Assembly (NCBI RefSeq): GCF_009914755.1
Contig: NC_060936.1
Source: the human T2T-CHM13v2.0 reference genome, Homo sapiens
Length of the DNA: 64,000 nucleotides
Reading direction: 5' to 3' (one strand)
Both the position numbers and the translations under genes were made by a program. Positions 1 to 64,000 of this stretch are shown piece by piece. A model generated the notes under the pieces. It did not search any database and was not told where the DNA came from. It saw only the letters and a program-made list of their open reading frames with translations. Positions within the stretch are counted from its first letter, which is position 1, and the number at the start of each line of letters is the position of its first letter.

Positions 1-513
1 AGAGCCAGTCATCGGCTGCCCTCAGGTGTTGGGAGCCTGGTCCTCCTGGGAGAGGGATTTAACAAAGGAACGCATTTCAAAGTAGACACTGTGTTTTCCA
101 TCCTTTTTCTGAAGTGTTTTCAAACACACTCCCAGCTAAAAAGTCTTAGAAGTGAGAAAAGGAGGCATATATCAGACAACCCCCGAAGCAGCTGACAATC
201 CGGAGAGCAAAAGATAGGGTCAGATTGGAGATGCTGGAGTCCGTGTACATTCTCGCCATAGGAGGGCTTGATTTATTTTTGCCCCACCCACTGGGTCTCA
301 ACTTTGAAATGCTCAGTACAAAAGAATTGGACTAATGCCCTACTTGCATGCATTCTCTCCTAAAATGTGACGTGTCTGATTTCAATCCACTTTAACCCAG
401 TGTGCTGCGTCTTTGTTGTCAAAGGGTGTTGCATCTGCTTAAACTCACACATCTCGAAGGTTGCTGTGAAGGTAAACAGAAAGCAACGTAAGGCACGGAT
501 GTTGATTCATGTG

Positions 514-515
<2 letters not shown>

Positions 516-546
<31 letters not shown>
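516..546. repeat. (GT)n microsatellite
   Basis: Direct reading. Confidence 0.97.
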
Positions 547-549
<3 letters not shown>

Positions 550-1712
550 AATTTGTACAGCAGTACCTGCATCTCTATCCAAAGAAATCAAATCAAACAT
601 TAAGTGCAATTTCCCCCGACCTTTTCTCGCCTTTGTCTCTCTCCCTGGAAATAACAGTTGGGTATGAATCCTCTAGGGTGGATATTAAGAGAAATTAGTG
701 AAATTGGATTTTGTGCCCATAAATACGACCATTCTTTTAAACGTTCGCGAGGCTAGTGTATTGAATAGCATTCAAATTAAGTTTTTGTATGAAAATACCT
801 CTTGTTTATGATCGGTCACAGGAGTCTTGAGCCCTCAAGGAAGGCACAGAGGAGAGCTAGCGTATTTCAGTCTGCGTGGCCTTTGCTTGCTTGTACTTTT
901 GTGGATCAGTTAATTTTTTATACAAGTGAAATATAGTTAACATTTCGTTTTCATTTTAAACATTTGTTAATTATAGACACAATTTACATGGTCTATATAA
1001 TATAGATTACCTATAGTATATGTTTATATATGCACACACATATATGAATATATATAATGTTCTGGCTAAAATCTGACTATGTGCTTTAAGAATTTCATGG
1101 TAACATTAAAGATTATTTGTGATTACTAGTATTATCAAGTATTACAATATTCTCTATTAATTACTGGTATTATCGAGAAAACTATAACCTAAAATATTCA
1201 GATTTAAGAATTTCTGATTATCAGTGCTGCTAAGGTGTGGCAATTTTTTGCAACAAGACAGTCTAAAATTCGTATTTTGAAAAAGCTGAAAGAATATTCC
1301 CCCAGTGATAAACTTTTTGCATAAGCAAGATATAAATTTGTAGGACTGGTATAACTGGTTGGTGATTAGAATTTGCCAGAGCACTCTGGCCCCACACGCC
1401 TGCCTGTCTCCCCAGAATAATTAGAGTAGAGACTGGGGCCAGACTGACTCATCACCTGAACTTTCCACCAAGTACCGGAGGTATCCACCCCAGAATGTTA
1501 CTCATATGTGCTGAGATGTTATTTCTGGAAGATCCCTATTAGAGAACACAGATGTTCACGTAAGCCACAGTAACATATAAAGCCATTATCACCCATTCTC
1601 CCTCCTGCTGTCCAGAACAAAATAAAAATTATAGTTTTGACTCTTAGAGAGTGTTTGGATTAGATTGTAGGCAAGGCTACGGAGGACAAACTGGAATGGG
1701 CTGCCATGGATC

Positions 1713-1761
<49 letters not shown>
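1713..1761. repeat. (TG)n microsatellite
   Basis: Direct reading. Confidence 0.97.
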
Positions 1762-1765
<4 letters not shown>

Positions 1766-2014
1766 TTTAAAAATCTATTTCTATATGTATCTTCACATAG
1801 ATAGTTCCTCAACCTCTTATCCAAACTCCCTAGGTCCAGATGTGTTTTGAAATTTGGGCAGTGTCTTATAATAACAGTCAGATTTCTGTAGTGAAATTAT
1901 GTATGTTCACACTGTGTCATCGTAATAAGGCTATAAATAGCCTCATTTCTTATTGCAAAGTGTAAGGTTTCCAGAGCTGTTGGATGTAGGCCAAGAAAGA
2001 ACCATAGACTTGGA

Positions 2015-2165
2015 TTAACTCATTTAACTCTTGGAACAACCTGAAGAGATTGATAATATTATTTCTATTTTATGGATGAGGAAGCTGAAGCACTGAGAGA
2101 GCTGAGGACCGTGTGGCAGAGCCGGGATTCGAACCAGGGCACGTGACTTCACCCCACACTGCGCT
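2015..2165 (-). mobile_element. MIR SINE
   Basis: GATGAGGAAGCTGAAGCACTGAGAG...GGCAGAGCCGGGATTCGAACC matches the reverse MIR core. Confidence 0.8.
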
Positions 2166-3369
2166 GCCTCTGTAGATGATGGTTTATAGAAACAACATGT
2201 GACACTGTCCTGTGTTGGTTTTGTCAACCCATTACATTCACTCAGGCACAGAAAAACAGAAAGACAAACTTAGTGTGAAAATAGTGTAAAGAAAAATTTG
2301 ATGATGATATGACATATTAGAGATTCGGGATCTCTCACTCAAACTTATACAGACATCATTCAGTTTGTCCTTTGAATTCAAAATTACCCCCATGACAGCG
2401 GTGCTGTGTGTGAATACAGGTACACCTGGAGAGACCACCGTATCTGTGTAACCAAAAGTATTTTTGCAATACACACATGCACTGTATTTTGCAGATTCCT
2501 GAAAGAGACTGCCTGGGTCAAAAATTCTGCTCTAATATGAGGCCAAAGGTTCCTGACCTATCTTTGTCTCAGTCTTCTCATCTGTAGGATGGGAGACGGA
2601 CATAAAACCCAGGGAGTTATTAAAAAATTTACCCGCTGTCTCTCCACGGCCTTTAGGTCTGCACGCCAGCCACTTTGAGAGGATCAATTGCAGAGATGTG
2701 CCGGGCTTTGCTTAAATTGGCCTTCATCCAGTTTCAGCGTTCAAAGCAGGAACGGTGGGAAATGAGAGGGAGATGGCCTGTGCCCATGTGGGCTGCCCCT
2801 CACTACACCCACAGCCAGCCAGGCATTCAGATGCCCCCTCTGCGGGCCTGTCTGTGTTTCTTTCTGCAACTCTGTCTTAAGGGAAGGACTTCAGGGGCAC
2901 AGGAAATTCCCACATCAAAGGGTAAATGAGGAAATGCTGCTGACGTTCCCAGGACCCTCCCGATGAATCCTAAACCACTAATTTAATTTGAAGGATGCTC
3001 ACCTAAAAGCAAGTAAGGCCTGACCTGTAAAAGTGAGGTCATTCCCACCAGGTGGCTGAAAACACTATGTCCCAAGTAAAATGGATTGTATCATAGGAAC
3101 CGTGAGCATGTCCTCACTGAACACAATTTGACAGTTTCAAAGTCCTCTGCATTCTAAATTGAGAAAGAAGAGTCATTGACAGGCTACTAATATTACTGTT
3201 ACAACTAACACTCACACTGATCACCAAATTAATCATGTGGAATAACTAAAAATGACACATTGCTCAGCTAACATTTCTTTGCCAGGAAAAGCTTGTTTCT
3301 AACAGTCTTTCAGCCAGCTTGAAGCTTTTACTCTTTGTTCAGCAAACACTGTGATTCCTTTGAGCTCTT

Positions 3370-3750
3370 GTATCAGTCAGGATGGTCTAGGTTATGCTGC
3401 AGTAACAAATAAGCCCCAAGTATCAGTGCCTTAAAAGAACAAATGCTTATACTTTGTGTTACGAATTCACTGAGAGTTGTCTGCAGCCATTCTAGGACCT
3501 GGCAGAGAAGACTCATCTGGATTGTGGAGGGGTTTCTAAGGCAGAGGGGAAGAGAGAAAACATGGGAAAACCAAGCACTGGTTTTGAAGCTTTCTGCCAG
3601 ATGTTTTGCAAGCCACTTGCACTTATACTTCATTGACCAAAGCAGGTCATGTGGCTGCTATGGCTCTCAAGGAAGTGGAAAGTACACCCTACCAGGGGCA
3701 AGAAGAGGGGAGGTGAAAGTATTTGGTGAAGAGTGCTGATAATTGCTACA
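3370..3750 (-). mobile_element. Old MaLR LTR (MLT1K/L-like)
   Basis: TCAGTCAGGATGGTCTAGGTTATGCTGCAGTAACAAA terminus typical of late MLT1 subfamilies. Confidence 0.6.
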
Positions 3751-4124
3751 TCCACCTGCTCTGACCCCTGTCTTAGTCCCAGGGAGTCTCCCACTTGATC
3801 TAGCAAAGCCTACCTCCCACTGGAGATATGGAGATGCCACACTCTCCTGAAGCTGCTGGCAGGCAGGTGACCCAGGCTCTGACCATCAGAGATATGCACT
3901 GGAGATTTTAAACCTGTCACTAGTGGAGGAAAGGAGAGATTGCATGGGATCCACCCTGAGAGATCAAGCAATGGATCGGCCTCCAGAGGTCGTCCTGGTG
4001 GGGAAGCCCTCAGGACAGATGGCAGTGTCTGTTTCTACTGTGGGAGCCCACATCATGCTCCTGCATGTGAACCCACAAAGCCTTGTTCTCTGGCTAACCT
4101 AGAAATTATATTTGCTGTTTAATA

Positions 4125-4350
4125 TCTTTTAATTTTAAATTGTGGTAAAATACACATAGCACAAAATCTGCCATCTTAGCCACTCAGTGGCATGAAATAC
4201 ATTCACAGTGTGCAACCATCACCACCATCCATCTCCAGGACCCTTTCCATCTGGCAAAACTGAAACTCTTTTCCCATTAAACAATCACCCCATTCTCCCT
4301 TCCTTTAGCCCTTGGCAAAACACCATTCTACTTTCTAACTTTATTAATTT
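4125..4350 (-). mobile_element. L1M (L1MB-like) 3' end
   Basis: ATTGTGGTAAAATACACATA...GTGCAACCATCACCACCATCCATCTCCAG. Confidence 0.75.
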
Positions 4351-5047
4351 ACCAATAACTATTTTCTGCTTAAATTAGTAAATCCTTTTTCTGCTTAAAT
4401 TAGCCAGAGTGGCTTTCTGTGGCTTGACATTAAGAACCTTGACTGATATTGACTGTAAGTGTTTTGAGGGCAGGGTTGGATCTCTGCCCTATTTTGTATC
4501 CTCACTGCTAATAGACAACTGTTTATCTGAAGCACTGAAATGATGAAAAGCCTATCATTTCAAATGTGGTTGCTCAAATAGGACACTGAATAACCCACTT
4601 CAATACTGAACACATATCTTACGTTCCGCCTATAGGATTAAAAAGAAGCATCCTTTTTTTTTAATCAAGAAAGACAAAGTAAAAAATTAATAAGAATTCA
4701 GTTTTTTGAGGTTATGATACATGAGAAATAGAGAATTTATGCCCTTGTGATGTATTAATGCTTTTAAGGGACTTCAAAATGAATCTATTCTGCAGAATAA
4801 TCAAGAATGTGGGTATGAACAGCTGGCATATTGCCTTATCCCAACTCTTGCTGTCAGATCCCACTTTCCTTCATAACTAATTGAATCTGCAGGGAAATGT
4901 CATTTGCCCTGAGATGCATTCATTTGTAGAGAGGTTAGAGCATCTGCAAGAATCAATCCAACAGTGAAAAAATAATAATAATAAAAAGCTGGGAAAGAAA
5001 ACAGAATGTGTCATTCAACAGAAATCACTAAAGGGAAAGAGAATCTA

Positions 5048-5370
5048 CTGTGGACTGAGTCGGATCCCTGCCCCCCAATGTGGTGGTGTCAGGAAATGAG
5101 GTTTTGGGGAAGTAATTAGGTTTAGATGAGGTCATGAGAGTGGGGCCTCCAGAATAGAATTGGTGCGCCTAATCATAAGAGATAACAAAGAACCAGCTCT
5201 TCTGCTGTCAACCAAGTGAGGACACAGTGAGAAGGCAGCCATCTGCAAGCCAGGAAGAGAGCCGTCACCAGGAAATGTATAGGCTAACGCCTTGATCTTG
5301 GACTTCCCAGCCTCCAGAACTGTAAGAAATAAATTGCTATTCTTTAAGCCACCCAGTCTATGGTACACAG
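5048..5370 (+). mobile_element. MaLR LTR (MLT1A/MSTD-like)
   Basis: GAGGACACAGTGAGAAGGCAGCCATCTGCAAGCCAGGAAGAGAG...GACTTCCCAGCCTCCAGAACTGTAAGAAATAAA. Confidence 0.85.
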
Positions 5371-7084
5371 GAGCTTATATGTATGTGTATGTGAGGTGGA
5401 GATACATTTTATGAAAAAAAAGTCAGGGGGACAAAGTGACAAATTGGGTATTACTTAAGACTGGGTAATGAGGGAAGGCCTCTTTGCAGAGGTGTCACTT
5501 GAGCAGTGTATCAGTCTAGGTTCAGGCCCTATGACAGAGGTCACAGCAGGTATTTCAGCAGAGAGAATCTAATACAGGAAATGGGTAACATGGGTGCTGG
5601 AGGACTGACACAGCCAAAAGGAAACAGAAAGAAACCCAGCAATGGTAACTGCAGATACTACTGTCACCCTAGGCTGGGGAGCAGGGGAAGAGATGGGTGA
5701 TCAGCACTTAGAAGCTCAGAGGAGGAGCCCTTGGAGCCATGGCTCAGGTCCCTGAAGAGGGGGTGCTATCCAGTGAATGCAGGAACCTAACGAGCTTGAG
5801 GAGGAGCCCCACTTCTGTTCTATCAGAAGCTGCTTCTGGGAGTGCTAAAGAAGCTGGAAGCTGGATTCACTGCTGATGTTGGGGTGAAGTGTCCCTGGCT
5901 GGACAGTGCTATTGCTGGGGTGGCTGCAACAGGGACAGCAAGCAAAGAGGTAGAAGGAGGCCCTTCTTGAACCTCGTGTTTTCTCTCTAGCACCGAGCCC
6001 CTGCCCAACATAACTGGTTGGCAGAGGAGAAGCATTCTCTGCAGAGGCCAGCCCAGGAATGCTGAGCAGAGCATTGGAGGGTAGGTTTGGAGCTGAGAGG
6101 TGACAGGTCAGTAACCAGCATGCACTGAGATCCAGAGGTAGTGAGAGAATGAGCCACACTAACACCCAGGGAGAAACAGTTCAGACAAAAGGGAAAGCAC
6201 TGGCAGAACCTGAGGTGAGAGTCTGCTTGTACATTTATGGGACATGGCCCATGTGCCATGAACAAGGGGAAGTAATAATGATTTCTCTACCTTCCTGATG
6301 GCTCATGTTTGCCTGACATAAATATTGACATTTCCTTCTATATTCCCCAAGTAAATAAATAGAGCTGCGTTCTGCCATTGTCTGTACTCTAAAGAGTTTC
6401 TCACAATCTGGCATTAAGCCTCTATGAATTGCCTACCTTCTACACTCCTTCTGAAGCTAATCAACGTTGCCTTAAAAGCTCAACATTGCCTTAAAATTTT
6501 TCAAAAGGTCATAGAGACTGATAATGCCATAAAGGTTTGGTTTATTTCTTTAGCCTCCATCTGGGACTTTCCTTCTTTTTCCCGCCTGGAATAGATGCAG
6601 GTCTGGAGGTGTGGCAGCCTTCTTGCAGCCACGAGGTCACCACATATATGAAAGCCATGCACTAAGGAGGGTGGAGCGGGAAGATAGTGGAGTTGCTGCA
6701 TCAGCCAGGCTTTTCCATCTCATGACTTCTTGTTATGTGAGCAAAACAAACCCCTATTTGCTAAAGCCACTAGAGTCAGGTTTTTGTTTTGTGGAGACAA
6801 GTGTAATTCCTAACAGATACTTGCAATATCTGTTGGTAGGGCTCAGTTTTGGACATTCGTTTGTTTCCCCAGTACCATAGAAAAATCATTTTTTTAGAAA
6901 AACATTAAAATTTTAGACATTGTCAACATAAACCTGGAATTATAGAATTGAGTTGTGCTCTTTCTAAAGAGAATCCACAGTTCTTTTATTTAGTAATTTA
7001 AATATCTGCAGTCTCTTAGACTTGATACCAAGATGGTGCTGATTAAAACAAACACTCCATGCTCAGGAGTCTAATTGCAAATGA

Positions 7085-7408
7085 TTTTTTTTCTTTTATG
7101 AGACAAAGTCTCATTCTGCTGCCCAGGCTATAGTTCAGGGATACAAACATGGCTCACTGCAGCCTCTGACTTCTGGGCTCAAGTGATCCTCCTGCCTCAG
7201 CCTCCTGAGTAGCTGGGACCACAGATGTGCACCACTACACCCAGCTTTTTAAATTTTTTTGTAGGGATGGGGTCTCACTATGTTGCCCAGCTGGTCTCGA
7301 GGGGTCTCACTATGTTGCCCAGCTGGTCTCGAACTCCTGAGCTCAAGCCATCCTCCTGCCTTAGCTCCCAGAGTGGTGGGATTGCAGGTGTGAGTCACCA
7401 CACCTGGC
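7085..7408 (-). mobile_element. AluJ-like element with internal 32-bp tandem duplication
   Basis: Reverse Alu consensus, diverged, with J-type GGGCTCAAGTGATCCTCC. Confidence 0.9.
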
Positions 7409-7457
7409 CGCAAAAGTTTTTTATGCAGGAGATATACTGTAAAAAGTTACAAGCCTC

Positions 7458-7872
<415 letters not shown>

Positions 7873-8529
7873 TTAAAGGCAACAACTTAAATAGTCCAAA
7901 GATGGCAAAAGCATGACTTGGCAAACACTACGAGTTCACAAGAAAATTTGAGAATGAGATGGCCTCAATAAAGGCAAAGTCAAATTTCATAGTGACCAGG
8001 CAGGATATCCATTATTCATCAAAACGTAAATGTATGTTACAAGAGTGGAGCGCAAGCTGTTTGAGAAGTGTTATTATTCTCCTGAGGAGGAAGACACAGT
8101 TGCTGGGGAAATGATGGTTGCTTTCACAGGCGGCGTACCTTATCTAATACAGTGGATTGGGTGTGATGACTTAGAGATCAATAGAGGACAAGAGCTAGAG
8201 CCAGATGATCTGGTTTAAATCCCAGCCCCAGCATCTCACAACAGGATCACCTCCAGTATGCGGTGTAGCCTTTCTGTGCCTCAGGATCCTCATTTGTGAA
8301 ATGGAAACTATAATAGCATCTATCTCTTGGAAACATGAAAAGTAAAATGAGCTATATTTAAAATAACCAGTTGTATCAACTATACGTCTTCAAATCTTAG
8401 ATGCCGTCCATTTTAAGGCCCACCATTAATTATATACCACTACTAATTAGGTTGACAGTTTTCAAACAGAACCCCAAGTATTTTGACATTCTTCTGTATA
8501 AGAAGTGGGGTTGGGAGGGGAAAGGCTTC

Positions 8530-11035
8530 CAGATAGAAAGGAAGAAGTAAAACTATCTCTACTTACAGATAACATGATCTTGCAAACAAAAAAGAAATCC
8601 TAAGGTATCCACAAAAAAACCAATAGAGTCCACAAATGAGCTCAGCAAGTTTGCAGGACAAAAATATCAACATGTAAAACTCAAAAAAATCTCTACACAC
8701 TAGCAATGAACAATCCAAAAATGGAATTAAGAAAACAAGTACATTGACAATAGCATCAAAAGGCATTAAATACCTAGCAATAAATGTAAGAGAAGTACAA
8801 GGTGTGTACACTGTCTAGAATATCATTTAAAGACCTAGATAAATGGAAAGAATATCTCATGTTCATGGTTGGGAAGGCTTAATATTGTTGAGATGGCAAT
8901 ACTCCCCAAATTGATCTACAGCTTCAAGGTAATCTCTATCAATGTTACAGTTGGCTTCTTTGCAGAAATTAATAAGATGATCCTAAAATTCACATTGAAA
9001 TGCAAGAGACCAAGAATAGTCTAAACAAATTTTAAAAAAAAACTTTCTGAATTGAAAACTTGGTACACTGTTACAGTAATCAACACAGCATTGTAATAGC
9101 ACAAGGATACACATGGAGATCAATGGGATGGAATTGAGAGTCCAGAAATAAACCCTCATATTTATGGCCTATTGATTTTTAAGAAAGGTGCCAAGAAAAC
9201 TCACTGGGGAAAATAATAGTCTTTTCAGTGAATGTTTCTAGGACAACTGGATATCCACAGAAATAAGTGAGATTCCTACCTCAAACCAGACACAAAAATC
9301 AACTCAGGATGGATCAAAGACCTAAATGTAAGAACTAAAGCAATACAACTCTTAGTAGAAAACAGAAGGGTAAATCTTCATGACTTTGAGTCGGCAATGC
9401 CTTCTTAGATATGCAACAAAAAGCGTATGAAACAAAAGAAAAAGATAAGTTGGACAACGTCAAAGTTAAAAACTTATGCACTTCAAAGGACACCATCAAG
9501 AAAAGACAACTCATGTAATGGGAAAAAGTTTTCGTAAATTGCATTTCTGATAAGAGACTCATATCTCAAACATATAGAGAACTCTTGCAAGTCATTAACA
9601 AAGTGACAAATAAGCCAGTTAAGAAGCAGCCATAAGATCTGAATAGACATTTTTCTATTCTTTCCAAAGAAGGTAGAAAGATGGCCAATAAGCACCTGAA
9701 AAGATGCTCCACATCATTAATCACTATTTGAATGCAAATCAATAACACAATGAGATACAACTTTATACCCCGTAGAATGCCAACAATCAAAAAGAGTGAT
9801 AATAAGTGATGGCAGGCAGGTAGGGAAATGGGAATCCTCATACATTACTGGTAGGATTATAAAATGGTACATGTCCTTTGGAAAATAGTTTGTCAGTTCT
9901 TCAAAAATTTAAACATAGAGTTACTACCATCCCACCCAGCAATCCCATTACTAGGTATACACCCAAAGGAATATAAATCATTCTACCATAAAGACAGATG
10001 CACGTGAATGCTCATTGCAGCACTACTCACAATAGCAAAGACATGATATCAACCTAGATGTCCACCAATGGCAAACTGAATAAAGAAAATATGGTACATA
10101 TACACCATGAAATACTATGCATCCGAAAAAAGAATAAGATCATTTCCTTTGCAGGGACATGGATGGGGCTGGAGGTCATTATCCTTAGCAAATGCCATAT
10201 GTTCTCACTTATAAGTGAGAACTAAATGGTGAGAACACGTGGACACAAAGAGGGGCACAACAGGTGCTGGGGCCTACTTGAGGGTGGGGGTTTGGAGGAG
10301 GGAGAGGAGCAGTAAAAAGAACCGTTGGGTACTAGGCTTAGTACCTGGGTGATGAAATAATCTGTAAAACAAACCCCATGACGTGAGTTTACCTATATAA
10401 CAAACATGTACATGCACATGTACTCCTGAACCTAAATTAAAAGTTAAAACAAATTAAAATAAACATAGAGTTATCATATGACTCCACAATTTCACTTCCA
10501 GGTACATACCCCAAAAAATTGGAGGCCTGTGGCCACACAAAAACTGGTACATAAATGTTCACAGCGTCTCTGTAATAGCCAAAATGTCGAAACTATCTAA
10601 GTGTCTATCTTGATAAACTGATAATCAATATGTGATATCCCCTACAATAGAATGTTATTCAGCCATAAAAAAGAGGAGAGTGCTGACACAGGCTGCAACA
10701 CAGATGAGCCTTGGAAACATCACGGCAAGTGAAAGAAGCCACACCAAAAGAAACGTCACCGATCATATGATTTCATGTATACAAGATGTTGAGAATATGC
10801 AGATCCACAGACCCAGAAAGCTGATCAGTCATTTCTAGGGGCTAAAAGGAAGAGGTGAGGAATGACTCCTAATGGGTATGGGGTTTCTTTGAGGGGGGGT
10901 GATAGAAACATATTAGAATTAGATAGCAGTGATGGTTGCACAATCTTGTACATATAATAAAAGCCACTGAATTTTACACCTTAAAGGGTGAATTTTATGG
11001 CATGTGAATCATAAATCAGTATGTTTTAAAAACAG
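8530..11035 (+). mobile_element. L1M (L1MB-like) 3' ORF2/UTR fragment, interrupted by a younger L1
   Basis: Decayed ORF2 RT/C-terminal sequence and L1MB-type 3' UTR. Confidence 0.88.
9924..10460 (+). mobile_element. 5'-truncated L1P (old L1PA/L1PB) nested in the L1M, 14-bp TSD TAAACATAGAGTTA
   Basis: L1P 3' UTR (GTTCTCACTTATAAGTG...AACCTAAATTAAAAGTTAAAA); TSD at 9910-9923 and 10460-10473. Confidence 0.88.
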
Positions 11036-11052
11036 ACAGGAAACCATGTCTT

Positions 11053-11385
11053 TTTTTAACTTTTATTTTAGGTTTGGGGGTGCATGTGCAGGTTTGTTAC
11101 ATAGGTAAATTGAGAGTTGCAAGGACTTGGTGTACAGATTATTTTGTCGCCAGGTAATAAGCATAGTACCCAATAGGTACCTTTTCAATCCTCTCCCTCT
11201 TCCTACCCTCTACCCTCAAGTAAGCCCCAGTGTCTGTTTCCTTCTTCGTGTCCATGTGCACTCAGTGTTTAGCTCCTGCTTATAAGTGAGAACATGTGGT
11301 ATTTGGTTTTCTGTTCCTGCGTTAGTTCACTTAAGATAATGGTTTCCAGTCCCATCCATGTTGCTGCAAAGGACATGACCTTGGG
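11053..11385 (-). mobile_element. 5'-truncated L1PA-type 3' end, TSD AACCATGTCTT
   Basis: Reverse L1P 3' UTR (GTGCAGGTTTGTTACATAGGTAAA...TATAAGTGAGAACATGTGGTATTTGG); TSD at 11042-11052 and 11387-11397. Confidence 0.88.
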
Positions 11386-11394
11386 GAACCATGT

Positions 11395-11745
11395 CTTGAT
11401 ACTGGGTTCTATAATGGCTTGACCAGTAGACTATGGTGGGAGTGACCCCCTGTCACTTTCTACTCCCTCTCTCAGGATGCCTGCTCTTTTCATGCCCTGG
11501 CCGCCATGTTGTAAGGAAGCTAAAGCAGCCTTTGGAGAAACCCATGTGGAAAGCAACCAAGGCCACCAGCCCTCAGCACCGGCCACACTCCCACCAAGTT
11601 AGAAGTAAATCCTTCACGCCCAGGCAAGCAGCCCTGGGTGACACCTCACAGAACAGAGACAAGCTGTCCCCCTGAGCCCTGCGCAAATTGAAGATTTGTG
11701 AGCAAGATAAATGATTGTTATTTTAACACTGCAAAATAACACTAA
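11395..11745 (+). mobile_element. MLT1 (G/H-like) LTR, 3' part; its 5' part is probably near 8450-8510
   Basis: GCCATGTTGTAAGGAAGC...CCCTGCGCAAATTGAAGATTTGTGAGCAAGATAAATGATTGTTATTTTAA. Confidence 0.65.
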
Positions 11746-13175
11746 GGAAGAAAAGTCCCTGCCAAATACAGTCTGACACAATGTCTTAATTATAATCTCC
11801 TGTGGCACATGAACCAGCTACCCCACCACTCTTGGCTGTGAAGTTTCTCTCATCTCTTCTGAGTGCCAGGGCAGTGCCTTTGGCCAAGCCTGGCACTGCT
11901 TGGCACGTGAGGGCTCATCCTTGTGCTCAAATCTCAGCTTCATCTATTTGTGGATGTCTTCCTGGATTCCCTAAAGCCTTTGGATGTTGCTTTGGAAGAA
12001 AAAAATGTGGAATTGGAGTCATTCCTCTTAAGACAACTATTTGCCTTTTTGATAGCCTACTGAGGCCTGCTTTTCAAAACCAAACCAAAGTGTTATTTTT
12101 TTTTTATAACACTTCAACAGTGACTAAACTCAACACATGTAGTGCTGACAGCATACATAAGTCACTGATGAACAGCTACGACCACGCGTGAGCCTGGGCA
12201 GGCTGTGATGACCACCATGTCACCACAGTGACCTGCCCAACAGCAATTCTAAGACGCCATTGGGGGCAAAGCCCATGTAGACGTCAGAGATGAAAGATGC
12301 TAGTCTTTGAATCAGTGAAATACAGCCTAAATGCTTAAGAAACGAGGCGGTGGCTGTTATTTGACCTCCACCAAGGGCAGCTGTGTGGCAATGTCATGGC
12401 TGAATTTGAGATGTAGTTGAAAAGGTAAAACCAGAACCGAGTTTTAAAAATCGACCCATTGACCTGTTTGTTTTTAATTAGGAAGTATACCCCCCAAATT
12501 GGCTACAGGGTGGGGGTTACTTACTTAGGTAAAATAATGCCATCGTGGCAAAAAGCGTTCACTGAAATTACCAAGTAAGTAAAGCCAACATTTCAGCTAG
12601 TTCCATGGAGATGGGGGAGGTGGAGATTTAGGTTTCAGGACCTGTTTCTCTGTTCAAAGAGAAAGGGGCCTCGGCATCTCAAGCCCCCGAGCTCCATGAC
12701 CATCTCTCACACACTGTCTTCACCTCCTGTGTTCTCAGGCAGCTCCATCGACTCAGTGACCAGCTCCTCCGCTGCCAGGGCTCTGAGGTCTTGGCTGCTC
12801 ACCCCCTGGGTTTGCCCCACTGTTTCTGATCGGCCTCCTTTGCATGTCTGCACAGCCCTGCCCTTCCTCCTTCCTGGATGGCCCCTCCTTGTGGCTCTTC
12901 CTGCTGTTTCCCATCACCCGGCCCTGCTGCTGTGAGGAGTTCAGGCCACCTGGGATTGCAGTGCTGGCCTGGCAGAGGCTTCCCTTCCTCTGTGGCCCTG
13001 GCTGTGCCAGCCTCCTGTCTGCTGCCCCACAGCCTGTGGCCTGTCCACTCTACACACGGTGCCTTTTGTCCCTGCGCCCATCCCAATTCCTGTCCTTCTC
13101 ACTCTTCCTTCAAAACAGCATTTTCCAAACATTTTGGAGTGCAGCTTATGGTCAGAAAAGCATTTTTATCACAAC

Positions 13176-13722
13176 TGTGCGTGTGTGTGTGTGTATGTGT
13201 ATGTGTATATGTGCATGTGTGTATGTGTGTGTTTGTGTATATGTACATGTATGTGCGTATGTGTTTTGTGTTTGTGCATGTGTGTTTGCATGTCTGTGTC
13301 TGTGTGTATGCATGTGTGTATGTGTGTGCGCATTATGTGTGTATATGTGGGTATGTGTATGTGTGTGCATGTATGCATGTATATATGTGTATGTGTGTAT
13401 TTGTACGTGTGTATGTGTGTCTCTGTGTGTGTGTATGTACCTGTGTGTGAGTTTATGTGGGTATGTGTGTACATATGTGTGTATATGTGTATATGTGTAT
13501 GTGTTTATGAGCATGTATGGGTGTGTATGTATGTGTGTGTGCATGTGCATGTATGTATGTGTTAATGTGTTTATGTGTATGTGTGTGTGCATGTGTATAT
13601 GTGCGTATGTGCGTGTGTATATATGTGCATGTGTGCGTGCATGTATTGTGTGTATATGTGTATGTGTGTGTATGTGTGTGCATTTGTATATATGTGTATG
13701 TGTGTGTCTGTGTGTGTTTATG

Positions 13723-13755
<33 letters not shown>

Positions 13756-13763
13756 GTATGTAT
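13176..13763. repeat. About 590-bp degenerate (TG/TA/CA) alternating purine-pyrimidine tract
   Basis: Direct reading; source of the C/V/M/Y- and H/T-rich pseudo-ORFs. Confidence 0.95.
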
Positions 13764-14749
13764 AACTGAAACAAAAGTTTCACAAAATAGCATGTAGTCT
13801 GCGCCATGCAATCTGTTTATTTTCCATTCTGTTCTATTAATACTTCATTTTTATAAAACGTGTTGGTTGCAACCCACGAAATTCATGCCCTGACCCCTGT
13901 GTGTCACTAGCGGCAGCCCAGAGCCACTGCAGCCCACAGCCCAGTCAGCGCCTCCCCCGAAGCCTGCCCACATCCACAGACGTGGTTTGGCTTCTGCCGT
14001 GTGACATTCTCGCTCTCCCTGGAGGTTCCCTTTGTGTCCCTCGTCACAGGCTCTGCTTACATGCGTGTGGTTGCTTCCCGGATGTCTGTGCTGCACTCTA
14101 GACGGTAGGCTCTGTCAAGACAGGAGCAGTGTCTGCTGTTTGTCCATGATTCCTCAGGAGAGACTCCCAGGAGACTTTCTCCTGTGCCCCCTTCTTGTGC
14201 TGACTTTCCTATCATAGGAGGTGGGGCATCAACAGACGGAGCCTTTGCTCTCTTTTTCAGAAGGACCCTGGACCCTTTCTGCATCTCCCTTTGCAGATGT
14301 CAGCTGCCATTCTAGATGGGGGGGGGGGGGCGGTGCAGCTGTGACATCCCCACAGCACATACAGCTGTGAACTCCCAGCTCCTCACTGAGCACACACCCG
14401 CCTCCACCGTCCTCCGGCACCGCCCACGAGTCCTGCCTCCCTGGGGTCCAGGATGTCGGGCTGTGGGAGAGCCTCCTTGGCAGCTCATGAGGAAGAACTG
14501 GAGACCTTGGTGCCCTGCAATTCCCAGGTCATGACTACCCAAAGAGTCCACAGTTGAGCCTGAGCTCCCTGCCCAACACAGGCCAACCCTGACCTGTCAT
14601 TCAGCCCCAGCGTCTACCAGCATGCCAGCATCCAAGAGTCGCATAACCGCTGTGTGCTAAACACATGCCAGGAGCAACAAACAAGTGGCGAGCAGTGAGA
14701 CCAGACTTCAGGGCTGGGAAGACAGCTGTGGAGGGAGTCAGGCAAGAGA

Positions 14750-15312
14750 GGGCTCATGAAGGCAATGGACACGGGTCCAAGCCACCTGGATTCCCGCCTG
14801 GATGAGGCAGCCGCCTCCCCACGGGCCTCCCCACTACGGTTCTTGTCCCCACCCCTGCTCTCCCCAACACTGCAGCCTTCCAAATTCTCTCTTCCAGAGT
14901 CAGAGCCACGATCGCCTCCAAGGCCACAAAGCCTGCCAGGTTTCCGTTCCCCTTCTGATGGCTGCACCCTCTGCCCTGGCTCCCTCCGCCCCAGACTGAA
15001 CGCTTCCTCGCAGTTTCTGAACAGGCCAGATGCTCCAGCCTGGACATCTCTACCGCTGCTGTTTCCCCTGCCTGGACCTCACCCTCTTCCCTCTGGGAAA
15101 AATGCGGCTGCCCCGAGTCCCCCAGCCCCTGCTCAGATGTTACCTCCTCAGTGAGGCCCTCCTCGAGGGTGCCATCCGAAATCACAGCACCCCTTCCCTG
15201 GATCTCCATCCTTCTCTTTCTCCACTGCATGCAGAGATTTGTCGGCTGTGTCCATCGATGTGTGGCATCACCTAGACGGGTTCCAGGCACTCTGTAAGAG
15301 CTGCTGAATGAG
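14750..15312 (+). mobile_element. L2 LINE 3' fragment
   Basis: Ends CCTAGACGGGTTCCAGGCAC...GCTGAATGA, like the L2 3' terminus. Confidence 0.65.
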
Positions 15313-15356
15313 GGCCCGAGTGCTGGACTCAACCAGGCTTGCAGGATAAGGCAGAT

Positions 15357-15760
15357 GTTGTGGGTGGAATTGCCTCTCCCCACCCCCCATAGGTCCTCAC
15401 CTCCAATCCCTGTGAAACTGGCCTTATTTGGAAATAGAGTCTTTGGCAGGCCAAGTGGAGATGATGTCGTTAAGATGGGCCCTAATCGAATATGATGTCC
15501 TTGTCAAAAGGGGAAATTTGGACACAGGGCAGGTATGCACAGAAAGCAGATAGCGTGAAGACACAGGGAGGGTGCCCGAGGCCACCAGGACCGGGAAGAG
15601 AGGCCCAGAGTAGTTCTCCCTCACATGCTCAGAGGGAACCAACCCCGCGGCACCTTGATTCCAGATGTCTGGCACCCAGAAGAATGAGAGAATGCACCTC
15701 TGTGGTCTAAGCCACCCAACTATGGTACTTATTACCACAGCCTTGGAGAACACAAAAACA
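15357..15760 (+). mobile_element. MLT1B/C-like LTR
   Basis: CCTTATTTGGAAATAGAGTCTTTG...AAGCCACCCAACTATGGTACTTATTACCACAGCC. Confidence 0.8.
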
Positions 15761-15989
15761 GCAGGATTTCATAGTCACACTTGCTAAGGGTGGGAGAGAA
15801 AGCCTAATATGCCAACATGTGCCAGCCGCAAGGCCACACCATCCATGCAAATGCCTTATTTAACGCCTGGGATGGAAACCCCGGTGTGCGTGTCCTGGCT
15901 GTGCCATCAGCTGTACCTCTGTCGGCCACTCTGATCTACACAACCAGAAGACAGGGGTCGGAGGAAGATTGAAGGAATTAATCTGCAAT

Positions 15990-16508
15990 AGCCAGGGCAG
16001 GTAAAGAAGAGCCCCGTCATGCAAGGTGTTACAGGCACTGTTGACAGAGTTTCGTGTTTGTCCTGAAAGTACTGGGAGGCCACTGGAGGGCTTTGTGCAG
16101 GAGGGAGTTCCGTGGAGGGCAGATTGGAGGAATATGGCTGTGATTACAATAGTCCAAGTGAAAGATGCAAGGAGCCTGCTCCAGGGTGGGGTTAGAAATG
16201 GAGAACAGTGGTAGGATTTGAAAGATATGTAGAAGGTTCATAGGTAAGACTTGGCTATCGGGATGAGAGTGAAAAGGTGACATGCTGGATTGGAGATACC
16301 TTTGAGTCATCCCAAAGCAGATATTAACTAACTGCACTAGAGATGTACATTTGTAAGTTATCCACATATGGGTGTTGAGTGAAGTCATGTGGGTGAGTGA
16401 GATGGGAGAGAGGAGAACGAGGTGGTCTAGGACCATTCCTTAAGAACCCTCTTTGAATGGCCCTGAAGAGAAGGATGAGCTTGCAAAGGAGACAGAGGAG
16501 AGAGACAG

Positions 16509-16544
<36 letters not shown>

Positions 16545-16620
16545 GAGAGACAGAGAGAGACAGAGGGGGGGAATAGGAGAGGAATCAGTGTGGAGTATCT
16601 AAAGAGGACATGATCAATGG
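15990..16620 (-). mobile_element. L2 fragment containing a (GA)n tract (about 16488-16565)
   Basis: GGGAGGCCACTGGAGGGCTTTG...GGAGAACAGTGGTAGGATTTGAAAGATAT typical of reverse L2. Confidence 0.65.
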
Positions 16621-17586
16621 ACGGAATCCTGCAGGCATGTATGTTACATATGGCTTCCTCATTCTATGTAGAGATGTCATGGCACCCACTTCATCAAGTT
16701 GTTTTGGGAGGTCAGGAAACGCACCACACACAAAGTGTTAGCTTAATGCTCGGCACAGGTCAGGTGGCCTCAATGTGGAGATGAGTCTCGGACCGGGGGG
16801 TTCCCCCAGGACCGGTGTGACAATGCATCCTGGTTTGCTCAAACAGTCCTGGCTGACACCTGCTGTCCTGCGACTTATGAAAAGCAATTCTCTTTCATTC
16901 TCAAGAGGTCCCAATTTGTGCCGTAAATGATATGAGCATCCCTTCTGTGATGATTAGCACAGGGACTACTTAGGATAGCATGACTCAGGGAAGGGAGTGC
17001 AAAGCACACGTTCTCTCACTGAAAGCTCCTCTTTAAGATAAACTGCAAAATGGTCACAGACATAAACCCAAATGGGAAGAACCCATCAGCGCCTGCTTCA
17101 GACACAAGGGACTCAAAAGTATCAAAGTCAGGTCTCCCCGAAGGGAGACACGCGTGCCGTTCATGCAAGCAGGAAACTACTGCCATATAAAACCTGATAT
17201 CAAGGTTTTGGAAATAGATGATTATTTTAGCCTAAAACCACCCACAGATATTTTCAAATAGTAAATACCCGTGTAAACCAAACTTCGTTGTGAAATGCAG
17301 CTTTAAATATTCCAGCCTCGAAGAAAAAATATCCTATCCTAGAGATTTCTCTCCACTCATAAATGAGTCATGCACTTACAAAGCATGCAGAGTTTTTATT
17401 TTTAATTTATATTCTTTTGATAAATTGCTAGCTATGGTGACAAATATTCTACAGAGCCCCAGAGATCGTTATTATATGATGTGGTGTTATAGATCATATT
17501 ATACTGATTGACTAATTGTAAAACAGAAGTATTAAAAAAGATTTACAATATGCAAATGGCATAAAATTATTTTTAAAAGAGCCTTT

Positions 17587-17695
17587 TTCTTTTTTTGAGA
17601 CAGAGTCTCACTCTGTTGCCCAGGCTGGATGGAGTGCAGTGGTGCCATCTCAGCTCACTGCAACCTCCGCCTCCCAGATTCAAGCAATTCTCCTG
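17587..17695 (-). mobile_element. 5'-truncated Alu (right-arm 3' part) with TSD-like TTAAAAGAG(C/T)CTTT
   Basis: Reverse Alu 3' end stops after GCAATTCTCCTG; flanking direct repeat. Confidence 0.85.
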
Positions 17696-18337
17696 TTTAA
17701 AAAGAGTCTTTGATGTTTATAAACAAAAAATACTTTATGTCATTGCTGAGAGGTAAAAAAAAAAAAAAAAAGCTAGGATACTAGGATATATTTAAAAGGG
17801 TAAAGAAACAAAGACCAGTGTGACATTACCATTTATTTTAAAAGAATTTATTATGTTTCTATAAATATAACATGAAGAAATTTTACCACAGTGCCAAAAA
17901 AAGAGCCTCCTTTTCCTGCTGAGGACACCCCACAGGAAAATAAACACAAGTGACCCAACCTAGAAGAAAATCAATTGTGTAGTAAGTGACCGTAATATGA
18001 GCTGAAGCTCGTGGGAAATTCCAAGACCTACAAATGATTTTATTAAAATACATATTTTGTACAAAGATCTTGGCAAGATTGCGAAAAATAAATTATTCGC
18101 AAAGGGCTAGACGTTTTAAAATAAATTTATTGAGCCATAACTCACATACAATAAAATTCATCCCTTTAAAATTTACAATTCAGTAGGTTTAAATAGATTC
18201 ATGTTGTTGTACAACCATCACCAATCTATCTGGTTTTAGAACATTTTCGTCATTGCAGAAAGAAACGGCATCTCCATTAGCAGCAGTTGTTATTGATTCC
18301 ACCTCTCCCTGGGACTCAGAATCATTCGTTCACTGCT

Positions 18338-18637
18338 CTTTTTTTTTTTTTTCCCCTCACTCTGTTGCCCAGGCTGGAGTGCAGAGGTGTAATCACAGCT
18401 CACTGCAGCCTCAAACTACTGGGCTCAATCAATCCTCCCACCTCAGCCTCCCAAGTCACTAGGACTACAGGCATGTGCCACTATACCTGGCTAATTTTTA
18501 AAACAATCTTTGTAGAGACAAGATCTCACTATGTTGCCCAGGCTGGTTTTGAAGTCCTAACCTCAAGCAATCCTTCCACCTAGGCGTCCCAAAGTGCTGG
18601 GATTACAGGGATTACATACACTACCACGCACAGCCTC
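18338..18637 (-). mobile_element. AluJ-like element
   Basis: Diverged reverse Alu. Confidence 0.9.
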
Positions 18638-19177
18638 ATTAACCTGTTCCTGACTTTACAGATTTACCTATTCAAAACATTTCATGTAAATGGAATCCTA
18701 CAGTTTGTGGTCTTTTGTGGCTGGCTTATTTCATTCAGCGTGTTTTCAAGGTTCATCTACATTGTAGCGGATGTATTGTATTCCTTTTTATGGCTGAATA
18801 ATAATCCATTGTATAGAATACCATATTTGGTTTATTCGGTTGTCTCTTGGTGAACATTTGGGGTTTTTCCACCTTTGGGCTATTTTGAACATACAGGTTC
18901 AAGTTTTTACGTGACATATGCTTTCAATTCCCTTGGGTATATACTTAGGTGTCAAATTGCCAATCATGTGGTAATTCTATGCTAATGTTTTTGCAGAACA
19001 AACAAAACTGTCTTCCAAAGTGCTGCACCACTTACAATCAGAGCAGGAATGTATCATGGTTCCAATTTTTCCACACCCTTACCACACTTGTTATTGTCTG
19101 TCTGTTTTTTTATTACAGTCATCCTAGTGGGTGTGAAGTAATACTCATTGTAGCTTTGATGTGCATTTTCTTAATGA

Positions 19178-19509
<332 letters not shown>

Positions 19510-20549
19510 CACATTGAGAATCTTTTTATATGATGATTGGCCTTTTATATGTCTTCTATGGATAAATGTCTATTTGGATCCTTTTTCCATGTTCAAAAGG
19601 CATGCTTTTTATGAGTTGTAAGAGTACTTCATATGTTATAGATACAAGCCCTTTATCACATGTATGATTTACAAATATATTCTTCTGTAGATTGACTTTC
19701 CACTTTCTTTACAGTATATTTTGGGGGCACAAAACTGTTTTAAATTTTGATGAAACTCATATCTATTTTTTTTCCTTTCTCCCTTGTGCTTTTGGTATCA
19801 TAGCTAAGAAAAAGTTGTTTAATCCAAAGTCATGAAGATTTATGCCTATGTTTTCCTCTATGAGATTTATAGTTTTATCTCTTAATTTGGGGGCTGTGTT
19901 CCATTTGGTGTTAATGTTTGTATAATACGGTATAAGATGGGCATCCAACTTCATTCTTTTGCGTGTGGAATTCTAATTGTCTCTCACCATTTACTGAAAG
20001 GATGATCGTTTCCCCCATGGACTTGTCATTGCTTCCTTGTGGAAAGTTAACTGACCATAAATAAGAGTCTATAATCTGGGCTCTCCATTCATTCCAGTGA
20101 GCAGCTATATGTCTGTATTCATGCTAGCACCTCACTGTTTTGATTGCTATAGCTTTATAAGCTTTGGAATTGAGAACTATGAGTCCTCCAACTTGGCTGT
20201 TCTTTTACAAGATCATGTTGGCTGTTCTGGGGTCCTTGCGTCCTGACCTACAAGTTCCTGCTCTAGCACTGCTCCCTATAGCCCCTGCATCCAAGCCCCT
20301 GAGTTTCCGAGTCTCTGCCTATTTCCAGTGCTTGTTTCCCATCCTTTTCCCCAATTCTGCGAGCTCCCTTTTAGTTCCTTTCATTGTCACTGGCCAGAGT
20401 TCATTTCTGTTGCTTGCAACCAATGTATGGAAGCAATCCAGTAGCTTCCTTCCCTTGGGAGAGGGCTGTAAGGTTACTGTTGGTTAAGACCCTTCCAGCC
20501 CCCACTGCAGGGCCCTACTCTGTGCCATGGGAGGCTGACACTCATGACT

Positions 20550-20985
20550 GCTATTAGTTCCTGGGGCTGCTCTGACAAATCACCCCAACTGGGTGGCTTA
20601 AAACAACAGAAACATATTCTCTCGCAGTCCTTAGGGTCAGAAGTCTGAAATCTAGGAGGCAGCAGGGTCCTGCTCCCTCTGAAGGCTCCAGGGAGGATCC
20701 TTGCTCATCCCTTTTGGCTCTGGTGGCTCCTGGCTGTCCTCTGTCCCTCGCCTTGTGGCGGCACCTCTCCAGCCTCTGTCTCCATAGCCACATGGCCTTC
20801 TCCTCTGTGTCTGGGTCCTCTCCTCTTCTTACAGAGACACCAGTCATTGGATTTAGGGCCTACCCTGAATTCAGGATGATTTCAGCTCAAGATCCTTAAC
20901 CAATTACACCTCTAAAGACTCTATCCTCAAACAAGCTCATTCTGAGACTGGGTGTGGACGTGACTGTTGAGGAGACACTCCTCAA
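20550..20985 (-). mobile_element. MLT1B/C-like LTR
   Basis: TATTAGTTCCTGGGGCTGCT...CTGGGTGGCTTAAAACAACAGAAA. Confidence 0.8.
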
Positions 20986-22534
20986 CGTCCCTTGGATGGC
21001 ATCCCTCAGACTCACTTGCTGTTGCATTTCGAGGTGGGTTCGGCCCGTAAGAGGCACTGGCCAGGAAGCAGAGAGCAGGAGCAGAGACAGGTCGGACGTT
21101 TCTTCCCACCGCCCTCTGCTGTCACACTCAGGGCTTAGTGTGGCTGTGCCCCGCGCACCTGCAGCTCCCGCTTACCAAGCCCATGTCCAAGGCCCTGGCC
21201 GTCTGCAGCTCTGGGAACGCTACTCCTTCCTCCTGCCCCCCAGGCCTGGGGGAGAGGGTACTACTCCTTACCATCACTGCTCCCTCGGGGCCTCAGCCTC
21301 TCTTGTGTTTTGCTTAACTTTGCCCACCTTTGAAGGGAGTCCCTCTATTAAAATGTCTTCCAGGGAACCATCTGAATGAGATTCTTCTCCCTGCTGGGAC
21401 CCTGATTGATTCGAAGATTATCATTTATTCATTTGGCTCAGTACAAGTGATAAAGATGATCCTCATTGGGATGAGTGACTTTTTCATTTTATCTACAAAA
21501 CAGCAAAAAGGGAATCTACTGGGCTCAGCCGAGCGCTCCAGTGATGCTTCCAAATTAAAATTAGCTTTTAAAAACTAGGAGTCATAAAGGACAGATGTTT
21601 TAGTGAAGTCAGCTGGCATTTGCACTCTTCTCCCGAGGCACCTTAATTCTCCAGTGTCTCCTCTAACCTATAAATGCTCTTCCCTACCGCTGCTTTTGGT
21701 TTGATTACCAAGCGCCACTGGTGTCCCATTTGATAATATTCCTCTGAGAGACCAATCCTGCCAATGGTTCCATTTGCTGTCACTTTCCGCTATGCTCATT
21801 GAGATGGCAAAAGAGAAAGAATCCTGTGATCCCAGTTGTGAGGTCTGGCTGCCAGAGATAGGAGCACACCCATCTGTGAGAGAGTTTGTCCTTTCTGAAG
21901 GAAGAGGGTCTTCTATTTATAACCCCCCATGGAAGTTAGGCAAGAGGATAACCTCAGGGCTGTCAACGGGCAGGGGGATGCCTGCCTTTTCCAGAAAAGT
22001 CTTTGCGGAAAGACTCAGCCCAAAACAAGGACCTCTAGAAAGAAGTCCTGTGCTTCCTGAGCTGACAATTTGATACTGGCTCTGCAGTCCCCTTTAAAAA
22101 ATTGGATATTTTTATCCAACAATTGCGTGTAATTTGTACATATGCAGCTTGCTCTTACCTGCTATTTTTTTCCATTTAAAATATACCATAACCATTTTCA
22201 TGTGTCATTAAGGATTATTTTGTGACTTTATTGATAATTACTGCACAAATTTTCACTCCATGCCTTTTATCTTTACTTAGCCAATTGCCTATTATTGGGA
22301 ATTAACTTTGTTAGCCATTTTTCAATATTATAAGTAGTGCTGTAAAGAATATCTCTGTCTATACTTCTTAGAGCTTATTTTTTACCATTTCCTAAAGCGA
22401 AGTTCTTCACTGTAGAATTCCTACGTCAGAGATTTGCAGATTTTGAAGAACTTTGATATGTGTTATGGAAATATCCCCAAAAAGGCTGCACTCGTGTGTG
22501 TTCTCACTAACAGGATATTATTATTATCATTATT

Positions 22535-22852
<318 letters not shown>

Positions 22853-25165
22853 TAAGCATAAAATGAAATTCCTTTGTTGTTGCATTTGTTTGATGAATAA
22901 TGAGATTATGCTGTTTTTGTTTTTTAAAAAATTACTAGCTATTGAAGTGACTATCTATTCTTTGCCCATTTTTCCACTGGGTACATTAGCTATACTTGAT
23001 TGATTTATAAGAATTCTTTAGATATTTGAAATTTTAAAACTTTATCCACAATACTTTTTGTAGTTTGTTATTTGCATTTTAAGTTAGCTTTTGAAATTTT
23101 TTAATTTTATGGAAAAGTTTAAATGTTTCTGTAGTCATGAATATCAATCTTTTCCTTAGTCTCTTTTAAGGAAGATATTTCATTTTCATCCTTGGAAAGG
23201 CATTTTTTACCATGGAAACAGACATGTAGCCATGTAATATTGTGGTCTAGCATTTCCTTAGTTTCATTTTTTACACTTACATATTTAAACTGCCTAAAAT
23301 GTATTCAGAGAAAGTCATATGTTAGGGATTTAAGTTAATTAATTTTATTTTAAATGGCTATGTAAATGGCTATCTAGTTGTCTCAAAACAAATTGTTATA
23401 ATAAACAATTCACCCTTCAACTCTGATTTGAAATGTTATCTTTCTTCTTATTTGGTCTTCTCCTTGACTTTATATCTTGTTCCAATGACCTGTCTGTTCA
23501 TATCCTTGCGAATCCCCTCTATCTTAATTACCACACACACACACACACACATTTGACTTCTGAAAGTATTTTATTCAAATATAATTTGAATCTATACATA
23601 TAGATAGATTATACACAAATTTTGTTGTGTAAAGTCATTCCTTGTTCGTTTTCAAAACACACTTACCTGTTGTACTAGTTTGGGTACAATCGGGAGACAC
23701 AAATTGCACAGTGATTTAAACAAGGAAAGTTTAATGTAAATGATGATGATGATAAGAGATTAACTATAAAATATAGGCTACTCTAGGACTGGGATAGAAA
23801 AAATAAGGAAGGACAAGCTGGAAGGCCCCTCCCCAGGCTGGGCTCAGACCTCATTGGAGAAGGCTGTCCTTGCCCCTTTTGGAATGGCAGAGAAGTCTGC
23901 TGGTTTGCTCAGGCCAGCAGGGTCCTAGTTTCTGGGCCACAGGAAGTCCCCCTCTGGGGCACAAGTGAGCCACAGCTGGTGTCCCAGTACATGACATGCA
24001 GAAGCCTGGACCACGGGGCCTCGTGTCGAGGGTTGGGCCAGGGTTGAAGGTTGCTGAGGAACCATGTTTTCTGGGTGCATGACTGAGGCAGGCACCCCCT
24101 GCTACCTGGTCACCCACACTGGCTGTCATGCTTATTCTTCTATATGCAGGTTAGAATCATCTTTATCTAGTTCCAAAATTCATACTACGGGAACTGAATT
24201 CAGTATATTTATGATTTTGGAGAAAATGATGCCTTTGCAATACTCAACATTGTTGCCCAGGAATACATATTTCTCTCCATTTATTTTTATTGTCATAGCA
24301 ATGTTTTAGGATTTCTTCTTATGCATTCTGCTCATTTATTTTAGTCTCTTCCTTTTTGTTATTTCCACCTCTTATTTCTGTTCCTTGCCTTCTAGCATTA
24401 GCTAGAAGGTTATCAAATATGAGTAATGATATTTAAAATCCTTGATTCTTACTCTTATGGGGATGCCTCTCCTCTGTACCTTCAGGACAGCATTGACTAT
24501 TAGCTGAAGGTGGATATTCACCCTCACATTAAGTCAGGGTCTTTCTATTTATTCTCAGCTATCTCTGTGTTTTATCGAATGCCTCCACAGATGTATCAAG
24601 AGGATCATTGGTTTCCTTCTTTAGCCAATTCATGTGAATGGTATTAGTAAGTTTCTAAATAATGAGCTATCCTTGCATCACCCGAAATAAAACCGCTCAT
24701 TTGCTATGGTGCGTTATCTTTTCAGCATAGTACTGAATTTGATTTCCTAGTAGCCTGTTTAGGATTTAGAGATCTTTAATTGTGAAAGAGAATAATCTCT
24801 ATTTTCTTTCTTGAATTGTTAGGTTTTGGAATGAGGATTAGGCTGGCTCTGTAAAACACTGGGAAGGATTCCATCTTTCTGTGTATAAGCAAATGTGTCT
24901 TCAAGTCTTGGCGATCAGAGCTCTACAATCTTTCCCATCCACGCTGCCCCCCAGTCCCTCTCCTGCCCTTGTTTCTGGCCTCATCCTTGCAGATTCCTAG
25001 CTGGTATCCCTGCCTGCAGTCTCTGCCCCTGGAAAACACATGGCAGGTTCATGGCTCCCCCCTGCAGTCTGGCCCCAGACCCCATGCCCTGGATCACTGT
25101 CCTAGGCATATAAGCTTTCTGTGCCTGTTTCCTGATCTGTAAGAGAACAATGATAATGACCCCTT

Positions 25166-25590
25166 TGTATTAGTTTCTGGGGGCTGCTGTAACAAAGTGT
25201 CACACTGAGCAGCTTAAACAACAGGAATGTGTTGTCTCACAGTTCTGGAGGCCAGGTCTGAGATTGAGATGTGGGTTAGGTTGGTTTCTTCTGCTCCAGG
25301 CCTCTCTCCTCGCTTCCCATGGCTGCTGGCCATCTTTGGCAATCCCGAGAGTGTGAGGCTTCACCCTGATCTCTGCCTCCATCCTCACATTCTTCCTGCA
25401 TGCAAGCCTGTGCCCAAGTTTCCCCCTTCTTAGAAGGACCCTCATCACAACGGAGGAGGGACCCGCCCTAATGACCTCACCTTAACCAGTTACAGTTGCA
25501 CAGACCCTATTTTCAAAGAAGGTCACATTTGGAGTTTCTGGGGTTGGGACTTCCACAGATAAATTTGGAGAGGTCAAATCCAATCCCTAG
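25166..25590 (-). mobile_element. MLT1-type LTR inserted in a MIR (MIR parts about 25115-25165 and 25590-25690)
   Basis: TGTATTAGTTTCTGGGGCTGCTGTAACAAAG...CTCACAGTTCTGGAGGCCAG; MIR sequence resumes after it. Confidence 0.75.
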
Positions 25591-26436
25591 TGCCCCTTAA
25601 TAGGGCTGTGAGGATGAATGAGCTCATATGTACCAATTACTTAGAATAGTGCCTGGCAACTAGTAAGTGCTCAGAAGTGCCAGCTGTTGTTGTTTTGTGG
25701 TTATTCAAGGACTATATTGAATGTCTCTTCCTTCAGAAAGCATCTCTCCTGGCTCCGGCCAGACAGAACCTCTCCTGCTGTTCTCGAGTAGCTTTTACTT
25801 TTGACTCTGGTAGAGAAATGAACACATTTGGCCTTTTGTTATAGTTTTTGTGTTACTTGCTCATCACAAGGCATAACTAAAATACAATCCCTTAATACTC
25901 ACTCCCCCACAGCCCCCCCGCCCCCCCCCCCCCACATCTCTCATTAAACCCGGCACGCTTGCCATTCTCCACAGGCGCCTTTAGCACTTTCCATCCCCTG
26001 CATGCCTTGGAAGCCATTGCTTCTTCAGGTCTGTGGGAGGTGAGGGCTTCCCCATCACTGGGGAACCATCCTGGAGTGCCCTGTTGTCCCTTGAAGGTGT
26101 CCTTACCCTGCCCATTTGTCTGTTAGGGGTCCCCTCACTGAATTCTCCCGATGCCCAGTGATCTCTGAGCCTGCATCACATTCCCAAGAGTAGGGGATGA
26201 CTGCTCACCCATGGTCCTTGCCTCTGGACCAACGCGGGGGTAGAGACACAAACTAGCATTTATTTGTGTGAATACAGCGTAGGCACAGATGTGGATGCTT
26301 TGCACATCATCACTTCTAATATCCACACAAAGCAAGCATTGTCGGCTCCATTTCACAGGGGAGGAAATTTTGACCTCGAGGGTCTTAATTATTGCCCAAG
26401 TTTACGGACATTTTACCCACTGTTTGCCCTGCCTAC

Positions 26437-26879
26437 TGAGGTAGCACGTGGGACTTGACTCTATAGGTGGGGCTTGGATACTGGAACAAATTGAGGACTA
26501 GCTAAAACAGGGCCAAGGCATAAGCAGCTTTCCATAAGACACGCCCACCAGTGTGCCATGTCAGTTTACCATTGCCATGGCAAAACCTGGAAGTTACCAC
26601 CCTTTTCCTAGAAATTTTTGCAAAACCTGCCCCTTTATTTTCATGTAATTAAAAGTGGGCATAAATACGACTGCAGCCCTGCCTCTGAGCTGCTGCTCTG
26701 GGCACACTGCCTGTGGGGAGCCCTGCTCTGAGAGGAGCAGCACCTCTGCCGCTGTGCACAGCCACTTCCATAACAGTTGCTGTCCAGCACCACCGTCTCC
26801 CCCTTGAGTTCTTTCCTGGGCAAAGTCAAGAACCCTTCCAGGCTAAGCCCCAGTTTTGGGGCTCCCCCATCTTGCGTCA
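26437..26879 (+). mobile_element. ERV1 solo LTR (MER4 group, MER48/MER50-like)
   Basis: TG...CA termini; near-TSD CTAC/CTAG; GACACGCCCACCAGTGTGCCATGTCAGTTTACCATTGCCATGGCAA block and TTCTTTCCTGGGCAAAGTCAAGAACCC U5. Confidence 0.8.
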
Positions 26880-26976
26880 CTAGGGTATCTTTTTCCAACT
26901 CTCAGCTCCATCCACTGACCCCCTTCCCCCAGCATCCATCCAGTGGATGTCTAACCATTTTGAAAACCTTTCTCAA

Positions 26977-27335
26977 GGCCAGGTGTGGTGGCTCATGCCT
27001 GTATTCCCAGCACTTCAGGAGGCCAAGGTGGGTGGATCACCTGAGGTCAGGAGTTCGAGACCAGCCTGGCCATCATGGCAAAACCCCATTTCCACTAAAA
27101 ATACAAGAATTAGCTGGGTGTGGTGGTGAGCACCTGTAATCCCAGCTACTCGGGAGGCTGAGGCAGGAGAATCACTTGATCCTGGGAGGCAGAGGTTGCA
27201 GTCGCACCATTGCACTCCAGCCTGGGCAACAAGAGCAAAACTCTGTCAAAAAAAAAAAAAGGAAAGAAAAGAAAGAAAAAAGAAAAGAAAAGAAAAAGAA
27301 AGAGAGAGAGAGAAAGAAAGAAAGAAAGAAAGTGA

Positions 27336-27387
<52 letters not shown>

Positions 27388-27428
27388 AGGAAAGAAGAAA
27401 GAGGGAGGAAGGAATGAAGGAAGGAAAA
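26977..27428 (+). mobile_element. AluS element whose tail has expanded into a (GAAA)n/(GGAA)n tract (27260-27428)
   Basis: GATCACCTGAGGTCAGGAGTTCGAGACC; about 170-bp purine tract. Confidence 0.93.
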
Positions 27429-27601
27429 ACCTTTTTCAAATATCCCCTTCTTGGTGAAGGCTCTCCTGACTTCTCTGGAGTATCTGGTATCTTGCTCATG
27501 TCTTCTTTATAATACTCATCCTGGGGTTATTTCTTCTCTGACTGTCAAACCAGACCCGAAACTTTGAGGATGGGATGAGAGTCCAGTTTCCTCGGCTCCC
27601 C

Positions 27602-27972
27602 TGTATTAGTCCATTTTCACACTGCTGATAAAGACATACCTGAGACTGGACAACTTACAAAAGAAAGAGGTTTTATTGGACTCACAGTTCCACATGGCTG
27701 GGGAAGCCTCACAATCATGGCAGAAGGCAAGGAGGAGCAAGTCATGTCTTACATGGATGGCAGCAGGCAAAAAGAGGAGCTTGTGCAAGGAAACTCCCAT
27801 TTTTAAAACAATCAGATCTGGTGAGACTCATTCTCTATCACAAGAACAGCACAGGAAAGACCCACTCCTGTAATTCAATCACCTCCCACTGGGTTCCTCC
27901 CATGACACTTGGGAATTGTGGGAGTTACAATTCAAGATGAGACTCGGCTGGGGACACAGCCAAACTATATTA
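27602..27972 (-). mobile_element. THE1/MSTA MaLR solo LTR with 5-bp TSD TCCCC
   Basis: TGTATTAGTCCATTTTCACACTGCTGATAAAGACATACC...GGGGACACAGCCAAACTATAT; TCCCC at 27597-27601 and 27973-27977. Confidence 0.9.
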
Positions 27973-30900
27973 TCCCCCAAGATCTGTGCGCATCCAGAAC
28001 ACATAATCTTGGGTACACAAGACACTTCATTCTGAGCAGGAATGTCTGACTCCAAGGCAGGTGCCACTGCTGTTCCTTGAAAGTGATAGAATGCTTTGTT
28101 GGTTGGTACTACAGTTGGGATTAATACCCAGGGCTATGAGGCCGTATCACTGTGCCAGTCAAAGTGTGGTCCACACACTCAAGACAGCCCATGCACTGCT
28201 TGTCACACATTGGAGAGAAATTGGTACAGAAGGCCAGAGGAGGCACCAGAGCAATTTGATGGTGTTGGTAATTGACACTGGCTTTAGTCATGAACTTGTA
28301 TTTTGCATATCTTTGTGTTTTCTCATTTCACTTTTTTCCCTAGAAATTTATCTTTGTTGTATTTTATAAAAGTAGCAGTTTGTAGCATATGGGAAGTAAA
28401 TAACAACAAAGTTGGTATTTCCACTGACAGTGTGGGAAGCACTGCTTTAGAGCAGCATCATCTGTCCAGAAACTTGAGCATCCTACAGTCATCCTTGAGA
28501 CAGTGTCAAGAGAAGAAAATCACCTGTGAATCCTAGGACGGTAAAAGAGGATTGTGTGGATTGTTCTATCACAAGGACAGCATGGAAAGACCCACCCCCA
28601 TAATTCATCACCTCCCACTGGGTTCCTCCCCCGACATGTGGGAATTATGCTAGTATAGCAGTGGAAAAATATATGTTTGTTACTTTTATTTGGAGTTGCA
28701 CCAAAGTTTTTGGTTCCTAAGATCAACAGATGACTCTAATCCTTTAAAAGTTGAGAAACCCATGTTGTTAGGCATGGGGGCATGAGTTAGCAGTTCTTCC
28801 ATGCTTTCTCGGTAGATAAGAAGTTGCAGGCTTCTATTATTAGATCCACAATCTAATGTTTTGGTTACACTATATAGCTACAGCATGCAAACCTCATAAT
28901 TGTGAGTCAGGCACTTCCCATATGAGGGAATCACTTGTGGTACCCAGCGTTGGCAGCAACAAATGGAGACTGAGAAAGTTGAATCAATAGCACAGATGCT
29001 CAGATCTGGAAAGAAGCAAAGCTAGAATCAAGTGTGGTGCTCAGAGCCCTGATACTTTCCACCCTCTGACCTAAGCATGGTGAGATAACGTTCTAGTCTG
29101 GGTATAATGAGCTCACGGGTGCCCTACTATTTTTCTTTAATCAGGCACTGTCTCAAATTTTAAGTAAGAAGCACGAGAAACTAAACCATTCCAACATTCC
29201 ACAACCAGGGCACCAAAGTTATGGTAGCTAGAAAAAGCAATCTTTTAAACTCTATTGTATGACACTAGTCATCTTTTTATTTTTTGAAAAAATGACAAAA
29301 TGTAGCTCAAAGATCCAGTACTTCAGACACTCACATTCATCTTGAGCAGCAAGAAAATATTTTCTCAAACGCGAGCCTGTCTGCGGATTAAAGGCAAACA
29401 TTTCAAAAATTATTCTGTAGCTTAAGAAAACATACTTCAACAATTACTGTTTCCTTTTCCATGTAACCAGATTCACTGTACATTACAACCTTAAAGCTAA
29501 GATCTAAGGTTTAGATCAACTCTTTAATCCTGGCTGTGGCTTTGGGTACTTCCTGCTCTTCATGAGAAGGGCTCTAGGCCTGCAGCTGCCTGTGAACAAC
29601 ATCAGGAAAAAAGAAAAGAAAGTTAAAAAAGAACTTAGCTGACTGGGAACAAGGTTCTATAGCATTGCAAAGGTTAAGCTATGGCATCTGAAAATCTGAC
29701 ACTTGAAGAATGCATAGCTTAATGACACAACTCAACCTCTGTGCCCTTTAGAGAGCTTCATGTCAAATAAAATAACTTAGAAGAGAAGTGGCAGGTAATA
29801 TCCTTCTTGTCAACTATTTAACTTAAAAAAAAAAGTTTGCATGCCAGGAACACCTAACTCTGTTTTTCTCAATTGAATCCACTTTTGTCTTAATTTGATA
29901 TACTGCTTTGTGGATTTGCCTAGCTTTGTGAATTCCTTGGTTTTCATCTATATCACCTTAGTTTGACTCTACTACAGACATTAAAATGATACAGGCATGG
30001 AGGGAAGCCCAGCAAATGGTGCTGACGCTCACACTGTACTTCGTGATGCCAGGCAGAATCTTCATGAGCGTGGATTCGTGTGTGGATGTGAATCCCGGTT
30101 CCATAACTTACCAGCCTGTGGCCTTGAGCAAGTGACTGAATCTCTCTGGGCCTTCACTGTTTCCATCTGTCAACTAGTCACAAGACTACGGACTCGGCAG
30201 ACTTGCTGTGAAAACAAAGCGAGATGGTAAATATCAAGTGATTTGCAACCTCTAGCGCCCTGATCTTACTTATTGAATTGTATTCCATAGACCCCCCCGT
30301 GCTTCATACTTCAATGTGCTGCTGCTAACTTTATTGTCACTAAGGTATGTGCTGCTGCTAACTTTATTGTCACTAAGGTAAAAAGTTACCTTAGATGTTC
30401 CTTAGAAAGGAGAGGAGGACGTGCAGTCTTACCCTCTTAGAAAAAGAAAATGCCCTGGTTCCACACATGTGGAACCTTTAGGGAGAAAGGAGACATCGGT
30501 TTCAATTACATCGGCTGAATAAAGCAGGAAATTCAAGTTCAAAGGTGTCATGAGAATTTCCCTTTCCTTTTCCTTTATTCCCCTCCCATTTTTACACCAT
30601 TTGCTCTCACCAGAAATGTTTGTTTCTGGCTTCTGGCCCAAGATCTTCTAGAGTATATTTAACACAGCATAGGAGATGCTGTGGTCTCCCGATAAAAATC
30701 GAGTGAATACCAGGATTGTGGTTGTTTCTCCATAACTCCTGACACCCGAATGCACCCCTGACCCTGTTATTTATTCCAGCTTTTCTTAAATAAAACCAGG
30801 CTGTGTCAAAATCCAGCTTGACTCAGCAGCATGCAAAGACACTGCAACCTCCAACACTTGAACCTTATCCTCAGTGGCCTGGGAACGTCTCCCACTCCTC

Positions 30901-31378
30901 TGCCTGCAGTTAGAGTTGAGTCCAAGTCTTCACACCTTGAAAATCACTCAGAGATGAAGTGTCCAGACTTTTGTAAATGTCCTGCCCCATGTATTTGAAC
31001 TAACTCCTACTGGTAAAGTTGAATAAATCAGACATTTACTCAAGTCTGCAAGTACAAATGTAACTTGAAGCAGCAACGGAAAGGCGGAATTTTCCTTGCA
31101 CCCTCTCCTTTCCTGTGTCCTCTTCCTTTGCAAGTTCGCAGACAGCTCCATCTCCCTGAGTGCCACCGACAACACCCACTAACAGCTGTCTATGCTGACA
31201 ATTCCGATCTCCCCTGGCATCTCATTCCTGTTTACACTTGCACATCAAATGTGCCTTTGGAAAATTCCCTGATTTCTTGTGTCCTGTTTTCTTTGTTCTA
31301 TTTCTATTTTGAGATGACATATAAGGGAAACAACTTATTGTAGCAACAGGGAAGTGATAGGAAAGTGAACCAAACTAT

Positions 31379-31379
<1 letters not shown>

Positions 31380-31415
<36 letters not shown>
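31380..31415. repeat. (CA)n microsatellite
   Basis: Direct reading. Confidence 0.97.
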
Positions 31416-31416
<1 letters not shown>

Positions 31417-31496
31417 GCCAGAAACAGAAAACCACAGGCTGCAAGAAAGTAAATCTCAAAGCCAAGCCTTCCCAAGTAACCACCGGCCACGGCTCA

Positions 31497-32315
<819 letters not shown>

Positions 32316-33362
32316 TTAGTTCCCACCAGAGTCGCCCCAGATGAGCATAAAATTGAAGTATAAACAGCTTCTTGATATGCACAGAGGTAACGCCACTGCC
32401 CCAAAATCCATGGCCACCCCGGTCTTATCATGAAAACTCCGGAGCTGGCACCGTTGCCCAACGCTGTGACAAATGAAACACCAAGGGAGGACAGTATTCA
32501 TGGACATTTGTTTTAATTTGTAGCATTTAATGAAGTGGGAGAGGCCAGGGAGAGGCCTTCAACCATTTCAAACTAAAAACAATCCATATCTGGAAATAGA
32601 ACTTTGCGGAGTTGGGGCTGGGGTGGGCACGTGGCATCCTGAGTATTTCGTGAACACAACACTGGTGTTGACAGGTTTGGTTGTGATTAGACTTCCTATC
32701 CCTGCTCCCCCAACCCCACCCCCATCGCAGGGCATTTAAATAACATCGTAAAAAGGCTTTGTGAATCCCTCTCTTTACCTTTCCAACAAAGCTGAGCTCA
32801 GATGATTCTCAAATCATATTTCTGTAGCTTTAACCCCCTGACCCCCAGGAGAGCTCGGCAGGCTACTATATAATAAAATTCTCACTGTGGGGAAACCGCC
32901 CAGGGCAAGTTCAGTACTATCAGGAGGGACCATGCTGTGCATAACTGTGCTCCGTTTTGATGAAATATTCATCTATATTGATATTGGAGCAATCAAATTA
33001 TGGTTGAAAAGCTCTGTAACCTCTTTGTGAGCTCAGTCTCGACATGTTAAATGTCATTCTTTCAAAGGGTCACCGTGATTTTGATTTGGTGGCTGGATTC
33101 CCGCCCTTTACAATGAAAATGAAAACACAATTAAAACCTCTGATCCCCTAAGCTGACATCAACAGCTACTGCTTGATTATCTTTTAATGGAAATAAACTG
33201 TTGTTCTTTTATTTTTATCATTTTAAAAGGAATGTATTTTCACAAAAAAAAGATACAAAATGCATTCAGTGGAAAATAAGCATGAATACTGCCACTCTCC
33301 AGAATATCCGACCTTCCAGATCTATAGATTCACTGCAATATGCATGCACATGCATGCCACAT

Positions 33363-33363
<1 letters not shown>

Positions 33364-33400
<37 letters not shown>
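33364..33400. repeat. (CA)n microsatellite
   Basis: Direct reading. Confidence 0.97.
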
Positions 33401-33402
<2 letters not shown>

Positions 33403-35329
33403 GGAGTAGTTCTAAATACGTGGAGAGACAGAATGAAATACAGGAGAGAAAAAGTAGAGGAGCCAAGAATAAGGCAGGAGACAGGAGGGGAAGGAAGGAG
33501 AGCAAATGGGAGGGCCAGAGAGGGACAGGAATGGGAGGAGAGGAGAGGGGATGAGAGGGGAGGGAAGGGGAGAGGACATATATTCTAAGAAGAGGTCATA
33601 TAATACAAGCAAGTTCACAACTAGCTTTTACCAATAACAATAAATTGTGTATTTTTTGATGCCAGTAAACATAGACCTACACATAATTTTTAGTGGCTGC
33701 AGATATTACTGCTGTACATACTGTAATTTATTCCAACATTCTCCTCCGAATGGACATTTCTGTTGTTTTCACATAGCCTGTTTTAAGGACATCTGTTTTC
33801 TATCATTTTAGCTGGAGGTTGACTCAAACACAACTGTCCCTAGAGTGCATTAATAAAAGCCAAATTTGAACAGTATTATCAGTTATCTAGCTCTCAACTG
33901 TTATCAACTCAGTTTTTAGGAATGTATTAATATTCCCTTGATTTAAATATGTCAGATCTCCTTGAGGAACAAAACGGATTGGCATAGAGAAGAAATAAAC
34001 CTAATCCAAATGAAAAGAATAATTATGAGAATGAGGCTACATTCGGGAAATATTCTAAGATCCCAAATGTAAATGTAAAAAAAAAAGTTAGATATATATC
34101 TGTAAAATTGGTATATTTGCATACATTAATAACCTTGACTTTCAAACAATGAGGTGCCTTCTTCATTATGGTATTACACTCATCAAGGGTGTATTTTTAA
34201 ACTACACCAAACCAAAAATCTAGCCATCTGTCTTTAGAACCAAAGAATACATGTCAGCCACATGAATTACTTTATATGAATCTACAAATATCATATCATT
34301 ATATTGATAGACTCAAACAGACTCATCGACTATAGAGAATTGTGTCAACATGATTGCAATGCATCAATTTACTATGCACTGAAATATATGTGTATTGATT
34401 TAGGTAGAGAAATACAAACACGTGCACAGGGTCTTTGGGCTTAATCATTTATTAATCATTTAGCTATTAAGAACATGCATTGAGGCTCCAAAGAGAACTG
34501 GACTCACAAGCTGTTGATTCTAAGTGTGTGGTGCCCTTGAACAAGTTCCTTAATCCATGCAAGTCTCAGTTTCTTCATCTGTGAAGCAAGGATGAGTGCA
34601 GCACTTAGCTCCCAGGAGTAACATTCTTAACCACTCAGCCCGGTGCCTGATACCTGCAAATATTCAGTACACATTGGTTATGATGGTGATGGCAATGATG
34701 AAAGAAGAAAGGCATCGTTTAAGCTGAAGCTAATGATGATGAACAATGCTGGACATGGAAGCAAAGTTTATAGCTGATCAATGATATCATTGGATCTGAG
34801 GGCAAGTGGGAGGCAGGAAGAGTGTTCCAGGCAGAAGGAATGGCACCTGCAGCAATCCTGATATGAGAGAGAGCTCATAGTGGGGAAAGGAGCCGAGTCC
34901 GGTTTGCTGTGGCTGGGGACAATGGAGAAAGGTAAGGAAGGTGACAGCGCCCAGGACAGGCTGAGCCTTGGGGCCCATGCGGAGATCATAGGAGGATTTT
35001 CTATCGAGTGCCAGGATCCAGTGTAGATGATCTACATGAGCTAAAGTAAAACAGATATTGGAATGAAACACCATCGTTTTGGATGGAACAATGAAAATTC
35101 ATGAAGATGTCCATTTTTCCCAAATCAACATACAGGTTTCTGACATGACCAATTACAACAGAACTTTTCTTGGAGCTTAACGGTGGTGTCACAGTAGCAT
35201 TAACAGTAACAGCTATCCTTTAAAGAGTGTCCAGGGTGCAACAGATATGGTGTTCAGCATTTCTTTAAATTTTATCTCATTTTATCTTCATAACAACCCT
35301 ATGGACAATTATTTCCATTTTTATAGTAG

Positions 35330-38020
35330 TTTTATTATATATATCATACAATTCACTCATCAAGGGTATAATTTAAGGTATAAAACAAATGACTTAGTAT
35401 ATTCAGAGTTGTGCAATCATCACCACTATTTTAGAACATTTTCATCACCCTCAAAAGGAACCACGTACACATTAAAAGTCACTTCTCATTTCAACTCAAT
35501 CTGCCTAGCCCTAAGCAATCACTAATCTAATTCCTGTCCCTATCGGTTAGCCTACTCTGGACATTTCATATCACTGGAAACTTTCAATATGTGGTTCTCT
35601 GTGACTGGCTTCTTTCACCTGGCATAATGTGTTCAAGACGCATCTGTGATGTGACATATAGCAGTCCTTCATCTTGTGTACTGCTGAATAATATTGCATT
35701 GTATGGGTCCACCACACTTTCTTCATCATCCAGTTGATGAATGTTTGGGTTGCTTCCACTTGGGTGGATTATTTATGATATTGTTATGAATATTAATGTA
35801 AACATTTTTGCTTGGATATATGTTTTTATTTCTCTTGGATATAAATCCAGGAGCAGAATTGCTGGGTCCTGTGGTATCGCTATGTTTAACCACTGAGAAA
35901 CTTCTGGACTATTTTCCAAAATAGCTGCATCATTTTACATTCCCACTAGCAGTGTACAGAAGAACCAGTTTCTCCATGTCCTCACTCACACTTGTTCTTT
36001 TTATCATAATCATGTTAATGGATATGAAGTGGTATCTCATTGTACTTTTTATTTTATTTTTCTTGATAATAATGATACTGAGCATTTTTTGGTGTGCTTA
36101 TCAGCATTTGTGTACCTTCTTTCTCTGTTCAGATCCTTCGCTCATTGGATTGTCTTTTTATTATTGAATTGTATGAATTCTTTATATCTTTTAGATGCTA
36201 TTCCGTCATCAGATTATTTATAAGTATTTTCTCCCATTCTTTCACTTTCTTGTTTAAGCACACAATTTTTAATGTTGATGAACTTCAATTTATCTTTTTT
36301 TATTTTGTTTGTGTTTTTATTGTCATATCTAGAAAATCATTTCTTAATCCAAGGTCAGGAAGATACAATCCTATGTTTTCTTCTAAGAGTTTTATAGTTT
36401 CAGCTCTTGCTTCTAGGTTTTGATCTATTTTGAGTGAATTTTTGTATGCGGTGTGAGGTAGACGTTCAACTGCATCCTTTTGCATGTGGATATTCAGTTT
36501 TTCCATCATTGTTTGTTGAAAAACCTATTCTTTCCCCACTAAATGGTCTTGGCACACTTGTCAAAAGTTATTTGACTGTGAATGTGAGAATTAACTGTTG
36601 AATCTTCAATTAAATTTTATTGATCTATATCTATCCTAATGGCAGAACTACAATGTTTTGGTTATTGTTGCTTTGTGGTAAATTTTGAAATTGAGAATTA
36701 TGAACCTGCCAACTTGATCTACTTTTTAAAAATTGTTTTGGCTCTTCTTGATCTCTTGCATTTTCTTATAAATTTTAGAATCAGCTTGTCAGTTTATGCC
36801 AAGAGGCCAGCTTGTATTTCAACAGAGATTTATTGAATGTGTAGGTCAATTTCAGATATTTCCATTTTAACTATAGTAAGCCTCTGACTCATGAATATTG
36901 AATATCCTTCCATTTCTTTAGGTCTTCCTTAATTTCTTTCAACCATATTTCTTCATTTTCAGAGTATAAGTTTTGTGGTTCATTTGGTAAATTTATTCCT
37001 AATTATTTTATGCTTTCTAATGTGCTCATAAACAAAATTGTGTTCTTAATTTCATTTCTGATTTGTTCATTACTAGTGTTTAGAAGAAGTATAGTTGATT
37101 TTCGGAACTGATGTTGTATACTGTGTGATGAACTTGTTTCTAGTTCTAATAGATTTTTACTGTAATTTTGAGGATTTTCCATATATATCACATTATCTGC
37201 AAGCAGAAATAGTTTTACTACTGTCTTTCCAATCTGGATGCCTTTTGTTCAACTTTCTTGCCTAATTAGCCTGGCTAGAACCTCTAGGACATTGTTGAAT
37301 AGGAATGGTGAGAGCAGACAACTTTCTCTTCTTCTAGATCTTAAGAAGAGAACATTCAGTCTTTTGCCACTGAGTATGATATTAGCTGTGGATTTTTTTT
37401 ATAGATTTCCTTTTTGAGATTGAAGAAGTTCCCTTCCAATGCTAGTTTGTTGAGTGTTTTTTATCATGAAAGAATGTTGAATTTTGTCAAATACTTTTTC
37501 TTCATAGAAATGACCATGTGATTTGGGTACTTTAATCTATTCATACAATGTATTACATTAGTCGATTTGTAGATGTTAAATCAACCTTTCATTCCTTGGA
37601 TAAATTCCACTTGGTCATGGTGTGTGATCTTTTTTATATGTTTCTGAATTCAGCTTGCTAATATTTTGTTGAGGATTTTTGCACCTGTATTCATAGGAAT
37701 ATTGGTCTACAGTTTTCTTGTAAAATATTTGACTGGTTTTACTGTCATGGTAATACTAGCCTCATTAAAAAACTTGGGAAATAGTCCTTCCTATTCTTTT
37801 TTTGGTAAACATTTGTGAAAGTTTATGTTAATTCTCTTTTTAATTTGTAGTTATATTTACAAGTGAAGCCATCTGGACCTGAGTTTTTTTCTTGTAGGTA
37901 GTTTTTAAATTATTAACTCAAAGTTTTTACTTGTTATAAGTCTACCCAATTTTCTATTTCTTCTTGAATCAGTTTTAGTAGTTCTTGTCTTTCTATGAAT
38001 TTGTTCATTTTATCTAATTT
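35330..38020 (-). mobile_element. L1M (L1MB/MC-like) fragment of about 2.7 kb
   Basis: Reverse 3' UTR then ORF2; ORFs 36300-36509 and 37003-37191 are decayed ORF2 peptides (e.g. TIKLLEENIG). Confidence 0.88.
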
Positions 38021-39068
38021 AGCTAGTATTATTTTCATTTTATAAATGAAAAAACTTAGGCTTACACAGATAAGAAACTTTCCCCAGGAATAAAGCTAAT
38101 AAACAGTCCTATCTTATGCCAATCTCAAACTCAGGTCTGTTTGAATCCAATATGTGCAGCTTTACCCACTTGATGAAATAATTCTATGTCTTATCTAGAA
38201 GAAAGAACAACAATATAAATCAATATTCTGGAAAGAAAAATTTTTAAAGTGGATGACAAGTTCTATCAGATATTAAAACACATTATAAAACAATAATAAT
38301 TAAAACAGTGTAGCACTGACACAAAGCTAGATAGACAGTTCATTACAAGAGAATCAATAACTGGAAAATAAATACACACACACACACGTACATATCAACA
38401 TATGATTGGAGTGCTTGTCGCAGTATTGTCCATGGCCCAACCAACATCCAATATCCTCTTCCTCCTTCCTAGGAGAACCTGACTTTATTCAATCCATTTC
38501 CCATTCAACCATGGACCTGAGGCTGGCCCTCACTGGTTTTAGGAATATGTCACTCCCTTGCTAGTGATTAGCTCATACAAAGATACAATACACATTTCTG
38601 GCCATTGAGACATGAGAAGAGGCTTGCTACTATTCCCAGAATCACTGGCTTTCTAAGACTGTTTACTGTTTAGTAGAGATGGGGTTTCTCTCATCTCAAG
38701 TCTTCTTTTAACTATCTTCCTGGAAATTCTTTTATCTATTAGCCTATGTAAAACACACCCTGCAATGGCTTTCTGAGAAAGGGAAGTAAGTGATTAATTA
38801 CTTGCATGTTTCAAAATGTCTTTATTCTACCCTGGGCTTGATTGATGAATGGGGTTTGGTAGGGCAATCTATGGTGGAAATCATTTCCCTCAGGATGTGG
38901 AATATATCCTCCCCTGAATTCTAGCTTTCAGTGTTGATGTTGAGTAGTCTAATGTCATTTTGATTGGCAGTCTTTGATTGTGACCTCTTTTCTAACATGC
39001 AGTCTTCGTTTTATCCCTGATGTCACTGTCTTTTGTATCCTACAGACTATTTGAGAGGTTTAATATCA

Positions 39069-39353
<285 letters not shown>

Positions 39354-42300
39354 CATTGGCCGTTTTCTTATGCTCCTTTATGAGATGTCTGTTTATATCC
39401 TTGTCTGGCTGTCCTATTGAACTGCAAGAACTCTTTGTATATTATAGACATGAACCCTTTGTCTGTCTTCTGTGCTGCAGGTATTTGCCTCAAAACATCA
39501 TTTTTTCATGTATTTTATTCATGGTACCTGGTGCCATACAAAATTTTTAAATTTGTAAATGTGTTTATACTTTCTCTTATAATTTCTAGGTTTTCTAAGT
39601 CACAAAAACCTCCTTAATTCCTATGTTGCAATTGATACTCTCCCAACTTTTCTTCAAATGCTTATGTTGTTTATTCCTTGCATGTAAATCTTAATCCACC
39701 AAAAGTTAGATTTTGTATACAGTGGAAGCTAGAAATACAATGTGATTTTTCTCTAGATGCTATGTTAGTTGCACCAGTCCTTTATCAAAAAATCTATCTT
39801 GTTCCCACTGAATTGAAAGATGGCTTTTGCTATATCAAAGTCCCATTTATGCCAGTGTCTATTTCTTATCTCCCTATTATTCTCTTCTGGTCTATCTATT
39901 CCAGTGTTACTTCTGTATTGTTTTGAATCTGATGTTCATACTCGATAAGAAAGCTAGTGCTTATCATCTTTTTCCTTTTTTTAAATAAGTATTCTAATTT
40001 ATTTTCCATATAAATATAATTTTAAAAATCTGTCCAGTACAAAATTTAATTGGAATAGCTTTTAATTTGTAAGTTAATTTAGAAGAAATAACGTTTCAGA
40101 TAGTCGCCTTCCCAGCCAAGAACTTGATATCTCCTTCCCTTGGTTCGCATCTTGTCTTGTGTCCTTCAGTGGGATTACACATCTTGCTAAACGGTAATAT
40201 CTAGAGCTAGACAGGATGCAGTAAAACTGCTATATTGGTTAGTGGCAGTGTGGATTAGCTCCACTCTTACTGAAAAGCAATTTTACAATGTGCAAAGGGT
40301 CATGAAAATGAACATTTTGCTGAGATGGAGCACCATGCTCTGGGGAATTTGTCCTCAAGATATTTTCAAAAGAAAAAAAAAAGCACATGTGAAATATAGC
40401 ATCGATTATAATGTTGAAAATCTGGAATCAATATAAAAATCCAATCGAAAGGAGACAGTTTTTCAACATTGGGTAAATTCACTTAATAGTTAAGTCATCA
40501 AAATGGTAATTTGAAAGTTATATAACAATTAGTATATGATAAGAGGAAAAGTGGGTTATAAAATTGTATGGATAAGCTAAGACTGAAAATATGTAAAAAT
40601 ATAGGGAAAAATCACAGATAAGAATACATAAATGAAGCTTGAAGGCATTATCAGCTTTTGGAAATTATAGGTGAGCTTTTTCCTCTATTTCCCAAACTTT
40701 GTATAGTATCATTATTTGTTTTGACTATTTTAAAAGGCATAAAGTGTAACTAATCAGGATTAAATGAAAGGGCAACTGATTTTTTTTTTTTAATCCTTTT
40801 GGAATGTTTTCTCTAAAAAGCAATTGGACTGATTTTAAATATACGTGGCAACAAGGATAAACTGCTAATGATGGGTTTGCAAATACAGATCCCGCTGAAA
40901 CAGATAAAAGTAACTCACGATGAGCAGTTCCTGTGCGATCCAATACGCCGTTTCTTCGAGAACAGTCGTTCTCTTAAGTTGGTTAAATCTGTCTCTGCAA
41001 TCTTGTTTGGAGGATTGATTTGCATCTGAAACCCTCCTTGAAGTACAAAGATAAACTTCAACGCAATTAAGATTGCATTATCCAGCATTCTCATTAACGA
41101 AATTTAACATAGTACAATTTCCCCATGCACCATCGTTCATCACATGAATAACGTTTTGTGTCCATTGTGATCAATAAAGCCAAAGTAACTGTCACTTTCT
41201 CTACCTATAATGCAGGCTTATAAACCCATTCGTAGCTTGACCTGTAAAGTGTGTTGTGTACACACGACATTCTAGGAATAGTTTTGGGCACTTTATATAC
41301 CTTATCTCATTTAATTTTCATGATCCTACTGATCTCGCAGACTCAATCCAAGTTTCATCTCACACTAGAGTCTGACCTCTGCTCACCACACTGTACCTGT
41401 CATCCCAAAGTTCCGTTTTCAGTGTAAATTTCTAGGACACTTCTGATCTGCGCAGGAAGAAAACCCATACCCTGTGCAGTGATGCATCCTGTCAAACAGC
41501 TCCACATGATTTATAGCAACCAAAACTGCAGGCACTTTCCTTTAGCTCTTGGTGTTTAAAGAATTGAAGTGATGATGGGTGAAATTTCAAAGGCACCAAT
41601 AGGTGACTAATTAAATAGTAATGTAGATGAGGTTGGCATATCACATCCCAAATCAGTTCCACCTCTGCTACCGGTCGGTTCATACACTCAACAATTTCCA
41701 GAAGAAATATATTTTACACCAGTGCAAAATCCAGGGTACCTGTGTGACTAAACATGGGGAGAAATGGAAATCTATATCAACAATTTTAATTCTATGTATG
41801 TGATTTCAGTATTACCAATTGAGGCAATATGAGTCTTAATCTGATAATTTTTCAAAGTAATCTCTTATGTGAATTATCTGCATGCTGCAGATACTGAAAC
41901 TTTGTGATTATTTCTACTAACAGTTAAAGTAATTTGGACAAGGTAGAGTTTGGCTTTGTACAGATTAGAGGCCGATGAGTGATGGATGGATAAATACAAC
42001 AGAATTGCTCATTTTAAGGCATTTGTTTACCGCAAAACAGTCACCCCTGAAGTTCACCAAGGTAAACTGCATATTTGCCCAAACTGAATGTGTCCCCAAC
42101 TGAATTCCGAATTTCATTTCTGCTTCGAAACACATTACTCTGAAAACATAACTTGGCAGTGTTTCTCAAAGTTTGATCTTGACCAACTGATATCAGAATC
42201 AACCGGAGAGCCTCTTAAACATTCAGATGGCTGTCTCTGGGGACTGGTTCAGTTGTTTGGGCTTGGGTCCAGAGATCCTCATATTTAATTAGCTCCCGGG

Positions 42301-45099
42301 CAGCCCTGCTGCACATCCTGAGGTGGGACCCGCTGCGTCTTCCGTTAAGGTGTCCTGGGTTGCACCATCAGAAAGCCCAAGTATAACTGGCATGACCAAT
42401 AAAGAAAATTTATCTCTTGGAATTTTGGTCATGGTCCCAGGAGGTCTAGAGCAGCTCTGGGCACCACATACTTCAAAGTCCAGAGGCAGGAAGAGACCAT
42501 CTCTTTGTTACGTCCTGTTTTTTCCTTTTTTTTTTTTTTTTTTCCTTTAATGACCCCCAGACAAAATCCTCTTGTATGTCTTTGGCCAGGATTGTTTCAC
42601 ATGCTGAGGTCTAAAATACACCATTTACTGGCAAAGGTTTTGGAGCTGCCACATTTGTTTAGAATAATTTCAAACCAACCCTGAGTTACTCAAGGCAGTG
42701 GTAGCCACCCCACAATATGCTGAGTTCTGAGAGCAGAGGAGGCAGTGAACGATTGTGTGAGGCGAGGGACAGCCCAGTTACCCCGATTTGATCCGTAGAC
42801 ATCGCACGAACCTATGAAATATCGTAAGTACCCCCAAAATGTGTACAACTATGACATGTCAATTTAAAAAAAAGGTAGTAAACAGTCTTTGGGTGTCTCT
42901 GGTGCCAGGAAACTGTGTTCAAACTAATTTGGGCATAACAGCCAGTAGTTATGGCCACTCCAAAACAAAACTACACAGCTCTTGGGGAGGAAATGGTCAG
43001 AGAGAAGGATGCAATATTTGAAGAAGAAATGAACACAACAGGTATATAAAAATTAAGAATGCCGAAGGCCAGTGACTTTGCCCTTGGCCTGAGTTCTGAG
43101 AGGTACACAAGAATGGAAATGGACAAAGTGTGAATACTTTGTCGTGCAAAGGTGTTGCATAAAGCTGAACACTATTATGTAGGTTCAAGTATTCAAGAAA
43201 TATTTCCTGAGACCCTCGGAATGCCAGGAACCAGACGCAATGTTGAGTAAGACCAGGATTCTGTCCTCAACGTGTTTTCCCAATAATGAAGGAAACGGGT
43301 TAAGTACGTGTTTACTTACAATTGTGGTGTGATAAATGCTATTGGAGAGACATAGAAAGGCTGGTAAGGTAAAACCACAGAGGAGAGGCCCTCACTGCAG
43401 GGATGCTGATCCACAGAGAGGGAAATGAAGGAAAGAAAACCTCATGGAGGAAGCGCCCAGGAGCTGAATTTCGAAGCTCTCTATGGCAGGAGCTTGGAAT
43501 CCAGATTTGGGGAGAGCCTGGGAAAGGAGCAAAGTCGGACAGGCCGATGGAGGGGGTCCAAGCCACACCACAGAACGTGGGTTTGACCTGGCAGCCTAGC
43601 AATCCCCAAATACTTCTGATCATGCAACCAGAACAGAAAGTTTTGAGCATGAGCATCCAATATATTTATATTTAGTTGCAGTATGCCACTATACCTATTT
43701 GCAACATGCCACAGTATTAGGCACATAATAAAATACACCACTAATTAAAGATTAAAAATAAAATAACAGTGAATTAAATAAACATTTTCATTTGGTAAGA
43801 ACTTTTTCTCACTACCATAATTATGAGTGATACTTATTTCTTTTCCGTTTAACTGTGTGAAATGAAAATAACTCAGCCTTTCCATCTGCCGAAAGCTTGC
43901 AGGAGGAGTAGAAAGAAATGCAGGTATCAGCTCTAACCATTTCTTGGGGTTTGCTGATGTTTGCATTTTCCGTATGTCCCCCCACCCGTTATTTCTTTGC
44001 AGAGGAATCTTTTCCAACCATTTCTTTTTGTGAAGGTTGGTCTAGAGAGAGTTGGGTTAGTAATCCCAGCCGCTGCTGACGGGGCCCACCAGGCCACAGC
44101 AGGTCACCAGAGGCTGGCTGCGAGTCAGAGATGGGGGCTACCAACCCCGCCATGCGGTGGGGCTCCCACCCTCCACCCTGGACACAGCCATTATGCACAA
44201 GACGCAGGAACCAAAGGAGGGTACGGGCGTCCCCCGCATCTTACATATATTACAGCTCAACTTATTTTCTTATTTTTAGAATCAACTTTGTTCTAAGAAG
44301 TTCTCCCTTTGCCTCCTGCGGTGACCTTCCATGTCTTGCTCTAGAGGCCACTGGCAAAGCAACCAGGCCTAGTGCTAGAAGGGGAGGGCCAGGGCCGCTG
44401 GGAGATGCGCATATAAACTGCAGGGGCTAACATGGGCCAGAGTCGTCCAGGGCCGCTCAGCTGCAGAGGCCTGAGAATCCTGACAGCGGGAGGATGTTGA
44501 GTGTCACTCCTGAGCTCCGAGGGTGAGCTCGCTTAGCCCAGTGGTTCTCGACTGCAGGGTGAACCCGAATGGACTGGAACCAACGTGGTTGGCAACACAC
44601 ACGGCTGGCTCAGCCCCAGGGTTTTGGATTCAGCAGGTCAGGGCTGGGAGGCAAGGAGTTGCATGTCCAACAGGTCTCGGTGCTGCTGGAGCTCCAAGCC
44701 ACACTTGGACTTGGAGAGCCGCTTTGTCAGTGCGTATGCATGAGGAGGCGGGAGAAGGGCAAACTCCTGTGGGTAGCTGCAATGACTGGCTATAGCTGGA
44801 GGAAGAAAGCCGTATCACAGAGGGCAAGGGGGATGGTGCTGAGATGGATAGGGCAGGCTGAGCAACACTCATGTGTTCCAGGGAAGACAGGTTGTCTGAA
44901 AGGAGCCACTGGGATTAGAAACCAAGAGGGTTCTGGAGCCCACGGAGGCCTCTGAGAATCAAAACCACACTGTGGGAGGGCAAGATGTGGACGTGGGGCC
45001 TAAGAAACCATTCTTTCAAGAAGACGGACTCTGGAGGGAAAAGAGGAAAGGAGGAGCCGTAGGGATTCATTTTTGTTTTACTTCTTTTTCTCCCCCCAA

Positions 45100-45610
45100 C
45101 TGTTTTTATGGTGGCAAAATACACAGAACATAAAATTTGCCATTTTAATCCTTTTTATGTGTACAGCGCAATGGTATGAAATACATTCATAATGTCATAA
45201 TGTCAGACAACCACCACCAACACCAGAGCTCCTTCCATCTTGCAAAACTGAAACACTGTCCCCATCAAACACCAACCCCGTTCCCCTCCCCCAGCCCCAG
45301 CAACCCTGCTTTACTGTCTGTCCTTGACTTTGACAACACTAAGTGCCTCTTAGAAGTGGAATGATATTTGTCTGTTCGTCACTGGCTTACTTCGCTGAGC
45401 TTAATGTCCTCTAGGTTCATCCATGTTGCAGGGTGCGTCGGGATTCCCTTCCTTTCTAAGGCTGGTAATACCCACTGCACGGATGACCCCGTTCTGCTCA
45501 TTATTCATCAATGGAAACACACTTGGGTTGGGTCCACATATTAACTCTTTAACAATGCTGCTATGAACAGTGGGTACAAATATCTCTTCGAGACCCTTGT
45601 TTTGCTTCGT
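45100..45610 (-). mobile_element. L1MB-like 3' end
   Basis: GTGGCAAAATACACAGAACATAAAATTTGCCATTTTAA...GCTGCTATGAACA. Confidence 0.82.
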
Positions 45611-45629
45611 TCTTAAAGACGAGGATGAC

Positions 45630-45835
45630 TAGTAAGACCCTGTCTCTTAAAAAGTAAAAAGAAAATATTAGCCAGCTGTAGTAGCCCATGCCTGTTGTCC
45701 CAGCTACTCAAGAGACAGGAGCCCAAGAGGTCGCGGCTGCAGTGAGCTATGACTGCACCACTGAACTCCAGGCTGGCTGACACAGCAAGACTCTGTCTTA
45801 AAATAAAATACAATATATACAAATAAAATAATAAA
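45630..45835 (+). mobile_element. Partial AluJ (right arm)
   Basis: GGCTGCAGTGAGCTATGA...A-rich tail. Confidence 0.8.
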
Positions 45836-47394
45836 GAAAATTGATGAAGACAGCTAGACAACATTGACGTGTCAAGGAGGAAGCCCCAGAAGAGAGAAGT
45901 ATTGAGAAGAAGAAGAGGAACTTGGGAGAGAGGAGGATCTTTGAGGAAGCAAGAAGGGGGACCCTAGAGCTGAGCTAAAGGGACTCCACATGATGAGGCA
46001 GGCACAGGTGTGGCATGGGCAGCTCACAAACCCTGGCCTCATTTTCTCAGGGGGAACACCAGGGTCAGAGGCTCTGGGGCCTGTGAAGATCAGGAATCGC
46101 CATGAGAGGCGTGGAAAATGGAATTAACTGGGAAGGAGAGGAGAAAAGGATGACTGTGGACTGTGTCCCCTCAGGCAACACTCTGCAGTCTGGTGCAGGC
46201 CCCTGGGTGTGGGTGGTTGGGATCCCCAAGTCGGTTGGGGGTGGCAGAAAGGCCACAATGCAGAGGTGCTGACAGTATGGAGGGGCACGTGGGGGAAGAG
46301 GCAATGGCCCCAGGGTCTGGCTAGCATTGGAGTAGAGGGCTGTGGATTGAACTCAGTTCACAGATACTCTGAGCAAGCTCGTGACATGCAGATCCCGGGC
46401 TCCACCACCAAAAGATCCGGATACAGCAGGCCTGGGCAGGGCCTAGGAATCTGCATTTCTATCAGGCTTCCAGGCGAGGCCGATGCTGATACATTCCATA
46501 GGGTGCACTTGGACACGTGCCCATCTGGTCCAACATGCTCATCGTCTAGCGTGGAAAAAAGAATGCAGAGAGCTTAAGCAAACAGAACAGAACCCACTTC
46601 CTGGGGAGCCAAGTCAGGACCCCCTGCCTCCGTCACCCTGCCCACCCCAAAACATCCCCCTTGTGGCCAGACTGTGATATTCAGGATTTGTTCACATTTT
46701 GTATATAAGAGAACAGACGAACTTCAGCCTCACCCATTGCTCTTTCCCTCTGGATGAATATTCCTGGATAAACCTCCGGGCATGCTGTCTTGGGTACACT
46801 TGCCATTGCCATGCCGTCCCTCTAGTTAGTCCCTCTAGGTCAGGGGTCTCAGGGCCAGGGGAGAGGCTGGGCAGCTCTTCAATTCAGCCCAATCAGAACG
46901 ACATGAGTCTGAAGGGAGAAGGGAAATGCTCTGAAAAATTACATTGAAGGGATTCATAGGAACTGCCTTAGATCTTGTTTTTCAACTCCATCTCTTCCTT
47001 TACAAACAAAATCTGGATCATGGGTTTAAAGGGGCTTTGAGATCCTTGAATGAAAGGAACTAGGTCAAAGCTTGCTCTGAGTATGTGGTTTTCTGCTTTA
47101 AAAACTTGGGAAACTGATTGGTTACAGAATATAGTCCAAAGCTCTGGACACAGCATGCAGGGTTCATGATGAGTTTCTTTTCCATCTAGTCCCTGTCACC
47201 CCCAGCATAATCTACCCAGATCATATTTTCAGCTTTACATGAAGTAACTTGGGATTTTTCTGTTCTCTGAGTATCTTCCATTGTTTCCCTTCCCTGGGAT
47301 GCTCCTCTGCCCAACACTAGAGAGCACTGGTGGCCATTCCTAAAAACGCACCGGAAAATGTCCAAGTTTCCTGCTCCCCTTTAAAAACGTTTGA

Positions 47395-47812
47395 GCTGTC
47401 CACCAATGGATGAGTGGATAAACAAAATGTGGTCCGTCCAAACAGCAGAGTAAGATCCAGCCGTAAGGAGGACGGAAGCTCTGACGGGCTACGACGTAGG
47501 TGAGCCTTGAGAATACGGCGCTGAGTGAAAGAAGCCAGACACAAACGGCCACCTAGTGTATGACCCCGTTTCTATGAAATGAACAGGAAAGGAGACAGAA
47601 AGCAGATTCGTGGTTGCCAGGGTAGTGGGGGGAAGAGGGAGATGGAGAGTGACGGTTTTATTTTGGGATGATGAAAATGTTTTGGAACTAGAGGTGGGGG
47701 GTTGCGTAACATTATGAACGCATTAAATATCATGGAATTGTTCACTGTAAAATAGTTAATGTAGTGTTATGTGAATTTCACCTCAATTAAAAAAAAAACA
47801 ACAACAAAAACC
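47395..47812 (+). mobile_element. L1MB-like 3' end with A tail
   Basis: GATGAGTGGATAAACAAAATGTGG...GTGAATTTCACCTCAATTAAAAAA. Confidence 0.85.
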
Positions 47813-49113
47813 AAAGCCATCATGTGAGGCCCAGCAAATCTGAGCCCTCATTCTCTCCTGGTAACTGGCTAGGACTAAGCAGCCACTGGCCCTTCAGGTC
47901 AGCATCCACGTTCCCAATTGTCACACTCCCTGCTTCCCTTGTTGGGCCATCAGCGGGAGGGCAGAGTGTGTTTTATTCACATCAATGGGAGGACAGAGTG
48001 TGTTTTACTCACAGCACTTAACAGGGTGCGTTCGGCAGTCCAGATGCTCACATTTCCTTGCTCGCCAACTTCTAGAACCCGGTCTGTCCCTTCTGCAGCA
48101 TCATCCCCTACGACTCCCCTGCCTGTGCCTGGCATGGCTCCCGTGCTGGATGACTTGCAGTTTTCTAAACACCTCACATGTGCTCAGACCAACGTGCTCC
48201 GCCATGCCGATCCTCCTGTTCCCTGCAAACCCAAATCAGCCTTCAGGGCTTCAGCAGCGTTGAGTCACGAAGCATCCCTCAGCAACCTCCCGCTGAGCAC
48301 CCACAGGATTGGTGGCACTCTGCTCACCTTCCCTGGTGGGTACACCCCTCTAGAGGCGGCTCCCGGAAAAAGAATCTGTAACTATTCATTTTTTAACTTC
48401 CAGAGTCAGGCACGAAGTTATACCTAGCAACGGATCCCAGAAGGGGTCCTGGTGGTGCTGTCAACATGGAAATTTTAAAGGTCACATTTTTTTTTCCTTG
48501 AATTTCTTTTCAAATTTTCGTTGAGTTTTCCTTTTCAAATTTTAGGTGAGCTTCTTGCGACATGATGTTTACACTCTCAGAAGAATGAGGGGTTTTGCCT
48601 CTGTCTTGCTATATCACAACTTATGTCTTTAGAAACTATTTCATACTTCACACACCAAGACACTCCAGCGATGTTCTTTAGCAGAGGCAAGTAAGGAGTT
48701 TAGCATATAGAGAAAATAAAGCAGAGGGAAAAGTGTTACTTCTATAGTGTAAGGTGCATTCACGGTATTTTTCTCCCGAGTTGAGGCTGTAAACATCTAT
48801 TTCTTGTTTTATGGCTCCATCTGCTGGCAGGTCTCAGAATGTCTTTCTCATCAACACCTTAAATCCTTGGAAAAGTTATGTTCACATTGTATTCCAAAAG
48901 GCACCATTTAGTTTTTACAAAGCGAAAGCCTTTGGAAAGCTATTTTTCTTTCAAACTACTGGCTTCCAACGCCTTTTGGCCTCGCCCCAAATTTATTAGC
49001 CTTCTCTGAGCATAAGAATAACTTGATGTTACTTCTTGAAATTCCTTGCACCCGTCCCAGACCTCCTGGAATCAGCGTGATCTGGGAGTCTGTATTATTT
49101 GGAAGTTCCCTCA

Positions 49114-49770
<657 letters not shown>

Positions 49771-50539
49771 AGCACTATGTTTACCGTATAAATGCAGTTT
49801 TAAAACCTGTCTGCAGAGGCGACCCTATTTCTACTACCTCCTACAATCATGTTTATAGTTATGGAACATAACAGGTCAGGCAGTTAGTGAGCCTCAGTCC
49901 CACTTCCACCTTGACAAATAAACCTGTTCTATCTTACAATATTTCCGGTTGTTTTGTGGCTGTTGACTTTGCCTCCATGAGGAAATTAACTCCTATGGAG
50001 GGCACCTAGCTCGGCGTAGACCCGGTCGCTACCACCTGCGATGCCTTGGAAATGCAGCCGGCGGGGCCCACCTGTGGAGCCTGCAGACCGGAATCTCTGG
50101 TCTGTGTCCTAACCAGCCCTGCAGGTGATCCCCCGCAGGTGAAGGCTGAGAACCCCTGCGGTCCACGTTGGCATGCACCCAAGGCACAAGTCATTGAAAG
50201 CTAAATTTCCAGGTAACGGCCTCCTGGCACCTTAGACTTGCATTGCAGTTTTATTTTCTTTGGGGTCAAAGTTCAAATCTCTGTGTGCTGAGTGAAAGAG
50301 CTTCCGACGTTAAAGGCCAGACCAAGATCGAGTCCACTGCTACAGTAGGGCGCTCGGTGCCCACGTGGGCACCATTTCGAAGTCTATGGAGGGTCTACTT
50401 CGTGCGCCGCCGCCCAGTTCCACGAGCTAGTAGGGAACTGGCCCGACCCCGTGTCGGCCTGCAGGGGGCTGGCACTGGGGGAACTGCAGGAGTCAAGCCA
50501 GGGAAGGCCGGGGGTCTGGGCGAAGCAGAAGAGGAACAG

Positions 50540-50910
50540 GGCGGGGCCTGGGTGGGGCTGGCCGGGGCCTGTGGGGAGGGGGCAGGGCACGTGTTGGGTG
50601 TCTGGGCGGGGCCAGGCGGGGTCTTGGGGGGACAGGGGCGGAGCCTGTGGGGCGGGGGCGGGGCCTGTGGGGGCCTGGGCGTGGCGTCTAGGCAGGGCCA
50701 GGCGGGGTCTTGGCGGGATGGGGGCGGGGCCTATGGGGAGGGGCCAGGGCATGTGCGGGGTGTCTGTCCGGGGCCAGGCGGGGTCTTGGGGGGCCAGGGG
50801 CGGGGCCTGTGGGGCGGGGCGGGCCTGGCTTGCTGGGCCTGTGCCGGGTGTCCGGGAGGGGCCAGACGGGGTCTCGGAGGGGCGGGGCCGGGGCCTGTGG
50901 GGCGGGGCTC
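50540..50910 (+). repeat. Degenerate G-rich tandem repeat (about 4 copies, 75-90 bp period) upstream of the TSS
   Basis: GGCCAGGCGGGGTCTTGG-like core near 50609, 50696, 50771 and 50860, each followed by a GGGGCGGGGCCTGTGGGG-like motif. Confidence 0.8.
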
Positions 50911-51060
50911 CTCTGGTCCCGCCCCGGCCACATCAGAAACCGCCGTTTGCTGGGCAGCCAATGAGGGCGTGGCGCGCGCCGCTTTCCGCCGTTACTGGGC
51001 GTATGGCGTACAGACACGAGGCCGGCGCCTGGGAGGCGGTGTTCATCCGCCCGGGAAAAG
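50880..51060 (+). promoter_or_regulatory. TATA-less core promoter: GC boxes, CCAAT box (AGCCAATGA, CCAAT at 50958-50962), MYB site (CCGTTA at 50989-50994), E2F-like CCGGGAAAA near 51051
   Basis: Motifs read directly from sequence, just upstream of or within exon 1. Confidence 0.65.
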
Positions 51061-51250
51061 AGCGCCTGTTGCTCGCTGCCCGCGTGTCCCTGGCTCTCTC
51101 GGGAACCCAGCGCCGAAGGCGAGGTGGGCGCGGGCCGAAGGAGGTCCTGGGAGGTCGGCGGCGCGGAGGGATCTCCGCGGGAGCCGTTGGGGCTGTTGGC
51201 CTCGGGCTGAGGTGCAAGGACCAGGACTAGGGCGAGGGCAGCGGTCCAAG
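50990..51250 (+). other. PIWIL1: PIWIL1 non-coding exon 1 (5' UTR)
   Basis: Ends ...GCAGCGGTCCAAG|gtgcgg; the join to AAATAGAAAACAATG agrees with my recollection of the PIWIL1 mRNA leader. 5' end uncertain. Confidence 0.7.
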
Positions 51251-51349
51251 GTGCGGGGCCAGGCTGAGGTGCTAGGTGTGCGGGGGCCGGGATGCGGGGG
51301 CGGCGGCTGGGGGTCCGGGATGTGGAGGTGAGGCTCGAGGTGCGGGGAC

Positions 51350-52360
51350 CGGGTTGCGGGGTCGAGGTCCCAGGTGCGGGGGATGCAGGAGCCAGATGCG
51401 GTGGCGAGGTCGCAGGTGCGGGAGATGCAGGAGCCGGGTGCGGGGTCGAGGTCCCAGGTGCGGGGGATGCAGGAGCCGGGTGCGGGGTCGAGGTCCCAGG
51501 TGCGGGGGATGCAGGAGCCAGATGCGGTGGCGAGGTCCCAGGTGCGGGAGATGCAGGAGCCGGGTGCGGGGTCGAGGTCCCAGGTGCGGGAGATGCAGGA
51601 GCCGGGTGCGGGGGCGAGGTCCCAGGTGCGGGAGATGCAGGAGCCGGGTGCGGGGGCGAGGTCCCAGGTGTGGGAGATGCAGGAGCCGGGTGCGGGGGCG
51701 AGGTCCCAGGTGTGGGAGATGCAGGAGCCGGGTGCGGGGGCGAGGTCCCAGGTGTGGGAGATGCAGGAGCCGGGTGCGGGGGCGAGGTCCCAGGTGCGGG
51801 GGATGCAGGAGCCGGGTGCGGGGGCGAGGTCCCAGGTGCGGGGGATGCAGGAGCCGGGTGCGGGGGCGAGGTCCCAGGTGCGGGAGATGCAGGAGCCGGG
51901 TGCGGGGTCGAGGTCCCAGGTGCGGGGGATGCAGGAGCCAGATGCGGTGGCGAGGTCCCAGGTGCGGGAGATGCAGGAGCCGGGTGCGGGGTCGAGGTCC
52001 CAGGTGCGGGAGATGCAGGAGCCGGGTGCGGGGTCGAGGTCCCAGGTGCGGGAGATGCAGGAGCCGGGTGCGGGGGCGAGGTCCCAGGTGTGGGAGATGC
52101 AGGAGCCGGGTGCGGGGGCGAGGTCCCAGGTGTGGGAGATGCAGGAGCCGGGTGCGGGGGCGAGGTCCCAGGTGTGGGAGATGCAGGAGCCGGGTGCGGG
52201 GGCGAGGTCCCAGGTGTGGGAGATGCAGGAGCCGGGTGCGGGGGCGAGGTCCCAGGTGTGGGAGATGCAGGAGCCGGGTGCGGGGGCGAGGTCCCAGGTG
52301 CGGGGGATGCAGGAGCCGGGTGCGGGGGCGAGGTCCCAGGTTTGGGAGATGCAGGAGCCT
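51350..52360 (+). repeat. 42-bp minisatellite (VNTR), 24 copies, in PIWIL1 intron 1
   Basis: Consensus GGTGCGGGG(G/T)CGAGGTCCCAGGTG(C/T)GGG(A/G)GATGCAGGAGCCG; GATGCAGGAGCC recurs every 42 bp from 51382 to 52348; degenerate copies in both flanks. Confidence 0.98.
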
Positions 52361-53920
52361 GGGGTGCAGGGGCCGGGGTGCGGGGGCGATGTATCAGGTG
52401 TGGGGGGTGCGGGGCCGGGGGGAAGCGCTGAGGCCCGACTTGCCGGGGCTGTAGGGCCGGGGTGCGGGGGTGCAGGGGCCGGGGTGCGGGGGCGAGGTCC
52501 CAGGTGCAGGGGCCGGGGTGAGAGGCTGAGGCCTGAGTTGCCGGGGGTGCGGGGGCGGAGGTCTCCGCATTGGCGGCCGTGCGTGAGACTGCGGGGACCT
52601 GAGAGCTCTGCAGGAGGGCCTTCGGGACCTCCCGCACTACCCACGCGGCCGCGGGGCGCGATCTCTGCGGAGGGCGAGGGCCCCTTCCCGCGTCCGCCGC
52701 CGCTGCGCTGCGCCCCCGGAAGCCTTGGGAGCCGGACGTTGGGAAGAGGACGGAACTCCGGAGGACCCCAAGTGAGGCGGCGACCGCGACGGCCGGGCTC
52801 TGCGAGGCCCGGGGGTCCTCGCGGGTGCTGGCGGCCCGGCCCTTGGCACCTGTGGAGGGAAAGGGGCGGCGGGGCGGTGGCGTCCTGGGATGGATGCTCT
52901 CGCCGTCTTCAGCCCCGGCGGCCTCCAGGGCAAAGCCGGCTGCACCCCTGCGCAGCCTGTTCTCTGAGCGCTTTTCTTTTCGTTTTTAAGTTGTGGCCAG
53001 AGAGACCCCGCTCGCATAGAATGTACCGCTCAACGGTTTTTAGGCGTGTGGCGCGGTGGTGGTTCCCACGTGCACGGCGTGGTCCTGAGCTCAGCGCCGG
53101 AGGGACGTTAGGTGGAAGCGTCTTTGGCAGAGCTGGTAGCGAATCGGAGAGGTGATTTCCAGCGAGTGTGGTTATTGGAAGCACACACTTGCTTTCTGAC
53201 TTTAAGAATTCAATATCCAGACTGAGGTGGTTTTGAAACTGGAAGGAGATAAAGCTGAAAACCAGAGTTGTGCTGGGAAACCTGGACGTAGAGCGCTGAG
53301 CCCCCCAGGTATTTAGTGACCAGCACAGCGCGCCGCCGTGGGTTTCAGGCCCTGGAGATGATGAGAATCAGCTGGAGGGCTGCTTCCAGTCGGCTTCTAA
53401 CTCGGGAGGGCTGAGAGCCGCTCCCCACCCCGTAATTTCTGTTCCCAGCCAGTCCAGATGCTGCCCGTCAGGGACCAGGCTTTGAGAACTGACGTGCTGC
53501 TTTAGGAATATTTCCTGCTGGAGATGAGAGTTCAGCTTGTCACTGTTTTTTAATCACTGTTTCACACCGTTGTTTGTAAGGTGTCAAGCGACGGACTGGG
53601 TGCAAAGGCATCAATTGTGATTCGCAGGCTAGTTGGAGAAGCTATGGAGTGCAGAGATGTGGGGAGGGAGAAAACAGGTTACCATGTAGTAGGGTGACCG
53701 TGGTCACGCCGGGGAAACGGCTTTCGGAGAAGGGAGCAAGGGATGGCCTGCGAGCTGGTCCTTAAGCGGTTCACTGGATTCTTGTGGTTTCAGAGGAGGG
53801 TGAGGCTTTGTTAGCAGAGGGTGTGCCACGGTGTAGGGTGAGTCACGGAATTGATAGTGATAGGAAGCAAGTTGTGTTTGCTGGAGTCTCAAGCGGATGC
53901 TTTCAGATTGATTTGTAGAT

Positions 53921-54313
53921 CAGCAGTCCCCAGTCTTTTTGGCACCAGGGACCGATTTCCTGGAAGACAATTTTTCCACGGACCGGTGAGGGATGGTTTC
54001 GGGATGAAACGGTTCCACCTCGGATTATCAGGCATTAGATTCTCATAAGGAGCAGGCAGCCCAGACCCTTGGCACGCCGACTTCACAGTAGGGTTCTCAC
54101 TCCTAGGAGAATCTAATGCCTCCACTGATCTAACAGGAGGTGAGCTCAGGCTGTCCTGCTCACTCACTGCGGCTCACTTCCTGCTGTGTGGCCTGGTTCC
54201 GGTACAGGTCCATGGGGCGTGGGGGTTGGTGGTGGTGGTTGGGGGAGGGGGGGTGGGGGGGAGGGGGGTTGGTGGTGGTGGTGGTGGTGCTGCTGCTGCT
54301 GCTGGGGACGCTG
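53921..54313. mobile_element. MER1-type hAT-Charlie element with internal G/GGT-rich expansion
   Basis: CAGCAGTCCCC...TTTTTGGCACCAGGGACC; terminal GGGGACGCTG; 8-bp TSD-like TTGTAGAT/CTGTAGAT. Confidence 0.85.
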
Positions 54314-55760
54314 CCTGTAGATTATCAGTAAGAGACTTTCATGCGCCAGTATGCCCCGTGTGTAAGCCGAGCATGCATACGTAATCATTGTCATGATGCG
54401 CACATTATAAAATAAATACAAAGCAGTTTAAAATGAGATTTAAAATTAGTTGTAATATGCTGGCACCTCAGCGGATTATCCTGTGTAAACTCCTTTGGAA
54501 ATTGCTGATTTAGAGTCATATTGTAAGGGGTCTTATACAATGAATATTTGCTTTAATCCTGTAAAATACAATAGGAAGTCGGAGGTTTTTAAAATTGAAA
54601 AATGGCATTAGATTTATCTTTCTGTGAAGATCATGAAGCCAAGAATTTTAGAAGCTGTTAAAACTCAGAGGATGAAAAAGATAATGTGATTTAAGGCAGA
54701 GTGATGGTAGATGATGTCATCGCCTGCCCCTATGTAGAACCTTGGATGGTTTCTCATGTGTTGAGTATCCAAGCTGTCTGCAGGACCCTGAGCAGTCTGC
54801 TCCCTGCCCACATGAAATCCTCCACTCCCCTTGCCCCTTCTCTTTCCAGTCCCACTGGACGTCTTTTGGTTCTGCATCCAGTTCAAGCACTTATGTGTGG
54901 GTTGTTACCGTTTGTGTGGAAGACTGGTACCACCCTACCTTGCAATTCCTAATTCTCTGTTTCAGCTTAAATCTTGTTAGAGGTGGATAACAAGGTGCAA
55001 CAAGTGTTAGAGAATTCTACCAAAGATATTTTGGATTTATCCTAAGATCTAACTACTTCATATGAAAAAGATAACACTACTAGCATCCTGCCTTCGTGTA
55101 GTATTCTAAGAAGCTGACTTCAAGTTGCTTTTAAAGCTGTGTGTAAATAACGTGTATTAACACGTGTAGTTATAATTTTACCTGCCCTTTCCATTAGGGC
55201 TAATGTTTGTTGACTGCTCACTAGAGGCCAGTGTGAGTTCTCATTTGATCTTCACCATTGACTTGTGCAGTAGGTTATTCCAACCATTCGACAAAGAGTC
55301 ACACGCTATGTTGTTTTCTCATGTTGTCTAAAATGTGAAGGAGTTGGGTTCAGGCAGTTGAGCTCTGAGGCCTCTACCCTTAATAGCCTGATGACATTGT
55401 GTACCACCACGATGAGGGTGAGAGATTGTTACAGCTGAGCCCAAAGCTGATCCCAGCTCACAGGAAGCACTTAGTACCATCATGATGTTGAAGAAATGGA
55501 GAGAACGGTCCTGGCAGATGTAGGAGAAATAAAGGAGTGGTTTTGAAATCAATGACTCCATTCTTTTTATTTAGATATAACGTATATGGTGATGCCACTC
55601 ACCAAGAATGAAATTATGGGACATGAGGTAGAAGAGATACTAGTTTGGGTATGTTCAGTGTAAGCCACACATGGAACTCTGGGAAGATCCAGGATGACTC
55701 ATTATGTATGCAGAAGGATTTTCTAAGGGGCCTGGCGGGACACTTGCCACAAGTGCCTGT

Positions 55761-55764
<4 letters not shown>

Positions 55765-55799
<35 letters not shown>

Positions 55800-55805
55800 T
55801 GTGTA
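55765..55805. repeat. (GT)n microsatellite in intron 1
   Basis: Direct reading. Confidence 0.97.
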
Positions 55806-56198
55806 TGGGAGTATGTGTTAAGTGTGTGTACATGTGTATCTCCAAATGGGAAAGAAAGAACCAGCCACCAGCATCCTAATTCTTTCAGCACTTTCTCCTC
55901 CTAAGTCTGTTTATAATAAATAATCCAAATGAAAAACTAAGTCTTATATTAAAATAGGTTTTCCCCTTTGGCCCTACTGCAGTGCCCAGTGCAAGGTAAG
56001 CAACTGAGTTTGTTGAATGTAGGAATGTTACATTAAAAAAAACTGTCATTAAAGATTAGAAGGATACATAATAATTGCCTGGGGAGCTTACTTTTGAAAC
56101 TCAAAGAAGTTTAAAGTAACATTGTAGAAATTATCAAATGCGATTGCCTCCATTGAGTATTGTCTTCAAGATTGTTTCCTCTCCAGAAATAGAAAACA

Positions 56199-56276
56199 AT
56201 GACTGGGAGAGCCCGAGCCAGAGCCAGAGGAAGGGCCCGCGGTCAGGAGACAGCGCAGCTGGTGGGCTCCACTGCC
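56199..56276 (+). CDS. PIWIL1: PIWIL1 exon 2 coding part, aa 1-26 (exon starts 56187); RA/RG arginine-methylation motif
   Basis: Acceptor ctccag|; ATG at 56199 with A at -3; MTGRARARARGRARGQETAQLVGSTA; donor GCC|gtgagt. Confidence 0.97.
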
Positions 56277-56596
56277 GTGAGTGCTTCACCGTTTCTGACT
56301 ACAGAAAATGTCTTTGACTCTTGATCAGCCTAGGCTGTTGAAAATAAACTAAAAACTGTGCTGGGAAGGATATAGGAAGTGAGCAAGGGAGATCATGCCC
56401 TGTTTCCTCAGGATATTAGAAGCTGATTCGTGACTTTATTTGGTGACTCTTCTCTCAAATTTATTTTTAAGAATAAAATATTTGATTATTAATTTAGATA
56501 GGTGTTGGTTGAATTCCTGAGACTTAAGACTAGAAATTTTCTCTGGTGTCTGACCGCTTGACGAAAAGAATGTTCTTTATTTGCATGTAACTACAG

Positions 56597-56708
56597 AGTC
56601 AGCAACCTGGTTATATTCAGCCTAGGCCTCAGCCGCCACCAGCAGAGGGGGAATTATTTGGCCGTGGACGGCAGAGAGGAACAGCAGGAGGAACAGCCAA
56701 GTCACAAG
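56597..56708 (+). CDS. PIWIL1: PIWIL1 exon 3 (aa 27-64)
   Basis: ctacag|AGT CAG CAA...; SQQPGYIQPRPQPPPAEGELFGRGRQRGTAGGTAKSQG; donor AAG|gtgaag; 112 nt. Confidence 0.96.
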
Positions 56709-57202
56709 GTGAAGAGAAAGTAAAAGGAAGTCTTAACAACTCTGTTCAACATATACAGCAAATTTTATTGAATTAAAACTTGGTACAAAAATTTGTGCTG
56801 AAACTGTTTAAGAAACATTTCCTTATAATGTTGCCACAACACACAAATCAATTGTGGAAAATACTTAAATATAATTTCTTAAACATTCTATGTATCAGTC
56901 TTCATTAATAAATGACTTAAAAAAATGGTTACTCAGGATTGCAAATTTAACTCTATGGAACAGTTCCCTATCTGTAACAAGGTAGTGTCTACCTGTAGAG
57001 GTAAAGATCATTGTGACCATTAATACATGGGATAACAAATGAAGGCCCTGTTTTGTCATCTCTCACTGCTCTTTAGGGATTATACCTGAGAATTGCTTGT
57101 CACGGTAAATGCTCAAATACCTAATGTATTGTAGAAATTAATATAAGTTTAACAGATTATTGTTAATTAGACATTGTTTGGACCTTGATTTTCATTCTGT
57201 AA

Positions 57203-57527
<325 letters not shown>

Positions 57528-59352
57528 CATTGAAGGATTCTTAAATAGCACAGTGGTGTGAGGTCTGATGTGTGTTTGAAATAAAATCACTCTAGGAGCT
57601 GCATGGAAGGGGGAATTAGCAAGGTTCCCAGTCTTGTCCATTCTGAAATCTGTCCTCTTCATCAAGTGACAAAATCAAGCTTTGGCTAAGTGTCATAGCA
57701 GTACTGTATATCTCAAGCAGAACTGATTTCATCATTGTTTATATTCAGAAACTGGCAATTGGATTTTTGCGTCCAGAACTGAATTTTTTTAAGACAAATT
57801 AAAAATTTTTAAGGAAAAATATCAGCCTTTATGACCCTTCAGTGTCATCAGGTTGGATTCAGTATGCGTGATTTAGTGTAGTTACTCACCCAGTGCCATC
57901 AATACTTCAAACCAAGCCTCTGGGATAAAAAGCTCACTGAGAGAGACAAGTATGAACAGTTACATGTTTAAAGGATTTTTAGGTAGAGCCCCCTCCAAAT
58001 CATGAGGTACAGAAACAAACATGGAAGTGCCTTGTAAAGTGCTTTAGACGTGATATTTAAAACTTCTGACATGCCTGTGATGCTTATTCTCAATTTTTCA
58101 GGTGAAGGAATTGACACTCATATTAAATAACTGGTTTCCAAAGTATAGCAAGGACTGAAATATTTTAAGCCACTGTTATTTCTCTAAGGAAGTCTAGAGA
58201 GTAGGCAGTTCTGGTGTTTGTGGTCAGAAGAGAACTGGACTCTGATCTTTTTGTTCTTTTGTCCTGGGCTCATGACTGCCATCATTAAGACCTCTGTTTG
58301 GTTCAGAACTTCTGTATTTGAGCCCTCCCTGCCAGATCCAGATTCCAGGCTCCATGGGCAGGGCAAAGGGTCAGGAAGTACAAAAGTCACATGTCAGCTA
58401 TTGGCTCTCTTGTGGAATTTTTCCAAAAGTGTCATCCTGCAATTTCTGCTTAAGTATCTTAGGCCATCCCTAACCATGGGGAGGGTGGAAATTTTAGTCT
58501 ATTAAGTATATTACTCCAAAAATAGAATTTATTTAAAGAATGAGGGGTTAGTTATTGGATAGTCAACTGGTAATCTCTTTTACACAAGATAACATGCCTA
58601 TTAATTGACAGCTGGAATTTTAATGCTTGACTACAAAGTTCATATTTGTTTTTTGGCTCACATCAGATTGTTGATCTGAGATAATTGTATAATTTCAGCA
58701 AATCAAATGACTTGAATAATTTAGGTTCTTATAACCACAGCTTGTAGCACTAAGCATGAACTGATTAATCACGACCTTATTACCTATACCAGTATGAGAT
58801 GCGTGTCATGGTCATAGAATATGTGCAGGTGCAGAAATCCATTCTTCTGATTCTGAAGAGAGTCAGGTAGTGAGGAAGTTGCATTTTAGATGTAAGTTTT
58901 CTAATCCAGGTTACAGATTTAAACCCTCTAAACCAGCAACTTCTGTAGTTGTAATTGCATCATGACAGACTGTGGAAAATACATGAAGACCTTTAGGTAG
59001 TTATCAGACTTACAATACAGAAAAATAATTTCCCAGTCAGCAAACATATGCTCCTGCACTCTTGCACCACAGTCCAGTTGGCTTGATCTCTTGATTCAAG
59101 GTGCACATCTCTTGAAAGGGTGCATCTGCAATTGCCCAGGACAGTGACAAGGCCTTTATGAATGAAGTTATAACTAGGAAACCATTCTCTCGTTAGGCTG
59201 GCAGATACCTAAAACATGTTGATAGGATTGTTTTATGCCTTGTCTTCTACACCTCAGTATCCTTTGGATTACACATAATAGCACTATGGGAGTTAATATT
59301 GTCATCCTTTATTTCGTGCTTTATGTTGCTCAAGTACACAATTTTTTTTTAA

Positions 59353-59538
<186 letters not shown>

Positions 59539-59957
59539 TGAGGCACTTTAGTTTAGGTGTTTATTTGGCCAAGGATCCTGCATGGCTTTTCGATTTTCCT
59601 CACTTTCTTTTGGCGTTGATGAAGTAGGTTATAGATATCTTTAACTGCACATTTTGAAACGTCATCTCATTAAATATTAATAGATCATTTTTAAAACTCT
59701 TTGCCATGAAGAGATTTAGTTGGTTTTGTTGCAAATTATTTGTAAATTACTTAGTCTAAGGAAGATTTGTTTCTAAATGTATGCTTCTTTAGAAATTCAC
59801 CTAAAGAGAGAGACTAGTGGTCTCCAAAGTCAGATGTCTGAGGACTTTCATGTTGTCTGCTGCTCTTAGCCTTGTGTTTACGGAACTGTGCCTGCCTTGT
59901 CATGGTAGGAAAGATTTCAAGGAAAAATAAACTTGATATTTTGTTAATTGACTATAA

Positions 59958-60242
<285 letters not shown>

Positions 60243-60541
60243 TAAGATAGCTCACATGGCTTTTAGAGAGGCCCCAGGAGTCTCCTGTCTGATATGACTT
60301 GGAATAAACACATAGGGTACTTTGGCATTATTGTAGCATTGTCAGATTTGTCTGGGTAACTTGATGATTACAATTGAGTTATAATACACTTAGCCACTCT
60401 TTTTCTCAGAGCCATTTAAAAAAAATCCAGTTAAAACATTTTATGGTTTTCAATGTTGCCTTATTAAGCAAGCAGTATGTGATTGGGCATAATTGTCCTT
60501 TAAGGATTTAAAGTTTGGGTTTTCCACCTCTCTGGCTTCAG

Positions 60542-60663
60542 GTTACTGAAGTTTTTAGTAAGACCCGGAATGGAGAGGATGTGAGGATAACGATCACTTT
60601 AACAAATGAACTTCCACCTACATCACCAACTTGTTTGCAGTTCTATAATATTATTTTCAGGAG
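60542..60663 (+). CDS. PIWIL1: PIWIL1 exon 6 (aa 178-218)
   Basis: ttcag|; [41 protein letters not shown]; donor GAG|gtatgt; 122 nt. Confidence 0.96.
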
Positions 60664-61295
60664 GTATGTGTTTTATTTCAACATTTTATTAAGAAAACAG
60701 CAAAGTTGAAATAATTGTACATTGAACATCTGCATTCAGTTCTCCTAGATTTTCAGCATTGGCTGGGATTATTGAGTTTCTCTGTATTGCAGTAACTTAA
60801 GGTGTGGTTTACTGATAGAAAATTCATCTATTTGCTTTAAGCAAGTATCCTGCCTTTACTTCCCTAATTCTGTTGACTTCAAATACTGTCTGAGCTTGTG
60901 TTCAGAACACTCATATCCTCGAGAGCTATTGCGAACTTGGTATTCCTTCTCCCCACGGTGGGTCCTTGATCAGGAGGAGGTGCAGAGTTCAGGTCGTTTG
61001 TTCCACCACAGGAGATATACTGCATGCTTGATAATTTGCTTTCAGTGTACATATCACATATTTCCTATCCAAAAGCAAGACACGTGTTCTGCAAAAATTT
61101 TTGTTTTTTGAGGGGGATGAGAAACAATCTGGATAAGGCTGAAATTTTCGTGAGAATAGTAGGGCATAATACTTGTATCTGTAATTTCCCTCTTTAAGTT
61201 AGTCATAAGATAACTGTCACTGATGATAGGACAATTCATTGTGATAAATACTTGTTTTGAGTTAATGTAACTGGTAAATTGATTTTTCCCTAAAC

Positions 61296-61626
61296 GAGGG
61301 GTTGGCAAACTTCTCTCTGCAAAGGGCCAGATAGTAAACATCGTAGGCTTTGAAAGCCATGTCATCTCTTGGCAGCTCTTCAGCTCTACTACTGGACCGC
61401 CGAAACAGCCAGACACAGCGTGTGAGTGAGCGGTCATGGCTGTGTGCCAGTAGAACTATTGGTGGATGCTGAAGTCTGAATTTCAGATAATTCATGTATC
61501 ATGAAATAATCTTTTATTTTTTCCAACCTCAAAGATATTTGAAAACCGTTGGTAACTCATAGGCCATAAAAAACAGCAGGTAGGTTGGATTTGGCCTGGC
61601 TACAGACCACAATTTGCCAACCCCTG
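61296..61626. mobile_element. MER58-type hAT-Charlie element in intron 6
   Basis: TIRs AGGGGTTGGCAAA / TTTGCCAACCCCT; AAAGGGCCAGATAGTAAA; 8-bp TSD CCCTAAAC/CTCTAAAC. Confidence 0.88.
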
Positions 61627-61632
61627 CTCTAA

Positions 61633-61791
<159 letters not shown>

Positions 61792-62079
61792 TGAAGTAGA
61801 ACGTTTAATATTCCTTAGGCTTAATGACAGACTTTTGAGACGATAACCTAATTTGAAATGGTCAAATTTACTACAGTGACTGTTAATGCCGCCCATCACA
61901 TTATGTGACTATTTAACTTGAATAATGAGGAGACATCCCAGAATATTTGGATTTTTAAAAAATCACGTAATTTACCTGTCACTAGGGAAGAATACATAGT
62001 TGTCCAGTGCTGTTTGTATTTTTGCCCTTAGGTAATAAAAATAATCAGTTAATGTGGTGTATCAAGATTGCAGCCCAAC

Positions 62080-62519
62080 TGAAAAACCACCTGCTGGGTA
62101 TTGTGCTCCGTGCCTCAGTGATGGGACCACTCATCCCCCAGACCTCAGCATTATGCAGTATGCCCATGTCACAAACCTGCACGTGTGCCCCTTGAATCTA
62201 AAGTTGAAATAAGAAATAAAAGGCCGGGCGCGGTGGCTCATGCCTGTAGTCCCAGCACTTTGGGAGTCCAAGGCGGGTGGATCACGAGGTCAGGAGTTCT
62301 AGACCAGCCTGGCCAAGATGATGAAACCCCGTCTCTACTAAAAATACAAAGATTAGCCGGGTGTGGTGGCTGGCACCTGTAATCCCAGCTACTCGGGAGG
62401 CTGAGGCAGAGAAGTGCTTGAACCCGGGAGGCGGAGGTTGCAGTGAGCCGAGATCGTGCCAACTCCAGCCTGGGTGACAGAGCGAGACACTAAGAAAATA
62501 AATAAATAAAAAACAAAAT
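62080..62519 (+). mobile_element. Short L1PB/L1MA-like 3' end (62080-62221) followed by an AluS (62222-62519), in intron 7
   Basis: L1 3' UTR ACAAACCTGCACGTGTGCCCCTTGAATCTAAA; Alu consensus; shared TSD ATTGCAGCCCAAC. Confidence 0.88.
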
Positions 62520-62839
62520 ATTGCAGCCCAACAGGTTTAAGTTTATCATAATAATTGTGGTGCTTTCAATTAGATTGGCAACTTTTTAAAAGTCTTAGGC
62601 CAGTGTAATGAATAGCTGAATAAAGTTAGTACATTCATTTAAAATGAAACTTATACAATTATTATAATGTTGTTGAAGGTCTTAAAGCTGGAACCATGTA
62701 AATCCTAGAAATAAGGAAATTGATTCATTCAGAAACTTTATAGTTTAGACCCAGTTAATAAAAGTGAAAACGCAACTTAGTGTGTGCAGAATGTGTTGAA
62801 TGTGGAGAGGTTCTTCATGACCCCCATCTCGTCTGACAG

Positions 62840-63037
62840 GTTGGTGATTTGGCCTGGCTTCACTACTTCCATCCTTCAGTATGAAAACAGCATCATGCTC
62901 TGCACTGACGTTAGCCATAAAGTCCTTCGAAGTGAGACTGTTTTGGATTTCATGTTCAACTTTTATCATCAGACAGAAGAACATAAATTTCAAGAACAAG
63001 TTTCCAAAGAACTAATAGGTTTAGTTGTTCTTACCAA
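62840..63037 (+). CDS. PIWIL1: PIWIL1 exon 8 (aa 245-311), L1 linker and start of PAZ
   Basis: ctgacag|; [37 protein letters not shown]...LIGLVVLTK; donor CAA|gtaaga; 198 nt. Confidence 0.97.
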
Positions 63038-63456
63038 GTAAGACTGCTTTTTAAAGTGCACAATAATTTTTTGTGAGTCAAAGTATTGTGGCTTTCTAGT
63101 TCTACCATGTTAAGAAATAGTGTTTAAAATTGAGTGGTGGGAATAGCACAAAACAAGGGTGAGGGTATTTTTCAGCTTTCCCAGGATCATAGTTTTGGAG
63201 ATGACATAACTCATCTGGAGAGGACAAATAGCTAGTGATTTTTATCCTTTTAAATTATTTTATTTTCTGTAAGTAATTTAGTCACTTCCCCCATCCATCT
63301 GGCATAGTCTGTAAGAAACCCTGTTCCTTCTTTTTCCAACCTTGTATATAACCAGGTGATTTGAAATTTTAGAGAATACATGCTGTCTAGTCTCTCTTTT
63401 TAATATTAGTTCTTCACATTTCCATCAAATGCAGTCAAATCTCAACTGATCCCTAG

Positions 63457-63568
63457 GTATAACAATAAGACATACAGAGTGGATGATATTGACTGGGACC
63501 AGAATCCCAAGAGCACCTTTAAGAAAGCCGACGGCTCTGAAGTCAGCTTCTTAGAATACTACAGGAAG
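63457..63568 (+). CDS. PIWIL1: PIWIL1 exon 9 (aa 311-348), PAZ domain
   Basis: ccctag|; [37 protein letters not shown] (PIWI-clade PAZ signature); donor AAG|gtaaga; 112 nt. Confidence 0.97.
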
Positions 63569-64000
63569 GTAAGATGCCAGTGGTTAGATCTCAGGAGAAA
63601 TCCAAAATATCTTTGGTAGAATTCTCTAACACTTGTTGCACATTTGGAACAAGTTGCGTTTAAAGCTGTGTGTAAATGTATTTGTTAGGGCAATCACAGC
63701 ATAATTTTATTCATTACCAAATTATTAAAATGCCTCTTTTTATTTGGTACAGTTCACATAATGAGAAATGCCCTCTCCTGGTTCCCTTTTTCCAGTAGAA
63801 TGAAAGCTTACGTTTGAATTGAAGCCTATGGAGGACAAGTAGGTTGGATAACAGGTGGCGAGCAGTGGGAGTTAAGAGCTTGCCATACTGTCTCTCCCTC
63901 CATAATCAACATTTCATTTAATTTCACCTTGGAGACGGGTAGGAATTAAAGATCTTTGAACCTTCAGTATCATTTCTGCTAAATCTACTGCCTGTGGGTT

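What the first reader, a model, noticed from the sequence alone, without database searches (positions are those of the whole stretch)
51245..52510. Intron-1 minisatellite is an array of copies of the exon-1 splice donor
Seen: the inferred exon-1 donor is AAG|GTGCGG (51250/51251). 23 of the 24 units contain CAG|GTGCGG or CAG|GTGTGG (first GT at 51374), and most also contain CGG|GTGCGG, all within G-runs. Established: MAG|GT is the donor consensus and intronic G-runs (hnRNP H/F) enhance weak donors. Inference: the array offers more than 20 competing or decoy U1 sites, so copy number and variant mix could tune exon-1 splicing, 5' UTR length or intron retention of the piRNA effector. The repeat may have arisen by amplifying donor-like sequence.
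Basis: partly seen in the sequence, partly recalled or inferred. Interest (0 to 1): 0.8.

Follow-up and report, generated by a model that had tools for sequence, protein, structure and literature searches.

The report
Splice-donor-repeating minisatellite in PIWIL1 intron 1
A 42-base repeat just inside the first intron of the human PIWIL1 gene copies the gene's first splice-donor signal about two dozen times, an arrangement already known from a handful of other human genes, where the extra copies mostly stay unused.

Summary
A 42-bp x 24.3 array lies at 51349-52373. 23 of 24 units carry CAG|GTGCGG or CAG|GTGTGG, and 20 of 24 carry CGG|GTGCGG. The exon-1 donor is AAG|GTGCGG.

The end of exon 1 plus its donor is a decayed copy of the unit: 22 of 25 aligned bases match, and 0 of 41,632 control 27-mers score as well.

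By two rough scores the array sites are at least as good as the real donor.

This is a known kind of structure. The F7 IVS7, IFI6, CBS, LMNB2 and PDGF minisatellites also reiterate a donor. [quoted passage not shown]

Donor-like arrays are also common:
- 4 of 17 neighbouring minisatellites have one.
- At least 18 other loci on chromosomes 1-5 repeat this same 9-mer.

No RefSeq transcript uses an array donor. The donor 9-mer varies as much as the rest of the unit.

The same units also give 14 EGR-type sites, 85 CpGs and a GC skew of 0.45. The proposed tuning of splicing by copy number is untested and unlikely.

Verdict: new member of a known kind, of modest interest.

The parts
50991..51250 (+). 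PIWIL1 exon 1 (5' UTR) of NM_004764.5. Its last ~20 nt are homologous to the repeat unit.
   Evidence: Hub gene table. Alignment of 51231-51290 to the unit consensus. 27-mer test.
51248..51256 (+). Authentic exon-1 donor AAG|GTGCGG. The cut lies between 51250 and 51251.
   Evidence: Rough PWM score 7.72 and U1 duplex -5.7 kcal/mol.
51251..51348 (+). Decayed 5' flank of the repeat zone, with 14- and 27-bp sub-periods. It holds the annotated alternative donor TAG|GTGTGC (exon end 51275). It also holds the unannotated sites GAG|GTGAGG (last exon base 51327) and GAG|GTGCGG (51339).
   Evidence: z 6.2 against shuffles for 51245-51348; 51250-51390 matches units at 70% identity, E 2.6e-7.
51349..52373 (+). 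Homogeneous 42-bp minisatellite of 24.3 copies. It carries 23 CAG|GTG(C/T)GG and 20 CGG|GTGCGG donor-like sites. It shows a higher-order periodicity of about 10 units.
   Evidence: self-identity peaks at 98.3% at a shift of 10 units.
52374..52565 (+). Decayed 3' flank of the repeat zone: 14-, 22- and 28-bp G-rich sub-repeats with the same GGGTGCGGGGGCGAGGTC core.
   Evidence: z 13.3 for 52374-52540. One further core copy lies at about 52544-52562.
56187..56276 (+). Exon 2, the acceptor for intron 1. The start codon is at 56199.
   Evidence: Hub gene table. ATG position checked.

Best explanation
This is a boundary minisatellite. A G-rich tandem-repeat zone (about 51231-52565) has its outermost decayed copy across the PIWIL1 exon-1/intron-1 junction. 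Its young core is 24 near-identical 42-bp units starting 99 nt into the intron. Because unit and junction share ancestry, the donor core AGGTGCGGG recurs once per unit, with a weaker CGG|GTGCGG as well.

The most likely behaviour is the one shown for F7 IVS7. The repeated sites are competent but normally silent pseudo-donors. The spliceosome uses the cap-proximal, most upstream donors (51250, and 51275 in one RefSeq model). The array sites serve at most as cryptic fallback sites.

Shown here: the array, the motif counts, the homology to the junction, and the comparable rough donor scores. Inferred: the silence of the array sites and the reason for it.
For: - Array anatomy and motif counts.
- Homology of the exon-1 end plus donor to the unit. 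Score 34 against shuffles of 17.9 +/- 3.6. 22 of 25 matches, with 0 of 41,632 sampled 27-mers elsewhere (0 of 741 G-rich ones) reaching the score. A BLAST-type hit of 51250-51390 to units, E 2.6e-7.
- Exon-1 body and the upstream G-rich repeat do not resemble the unit (z -0.8 and -0.4).
- Array sites score 7.81 and 8.32 on the rough PWM, with U1 duplex -7.2 and -7.1 kcal/mol. The authentic donor scores 7.72 and -5.7.
- The hub table lists no exon end inside 51349-52373. It does list alternative donors at 51123 and 51275, near the authentic one.
- Precedent, PMC1557585. The F7 37-bp VNTR spans the exon 7 boundary. Its pseudo-sites are functional but only the most upstream is used. IFI6 and CBS use only the authentic site plus two pseudo-sites (stated to be the most proximal for 6-16). 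LMNB2 and PDGF use only the authentic site.
- A stronger consensus site at 51327 (PWM 10.15, -10.2 kcal/mol) is also unannotated. This fits position outweighing strength.
- No constraint signal on the donor 9-mer: 2 of 10 variable columns against 2.1 expected.
Against: - No RNA evidence was available, so silence of the array sites rests on annotation only. Junction reads in a 42-bp repeat are easily lost by aligners.
- The donor scores use a weight matrix recalled from memory and a simple duplex energy, not MaxEntScan or SpliceAI.
- Unlike F7, the authentic donor is not in the first homogeneous unit. It sits in a diverged relic 124 nt upstream of the first array site.
- Exon 1 is a first exon, so the F7 results, obtained on an internal exon, may not transfer.
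- The F7 discussion itself cites an earlier duplicated-splice-site study that gave the opposite result to upstream preference.
Confidence: 0.6

Rival explanations
1. The array is a functional set of more than 20 competing or decoy U1 sites, helped by G-runs bound by hnRNP H/F. Its copy number and variant mix tune exon-1 donor use, 5' UTR length or intron-1 retention of PIWIL1.
For: - Array sites score as well as or better than the real donor.
- Three G-runs per unit.
- Decoy splice sites that promote intron retention are a documented mechanism (Parra 2018, PMC6097662, abstract read).
- If used, the sites would give 5' UTRs of 395-1319 nt with 3-28 upstream ATGs, against 272 nt and 1. Use would therefore have consequences.
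- RefSeq lists several alternative donors around exon 1 (hub table).
Against: - No annotated exon ends in the array (hub table).
- In F7, identical pseudo-sites do not compete, even when strengthened to a consensus value of 91 (PMC1557585).
- No depletion or enrichment of variation in the donor 9-mer.
- The same 9-mer recurs in tandem at 18 or more unrelated loci.
- 4 of 17 nearby minisatellites carry donor-like arrays, so the motif needs no functional explanation.
- PIWIL1 is absent from the spl-TR tables I could search. Those tables may not cover a 1-kb VNTR.
Confidence: 0.12
2. The array acts at the DNA or chromatin level as part of the PIWIL1 CpG island. It would be a G-rich, GC-skewed, R-loop-prone and CpG-dense block with repeated transcription-factor motifs. 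Its length would influence methylation or transcription rather than splicing.
For: - GC 0.74 and GC skew 0.45 across the array, on the non-template strand just downstream of the start site.
- 85 CpGs, observed/expected 0.77.
- 14 perfect GCGGGGGCG sites in the array, the EGR/WT1 consensus as I recall it. The window has 19 in all, against 0.06 expected.
- 24 of the 25 CAGGTG E-boxes in the finding's span lie in the array.
- 11 long-loop G4 motifs.
- The commonest variant, GTGCGG to GTGTGG, is a CpG-to-TpG change.
- CpGs up to 200 nt upstream of the start site are reported as variably methylated in blood. That result was exploratory and not significant (PMC13705218, passages read).
Against: - No canonical G4 (loops of 7 or fewer) in the array, and mean G4Hunter score only 0.93.
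- Motif matches in a G-rich repeat are as cheap as the donor matches.
- No binding, R-loop or methylation data for the array itself were available.
- No PRDM9 13-mer in the array.
Confidence: 0.15
3. The array is a promoter-proximal U1 landing pad. U1 bound to the pseudo-donors is not used for splicing. Instead it supports elongation and suppresses premature cleavage and polyadenylation in intron 1.
For: - 23 good and 20 weaker U1-complementary sites lie within 1.4 kb of the start site, all on the sense strand and none on the antisense strand.
- Intron 1 holds AATAAA at 54411, 55528 and 55915, and ATTAAA at 55948, 56032 and 56048, all downstream of the array.
- U1 suppression of premature polyadenylation, typically in first introns, is established (review PMC3826338, passages read).
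Against: - The authentic donor and other single sites may suffice.
- There is nothing to show that U1 occupies the array.
- The same base-rate argument applies as for the decoy model.
Confidence: 0.08

Closest known systems
F7 IVS7 37-bp VNTR (Borensztajn et al. 2006, PMC1557585)
   Same: A minisatellite whose copy spans an exon/intron junction, so the donor is reiterated down the intron. G-rich donor of the GTG type (UGG/gugggu). The extra copies are not used in normal transcripts.
   Different: - F7 has 5-9 units, PIWIL1 has 24.
- In F7 the first unit of the homogeneous array holds the junction, and the pseudo-sites are strictly identical to the real one.
- In PIWIL1 the junction copy is a diverged relic 124 nt upstream of the first array site, and it differs at -3 (A instead of C).
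- F7 exon 7 is an internal coding exon. PIWIL1 exon 1 is a non-coding first exon.
- The behaviour of the PIWIL1 sites is untested.
IFI6 (6-16) intron 2 and CBS IVS13 minisatellites (Turri 1995 and Yang 2000, as summarised in PMC1557585)
   Same: Many reiterated donors: 25 pseudo-sites in 6-16, and 15-20 repeats in CBS. Use is limited to the authentic site and two pseudo-sites (stated to be the most proximal for 6-16). This parallels the RefSeq donors at 51250 and 51275.
   Different: In those genes the alternative donors change coding sequence. In PIWIL1 they would change only the 5' UTR. I did not read the original papers (Turri 1995 is not held).
Decoy exons or decoy splice sites that cause intron retention (Parra et al. 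2018, PMC6097662)
   Same: Unproductive splice-site-like elements inside an intron, proposed to engage the splicing machinery.
   Different: Decoy exons are conserved cassettes with both an acceptor and a donor, and they bind U2AF. The PIWIL1 units have a poor pyrimidine tract before CAG (GGCGAGGTCCCAG). No retention evidence exists for them.
Ordinary G-rich subtelomeric minisatellites
   Same: G-rich 10-100 bp units, high GC skew, higher-order variant blocks. Many carry the same CAGGTGYGG 9-mer in tandem (the chr13 19-mer array).
   Different: This one is homologous to, and lies next to, a donor that is actually used. It sits in the transcribed part of a promoter CpG island.

Membership tests
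Boundary minisatellite that reiterates a splice donor (F7 / IFI6 / CBS type) | Head-to-tail array of 10-100 bp units in an intron | tested here: met
   Period 42, 24.3 copies, 95% matches.
Boundary minisatellite that reiterates a splice donor (F7 / IFI6 / CBS type) | One repeat copy spans the exon/intron junction | tested here: met
   Met in decayed form. 51232-51257 matches the unit at 22 of 25 bases with one gap. 0 of 41,632 control 27-mers reach that score. Also.
Boundary minisatellite that reiterates a splice donor (F7 / IFI6 / CBS type) | Repeated sites have the same sequence as the authentic donor | tested here: inconclusive
   Positions -2 to +7 (AGGTGCGGG) are identical in 15 of 24 units. 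Position -3 is C instead of A. Eight units have T at +4, and one has TT at +3 and +4. Near-identical, not strictly identical as in F7.
Boundary minisatellite that reiterates a splice donor (F7 / IFI6 / CBS type) | Pseudo-sites silent, or only the most proximal ones used | tested here: inconclusive
   Annotation only. No exon end of the 9 RefSeq transcripts lies in 51349-52373. Donors at 51250 and 51275 are listed (hub table). No RNA reads were examined.
Boundary minisatellite that reiterates a splice donor (F7 / IFI6 / CBS type) | Copy number polymorphic in the population (VNTR) | not testable with these tools
   Only one assembly is held. PIWIL1 is absent from the supplement of Eslami Rasekh 2021 that I could search. 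As I recall, that method is limited to short arrays.
Decoy splice sites that drive intron retention | Retention of the host intron, dependent on the decoy sites | not testable with these tools
   No expression data. The searches found nothing on PIWIL1 intron 1 retention. The intron hits in PMC4059699 concern introns 15 and 16.
G-quadruplex or R-loop-forming CpG-island element | Positive GC skew on the non-template strand downstream of the start site | tested here: met
   GC skew 0.43-0.47 from 51200 to 52599.
G-quadruplex or R-loop-forming CpG-island element | Canonical G4 motifs (four G3+ runs, loops of 7 or fewer) | tested here: not met
   0 in the array. 11 if loops up to 15 are allowed. 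Mean G4Hunter score 0.93.

The most novel reading that the evidence does not exclude
The 24-unit array is a heritable dosage element for the piRNA effector. U1 and hnRNP H/F load onto the pseudo-donors right behind the start site. A fraction of transcripts splice from array donors or retain intron 1. That would yield G-rich 5' UTRs of 395-1319 nt with 3-28 upstream ATGs, which should translate poorly. VNTR length and the CGG/TGG variant mix would then set PIWIL1 output in testis and in tumours that reactivate the gene.
Probability: 0.1. Interest if true: 0.65.

Novelty: new member of a known kind. Interest (0 to 1): 0.3.

Why it matters
If the pseudo-donors are silent, PIWIL1 intron 1 is one more example of a boundary minisatellite, and a large one with 24 copies. 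It would be a natural test bed for how a first exon picks its donor when many equivalent sites follow.

If they are used or bound, VNTR length would become a candidate modifier of PIWIL1 dosage, which is relevant to male fertility and to PIWIL1 reactivation in cancer.

The practical point is that short-read pipelines will mis-handle junctions and genotypes in this 1-kb repeat. Absence from catalogues is therefore weak evidence.

Tried and rejected
- RNA secondary structure hiding or exposing the donors. Folds of the exon-1 junction and of three-unit stretches are no more stable than shuffles (z 0.73, 0.52 and -0.23). Rejected as an explanation.
- Recombination-hotspot motif. No PRDM9 13-mer in the array: 6 in the window, all elsewhere.
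- Canonical G4. None in the array.
- Recursive-splicing or acceptor reading of CCCAG|GT. The tract before CAG is purine-rich (listing). Not pursued.
- Dispersed repeat family. The array is unique in the assembly, apart from a weak hit (72% identity, E 4.9e-7) to a 19-bp minisatellite on chr13.
- MaxEntScan or measured 5' splice-site activity tables. Wong 2018 is not held. I used a recalled weight matrix and a U1 duplex energy instead.
- Turri 1995 is not held.
- A larger base-rate sample of minisatellites.
- Literature on a PIWIL1 intron-1 repeat. Five searches found nothing relevant:
  - PIWIL1 + VNTR: 16 papers.
  - PIWIL1 + tandem repeat + intron 1: 0 papers.
  - PIWIL1 + CpG island + first intron: 7 papers.
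  - PIWIL1 + minisatellite: 2 papers.
  - PIWIL1 + intron 1: 27 papers, 15 listed.
- Supplements. PIWIL1 is absent from the Hamanaka 2023 tables (10 files searched, file 1 and one large docx unreadable) and from Eslami Rasekh 2021 (1 file).

Full report
**What is there.** The window is human chr12, and the region is the 5' end of PIWIL1. Tandem Repeats Finder gives a single clean array at 51349-52373: period 42, 24.3 copies, 95% matches, no indels.

Laid out in register, the 24 units read GCCGGGTGCGGGGGCGAGGTCCCAGGTGCGGGAGATGCAGGA with a few recurrent variants:
- 15 units carry CAGGTGCGG.
- 8 units carry CAGGTGTGG.
- 1 unit carries CAGGTTTGG.
- 20 units also carry CGGGTGCGG.
- 3 units carry CAGATGCGG in place of CGGGTGCGG.

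The exon-1 donor is CCAAG|GTGCGGGG, cut between 51250 and 51251. The first array GT is at 51374.

**Finer anatomy.**
- The unit variants follow a pattern that repeats after about ten units. Self-identity of the array peaks at 98.3% at a shift of 10 units, against 94-97% at the other shifts tested. The array therefore grew partly by duplication of a block of about 420 bp.
- The homogeneous core is flanked by decayed relatives. The 5' flank 51245-51348 aligns to the unit consensus at z 6.2, and the 3' flank 52374-52540 at z 13.3, both against mononucleotide shuffles.
- The exon-1 body (z -0.8) and the separate G-rich repeat upstream of the promoter (50560-50908, z -0.4) do not resemble the unit.
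- The assembly holds no other copy of the array. The only outside hit is a weak one (72% identity, E 4.9e-7) to a 19-bp minisatellite on chr13.

**Is the exon-1 donor part of the repeat?** Yes.
- The last ~20 nt of exon 1 plus the first 7 nt of the intron align to the unit segment GCGGGGGC-GAGGTCCCAGGTGCGGG, with 22 of 25 matches and one gap.
- I sampled 41,632 27-mers, every third position on both strands, outside 51150-52650. None reached that score, including 0 of 741 G-rich ones.
- A BLAST-type search with four units also picked up 51250-51390 at 70% identity, E 2.6e-7.
Which came first cannot be decided without orthologues, and none are held here.

**How good are the sites?** MaxEntScan and SpliceAI are not available. 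I used two rough measures:
- A log-odds matrix with donor frequencies recalled from memory.
- The ViennaRNA duplex energy against the recalled 11-nt 5' end of U1.

Scores:

| Site | PWM score | U1 duplex (kcal/mol) |
|---|---|---|
| Authentic donor, 51250 | 7.72 | -5.7 |
| CAGGTGCGG (array, x15) | 7.81 | -7.2 |
| CAGGTGTGG (array, x8) | 8.32 | -7.1 |
| CGGGTGCGG (array, x20) | 5.6 | -6.5 |
| Other eight NM_004764.5 donors in the window | 4.3 to 11.0 | not compared |
| Unannotated GAG\|GTGAGG, 51327 | 10.15 | -10.2 |

The main array sites are thus plausible donors by sequence. The site at 51327 lies between the real donor and the array, beats all of them, and is still not annotated. This suggests that position matters more than strength here.

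**Is an array of donor-like sites remarkable?** Less than it looks.
- A random 42-mer of the same composition holds a site at least as good as the exon-1 donor in 1754 of 20,000 shuffles, and in 1212 of 20,000 Markov draws.
- I took all minisatellites of period 10-100 with at least 5 copies in the window plus the next 200 kb. Of the 17 other than this one, 4 carry such a site in at least 75% of their units on one strand.
- Two of those four lie inside the span the hub table gives for RIMBP2, on its sense strand.
- Genome-wide, three CAGGTGYGG at a pitch of 17-47 bp match 183 + 229 times, against 59 + 105 for the reversed control pattern. The tool states these counts are lower bounds. The first 100 listed rows alone cover 18 distinct loci on chromosomes 1-5.
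- G-rich minisatellites very often contain this 9-mer.

**Any sign that the sites are kept by selection?** No. Ten of the 42 unit columns vary among the 24 units. Two of them fall in the donor 9-mer, against 2.1 expected. In the core units 3-23 the figures are 1 of 6 against 1.3 expected. Concerted evolution limits what this test can show.

**What is known.**
- Borensztajn et al. 2006 (PMC1557585; abstract, introduction passages, discussion and CV methods read) describe exactly this class. These are minisatellites whose first unit spans an exon/intron boundary, so that the donor is reiterated.
- In F7 IVS7 (37 bp, 5-9 units) the pseudo-sites are functional, but only the most upstream is used. 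This held even when downstream sites were strengthened to a consensus value of 91.
- Their introduction lists the 6-16 gene (25 pseudo-sites, two proximal ones used), CBS IVS13 (two used), LMNB2 and PDGF (only the authentic site used).
- PIWIL1 fits this pattern. RefSeq lists donors at 51250 and, in another model, at 51275, inside the decayed 5' flank. It lists none in the array (hub table).
- My five searches found no paper on a PIWIL1 intron-1 repeat.
- PIWIL1 is absent from the searchable supplement tables of two tandem-repeat catalogues. That absence is weak evidence for a 1-kb array.

**Consequences if the sites were used.** The start codon is in exon 2, so only the 5' UTR would change. 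It would go from 272 nt with one upstream ATG to 395-1319 nt with 3-28 upstream ATGs, at 71-73% GC. Such mRNAs should translate poorly. This is inference.

**Other readings of the same sequence.** The units equally provide:
- 14 perfect GCGGGGGCG sites, the EGR/WT1 consensus as I recall it.
- 24 CAGGTG E-boxes.
- 85 CpGs, observed/expected 0.77.
- GC skew of 0.45 on the non-template strand, right after the start site.
- 11 long-loop G4 motifs, but no canonical ones.

A chromatin or R-loop role for the array, or a role as a U1 platform protecting intron 1, is no worse supported than the decoy-donor model. The first AATAAA in intron 1 is at 54411, and the U1 review PMC3826338 was read in passages. 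RNA folding adds nothing.

**Verdict.**
- The evolutionary link between donor and repeat is supported.
- The functional claim is untested, and precedent argues against it.
- This is a new member of a known kind, of modest interest.
- The decisive data are long-read testis cDNA and VNTR-length association, neither of which is available here.

Noticed in passing
window 51325-51333: The unannotated site GAG|GTGAGG (last exon base 51327) scores higher than every annotated exon-1 donor (rough PWM 10.15, U1 duplex -10.2 kcal/mol). It lies between the real donor and the array.
   Followed up: partly
window 50958-50994: A CCAAT box at 50958-50962, and CCGTTA at 50989-50994 (reverse complement TAACGG, a MYB-type core as I recall it), sit at the annotated start site 50991. 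This fits recalled reports that NF-Y and A-MYB drive Piwil1 in mouse. Read only.
   Followed up: no
window 50560-50908: A second, unrelated G-rich tandem repeat (periods 76-88 and 162) lies just upstream of the promoter. It has 10 canonical G4 motifs on the + strand and does not resemble the intron-1 unit.
   Followed up: partly
window 51608-52330: 14 perfect GCGGGGGCG 9-mers, one per unit in units 7-13 and 18-24. The window has 19 in all, against 0.06 expected.
   Followed up: partly
window 51349-52373: The consensus unit has no stop codon in any of the three + strand frames. Each unit has an ATG in the frame reading PGAGARSQVREMQE (my reading of the unit listing). This is a composition effect, not evidence of coding.
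   Followed up: no
window 55993-56001: A strong unannotated donor-like site AAG|GTAAGC (rough PWM 11.07) lies 192 nt upstream of exon 2.
   Followed up: no
L009 2855-3261 (G000 chr13:111963854-111964260): A 19-bp x 22 minisatellite whose minus strand carries CAGGTGTGG in 17 units, resembling part of the PIWIL1 unit. The gene context is unknown.
   Followed up: partly
L018 9331-9570 and L023 3197-3584 (chr12, within the RIMBP2 span): Two minisatellites carry donor-like 9-mers on the minus strand, which is the RIMBP2 sense strand: CAGGTACGG x5 and TAGGTGAGG x6.
   Followed up: no
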